From Escherichia coli (GTDB lineage Bacteria > Pseudomonadota > Gammaproteobacteria > Enterobacterales > Enterobacteriaceae), in assembly GCF_003334315.1 (NCBI RefSeq), contig NZ_QOWR01000070.1: DNA of 19,979 nucleotides; one strand, written 5' to 3'. The notes beneath the pieces were generated by a model. The model made no database searches. It was not told where the DNA came from and saw only the letters and a list, made by a program, of their open reading frames with translations. Both the position numbers and the translations under genes were made by a program. Of this stretch, positions 1-19,979 are shown piece by piece (positions within the stretch are counted from its first letter, which is position 1; the number at the start of each line of letters is the position of its first letter).

Positions 1-9283: not shown

Positions 9284-9458
9284 GACGCCACCGATAACCG
9301 TTATTTATCAGACCAAAGAAACTGGCATCTACTTTAATGCAGATGATTGTGTCAGGGTAATTTATGAACGGTTAAAACTGTGAAAAATCAGTTAGTGATA
9401 AGTAAAAACTATCGCTACGTGAACCGGGTCACACTTTTTACTGATGACGGGAAAGGTT

Positions 9459-10769
9459 ATGGAGTCTTTGAATCAATTTGTTAATTCGCTTGCCCCAAAA
9501 TTATCGCACTGGCGACGTGATTTTCATCACTATGCAGAGTCTGGCTGGGTGGAATTCCGCACTGCCACCCTTGTTGCGGAAGAATTGCACCAGCTCGGCT
9601 ATTCACTGGCGCTGGGTCGCGAAGTAGTTAATGAAAGTAGCCGGATGGGATTACCTGATGAATTCACTCTACAACGCGAATTCGAGCGCGCTCGTCAACA
9701 GGGTGCGCTAGCACAATGGATTGCGGCTTTTGAAGGTGGTTTCACTGGTATCGTCGCCACCCTGGATACCGGTCGCCCCGGTCCGGTGATGGCTTTCCGT
9801 GTCGATATGGACGCGCTGGATCTCAGTGAAGAGCAGGATGTCAGCCATCGCCCCTACCGCGACGGTTTTGCGTCATGTAACGCCGGAATGATGCATGCCT
9901 GTGGTCATGATGGACATACCGCCATTGGGCTTGGGCTGGCGCATACCCTTAAACAGTTCGAGTCCGGACTACATGGCGTCATCAAACTGATTTTTCAGCC
10001 TGCAGAGGAAGGTACGCGTGGCGCGCGGGCGATGGTCGATGCAGGTGTCGTAGATGATGTTGATTATTTTACTGCCGTGCACATTGGCACTGGCGTACCT
10101 GCGGGCACCGTGGTGTGCGGCAGTGATAATTTTATGGCAACCACCAAATTTGACGCGCACTTCACCGGTACCGCCGCTCACGCAGGCGCAAAACCAGAAG
10201 ACGGTCACAATGCCTTGTTGGCGGCAGCACAAGCCACTCTTGCACTGCATGCAATCGCCCCGCACAGCGAAGGAGCTTCCAGAGTAAACGTGGGCGTTAT
10301 GCAGGCAGGAAGCGGTCGTAACGTTGTTCCTGCCTCGGCGTTGCTGAAAGTGGAAACACGCGGGGCCAGCGACGTCATTAATCAATATGTTTTTGACCGT
10401 GCACAACAAGCGATTCAGGGCGCAGCAACCATGTATGGTGTCGGCGTTGAAACTCGTCTGATGGGTGCAGCTACCGCCAGTTCTCCTTCGCCGCAATGGG
10501 TCGCATGGTTGCAAAGTCAGGCGGCTCAGGTCGCGGGGGTCAATCAGGCCATTGAACGTGTTGAAGCGCCAGCGGGTTCCGAAGATGCCACATTAATGAT
10601 GGCCCGCGTGCAGCAACATCAAGGGCAAGCCTCCTACGTGGTGTTTGGCACACAGCTGGCGGCAGGTCATCACAACGAAAAATTCGATTTTGACGAGCAG
10701 GTTCTCGCTATTGCCGTCGAAACGCTGGCGCGCACCGCGCTCAATTTTCCCTGGACGCGAGGTATCTGA
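9459..10769 (+). CDS. abgA: p-Aminobenzoyl-glutamate hydrolase subunit A, M20 peptidase family (436 aa from internal Met)
   Basis: M20/amidohydrolase metal-binding motifs (..MHACGHDGH..); GGAAAGG Shine-Dalgarno before ATG at 9459; first gene of the abgABT cluster. Confidence 0.9.
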   Translation: MESLNQFVNSLAPKLSHWRRDFHHYAESGWVEFRTATLVAEELHQLGYSLALGREVVNESSRMGLPDEFTLQREFERARQQGALAQWIAAFEGGFTGIVATLDTGRPGPVMAFRVDMDALDLSEEQDVSHRPYRDGFASCNAGMMHACGHDGHTAIGLGLAHTLKQFESGLHGVIKLIFQPAEEGTRGARAMVDAGVVDDVDYFTAVHIGTGVPAGTVVCGSDNFMATTKFDAHFTGTAAHAGAKPEDGHNALLAAAQATLALHAIAPHSEGASRVNVGVMQAGSGRNVVPASALLKVETRGASDVINQYVFDRAQQAIQGAATMYGVGVETRLMGAATASSPSPQWVAWLQSQAAQVAGVNQAIERVEAPAGSEDATLMMARVQQHQGQASYVVFGTQLAAGHHNEKFDFDEQVLAIAVETLARTALNFPWTRGI

Positions 10770-12214
10770 TGCAGGAAATCTATCGTTTTATCGACGATGC
10801 GATTGAAGCCGATCGCCAACGTTATACCGATATTGCCGATCAAATCTGGGATCATCCAGAAACACGTTTTGAAGAGTTCTGGTCAGCGGAGCATCTGGCT
10901 TCGGCGCTGGAATCTGCAGGTTTCACCGTTACCCGCAACGTAGGCAATATCCCAAATGCCTTTATTGCTTCGTTTGGTCAAGGCAAACCGGTTATCGCCC
11001 TGCTGGGAGAATATGACGCCCTGGCAGGTTTAAGTCAGCAAGCAGGTTGCGCGCAACCTACATCCGTGACGCCCGGTGAAAATGGTCACGGTTGCGGACA
11101 CAATTTGCTGGGAACCGCCGCCTTTGCCGCTGCAATAGCCGTCAAGAAATGGCTGGAACAATATGGGCAAGGCGGCACGGTGCGCTTTTATGGTTGTCCT
11201 GGCGAAGAAGGCGGCTCGGGTAAAACGTTCATGGTTCGCGAGGGGGTATTTGATGATGTGGATGCGGCACTCACCTGGCACCCGGAAGCCTTTGCCGGTA
11301 TGTTCAATACCCGCACGCTGGCAAACATTCAGGCATCATGGCGCTTTAAAGGGATCGCAGCACATGCCGCGAATTCCCCTCATTTGGGACGCAGCGCCCT
11401 TGATGCCGTAACGTTGATGACCACTGGCACCAACTTCCTCAACGAACATATTATTGAAAAAGCGCGCGTACACTATGCCATCACAAATAGCGGCGGGATC
11501 TCGCCCAACGTGGTCCAGGCGCAGGCAGAAGTGCTTTATCTTATCCGCGCCCCCGAAATGACCGACGTGCAGCATATTTTTGATCGGGTCGCCAAAATCG
11601 CCGAAGGTGCGGCATTGATGACCGAAACCACGGTTGAATGCCGCTTCGACAAAGCCTGTTCCAGTTATCTCCCGAATCGCACCTTAGAAAATGCCATGTA
11701 CCATGCCCTATCCCATTTTGGTACCCCGGAATGGAACTCCGAAGAACTGGCTTTTGCGAAACAAATTCAGGCTACGCTCACCCCCAACGATCGGCAAAAC
11801 AGTCTGAATAATATCGCAGCAACCGGTGGCGAAAACGGCAAGGCTTTTGCACTACGTCATCGTGAAACGGTACTGGCGAATGAGGTCGCTCCATATGCCG
11901 CCACCGATAACGTGCTTGCGGCATCGACTGATGTCGGCGACGTCAGTTGGAAACTGCCTGTTGCCCAGTGTTTCAGCCCCTGTTTTGCCGTCGGTACACC
12001 GCTACATACGTGGCAACTGGTTAGCCAGGGGCGAACATCTATTGCTCATAAAGGAATGCTGCTGGCGGCGAAAACTATGGCAGCAACCACAGTCAATCTC
12101 TTCATTGATTCAGGGCTATTGCAAGAATGCCAACAAGAGCATCAGCAAGTTACGGACACGCAACCGTATCACTGCCCTATCCCGAAAAACGTGACACCGT
12201 CACCTTTAAAATAA
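10769..12214 (+). CDS. abgB: p-Aminobenzoyl-glutamate hydrolase subunit B, M20 peptidase family (481 aa)
   Basis: M20 family motifs (..GHGCGHNLLG..); start overlaps the abgA stop (TGATG), suggesting translational coupling. Confidence 0.9.
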   Translation: MQEIYRFIDDAIEADRQRYTDIADQIWDHPETRFEEFWSAEHLASALESAGFTVTRNVGNIPNAFIASFGQGKPVIALLGEYDALAGLSQQAGCAQPTSVTPGENGHGCGHNLLGTAAFAAAIAVKKWLEQYGQGGTVRFYGCPGEEGGSGKTFMVREGVFDDVDAALTWHPEAFAGMFNTRTLANIQASWRFKGIAAHAANSPHLGRSALDAVTLMTTGTNFLNEHIIEKARVHYAITNSGGISPNVVQAQAEVLYLIRAPEMTDVQHIFDRVAKIAEGAALMTETTVECRFDKACSSYLPNRTLENAMYHALSHFGTPEWNSEELAFAKQIQATLTPNDRQNSLNNIAATGGENGKAFALRHRETVLANEVAPYAATDNVLAASTDVGDVSWKLPVAQCFSPCFAVGTPLHTWQLVSQGRTSIAHKGMLLAAKTMAATTVNLFIDSGLLQECQQEHQQVTDTQPYHCPIPKNVTPSPLK

Positions 12215-12247
12215 CAACAACGCAAACACAACAACCGAGGAATGCCC

Positions 12248-13774
12248 ATGAGTATGTCATCCATACCGTCGTCCTCCCAATCCGGGAAGCTCTATGGCTG
12301 GGTCGAAAGAATTGGTAACAAGGTTCCCCATCCTTTTTTGCTCTTTATCTATTTGATAATCGTACTCATGGTGACGACGGCAATTTTGTCAGCCTTTGGC
12401 GTCAGTGCGAAAAACCCGACCGATGGTACGCCGGTGGTGGTGAAAAACCTGCTCAGTGTGGAAGGATTACACTGGTTTTTACCCAATGTGATTAAAAACT
12501 TTAGCGGTTTTGCTCCACTTGGAGCGATCCTGGCGCTGGTTTTAGGTGCCGGCCTAGCGGAGCGCGTCGGCTTACTGCCAGCGCTAATGGTTAAAATGGC
12601 ATCGCATGTTAATGCCCGCTACGCCAGTTATATGGTGCTGTTTATTGCTTTTTTCAGCCACATTTCTTCCGATGCGGCGTTAGTGATCATGCCACCGATG
12701 GGTGCGCTGATTTTTCTGGCGGTGGGCAGGCATCCAGTTGCAGGTTTACTGGCTGCCATTGCAGGCGTAGGTTGCGGCTTTACGGCTAATTTACTGATTG
12801 TCACAACCGACGTGTTGCTGTCGGGGATCAGCACGGAAGCGGCGGCTGCGTTCAATCCGCAAATGCACGTCAGTGTAATTGATAACTGGTATTTTATGGC
12901 CAGCTCCGTAGTCGTACTGACGATTGTTGGCGGCTTGATAACCGACAAAATCATCGAGCCACGGTTAGGTCAATGGCAGGGAAACAGCGATGAGAAACTG
13001 CAGACATTGACCGAAAGTCAGCGTTTTGGTTTACGCATAGCAGGTGTCGTATCGCTACTTTTTATTGCTGCGATCGCGCTGATGGTGATCCCGGAAAACG
13101 GGATATTGCGCGATCCGATTAATCACACCGTGATGCCATCACCCTTTATTAAAGGTATCGTGCCACTAATCATTCTTTTTTTCTTTGTGGTTTCGCTGGC
13201 TTATGGCATCGCTACCCGCACAATTCGACGTCAGGCGGATTTACCGCATTTAATGATTGAACCGATGAAAGAGATGGCGGGATTTATCGTGATGGTTTTT
13301 CCCCTAGCCCAGTTTGTCGCCATGTTTAACTGGAGCAACATGGGGAAATTCATCGCCGTGGGGCTGACCGATATACTTGAAAGTTCAGGGCTTAGCGGCA
13401 TCCCGGCGTTTGTCGGTCTGGCGTTGCTTTCCTCTTTCTTATGCATGTTTATTGCCAGCGGTTCCGCAATCTGGTCGATTCTGGCCCCCATTTTCGTACC
13501 AATGTTTATGCTACTTGGCTTTCACCCGGCATTTGCGCAAATCCTCTTTCGTATTGCCGACTCATCCGTATTGCCTTTAGCGCCGGTATCTCCTTTTGTT
13601 CCACTGTTTCTTGGATTCCTGCAACGCTACAAACCAGACGCGAAACTGGGTACTTACTATTCGTTAGTCTTGCCCTATCCGCTTATCTTTTTGGTGGTAT
13701 GGCTGCTGATGTTGCTGGCGTGGTATCTTGTTGGTCTGCCGATAGGTCCGGGGATTTACCCACGTTTGTCTTAA
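12248..13774 (+). CDS. abgT: p-Aminobenzoyl-glutamate transporter AbgT (508 aa from Met at 12248)
   Basis: Polytopic membrane protein of the AbgT family; GAGGA Shine-Dalgarno 6 nt before ATG at 12248. Confidence 0.9.
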
Positions 13775-13784
13775 GAGAGAACGG

Positions 13785-14300
13785 ATGCTGAGATTACTTG
13801 AAGAAAAAATTGCCACGCCACTGGGTCCACTGTGGGTGATTTGCGATGAGCAATTTCGCCTGCGGGCGGTTGAATGGGAAGAGTACAGCGAACGCATGGT
13901 GCAGCTGCTGGACATCCATTATCGCAAAGAAGGCTATGAGCGCATTTCTGCCACCAACCCAGGCGGTTTAAGCGACAAGCTTCGTGATTATTTTGCCGGT
14001 AATCTTAGCATTATTGATACGCTTCCCACTGCCACAGGGGGGACGCCATTTCAGCGCGAAGTCTGGAAAACTCTACGCACTATCCCCTGCGGGCAGGTAA
14101 TGCATTACGGCCAACTGGCTGAACAATTGGGCCGCCCTGGCGCGGCGCGTGCCGTTGGTGCGGCAAACGGATCGAATCCCATCAGCATCGTCGTACCTTG
14201 CCATCGGGTTATTGGCCGAAACGGCACCATGACCGGATATGCAGGCGGAGTTCAGCGAAAAGAGTGGTTATTGCGCCACGAAGGTTATCTTTTGCTGTAA
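13785..14300 (+). CDS. ogt: O6-alkylguanine-DNA alkyltransferase Ogt (171 aa)
   Basis: Active-site PCHRV motif ([10 protein letters not shown]); 10 bp downstream of abgT. Confidence 0.92.
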
Positions 14301-14461
14301 ACATTAAACAATTTGTGCCAGCTTGTTCACACTTTTATGTAAAGTTACCCTTAACAACTTAAGGGTTTTCAAATAGATAGACATATATTTACATCTAATA
14401 TCGGAATTCTCTGCTGTTAAGGTTTGCTTAGACTTACTTGCTCCCTAAAAAGATGTTAAAA

Positions 14462-14475
14462 TTGACAAATATCAA
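14462..14475. promoter_or_regulatory. FNR box TTGAC-AAAT-ATCAA in the fnr promoter (autoregulatory site overlapping the transcription start region)
   Basis: Near-perfect FNR consensus palindrome ~20 bp upstream of the fnr start codon; fnr is known to be autoregulated. Confidence 0.7.
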
Positions 14476-14494
14476 TTACGGCTTGAGCAGACCT

Positions 14495-15247
14495 ATGATC
14501 CCGGAAAAGCGAATTATACGGCGCATTCAGTCTGGCGGTTGTGCTATCCATTGCCAGGATTGCAGCATCAGCCAGCTTTGCATCCCGTTCACACTCAACG
14601 AACATGAGCTTGATCAGCTTGATAATATCATTGAGCGGAAGAAGCCTATTCAGAAAGGCCAGACGCTGTTTAAGGCTGGTGATGAACTTAAATCGCTTTA
14701 TGCCATCCGCTCCGGTACGATTAAAAGTTATACCATCACTGAGCAAGGCGACGAGCAAATCACTGGTTTCCATTTAGCAGGCGACCTGGTGGGATTTGAC
14801 GCCATCGGCAGCGGCCATCACCCGAGCTTCGCGCAGGCGCTGGAAACCTCGATGGTATGTGAAATCCCGTTCGAAACGCTGGACGATTTGTCCGGTAAAA
14901 TGCCGAATCTGCGTCAGCAGATGATGCGTCTGATGAGCGGTGAAATCAAAGGCGATCAGGACATGATCCTGCTGTTGTCGAAGAAAAATGCCGAGGAACG
15001 TCTGGCTGCATTCATCTACAACCTGTCCCGTCGTTTTGCCCAACGCGGCTTCTCCCCTCGTGAATTCCGCCTGACGATGACTCGTGGCGATATCGGTAAC
15101 TATCTGGGCCTGACGGTAGAAACCATCAGCCGTCTGCTGGGTCGCTTCCAGAAAAGCGGCATGCTGGCAGTCAAAGGTAAATACATCACCATCGAAAATA
15201 ACGATGCGCTGGCCCAGCTTGCTGGTCATACGCGTAACGTTGCCTGA
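14495..15247 (+). CDS. fnr: Fumarate/nitrate reduction global regulator FNR (250 aa from Met at 14495)
   Basis: N-terminal Cys cluster for the [4Fe-4S] centre (..[16 protein letters not shown]..), CRP-family fold, C-terminal helix-turn-helix (..[19 protein letters not shown]..). Confidence 0.95.
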
Positions 15248-15398
15248 TTTTTCCGCATAACTCACTATCCTTCTGTCATATCATTAAATTTTTCTGATTT
15301 ATTGATCTGGCAGAAGGTTCATCACTGTTTCATTCACCAGATATGGGTTAATCTTTTAATTACAAACTGCGTTGACAGTTGTTGTAAGGAGACCCTGT

Positions 15399-16349
15399 AT
15401 GGCTATGTATCAGAACATGCTCGTTGTTATCGATCCTAACCAGGACGACCAACCAGCATTGCGGCGAGCTGTTTATTTACATCAACGGATTGGTGGCAAA
15501 ATTAAAGCCTTTTTGCCGATCTATGACTTCTCATACGAAATGACCACCCTGCTCTCCCCGGACGAACGTACCGCTATGCGTCAGGGCGTCATCAGCCAGC
15601 GTACAGCCTGGATCCACGAGCAGGCAAAATATTATCTCAATGCTGGCGTTCCCATTGAAATTAAAGTGGTCTGGCATAACCGTCCTTTCGAAGCCATCAT
15701 TCAGGAAGTGATCAGCGGCGGACACGATTTGGTGCTAAAAATGGCGCACCAACATGACCGTCTGGAAGCGGTGATTTTTACGCCAACGGACTGGCATCTG
15801 TTACGCAAATGCCCAAGCCCGGTGTGGATGGTGAAAGACCAGCCGTGGCCGGAAGGAGGCAAGGCGCTGGTGGCGGTGAATCTCGCCAGTGAAGAGCCGT
15901 ATCATAATGCGCTCAATGAAAAACTGGTCAAAGAGACGATCGAACTGGCAGAACAAGTCAACCATACCGAAGTTCATCTGGTTGGCGCTTATCCGGTAAC
16001 GCCAATTAATATCGCGATTGAACTGCCGGAATTTGACCCGAGCGTTTATAACGATGCCATTCGTGGGCAACATTTGCTGGCAATGAAAGCCCTGCGGCAG
16101 AAATTCGGCATTAATGAAAACATGACGCACGTAGAAAAAGGTCTGCCAGAAGAGGTGATTCCTGATTTGGCGGAGCACTTACAGGCGGGGATTGTGGTTC
16201 TGGGCACGGTAGGACGCACCGGTATTTCAGCAGCATTCCTCGGCAACACGGCGGAACAGGTGATTGATCATCTTCGCTGCGACCTGCTGGTCATTAAACC
16301 TGACCAGTATCAGACACCCGTTGAACTGGATGACGAAGAAGACGATTAA
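15399..16349 (+). CDS. uspE: Tandem-domain universal stress protein UspE (316 aa from Met at 15399)
   Basis: Two Usp domains; N-terminus [25 protein letters not shown].. matches K-12 UspE from memory. Confidence 0.9.
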
Positions 16350-16370
16350 CGACTCTTCAATAACTGACAA

Positions 16371-16396
16371 GGCCCGAGTTATCGGGCCTATTTTTT
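16371..16396 (+). terminator. Rho-independent terminator downstream of uspE (GGCCCGA-GTTA-TCGGGCC plus T-run); overlaps the end of convergent ynaJ
   Basis: 7-bp GC-rich stem, 4-nt loop, followed by TATTTTTT. Confidence 0.6.
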
Positions 16397-16398
16397 AC

Positions 16399-16656
16399 TT
16401 ACTGCTCTTCGCCGCCAAGGAAATAAATTCCCAACGGGATTGCCAGCAACACAGTAAAGACCAGGCTATAAACAAAAATCATCGATGACTGAATCACATA
16501 CATTGATGTCGTCCACTCAGACAGCGGAATATTGTACTGTTCTATAACGCCGCCGATGGTCGCGCGAGTCACAACCGACGCCGCAATAATGAAAACCGCC
16601 AACAAACCAAAGAGAAATTTCTTCCCTTTCGCTGACTTCAGTTTCGCCATAATCAT
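16399..16656 (-). CDS. ynaJ: Small inner-membrane protein YnaJ (DUF2534), 85 aa
   Basis: 85-aa ORF with two predicted transmembrane helices; position between uspE and ynaI as in K-12. Confidence 0.8.
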   Translation of the reverse strand: MIMAKLKSAKGKKFLFGLLAVFIIAASVVTRATIGGVIEQYNIPLSEWTTSMYVIQSSMIFVYSLVFTVLLAIPLGIYFLGGEEQ

Positions 16657-16899
16657 GATGTAATCCTTGTGCAGACAAATTTCTTGTTACCTAAACGTAA
16701 CAATACCATGACATTTCACCGTTGTCTGCTCTGAAAACCTCACCTCTTAGCTGGATTTACAATCAACGCATTGATTAGTTAGCTAATGTTGCTACTTCCT
16801 TCCCTGACTATTGATGATCTGAATGAATTGTCGCGGTAAAATAGCCCCGCCAGGGGTTTCCGGCATGACGACAATTATCTGGAGGAGCCTGATAAAACA

Positions 16900-17931
16900 A
16901 TGATCGCTGAACTGTTTACAAATAATGCGCTTAATCTGGTCATTATTTTCGGTAGCTGCGCAGCATTGATTCTGATGAGCTTTTGGTTTCGCCGTGGAAA
17001 TCGTAAAAGAAAAGGATTTTTATTCCATGCGGTGCAATTTTTAATCTACACCATAATTATCAGTGCTGTTGGTAGCATTATTAATTATGTTATAGAAAAC
17101 TATAAACTCAAATTTATCACCCCAGGCGTTATCGATTTTATCTGTACGTCCCTGATTGCGGTTATTCTGACGATTAAGCTATTTCTGCTGATTAATCAGT
17201 TTGAAAAACAGCAGATTAAAAAAGGTCGCGATATCACCAGTGCGCGGATTATGTCGCGTATCATCAAAATCACCATTATTGTGGTGCTTGTTCTGCTTTA
17301 TGGCGAACATTTCGGCATGAGCCTTTCTGGCTTGCTGACCTTTGGTGGTATTGGTGGTCTGGCTGTCGGTATGGCCGGTAAAGATATTCTGAGTAATTTC
17401 TTTTCCGGGATTATGCTCTATTTCGACCGTCCTTTCAGTATTGGCGACTGGATCCGTTCACCGGACAGAAATATCGAAGGTACAGTAGCGGAAATTGGCT
17501 GGCGAATTACCAAAATTACGACCTTTGATAATCGTCCATTGTACGTACCGAACTCGCTGTTTTCGTCGATCAGCGTAGAAAACCCAGGACGAATGACCAA
17601 CCGCCGCATTACCACGACCATTGGTTTACGTTATGAGGATGCGGCAAAAGTGGGCGTTATTGTCGAAGCTGTACGTGAGATGCTGAAAAATCACCCGGCC
17701 ATCGACCAGCGACAAACCTTACTGGTTTATTTCAACCAGTTTGCTGACTCTTCATTGAATATTATGGTTTATTGCTTTACCAAAACCACGGTATGGGCTG
17801 AATGGCTTGCTGCACAGCAAGACGTTTATTTGAAGATTATCGATATTGTACAGTCACACGGCGCGGACTTTGCCTTCCCCAGCCAGACGCTGTATATGGA
17901 TAACATTACACCGCCGGAACAGGGTCGCTAA
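16900..17931 (+). CDS. ynaI: MscS-family mechanosensitive channel YnaI (343 aa)
   Basis: N-terminal transmembrane helices followed by an MscS-like pore and beta domain (..[22 protein letters not shown]..); 343 aa. Confidence 0.88.
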
Positions 17932-17981
17932 ATCAGACATCACTGGCGTTATGCACAAGGGTAACGCCAGTTCCCATCACA

Positions 17982-19595
17982 TCAATGCTTCACAATATAC
18001 ATAGTCCGACTGTACGCCACATCTTCAGGATTATTAATGGGATAACCTTTCAGCCACGGCTTGATTAATCGTCCATTGGTATATTGATAAATTGGTGCAA
18101 TCGGTGCTTGCTCCATGAGGATTTTTTCTGCCGCGTTGTAATCGGCATTACGCGCTTTAACGGTATTTTCCGTCGATGCCTGGGCCAGAACTTTGTCATA
18201 TGCCGGATTGTTAAAGCGTGAAATATTTCCTGAATGCGTTGACGTTAATAATGTCAGGAAAGTGGAGGGTTCATTATAATCCCCCACCCACGAGGCGCGG
18301 ATAACATCAAAATTGCCGGTGTTACGGCTATCGATATAGGTTTTCCATTCCTGATTTTGCAATTTAACATCTACGCCAAGGTTCTTTTTCCACATCGATG
18401 CTACAGCAATCGCAATTTTTTGATGGTTTTCTGAAGTGTTATACAAAAGCGTCAGCTTCAGCGGTTTTTGCGGACCATAACCAGCTGCGCTCAACAAAGT
18501 TTTTGCCTGCGCATTCAGTTCTTCCTGACTCATTTGTTCAAACGGCGAAGGTTCCGGCGTAAATCCCGCGGTAACATCTGGTGTAAAATGCCACGCTGGC
18601 TTTTCGCCCGTCCCTAATACTTTTTCGGTCATCAGGCGGCGATCTATCGTCATACTTAATGCCAGACGAACGCGCTGATCTGCCGTCGGCCCTTTTTGCG
18701 TGTTAAACGCATAATAATAGGTCCCGAGCTGCGGCGGCGTATAAACCTGCCCCGGAATATCCTTCAACAGCTTCTGATACATATTTTTCGGGAAGGATTC
18801 GGTGATATCAATATCCCCCGCGAGGTAACGCTTAGTGGCTGCGGATTCCTGATTAATTGGCAGGAAGGTCACTTTTTGCAGTACCGTTTTGGCGTTATCC
18901 CAATAATGGGTATTCGGTACCACGACCAGTTTTTCATTGACTACGCGCTCTTTAAGAACATAAGCGCCATTGCCGATCAGATTTCCGGGTTTCGTCCACT
19001 CTTTACCGCTTTCTACGTTGGCTTTTTGCACCGGGAAGAAGGCAAAGTTAGCGGTTAAATTCACAAACCACGGCAACGGTTTATCAAGCTGAATTTTCAA
19101 AGTATGGGCATCAACTGCGGTGACGCCAAGCTGGTCAGGCGTAGCTTTACCATCAATAATCGCCTGTGCGTTGTTGATTCCCGCCAGCGCGGCAAACCAT
19201 GCAAATGGCGACAATGTTTTTGGGTCCACCAGACGTTGCCAGCTGTAGACAAAATCTTGCGCCGTTACCGGTGTGCCATCCGCCCATTTTGCGTTATCGC
19301 GCAGGGTAAAAGTCCAGATACGGTTGTCATTACTTTTCCACTGAGTCGCAACGCCGGGGACAATCTCCCCTTTTTCGTTCTGATTCACCAGTCCTTCAAA
19401 CAGATCGCGAATGACCTGAATCTCTGGCAGGCCCACGGCTTTAGCGGGATCCAGCGACGCAGGCTCATCTTTAATGTGGCGCACCAGCTCCTGCTTCTCT
19501 GCCAGTACTGTGCCGCTCGGAACTTCTGCAGCATACGAAAGAGAAATGCTGCTGACCAACAGCGCACAACACGTGACTGAAACAGAGTGCTTCAT
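17982..19595 (-). CDS. mppA: Periplasmic murein tripeptide-binding protein MppA (537 aa from Met at 19595), OppA paralogue
   Basis: Signal peptide (MKHSVSVTCCALLVSSISLSYA), SBP family 5 fold; N-terminus matches K-12 MppA from memory. Confidence 0.9.
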   Translation of the reverse strand: MKHSVSVTCCALLVSSISLSYAAEVPSGTVLAEKQELVRHIKDEPASLDPAKAVGLPEIQVIRDLFEGLVNQNEKGEIVPGVATQWKSNDNRIWTFTLRDNAKWADGTPVTAQDFVYSWQRLVDPKTLSPFAWFAALAGINNAQAIIDGKATPDQLGVTAVDAHTLKIQLDKPLPWFVNLTANFAFFPVQKANVESGKEWTKPGNLIGNGAYVLKERVVNEKLVVVPNTHYWDNAKTVLQKVTFLPINQESAATKRYLAGDIDITESFPKNMYQKLLKDIPGQVYTPPQLGTYYYAFNTQKGPTADQRVRLALSMTIDRRLMTEKVLGTGEKPAWHFTPDVTAGFTPEPSPFEQMSQEELNAQAKTLLSAAGYGPQKPLKLTLLYNTSENHQKIAIAVASMWKKNLGVDVKLQNQEWKTYIDSRNTGNFDVIRASWVGDYNEPSTFLTLLTSTHSGNISRFNNPAYDKVLAQASTENTVKARNADYNAAEKILMEQAPIAPIYQYTNGRLIKPWLKGYPINNPEDVAYSRTMYIVKH

Positions 19596-19775
19596 AAGTT
19601 TCCCTCTAACCGACATTAAAATTGATGCGTAATTATTTGTTTCGCCTTAAAGAAATGCAAACAACTTCCATCAAAAAAGTGACAAAGGAAGCATCAAATG
19701 TTTTAAGTATCAATATATCAAATCAGATTTAGTGTAAATAATAGTCTCCAAAATGCGGTAAAGCACATAGAACTC

Positions 19776-19979: not shown

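Follow-up and report, generated by a model that had tools for sequence, protein, structure and literature searches.

Does the DNA repair gene ogt of Escherichia coli depend on the promoter of the abg genes that precede it, or is it transcribed on its own account? The question is raised by the window analyzed here, a stretch of 19,979 nucleotides from contig NZ_QOWR01000070.1 (assembly GCF_003334315.1), whose 100% match to several complete E. coli chromosomes identifies it as chromosomal. The first-pass annotation had read abgA-abgB-abgT-ogt as a single operon controlled by AbgR, linking repair of DNA alkylation to uptake and hydrolysis of p-aminobenzoyl-glutamate.

Gene order and junctions

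The gene limits are those of the RefSeq annotation converted to window coordinates, and are the same as in the first-pass annotation.

8375..9283, minus strand: abgR, LysR-family regulator divergent from abgA (annotation; NCBIfam PRK09791)
9284..9458, no strand: abgR-abgA divergent control region, 175 bp (sequence)
9459..10769, plus strand: abgA (RefSeq annotation; amidohydrolase subfamily match)
10769..12214, plus strand: abgB, hydrolase subunit B (RefSeq annotation; amidohydrolase subfamily match)
12248..13774, plus strand: abgT, p-aminobenzoyl-glutamate transporter (RefSeq annotation; NCBIfam equivalog)
13785..14300, plus strand: ogt, O6-alkylguanine-DNA alkyltransferase (RefSeq annotation; NCBIfam PRK10286)
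14347..14369, plus strand: weak candidate ogt terminator, 8-bp hairpin ACCCTTAA-CAAC-TTAAGGGT (stem kept in the centroid fold)

AbgR scores 631.8 bits with the PRK09791 equivalog (cutoff 336), AbgT 1093.7 bits with its own equivalog (cutoff 864), and Ogt 386.6 bits with PRK10286 (cutoff 192), residues 1-171 (full length) being covered. Ogt also contains the active-site cysteine motif PCHR, in IVVPCHRV.

Direct reading gave exactly the junction figures already reported for the locus, namely a 1-nt overlap of abgA and abgB (TGATG, with TGA at 10767-10769 and ATG at 10769-10771), 33 bp between abgB and abgT (TAA ending at 12214, ATG at 12248) and 10 bp between abgT and ogt (TAA ending at 13774, ATG at 13785). 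A second in-frame ATG of abgT, at 12242, is the start of the mechanical ORF; the start at 12248 is favoured because of a GAGGA Shine-Dalgarno sequence at 12238-12242. The abgB-abgT gap is 36 bp in K-12 MG1655, a strain-to-strain difference of 3 bp. Same-strand gaps this short are typical within one operon, and the abg-ogt spacing is therefore not a chance pattern. The absence of a hairpin between abgT and ogt was also borne out: the terminator scan found no terminator-like site on the plus strand from 12640 to 14600, and the predicted fold of the 95 nt that begin at the ogt start site is no more stable than that of shuffled sequence (z = +1.27). The candidate hairpin behind ogt, upstream of the fnr promoter, ends in just three T (14367-14369), below the T-run threshold of the scan.

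Short same-strand gaps and the lack of a terminator favour the simplest reading, in which ogt would be mainly the fourth cistron of an AbgR-controlled abgABT-ogt mRNA and repair would be co-regulated with p-aminobenzoyl-glutamate use. On the other hand, promoters can sit in upstream coding sequence, and for this reason a 10-bp gap without a hairpin is no proof that a gene depends on the upstream promoter.

The ogt promoter inside abgT

Squire et al. reportedly characterised the ogt promoter of E. coli K-12 in 2009 (Biochem J 420:249). It is described as NarL-dependent and Fis-repressed, with an extended -10 and a start 49 nt upstream of the ATG (Ruanto et al. 2020, PMC7419079). Codon mapping places it in the last ~46 codons of abgT.

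13651..13666, plus strand: NarL I 7-2-7 site TACTTAC-TA-TTCGTTA, centre -77.5 (published ogt102 mutations)
13684..13699, plus strand: NarL II 7-2-7 site TATCTTT-TT-GGTGGTA, centre -44.5 (published ogt104 mutations)
13700..13705, plus strand: -35 element TGGCTG (p35T and p34T primers, which place -35 and -34 at g13701 and g13702)
13721..13729, plus strand: extended -10 (TG) and -10 hexamer TATCTT at 13724-13729 (published 5'-TATCTT-3')
13736..13784, plus strand: transcription start at 13736 and 49-nt 5' UTR (start-site sequencing; published mutation positions)

The ogt102 mutations (C at -83, T at -72) map to c13653 and t13664, and the ogt101 primer also matches; the ogt104 mutations (T at -50, G at -39) map to t13686 and g13697, and p11C in the -10 maps to a13725. 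A single register, with +1 at 13736, accommodates these five published positions (-83, -72, -50, -39, -11) together with the -35 primers and the -10 hexamer, and the spacing from -35 to -10 is 18 bp, as in the published promoter. The published Fis site overlaps NarL I (PMC7419079). In a genome-wide K-12 start-site map, ogt is represented by 28 reads with a 49-nt 5' UTR and a promoter string that ends in ...TATCTTGTCGGTC. The start lies in abgT codon 497, 39 nt before the abgT stop; the 5' UTR is made up of the final 13 codons of abgT and the 10-bp gap, and the extended -10 and -10 coincide with codons W492-Y493-L494. Between -110 and +49 the window differs from K-12 at three positions (-55, -4 and +18), all outside promoter elements, with no difference from -3 to +17 or in any element; its G at -55 is the variant shown for 55989 and BL21 (PMC7419079). 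Altogether, the window has the same elements and presumably the same start site as K-12, with every published mutated base at its expected position and no functional difference between the two. Neither the text nor the supplement of the promoter paper contains the string 'abg' (0 occurrences), and the location inside abgT is not mentioned there (PMC7419079).

A generic sigma-70 scan missed this promoter because its -35 is poor and it is activator-dependent, and absence from that scan is thus not evidence against it. When up to 3 mismatches were allowed, the strict NarL pattern TACYYMTNNAKRRGTA matched 13 times against 10.3 expected, never at the real sites, which each depart from the strict consensus at more than 3 positions. 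As the native NarL sites are too degenerate for a pattern scan, they were mapped from the published mutations.

A search for an internal ogt promoter in the abgT 3' end, as the first-pass annotation had suggested, thus finds one, NarL-activated and starting at 13736. That annotation had also held that a start mapped inside abgT, together with no read-through transcripts, would speak against its reading; the first of these two is what the start-site evidence contains. The dependence of ogt on an AbgR-controlled upstream promoter has to be abandoned, since ogt has its own NarL-dependent promoter. Moreover, in K-12 a 326-bp fragment (-269 to +51) is sufficient for nitrate- and NarL-dependent expression (PMC7419079). 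The mapped start already largely refutes the view of ogt as mainly a fourth cistron, which we regard as very improbable.

We propose instead, with a probability of roughly 0.8, that ogt is separately promoted, a sigma-70 promoter being written into the end of abgT, and that read-through from abg is probably a minor extra. In the presence of nitrate, NarL dimers at -77.5 and -44.5 would recruit RNA polymerase to the ogt promoter, Fis would compete with NarL at the upstream site, and transcription would start at 13736 to give an ogt mRNA with a 49-nt leader. When the weak, conditional abg promoter fires, the long transcript would probably carry ogt too. The 10-bp gap would exist because the ogt promoter sits in coding sequence, as a by-product and not out of any need for the abg promoter.

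Distribution of abg and conservation of the promoter

Among 5426 complete E. coli genomes, ogt with its promoter is present in 5402 and the abgT body in 4226, and about 1,176 of the 5,402 have ogt without abgT. These genomes (~22%) have no abgA, abgB or abgT body, and ogt and its promoter are kept.

8589..13625, no strand: 5,037-bp segment missing from ~22% of E. coli (identical junction in four E. coli loci)
13626..13774, plus strand: abgT 3' stub of abg-less E. coli, 149 bp (alignment)

The missing segment comprises the 5' part of abgR, abgA, abgB and abgT codons 1-459. There is one junction, 8588/13626, and it leaves the promoter from -110 onward; the annotation lists the stub, which spans from -110 to the abgT stop, as a pseudogene, a partial 'AbgT family transporter'. 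The shared junction represents one event, and retention of the promoter could be luck.

A similar picture is obtained across Enterobacteriaceae. The smrA..ogt-fnr-uspE backbone is universal among 80 species, and ogt adjoins fnr in all sampled loci. The conserved neighbourhood expected of a single abgA-abgB-abgT-ogt operon was not found: abg lies upstream of ogt in 28 of the 80 species loci (about a third; 25 tight and 3 loose) and is missing from 52. The abgR-abgABT genes are a variable cassette and smrA…ogt-fnr-uspE a conserved backbone. Judged from gene content, the comparison argues against the functional link between abg and ogt that had been drawn, ogt being kept without abg in ~22% of E. 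coli and in most sampled Enterobacteriaceae; the same retention weighs against ogt as a fourth cistron. In favour of the latter, the tight abgT-ogt junction recurs in six further genera (Enterobacter, Leclercia, Lelliottia, Buttiauxella, Pluralibacter and Franconibacter), a conservation that could also mean selection for co-transcription. In the loose loci, from Klebsiella and Raoultella, the abgT-ogt spacer is 179-749 bp, and the 749-bp spacer of Raoultella planticola contains small mechanical ORFs only. All 26 tight and all 3 loose loci have the motif TGnTAnnnT 30-90 nt before the ogt start codon, as do 44 of 56 abg-less loci; the rate in shuffled sequences is 7%, and five E. coli comparison loci are among those counted. 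Published experiments or tool results thus show where the ogt promoter lies and which elements it has, that it is conserved, and that abg is dispensable.

We also asked what the promoter does to abgT. In an alignment of 23 tight-junction loci, 19 of 365 degenerate, amino-acid-conserved abgT columns are codon-invariant. Codons 493-494, which form the -10, are invariantly TAT-CTT, apart from one TAT-TTT, and they read TAC-CTG, TAC-TGG or TAC-CTC in the loose loci; they are the sole invariant abgT codons that differ in all three spacer species (179-749 bp). As the loose loci come from one clade (Klebsiella/Raoultella), this contrast amounts in effect to one evolutionary comparison. The signal does not extend beyond the -10 except, more weakly, to the NarL II and -35 codons. 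A broad synonymous constraint over the abgT end was considered and dropped: synonymous diversity is 0.376 in the last 50 codons and 0.400 in the rest of the gene, so that this end is not clearly more conserved.

One would then wonder whether the abgT end is a dual-use sequence shaped by the ogt promoter and, more speculatively, whether RpoS- and CRP-dependent abg read-through is a selected second ogt input; we consider this combined reading rather unlikely. If the dual-use part were true, codons W492-Y493-L494, and partly 478-485, would be fixed at synonymous sites by the ogt promoter, and every loss of the abg cassette would have to leave an abgT stub, a 'promoter fossil', since the promoter lies in that end. 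Such a stub is clear in E. coli and E. albertii, and a decayed form is seen in Salmonella, Citrobacter and Klebsiella. In the literature examined, we found no statement of the codon constraint at 493-494 or of the abgT stub serving as ogt promoter in ~22% of E. coli.

Read-through from abg and comparison with known systems

As there is no terminator and abgT is translated to 10 nt before the ogt start codon, an RNA polymerase that set out at the abg promoter should continue into ogt. Such read-through, we infer, exists and contributes little, and with an internal promoter the locus would formally be a complex operon. A contrary hypothesis is that no abg transcript reaches ogt, the abg promoter being silent or the transcript being processed or terminated inside abgT, and that ogt is monocistronic. 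The single abgA-assigned start in the start-site map, 622 nt upstream, has 3 reads against the 28 of ogt, and a promoter scan of the abgR-abgA control region gave no consensus-like sigma-70 site on the plus strand. Wild-type K-12 is also said, by Hussein et al. in 1998, to be unable to use p-aminobenzoyl-glutamate without up-mutations. However, no terminator-like structure was found, translation of abgT almost to ogt should exclude Rho, given established Rho biology, and published expression studies report clear induction of abgABT in stationary phase and by CRP. We thus hold complete insulation to be unlikely. A search for inverted repeats in the abgR-abgA intergenic region returned none at seed 6.

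In the EDL933 microarray paper (2009), abgA, abgB and abgT are 24- to 41-fold RpoS-dependent and the remaining operon member is below the criterion, ogt itself being unnamed there; 'abgABT*' denotes the incomplete listing of a 'known operon'. The asterisk speaks for ogt as a fourth cistron, and the strong RpoS dependence of abgABT, with the rest of the operon not qualifying, against it. The mark fits the abgABT-ogt unit that EcoCyc and RegulonDB presumably list. Concerning abgT-ogt read-through, SMRT-Cappable-seq, 3'-end mapping, OperonSEQer and the EDL933 RpoS supplements never mention ogt or abgT, and literature text searches on the two genes together, or on the string 'abgT-ogt', gave no relevant match.

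Another hypothesis lies in read-through that depends on RpoS, CRP and AbgR and is adaptive, as an additional source of Ogt for starved or stationary-phase cells beside nitrate induction. Endogenous alkylation damage derived from nitrosation is important in non-growing cells, read-through is physically possible, and abgABT depends on RpoS and CRP; if the hypothesis were true, abg-driven transcription would supply Ogt to starving cells. Yet 22% of E. coli and many genera have lost abg and kept ogt, Klebsiella and Raoultella have the long spacer and a separate promoter between the genes, and ogt is not reported as RpoS-dependent in the EDL933 paper, which leaves it unnamed. A selected second input seems to us quite improbable.

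We therefore return to a separately promoted ogt. From the operon reading, co-orientation, short gaps and the lack of a terminator stand, and the tie of ogt to the AbgR-controlled abg promoter falls. Neither the operon-like spacing nor the NarL-dependent promoter within abgT is new, and a known ogt promoter inside the abgT end makes the tight arrangement ordinary and largely explained. Before an operon call from a genome scan is accepted, start-site maps and presence/absence variation should be consulted, and the locus is a modest example of an embedded promoter that constrains both the gene next to it and what gene loss leaves behind.

Compared with the published abg region (Hussein 1998; Carter 2007; Green 2010, cited in PMC5082436), the window has the same divergent abgR and the same proteins. 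In the portions of the abg literature considered here, including PMC5082436, the 'apparent operon' consists of abgA, abgB and abgT, ogt being left out, unlike in the abgA-abgB-abgT-ogt reading. A parallel can also be drawn with the complex operons with internal promoters of EcoCyc and RegulonDB, with which the locus shares co-orientation, short gaps, the lack of a terminator and a promoter that serves the distal gene from the 3' end of the preceding one. It differs from them in that ogt is functionally unrelated to abgABT and evolutionarily separable from it, and in that co-transcription is here a probable rather than an observed feature.

Gene order and the abgT-ogt junction

Several complete E. 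coli chromosomes match the 6-kb stretch around the abg genes and ogt at 100% identity; used as a query, the stretch gives some match in 5406 of the 5426 complete E. coli genomes. RefSeq annotation transferred to the window places the genes as follows.

Genes of the abg-ogt region (window coordinates, strand)
8375-9283, minus strand, abgR
9459-10769, plus strand, abgA
10769-12214, plus strand, abgB
12248-13774, plus strand, abgT
13785-14300, plus strand, ogt
14495-15247, plus strand, fnr
15399-16349, plus strand, uspE

The identities of AbgT, Ogt and AbgR were confirmed by NCBIfam equivalog models, those of AbgA and AbgB by a match to the amidohydrolase subfamily. Reading of the sequence showed that the junction distances of the first-pass annotation are exact: abgA and abgB overlap by 1 nt (TGATG, 10767-10771), 33 bp separate the abgB TAA, which ends at 12214, from the abgT ATG at 12248, and the abgT TAA ends at 13774, leaving 10 bp before the ogt ATG at 13785. 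The abgB-abgT spacer is 33 bp long in the window (12215-12247) versus 36 bp in K-12 MG1655 (5775-5810 of that locus), and the alignments of many genomes with the 6-kb query display a 3-bp length difference.

Several further features were observed around these genes. The small RNA FnrS lies at 4778-4895 on the minus strand between zntB and ynaL/dbpA (Rfam RF01796, 134.8 bits), and McaS/IsrA at 8273-8368 on the plus strand between smrA and the 3' end of abgR (RF00115, 118.4 bits). A palindrome, ATAAC-C-GTTAT, shorter than the seed length of the repeat finder and read by eye, is found in the abgR-abgA divergent region at 9294-9304, 10 nt before the start codon of abgR; it is a plausible candidate for a LysR-type (AbgR) binding box. 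The start-site table of Kim et al. (2012) lists no start in the abgR-abgA intergenic region. It assigns to abgA a start with only 3 reads, 622 nt upstream of the ATG, which would thus be inside and antisense to abgR, at about 8837 on the plus strand.

We then considered transcription across the junction. As claimed earlier, no hairpin separates abgT from ogt: a terminator scan of the plus strand from 12640 to 14600 found no terminator-like hairpin, and the RNA 13736-13830 folds no better than shuffled sequences. Translating ribosomes prevent Rho loading; as translation of abgT ends only 10 nt before ogt, Rho should not be able to load here. With no terminator either, a polymerase coming from the abg promoter would be unobstructed, and read-through into ogt is likely possible, judging from the sequence. 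A polymerase would next meet a weak hairpin 3' of ogt, the only one there (14347-14366 on the plus strand, an 8-bp stem followed by only three T, 14367-14369); as a weak terminator candidate, it may let some ogt transcripts run on towards fnr. For fnr, a separate start has been mapped 26 nt before the ATG.

Our literature search returned no direct transcript data on abg-to-ogt read-through. The abg genes are listed as CRP-activated, and a 2009 microarray paper reports them as 24- to 41-fold RpoS-dependent in stationary-phase EDL933. The table of that paper carries an entry 'abgABT*', whose footnote states that the known operon has other genes, which missed the RpoS criterion. The database behind this footnote presumably included a further gene in the abgABT operon. 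We take this gene to be ogt, as in EcoCyc/RegulonDB. We thus infer, indirectly, that ogt did not follow the RpoS dependence of abgABT in EDL933, the paper itself not naming ogt.

The ogt promoter inside abgT

The promoter of ogt has been characterized on a fragment from -269 to +51, which is induced by nitrate through NarL (Squire et al. 2009; Ruanto et al. 2020). According to these studies, expression requires a pair of NarL 7-2-7 sites with centres at -77.5 and -44.5, Fis acts as a repressor through a site that overlaps the upstream one of the two, and the -10 hexamer is TATCTT with an extended -10. We located this promoter in the window from the published mutation positions and the supplementary primer sequences.

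Published positions and elements of the ogt promoter (window coordinates)
c13653, published C at -83 (mutation)
t13664, published T at -72 (mutation)
t13686, published T at -50 (mutation)
g13697, published G at -39 (mutation)
a13725, published A at -11 (mutation)
g13701 and g13702, published -35 and -34 (primers)
13651-13666, NarL I, TACTTACTATTCGTTA
13684-13699, NarL II, TATCTTTTTGGTGGTA
13700-13705, -35 element, TGGCTG
13721-13729, extended -10 and -10, TGgTATCTT

All mapped positions fit one register, with +1 at 13736; in K-12 MG1655 the ogt start corresponds to 1,400,285 of NC_000913.3, minus strand. The independent genome-wide map of Kim et al. (2012) gives a single ogt start (28 reads, 49-nt 5' UTR), with an upstream string ending ...GGCGTGGTATCTTGTCGGTC; since 13785 - 13736 = 49, both sources designate the same base. 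The complete promoter is therefore contained within abgT, in codons 468-497 of 508, and transcription starts 39 nt ahead of the end of the abgT stop codon. A mapped ogt start inside abgT, part of what the first-pass annotation had named as evidence against its own proposal, was thus already in the literature. Between -110 and +49, the window differs from K-12 by three substitutions (-55, -4 and +18), none of them in a promoter element; the G at -55 is the variant that Ruanto et al. (2020) show for strains 55989 and BL21.

The proposal that ogt is part of the abg operon hence stands only in part: the operon-like arrangement and the lack of a terminator speak for it, but ogt possesses its own NarL/Fis promoter within abgT.

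Loss of the abg genes within E. coli

In a spread listing of the matches to the 6-kb query, many genomes match only from about 13626 onward. In three of these, ogt-fnr-uspE is intact, abgA, abgB and most of abgT are gone, and ogt is preceded by a pseudogene of about 132-144 bp (annotated as a partial AbgT-family transporter) and a degenerate abgR remnant. BLAST revealed an identical junction in four abg-less E. coli loci (L003-L006), where 8588 is joined to 13626 by a 5,037-bp deletion, and a similar one in E. albertii (L007, about 8606/13647). A junction shared in this way points to a single old deletion allele that spread or was maintained. The abgT stub plus ogt (13629-14300) is present in 5402 of the 5426 complete genomes versus 4226 for the abgT body (12248-13600), so that about 1,176 genomes (22%) keep ogt and its promoter without the abg operon. 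The segment 8589-13625 is accordingly polymorphic, the 5' part of abgR, abgA, abgB and abgT codons 1-459 being gone in these genomes.

At its 5' end the stub starts at position -110 of the ogt promoter, so that 25 bp precede NarL I. In some abg-less strains, such as JJ1887, the remainder of the promoter is intact. Others, of the CFT073/BCE049 type, carry a further 12-bp deletion between the NarL sites (window 13672-13683; about 5040-5060 in locus L004 and about 5000-5020 in locus L005), which brings NarL I about 12 bp nearer the start site and changes the first base of NarL II. This deletion has already been described for CFT073, APEC O1 and E2348/69, with no mention of abg loss (Ruanto et al. 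2020, Fig. S4).

Other variations were observed in this region. The flank 8167-8588 of B2-type abg-less strains shares only 80-84% identity with the window, a value far under the usual E. coli level. Strains of the JJ1887/BCE049/E69 type carry a cluster of about 3.6 kb between smrA and McaS (window 8055/8167; 3222-6614 in L003, 1221-4613 in L004, about 2840-6428 in L006), encoding an AraC-family regulator, an HlyD-family protein and an efflux permease of the DHA2 MFS type. The annotation of L003 and L004 marks the permease as frameshifted; L006 is unannotated. Some strains carry insertion sequences: an IS5 lies in the abg region of one K-12 isolate. In an O157-like strain, abgT is split by IS1203, so that any read-through from abg to ogt would be interrupted there.

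Neighbourhood and codon constraint across Enterobacteriaceae

We scanned one genome per species with Ogt (80 loci), locating neighbouring proteins by tblastn. The order smrA (minus strand) … ogt-fnr-uspE is found essentially everywhere, while abgR-abgABT lies between smrA and ogt in only 28 loci. The abgT-ogt junction is tight in 25 of the 28 (gap of 9-16 bp in the 22 measured), in genera including Enterobacter, Leclercia, Lelliottia, Buttiauxella, Pluralibacter and Franconibacter. In the three others, a full-length abgT lies 179-749 bp from ogt (spacers: Klebsiella indica, 6822-7000 of L033; Raoultella planticola, 6252-7000 of L034; K. michiganensis, 6547-7000 of L037). No abg genes are present in the remaining 52 loci, among them those of Salmonella, Citrobacter, Kluyvera, Kosakonia and E. 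albertii. That ogt so often occurs cleanly separated from abg, in E. coli as well as in the family at large, contradicts the suggestion that alkylation repair is functionally linked to p-aminobenzoyl-glutamate use.

Between 30 and 90 nt ahead of the ogt ATG, the extended -10 motif TGnTAnnnT is present in all 26 tight and all 3 loose loci and in 44 of 56 abg-less loci (counts taking in five E. coli comparison loci), versus 7% of shuffles. Since most loci have it, ogt appears to be served by a promoter of its own across the family, regardless of the genes upstream.

Finally, we aligned the abgT codons of 23 tight-junction loci. Among 365 degenerate columns with a conserved amino acid, only 19 are codon-invariant. 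Two of them lie side by side, codons 493 and 494 (TAT-CTT), and make up the -10 hexamer; leucine has five codons other than CTT. These two are also the only invariant columns that differ in all three loose-junction species (TAC with CTG, TGG or CTC), where the hexamer copy in abgT is destroyed and a separate extended -10 lies in the spacer. As these species form a single clade, this is one evolutionary contrast and not three; their junctions may have arisen when abg was acquired anew upstream of a stub that had decayed. Synonymous diversity is below average in codons 478-485 (NarL II and -35). Over the last 50 abgT codons as a whole it is not clearly lower than in the rest of the gene (0.376 vs 0.400).

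Altogether, ogt is an independent transcription unit under NarL and Fis control, and its promoter happens to lie within abgT. Our literature search found no prior statement of the constraint on the -10 codons or of the abgT stub as ogt promoter. The main points on the abg-ogt arrangement and the ogt promoter are already known, and to these the present analysis makes two small additions, the synonymous constraint on the -10 codons and the retention of the abgT stub as ogt promoter after abg loss.

What the first reader, a model, noticed from the sequence alone, without database searches (positions are those of the whole stretch)
16657..16899. ynaJ-ynaI intergenic region is intact (no IS5), unlike my recollection of K-12 MG1655
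In MG1655 I recall an IS5 copy (insH) between ynaI and ynaJ. Here the two genes are separated by only 243 bp of ordinary divergent-promoter sequence, while IS1 copies are present elsewhere in the window. This points to a non-K-12 lineage with an IS1-rich complement (E. coli B-like or Shigella-like), although all genes in this window remain intact.
Basis: partly seen in the sequence, partly recalled or inferred. Interest (0 to 1): 0.25.

Follow-up and report, generated by a model that had tools for sequence, protein, structure and literature searches.

The report
Ordinary empty IS5 site between ynaJ-ynaI
The 243-bp gap between ynaJ and ynaI is the normal, ancestral E. coli arrangement found in about 93% of complete genomes; the IS5 copy there is a known peculiarity of laboratory K-12 strains, so this is ordinary.

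Summary
ynaJ (16399..16656, -) and ynaI (16900..17931, +) are separated by 243 bp with no insertion sequence. The window's spacer equals the MG1655 flanks with the 1195-bp IS5 and one copy of its CTAA target duplication removed, at 0 mismatches, so it is the exact unoccupied target site (TTAG at 16779..16782). Among 5426 complete E. coli genomes, 5056 have the spacer uninterrupted. 355 carry IS5 at exactly this junction, and all 60 inspected are K-12 laboratory derivatives. The empty site therefore only says "not K-12". The lineage guess is mostly wrong. E. coli B (REL606) has no IS1 anywhere in this region and is no closer than K-12 (63 against 53 mismatches). The window's marker proteins are labelled only Escherichia coli, not Shigella. 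The closest complete genomes (TW01221, LCP22S3_I2; 7-8 mismatches in 19.3 kb) lack both IS1 insertions. The window is an entire 19,979-bp draft contig (QOWR01000070.1), and the two IS1 fragments at its ends are where the short-read assembly broke on a repeat. All genes are intact except the Rac gene rcbA, which is cut by the left IS1. Already known; low interest.

The parts
16657..16899 (.). ynaJ-ynaI intergenic spacer, 243 bp, uninterrupted; the unoccupied allele of the K-12 IS5F insertion site
   Evidence: Equals the MG1655 left flank (121 bp) plus right flank (126 bp) minus one CTAA copy, 0 mismatches. Uninterrupted in 5056 of 5426 complete E. coli genomes.
16779..16782 (.). TTAG (CTAA on the other strand): the 4-bp target that is duplicated on either side of IS5F in K-12, present here once
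   Evidence: In MG1655 the left flank ends in CTAA and the right flank begins with CTAA. Removing one copy reproduces the window exactly. The blastn pieces overlap at window 16779..16782.
16399..16656 (-). ynaJ (DUF2534 family inner-membrane protein, 85 aa), intact
   Evidence: 100% nucleotide identity to MG1655 b1332; annotated as ynaJ in matching genomes.
16900..17931 (+). ynaI (MscS-family low-conductance mechanosensitive channel, 343 aa), intact
   Evidence: 1 synonymous difference from MG1655 b1330; annotation.
1..453 (+). 3' part of an IS1 copy (IS1 positions 316..768), running off the contig end; an assembly breakpoint
   Evidence: Right terminal repeat at 431..453. 453 bp align to a full IS1A copy of TW01221 with 2 mismatches. 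PF03400 DDE_Tnp_IS1 is called at 1..438.
454..493 (+). Remnant of the Rac prophage gene rcbA (last 40 of 210 nt), cut by the left IS1
   Evidence: blastn against MG1655 rcbA aligns only nt 171..210 to window 454..493.
19776..19979 (+). 5' part of an IS1 copy (IS1 positions 1..204), inserted 180 bp upstream of the annotated mppA start (19595) and running off the contig end
   Evidence: Left terminal repeat at 19776..19798. 204 bp are 100% identical to an IS1A copy of TW01221. The junction maps to MG1655 position 1393047 in the pgrR-mppA spacer.

Best explanation
The 243-bp ynaJ-ynaI spacer is the ancestral, never-occupied form of the site into which IS5 (IS5F/insH4, b1331) inserted in the ancestor of E. 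coli K-12. IS5 duplicates a 4-bp YTAR target when it inserts. K-12 has CTAA on both sides of the element, and the window has it once, with identical flanks. The spacer does what it does in almost all E. coli: it carries the upstream regions of the two divergently transcribed genes. That last step is inferred from the gene arrangement, and no promoter was mapped here. The source is a non-K-12 Escherichia coli whose sequence in this region is very close to K-12, apart from a divergent ogt-abgT-abgB patch. The window is one complete contig of a short-read draft assembly (QOWR01000070.1 of GCA_003334315.1). The contig ends inside two directly oriented IS1 copies, one in Rac rcbA and one upstream of mppA. 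Both are private to a small lineage, and both are where the assembler stopped.
For: Exact reconstruction of the empty site from MG1655, 0 mismatches in 243 bp, target CTAA. MG1655 annotation of IS5F between b1330 and b1332. Census: 5056 of 5426 complete genomes uninterrupted; 355 with the IS5 junction, and all 60 listed are K-12 lab derivatives such as MG1655, C600, DH5alpha, DH1, J53 and NCM3722. The same empty site occurs in REL606 and at 99.2-100% identity in O157:H7, O104:H4-type and many other strains. Literature: this IS5 is copy 4 of 11 in BW25113, at ynaI/ynaJ (PMC11677980), and is 'the known IS5 element b1331 to the right of ynaI' (PMC2072959). Non-K-12 origin: 53 mismatches and 1 gap against MG1655, against 7-8 for TW01221 and LCP22S3_I2. 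Contig identity: the held 12,024 bases match exactly, and the contig length is 19,979. Exact marker proteins are labelled Escherichia coli only.
Against: Nothing contradicts the empty-site reading. Four limits remain. Only 60 of the 355 IS5-occupied genomes were looked at by name. The organism label comes from protein records, not from the assembly record itself. No promoter was found by the consensus scan (0 hits, 1.2 expected by chance), so the regulatory content of the spacer is assumed, not shown. What lies beyond the two IS1 copies cannot be seen.
Confidence: 0.95

Rival explanations
1. The source is a K-12 derivative that lost IS5F by precise excision, which restored the original spacer.
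For: The spacer, ynaJ, uspE, fnr, smrA, dgcM and zntB are 100% identical to MG1655.
Against: There are 53 mismatches and 1 gap against MG1655 over 19.3 kb, 40 of them in ogt-abgT-abgB, whereas a true K-12 derivative contig differs by 1 in 14.5 kb. The window has two IS1 insertions absent from MG1655. The empty site is the state of 93% of E. coli.
Confidence: 0.01
2. An IS5 is really present in the source genome, but the short-read assembler skipped over it, so the intact spacer is an assembly artefact.
For: The window is a short-read draft contig whose ends are set by repeats.
Against: Assemblers break at repeats rather than splice them out. A K-12 derivative contig from the same collection appears to stop about 25 bp inside IS5F; this is inferred from its coordinates. 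An occupied site would yield no reads that join the two half-spacers through a single TTAG. Independent assemblies of the same lineage are 100% identical to the window as far as their sequence is held here (to window 14513 and 13723). The 19,315-bp length of DABAWT010000075.1 fits an unbroken run to the right-hand IS1 boundary, but its spacer was not read.
Confidence: 0.02
3. The source belongs to the E. coli B lineage or to Shigella.
For: Two IS1 copies lie within 20 kb. Every contig carrying the window's DbpA variant is shorter than 50 kb, as expected for an IS-dense genome. Shigella chromosomes are not in the E. coli collection, so they could not be compared directly.
Against: REL606 has no IS1 in the 49 kb around this region, has an intact rcbA, and differs by 63 mismatches. 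Neither IS1 junction exists in any of 5426 complete E. coli genomes, so the two IS1 junctions are not found in REL606; BL21 was not looked at by name. The exact IntR and DbpA sequences are labelled only Escherichia coli, TaxID 562, while other members of the same clusters do carry Shigella labels. The nearest genomes are commensal or livestock E. coli.
Confidence: 0.04

Closest known systems
IS5F / insH4 (b1331) insertion between ynaI and ynaJ in E. coli K-12
   Same: Same locus, same flanking sequence to the base, and the same 4-bp target (CTAA/TTAG).
   Different: The window is the unoccupied allele: no IS5, and a single copy of the target. In K-12 this IS5 can recombine with a second IS5 near ogt and delete ynaJ-uspE-fnr (PMC2072959). 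That route does not exist here.
The ynaJ-ynaI spacer of E. coli B REL606 and of most natural E. coli
   Same: A 243-bp uninterrupted spacer flanked by the same genes.
   Different: None within the spacer. The window differs from REL606 elsewhere: 63 mismatches and two IS1 insertions.
IS1 insertions in the pgrR-mppA spacer and in the Rac ralR/rcbA region of other E. coli
   Same: IS1 in the same orientation and the same short stretches of DNA. One example is strain 2017.15.02CC, 6 bp away and with its own 9-bp duplication AAGCACATA. Others are strain 2018-05-2CC and contig SAHT01000062.1, with IS1 further into Rac, on the far side of rcbA.
   Different: The insertion points differ, so these are independent events. 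The window's two junctions are found in no complete genome, only in a few draft assemblies and read sets.

Membership tests
Unoccupied IS5 target site (empty allele of K-12 IS5F) | Flanks collinear with the occupied allele once the element and one target copy are removed | tested here: met
   243 of 243 bases identical.
Unoccupied IS5 target site (empty allele of K-12 IS5F) | A 4-bp YTAR target present once at the insertion point | tested here: met
   CTAA (TTAG on the + strand) at 16779..16782. It is duplicated in MG1655 and single here. That IS5 targets YTAR, and CTAA/CTAG, comes from established knowledge and PMC11677980.
Unoccupied IS5 target site (empty allele of K-12 IS5F) | No IS5 sequence or footprint at the site | tested here: met
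   No match to the IS5 terminal 35 bp anywhere in the window at up to 3 mismatches; no extra bases in the spacer.
E. coli K-12 lineage | IS5F present between ynaI and ynaJ | tested here: not met
   Absent, although present in 355 genomes, of which the 60 inspected are all K-12 derivatives.
E. coli K-12 lineage | Near-zero nucleotide divergence from MG1655 | tested here: not met
   53 mismatches and 1 gap in 19.3 kb, against 1 in 14.5 kb for a K-12 derivative.
E. coli B lineage (REL606/BL21) | Same IS content and near-identity in this region | tested here: not met
   REL606 has no IS1 in the region and differs by 63 mismatches and 1 gap. Neither junction is found in any complete genome.
Shigella | Organism assignment or a Shigella-specific genome background (ipaH, pINV, heavy pseudogenisation) | tested here: inconclusive
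   The exact marker proteins are labelled only Escherichia coli, and no pseudogenes occur among 20 chromosomal genes. However, no Shigella chromosome was available for comparison, and the assembly record itself was not read.
IS1 | 23-bp terminal inverted repeats and an IS1 transposase reading frame | tested here: met
   Exact left repeat at 19776..19798 and exact right repeat at 431..453. 99.6-100% identity to an annotated IS1A copy. PF03400 hit on the end ORF. Only fragments are visible, so target duplications could not be checked.

The most novel reading that the evidence does not exclude
The most unusual reading still open concerns the two directly oriented IS1 copies that bracket 19.3 kb, from xisR and intR of Rac through ttcA, fnrS, McaS, the abg operon, ogt, fnr, uspE, ynaJ and ynaI to mppA. 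They could make this block a unit that is deleted, amplified or mobilised as a composite IS1 element in this lineage. That would be an IS1 counterpart of the IS5-IS5 recombination that deletes ynaJ-uspE-fnr in some K-12 stocks. The same data would also fit a circular IS1-plus-segment molecule, because the two contig ends are non-overlapping parts of one IS1 in the same orientation.
Probability: 0.05. Interest if true: 0.25.

Novelty: already known. Interest (0 to 1): 0.05.

Why it matters
It matters little. The result is a reminder that K-12 is the exception at this locus and that the absence of IS5F is the species norm, so it carries almost no phylogenetic information. One practical point: in K-12 this IS5 copy takes part in recombination that removes fnr in some stock cultures (PMC2072959), and strains with the empty site lack that particular instability. 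Here two direct IS1 copies could in principle create a comparable one. A methodological point for the scan: windows that are whole draft contigs will often begin and end in IS fragments, and this should not be read as local biology.

Tried and rejected
(1) I searched for the window's two IS1 junctions in 5426 complete E. coli genomes, hoping to name the strain. No contiguous full-identity match was found, only nearby independent IS1 insertions.

(2) I searched the literature for the assembly, WGS-prefix and run accessions (QOWR, SAHT, GCA_003334315, GCA_004172665, GCA_012531215 and several SRR/DRR ids). There were no hits, so the organism label had to be taken from protein records.

(3) I used DbpA Q442R as a lineage marker. 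It is partly misleading, because the same change arose independently in a K-12 derivative (L005). IntR K191N was the specific marker.

(4) A sigma-70 consensus scan of the spacer found no promoter-like site, so no promoter positions are claimed.

(5) An Rfam scan of the whole window found only FnrS and McaS, and nothing in the spacer.

(6) I tried to read Sawers 2005 (PMC1070394) on IS5 upstream of fnr; it is not held.

(7) I considered a skipped IS5 (assembly artefact) and precise excision from K-12. Both are rejected for the reasons given under the rival explanations.

Full report
**Observation**

The window holds an 85-aa ORF at 16399..16656 (-) and a 343-aa ORF at 16900..17931 (+), separated by 243 bp at 16657..16899. 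A megablast of 16399..17931 against 5426 complete E. coli genomes matched 5423 of them. The features under the match are annotated ynaJ (DUF2534 family protein) and ynaI (low-conductance mechanosensitive channel). The coordinates and gene names in the finding are therefore right. No IS5 end occurs anywhere in the window at up to 3 mismatches.

**The recollection about K-12**

NC_000913.3 annotates 'insertion sequence:IS5F' at 1396044..1397238, with insH4 (b1331). It lies between ynaI (b1330, 1394891..1395922) and ynaJ (b1332, 1397365..1397622). Two papers agree:
- PMC11677980 lists this copy as IS5 number 4 of 11 in BW25113, at ynaI/ynaJ.
- PMC2072959 calls it 'the known IS5 element b1331 to the right of ynaI'.

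**What the spacer is**

In MG1655 the element is flanked by 121 bp on the ynaI side, ending in CTAA, and 126 bp on the ynaJ side, beginning with CTAA. Joining the two flanks and dropping one CTAA gives 243 bp that match the window's spacer at every base. The window is therefore the exact unoccupied target site. The 4-bp target lies at 16779..16782, TTAG on the + strand. CTAA fits the YTAR target preference of IS5 (established knowledge; CTAA/CTAG are named as insertion sites in PMC11677980).

**How common each state is**

Among the 5426 complete genomes:

| State of the ynaJ-ynaI spacer | Genomes | Source |
|---|---|---|
| Uninterrupted 243-bp spacer (one place covering at least 80% of it) | 5056 | |
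| IS5 at the exact K-12 junction (100 bp flank + 100 bp IS5 query) | 355 | |
| Something else | about 12 | |

- The split cases sampled for the spacer query are K-12 lab strains (JM83, JM109, W3110, AML002_par).
- All 60 listed genomes with the IS5 junction are laboratory K-12 derivatives, including MG1655 sublines, C600, J53, DH5alpha, DH1, NCM3722 and RR1.
- One of the 'something else' cases is strain JMF1. It carries a different element of about 1.1 kb with a single 351-aa 'integrase core domain' ORF, inserted at window 16729..16733, 46 bp from the IS5 target.
- The empty site is the species norm and the ancestral state. It occurs at 98.8-100% identity in strains as different as O157:H7, O145 and O104:H4.

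**What the spacer does**

The two genes are divergently transcribed, so their upstream regions must lie in these 243 bp. This is inferred from the arrangement. The consensus scan found no sigma-70-like site (0 found, 1.2 expected by chance), and Rfam found nothing in the spacer. The K-12 insertion sits in the middle of the spacer, 121 bp from the ynaI start codon and 126 bp from the ynaJ start codon. ynaI mRNA is readily detected in a K-12 strain (PMC3508906). The insertion therefore evidently leaves a working ynaI promoter attached to the gene. Whether it changes expression levels is untested.

**Lineage**

Mismatches over window 454..19775:

| Compared genome | Difference | Source |
|---|---|---|
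| MG1655 (K-12) | 53 mismatches + 1 gap | |
| REL606 (E. coli B) | 63 mismatches + 1 gap | |
| TW01221 (human isolate) | 7 mismatches | |
| LCP22S3_I2 (pig isolate) | 8 mismatches | |

- Forty of the differences from MG1655 lie in ogt (8), abgT (23) and abgB (9). Outside that patch the sequence is almost identical to K-12.
- The source is therefore a non-K-12 E. coli that is very close to K-12 in this region.
- E. coli B is excluded. REL606 has the same empty ynaJ-ynaI site but no IS1 anywhere in the 49 kb examined, a complete rcbA and a clean pgrR-mppA spacer.
- Neither IS1 junction of the window exists as a contiguous full-identity match in any complete E. coli genome.
- The nearest case upstream of mppA, strain 2017.15.02CC, has its IS1 6 bp away with its own 9-bp duplication, so it is an independent insertion.
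- The IS1 copies near rcbA in strain 2018-05-2CC and in draft contig SAHT01000062.1 are also at other positions.

**Where the window comes from**

Two amino-acid changes set the window apart from K-12 and from its nearest relatives: IntR K191N and DbpA Q442R.
- Exact-sequence look-up of the IntR variant returned NCBI contig QOWR01000070.1 of assembly GCA_003334315.1. Its length is 19,979 bp, the same as the window, and the gene coordinates are the same.
- The 12,024 bases held for that contig are identical to the start of the window.
- The window is therefore a complete contig of a short-read draft assembly. The IS1 fragments at its ends (IS1 positions 316..768 at 1..453, and 1..204 at 19776..19979) are where the assembler stopped on a multi-copy repeat.
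- Other assemblies show the same block. DABAWT010000075.1 is 19,315 bp, starts at window 458 and is 100% identical over the part held. A Logan contig starts at window 427.
- The exact IntR and DbpA sequences are labelled only 'Escherichia coli', TaxID 562, by NCBI and UniRef, whereas other members of the same protein cluster do carry Shigella labels. This argues against a Shigella source, although the assembly record itself could not be read.
- DbpA Q442R also turned up in a K-12 derivative (1 mismatch to MG1655). From its coordinates, that contig would end about 25 bp inside IS5F. This shows the change arose twice. It also illustrates that an occupied IS5 site breaks a short-read contig rather than being skipped.

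**Gene integrity**

Every chromosomal gene from ttcA to mppA has the same length as in MG1655 and no internal stops, with 0-5 amino-acid substitutions each. FnrS and McaS are 100% identical and score far above the Rfam thresholds. The exception is the Rac prophage gene rcbA: only its last 40 nt remain, at 454..493, next to the left IS1. The ralA antitoxin RNA region is not in the window.

**Verdict**

It shows only that the source is not K-12. The suggested E. coli B affinity is refuted and the Shigella affinity has no support. The presence of IS1 at both ends of the window is largely a consequence of how draft assemblies break. Nothing here is new.

Noticed in passing
window 1..19979 (ends 1..453 and 19776..19979): The window is an entire draft contig (QOWR01000070.1 of GCA_003334315.1, 19,979 bp). 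Its two ends are non-overlapping fragments of IS1 in the same orientation, so the window boundaries are assembly breakpoints on a repeat, not a biological unit.
   Followed up: yes
window 454..493: The Rac prophage gene rcbA is cut by the left IS1 and only its last 40 nt remain; ralA and ralR are not in the window. Whether this is a simple insertion or an IS1-mediated adjacent deletion cannot be seen. A related draft contig (L006, SAHT01000062.1) has a complete rcbA and ralR, with IS1 further out.
   Followed up: partly
window 19656..19775 (pgrR-mppA spacer): This AT-rich stretch upstream of mppA is a recurrent IS1 target. 14 complete genomes have an IS1 within or next to the 120 bp flanking the window's junction, at several different positions. 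One is 6 bp away, in the same orientation, with its own 9-bp duplication AAGCACATA.
   Followed up: partly
window 454..19775: Two directly oriented IS1 copies bracket 19.3 kb that includes fnr, uspE, ogt, the abg operon, fnrS and mcaS. Recombination between them could delete or amplify the block, comparable to the IS5-IS5 deletion of ynaJ-uspE-fnr reported in K-12 stocks (PMC2072959). This is inference only.
   Followed up: no
window 10769..14300 (abgB, abgT, ogt): 40 of the 53 mismatches to MG1655 fall in these three adjacent genes (98.5-99.4% identity), while most other genes are 99.9-100% identical. This looks like a small recombination patch relative to K-12.
   Followed up: no
L013 (E. 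coli JMF1), equivalent to window 16729..16733: A wild isolate from a wildebeest carries a different insertion of about 1.1 kb, with a single 351-aa 'integrase core domain' ORF, in the same ynaJ-ynaI spacer. It lies 46 bp from the K-12 IS5 target, and the blast pieces overlap by 5 bp at the junction. The element was not identified further.
   Followed up: partly
L005 (Logan SRR8901689_87); window 3189: The DbpA Q442R change that marks the window's lineage also occurs in a K-12 derivative (1 mismatch to MG1655 in 14.5 kb), so it arose at least twice. From its coordinates, that contig should end about 25 bp inside IS5F.
   Followed up: partly
window 16848..16865 (-) and 16370..16389 (+): There are two terminator-like hairpins. 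One lies between the convergent uspE and ynaJ genes and is probably their shared terminator. The other is a GC-rich stem-loop 35-52 nt upstream of the ynaI start codon, on the opposite strand, of unknown significance.
   Followed up: no
and summaries: Six matches to the ynaJ-ynaI region were on records classed as plasmids rather than chromosomes. They were not examined.
   Followed up: no

Follow-up and report, generated by a model that had tools for sequence, protein, structure and literature searches.

A stem-loop without a U-tract between the convergent ynaI and mppA genes of Escherichia coli, probably a common 3'-terminal element

The 50-bp gap between the convergent genes ynaI and mppA of Escherichia coli holds a stable hairpin, which we consider, with moderate confidence, to be a 3'-terminal stem-loop devoid of a U-tract and common to the transcripts of both genes, with Rho terminating transcription downstream. 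It is more likely that this hairpin defines and protects the 3' ends of the mRNAs than that it stops RNA polymerase. A weak contribution to termination, assisted by Rho or by collisions between polymerases, may exist as well.

The hairpin and its genomic setting

The window, that is, the whole stretch of 19,979 bp that was analysed, is E. coli DNA. A segment of 901 bp around the hairpin matches K-12-derived and other strains with 100% identity and occurs in 5417 of the 5426 complete E. coli genomes. According to the RefSeq annotation, ynaI and mppA are convergent neighbours, and no feature is annotated in the gap between them. The sequence-only reading had described a hairpin in a gap of 50 bp between the two stop codons. 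The extent of the gap is exact and the hairpin is real, while the coordinates given for it, 17944 to 17971, are shifted by one base at the 5' end. The elements of the locus are as follows:

16900-17931, plus strand: ynaI coding sequence, low-conductance mechanosensitive channel; stop codon TAA at 17929-17931
17932-17981: gap between the stop codons of ynaI and mppA, 50 bp (1394841-1394890 in MG1655)
17942-17971, no strand: stem-loop (inverted repeat), arms 17942-17951 and 17962-17971
17982-19595, minus strand: mppA coding sequence, murein tripeptide-binding protein, with the RefSeq start, 537 aa; stop codon TGA at 17982-17984

In this part of the window, the MG1655 coordinate equals 1412822 minus the window coordinate, as mapped by sequence. 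The arms of the inverted repeat are CTGGCGTTA at 17943-17951 and TAACGCCAG at 17962-17970, and one more pair, A17942/T17971, makes a perfect 10-bp stem with a spacer of 10 nt. The hairpin starts 11 nt past each stop codon, in the ynaI sense as well as in the mppA sense. Positions 17952-17954 face 17959-17961 in an upper stem that consists, in the K-12-type allele of the window, of a U.G pair, a G/G mismatch and a C-G pair. The structure has the stem-loop of an intrinsic terminator, being GC-rich, with a stem in the range of about 5 to 15 bp and a short loop. Calculation of the folding energy, which had been proposed as a check, gives -18.7 kcal/mol for the 50-nt gap RNA of the plus strand (z = -5.75; matched by none of 200 shuffles) and -17.7 kcal/mol for that of the minus strand (z = -2.83). 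Moreover, apart from 17942-17971 the 19,979-bp window has no perfect inverted repeat with arms of 10 bp or more and a loop of 3-12 nt; the chance expectation from dinucleotide shuffles is 0.195 such repeats for the whole window and about 0.0005 for a 50-bp gap. That the hairpin is real and exceeds chance is confirmed.

Two known classes of elements were tried as identities for the hairpin and rejected. Even at E <= 10, a scan of 16300-19979 gave no match to the Rfam 15 families overlapping 17900-18000, the hits outside this part being at the level of chance, and the scan of the whole window at the Rfam gathering thresholds returned FnrS and McaS only. A REP or other dispersed repeat was rejected as the gap (50 nt) and the hairpin region (42 nt) are single-copy per genome in the 5417 genomes, and no related hairpin sites were found elsewhere in E. 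coli genomes at the sensitivity of blastn.

Delimited mechanically, the mppA ORF has 544 aa and starts at 19616; it exceeds by 7 codons the RefSeq gene (537 aa, 1614 nt), for which the start is annotated at window position 19595. At 16657-16899, between ynaJ and ynaI, the window is without IS5, and K-12 MG1655 and XL1-Blue carry IS5F/insH4 between these genes; therefore, the window does not come from a standard K-12 chromosome, despite the complete identity of its ynaI-mppA segment to K-12. In E. coli MB31 (L002:983-1829), mppA is split by an IS1A element that sits in its 3' part, about 87 nt before the stop codon, and the hairpin is untouched. In the genome collection (ecoli_genomes), 6 of the 5418 places with the gap are on plasmid-labelled records, which may reflect wrongly assigned replicons or the capture of large pieces of chromosome. 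The two small RNAs found by Rfam are FnrS (4778-4895, minus strand, 134.8 bits) and McaS (8273-8368, plus strand, 118.4 bits). A perfect 9-bp inverted repeat at 8331-8359, inside McaS and near its 3' end, is probably the McaS terminator stem, and a second perfect 9-bp repeat, at 4449-4476, is found at the 5' end of an ORF on the minus strand (3140-4513).

As the sequence-only reading had remarked, no strong U-tract follows the hairpin on either strand; the tails are UCCCAUCA (plus) and GAUGUCUG (minus), with 2-3 U in 8 nt. Tail scores of the TransTermHP type range from -2.1 to -3.0. About 20% of all positions of the window reach a score of -2.5, and most of the neighbouring and orthologous canonical terminators score between -3.4 and -5.1. 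The 7-8 nt right after the stem thus do not form the U-tract of an intrinsic terminator. The A-tract and U-tract flanks of bidirectional terminators are absent as well, the flanks on the plus strand being AAAUCAGACAUC and UCCCAUCACAUC. A consensus terminator scan calls the hairpin between uspE and ynaJ and does not call the one between ynaI and mppA.

Read-through, Rho and mapped 3' ends

Published transcript data place a region of Rho-dependent termination beyond the hairpin on each strand (Adams et al. 2021, PMC7815308, Supplementary file 2, from DirectRNA-seq of untreated and bicyclomycin-treated samples), and a steady-state RNA 3' terminus right past it on one strand (PMC10687069, Supplementary Data 2). 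Together with a tract of biased composition, these features are:

17699, minus strand (MG1655 1395123, plus strand): peak of the Rho termination region in the mppA sense, antisense to ynaI, about 240 nt past the stem
18060, plus strand (MG1655 1394762, minus strand): peak of the Rho termination region in the ynaI sense, antisense to mppA, 89 nt past the stem
17970-17980, plus strand: steady-state RNA 3' terminus in the ynaI sense, dominant position T17977, from TRS on RNAtag-seq
17972-18021, plus strand: C-rich, G-poor tract directly downstream of the hairpin in the ynaI sense, candidate rut region

In the mppA sense, the reads upstream and downstream of 1395123 number 94 and 14 in the untreated sample and 217 and 236 with bicyclomycin (Rho score 7.3, p = 1.6e-14); in the ynaI sense, the numbers around 1394762 are 41 and 8 untreated and 60 and 73 with bicyclomycin (Rho score 6.2, p = 3.5e-6; both PMC7815308). 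When Rho is inhibited, the coverage downstream of both Rho regions is therefore about that upstream, on each strand, and little Rho-independent termination is visible. Read-through in both directions, which the sequence-only reading had named as the observation that would speak against a terminator, is precisely what these counts indicate, though antisense promoters could be the source of some of the bicyclomycin-induced signal. In the terms of Dar and Sorek, this is bicyclomycin-sensitive read-through beyond a stem-loop, on both strands. Judged from Rho scores taken in 800-nt windows that are centred downstream of the hairpin, and hence indirectly for termination at the hairpin itself, the Rho independence of an intrinsic terminator is not observed. 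Having neither this property nor a U-tract, the hairpin is not a canonical intrinsic terminator.

The 3' terminus in the ynaI sense comes from the sheet 'E. coli - Barsheshet' of PMC10687069, with NC_000913.3 as the reference. The peak spans 1394842-1394852 on the minus strand of MG1655, with 1394845 as the dominant position. Its signal, defined as the local read starts divided by the sum of local and downstream read starts, so that 1 means no read-through, is 0.79, and it is significant in 3 of 3 libraries (adjusted p = 7e-16, 3e-6 and 1.5e-4; PMC10687069), all of one RNAtag-seq dataset, from which this single mapped end at the hairpin derives. Comparison with the sequence puts the end of the ynaI-sense RNA, ...CGCCAGUUCCCAU-3', at T17977, 6 nt past the last base of the stem. 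In this sense only, a 3' end is thus found right after a U-less stem-loop, the tail being UUCCCAU.

Of the published tables in which 3'-end mapping could be consulted, as had been proposed, this one gives an end at the hairpin and the curated Term-seq list of Adams et al. 2021 does not: the latter contains no 3' end at 13948xx on either strand and lists neither ynaI nor mppA, for which low expression could be the reason. In the readable parts of the tables of PMC7815308, Yan 2018, PMC10687069 and TERMITe, there is no mppA-sense 3' end at the hairpin, and the Yan 2018 and TERMITe supplements have no entry for the locus. Full-text searches (ynaI + mppA + terminator; ynaI + mppA) found no literature on the hairpin itself. 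Its ynaI-side 3' end is already listed, in a supplementary table only, and the hairpin is otherwise undiscussed in the literature found.

Composition differs between the two directions. In the ynaI sense, C outnumbers G by 17 to 5 in the 50 nt of 17972-18021, a ratio of 3.4, while the C/G ratio in 200-nt stretches across the window has a mean of 1.03 and a 95th percentile of 1.46. In the mppA sense, there is no C enrichment in the first 75 nt past the stem, and C exceeds G only at +76-150 and +251-325.

Dar and Sorek 2018 (NAR 46:6797) describe Rho-dependent transcripts that end precisely just past stable stem-loops without U-rich tails. Rho is stated there to terminate diffusely downstream, with rut sites located directly downstream of the stem-loop, and PNPase and RNase II to trim the RNA back to the stem-loop. 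Transposed to the ynaI/mppA gap, RNA polymerase coming from either gene would mostly pass through the hairpin. Rho would load on the untranslated RNA beyond it, in the ynaI sense on the C-rich tract, and would stop transcription within the opposing gene, at a distance of about 90 nt in the ynaI sense and about 240 nt in the mppA sense. The 3'-5' exonucleases PNPase and RNase II would then trim the tail to the base of the hairpin, which would in this way fix the mature 3' end and shield the mRNA. We infer that the mapped ynaI end is made by such trimming and not by weak intrinsic termination, and the mppA transcript would likewise end at the hairpin. As counterpoints, a 3' end 6-7 nt past a stem is also expected from intrinsic termination, and in the mppA sense no C-rich tract adjoins the hairpin.

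The hairpin could also be a genuine bidirectional terminator despite its weak U-tracts, aided perhaps by NusA/NusG, by Rho acting at a pause that the hairpin induces or by head-on polymerase collisions, and this we regard as unlikely. A stable hairpin placed symmetrically with respect to both stop codons would suit such a function, the ynaI-sense end is compatible with intrinsic termination, and the tail scores of -2.75 to -3.0 obtained after the G-C pair barely pass the TransTermHP filter. Cooperation between weak intrinsic terminators and Rho is, furthermore, reported in the literature. What argues against it is the equal coverage downstream and upstream on both strands once Rho is inhibited, to which are added the 8-nt tails with so few U, the missing pair of A-tract and U-tract flanks and the absence of a Term-seq peak called at the hairpin by Adams et al. 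2021. Both genes yield few reads, so that collisions between polymerases should be rare. The earlier proposal of a shared bidirectional terminator consequently holds in part: the hairpin is at the common 3' end, folds on both strands and is followed by the ynaI-sense 3' end 6 nt on, whereas an efficient terminator of the intrinsic type is unsupported, with no U-tract and with Rho regions downstream on both strands.

A parallel for a bidirectional terminator is found nearby. The gap between uspE (15372-16349, plus strand) and ynaJ (16399-16656, minus strand) contains, at window positions 16370-16389, the hairpin AGGCCCGA-GTTA-TCGGGCCT followed by ATTTTTT. It has a good U-tract in the uspE sense only, with tail scores of -3.77 versus -2.87 in the ynaJ sense; the ynaJ-side tail is thus as poor as those between ynaI and mppA. 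Published work regards this hairpin as a bidirectional terminator. It serves as a model in single-molecule work on RNA polymerase collisions, in which only 9% of the complexes were released on one of two unidirectional templates and termination was better under convergent transcription (bioRxiv 10.1101/2022.10.23.513370).

Natural alleles, conservation and origin

Position 17953, close to the loop, is polymorphic for G and C, and C is present in most E. coli genomes. The 42-mer with the C allele has an exact match in 2634 genomes, that with the G allele, which is the K-12-type allele of the window, in 1611 of 5417, and about 1170 genomes have further variants of the hairpin. With C, a helix of 13 bp is formed (10 pairs, the U.G pair and 2 G-C pairs), closed by an ACAA tetraloop and folding with -22.1 (plus) and -21.4 kcal/mol (minus). 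G17953 breaks a C-G pair of the upper stem and makes the hairpin weaker by about 3.5 kcal/mol. Escherichia sp. MOD1 and E. albertii have C at this position, and therefore the K-12-type G is probably derived. The U.G pair is replaced by C-G in strain N96 (-24.7 and -25.8 kcal/mol) and by U-A in E. albertii, with a loop of 5 nt (-19.6 and -18.9 kcal/mol); these loop changes retain or strengthen the pairing in the upper stem. N96 also has a deletion of 5 nt directly after the stem. E. albertii has a spacer of 9 nt between the arms, compared with 10 nt in E. coli.

Conservation was assessed in a comparison set of 12 E. coli variant loci (L003-L008, L090-L095), Escherichia sp. MOD1 and E. albertii. 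Variable columns make up 2 of 20 in the core stem versus 18 of 30 in the loop and flanks (Fisher's exact p = 4e-4, for columns that are phylogenetically non-independent). Between E. coli and E. albertii, 18-19 of the 20 core-stem bases are the same, amid a heavily substituted loop and flanks. The substitution A17942G in E. albertii still allows a G.U pair in the ynaI-sense RNA. A second stem variant, G17970A, is found in 2 of 6 sampled minor-allele E. coli genomes, WCHEC040047 (L091) and TUM10828 (L093), and alters the penultimate basal pair to a C.A mismatch in the ynaI-sense RNA and to G.U in the mppA-sense RNA. Both carriers have the YnaI protein WP_000559903.1. Double-sided compensatory changes are absent among six Escherichia sequences, and covariation is no better than in shuffles; covariation is thus uninformative, and therefore the support from conservation rests on the difference between the stem and the loop and flanks. 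An assignment of the functional strand by wobble pairs was tried and rejected as inconsistent, given that the U.G pair 17952/17961 and A17942G fit the ynaI sense only and G17970A the mppA sense only.

These alleles bear on two other explanations. According to the first, the hairpin is a non-functional relic, the stem of an ancestral intrinsic mppA terminator kept by short divergence times. The loss in Escherichia of a U-tract that Citrobacter has, the weakening K-12-type G allele and the segregation of G17970A in the population are all in line with decay. The preservation of the stem between E. coli and E. albertii in such changed surroundings and the RNA 3' end mapped right past the hairpin are not, and the variants that were seen cost at most two basal pairs or one upper pair and leave the long stem in place. 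A mere relic thus seems quite improbable. According to the second, the symmetry serves a DNA palindrome for a dimeric protein, be it a regulator, a roadblock or a nucleoid protein, instead of an RNA element. The two perfect half-sites of 10 bp with their 10-bp spacer would allow this, and symmetry is the sole point in its favour. The site is, however, located between two gene ends, where no promoter-like site was found nearby, it is single-copy with no related E. coli sites at blastn sensitivity, the changes in spacer length and sequence between species preserve the pairing of the hairpin, and the genomic SELEX peaks that are listed near ynaI and mppA are intragenic and away from it. We consider a protein-binding palindrome extremely improbable.

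Outside the lineage of E. coli and E. albertii, the neighbourhood of ynaI and mppA is different. In cryptic Escherichia clades (L009, L011, L012, L088) and in E. whittamii, the convergent neighbour downstream of ynaI is an ORF of 641 aa in place of mppA. In this ORF (L011:3590-5515, minus strand), Pfam recognises caspase (Peptidase_C14) and GH25 muramidase domains, and NCBIfam gives no match. The gap downstream of ynaI in the cryptic clades contains another hairpin, one that has a U-rich tail (-20.5 kcal/mol, tail scores of -2.5 to -5.1), and the comparison with these clades places the rearrangement junction within the last two codons of ynaI. In Citrobacter, ynaI and mppA are 1.4-2.2 kb apart with variable genes between them; among the genes adjoining ynaI, NCBIfam names a PfpI-family gene only.

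The Citrobacter mppA genes are followed by hairpins of their own. In strains NCU1, R56 and Awk 4, the hairpin is ACGCUGGCGCUA-loop-UAGCGCCAGCGU with CUUUUUA or a similar tail (-22.5 kcal/mol); in FP75, it is GGGCUGGUG...CGCCAGCCC followed by GUUUUCUUAUU, with the core CTGGTG/CGCCAG. The U-rich tails (CUUUUUA, UUCUUUA and GUUUUCUUAUU) score -2.85 to -4.1, and the core CGCCAG of the 3' arm is invariant in 6 of 6 aligned sequences downstream of mppA. From these comparisons, it would appear that the E. coli hairpin is the stem of the ancestral mppA terminator, the U-tract of which would have disappeared at the place now taken by the end of ynaI; ynaI would have come to lie against this stem in the lineage of E. 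coli and E. albertii. The 6-bp core that E. coli and Citrobacter have in common could nevertheless be a coincidence.

It is tempting to go further and to see in this locus a recent switch of termination mode. An intrinsic mppA terminator would have lost its tail when the intervening genes went and ynaI was joined at 11 nt from the stem, leaving Rho-dependent genes and a hairpin that caps both mRNAs, the 3' ends of which would be complementary over about 40 nt. As a whole, this scenario is speculative and has only a small chance of being right. If it is true, the mature ynaI and mppA RNAs would have perfectly complementary 3' ends of roughly 40 nt, which could couple the stability of the two mRNAs, for example through cleavage of the duplex by RNase III or through transcriptional interference. 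A stress-induced mechanosensitive channel would in that case be linked with the uptake of murein peptides.

Relation to known systems

The hypothesis that Rho-dependent transcripts possess protective stem-loops at their 3' ends was reportedly put forward by Peters et al. in 2012, and bidirectional intrinsic terminators between convergent genes are said to have been described by Ju, Li and Liu in 2019. The mere position of a hairpin between convergent genes does not make it a terminator of the latter kind, and for ynaI and mppA the published data on Rho inhibition indicate read-through. The locus adds a documented case of a single stem-loop that probably caps the 3' ends of two convergent mRNAs terminated by Rho. 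The stakes are modest, with no bearing on long-standing open questions, and the only mildly novel angle is the evolutionary one of a terminator turned into a shared 3' cap after a rearrangement.

In common with bidirectional terminators, the ynaI/mppA element is a single GC-rich hairpin in a short gap between convergent stop codons, folding on both strands, and the 3' ends of the two RNAs would overlap by about 40 nt if both end at the hairpin. It differs from them in the absence of A-tract and U-tract flanks, in the Rho-dependent regions downstream on both strands and in a 3' end that is mapped on one strand only (ynaI sense, T17977). REPs are likewise extragenic palindromes between gene ends. 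They are, however, multi-copy, with hundreds per E. coli genome, whereas the ynaI/mppA hairpin is single-copy and without REP annotation. A recent preprint proposes that REPs act both as a barrier to exonucleases and in attenuation that depends partly on Rho (bioRxiv 10.64898/2026.03.23.713779).

The mppA terminator of Citrobacter (L027, L029, L031, L022) occupies the same place past the mppA stop codon and has the stem core CTGGCG/CGCCAG in common with the E. coli hairpin (CTGGTG in FP75). The difference lies in its U-rich tail and in another convergent gene; in Escherichia, the end of ynaI replaces the tail. Dar and Sorek 2018 predict that intrinsic termination can switch to Rho-dependent termination by the mere loss of the U-tract, and the comparison of Citrobacter with Escherichia provides a concrete candidate for such a transition.

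The closest likeness is to the protective stem-loops of Dar and Sorek. The ynaI/mppA stem-loop is stable, has the size and energy of a terminator and lacks a U-rich tail; bicyclomycin-sensitive read-through is seen downstream of it, and in the ynaI sense a 3' end a few nucleotides past the stem is accompanied by a tract in which C exceeds G. For the mppA-sense end and for the dependence on exonucleases, the likeness is presumed from the model. Taken together, this suggests that the hairpin fits this class and represents an ordinary, already described arrangement, which differs from the class in being common to two convergent genes, so that both strands of one stem-loop are used.
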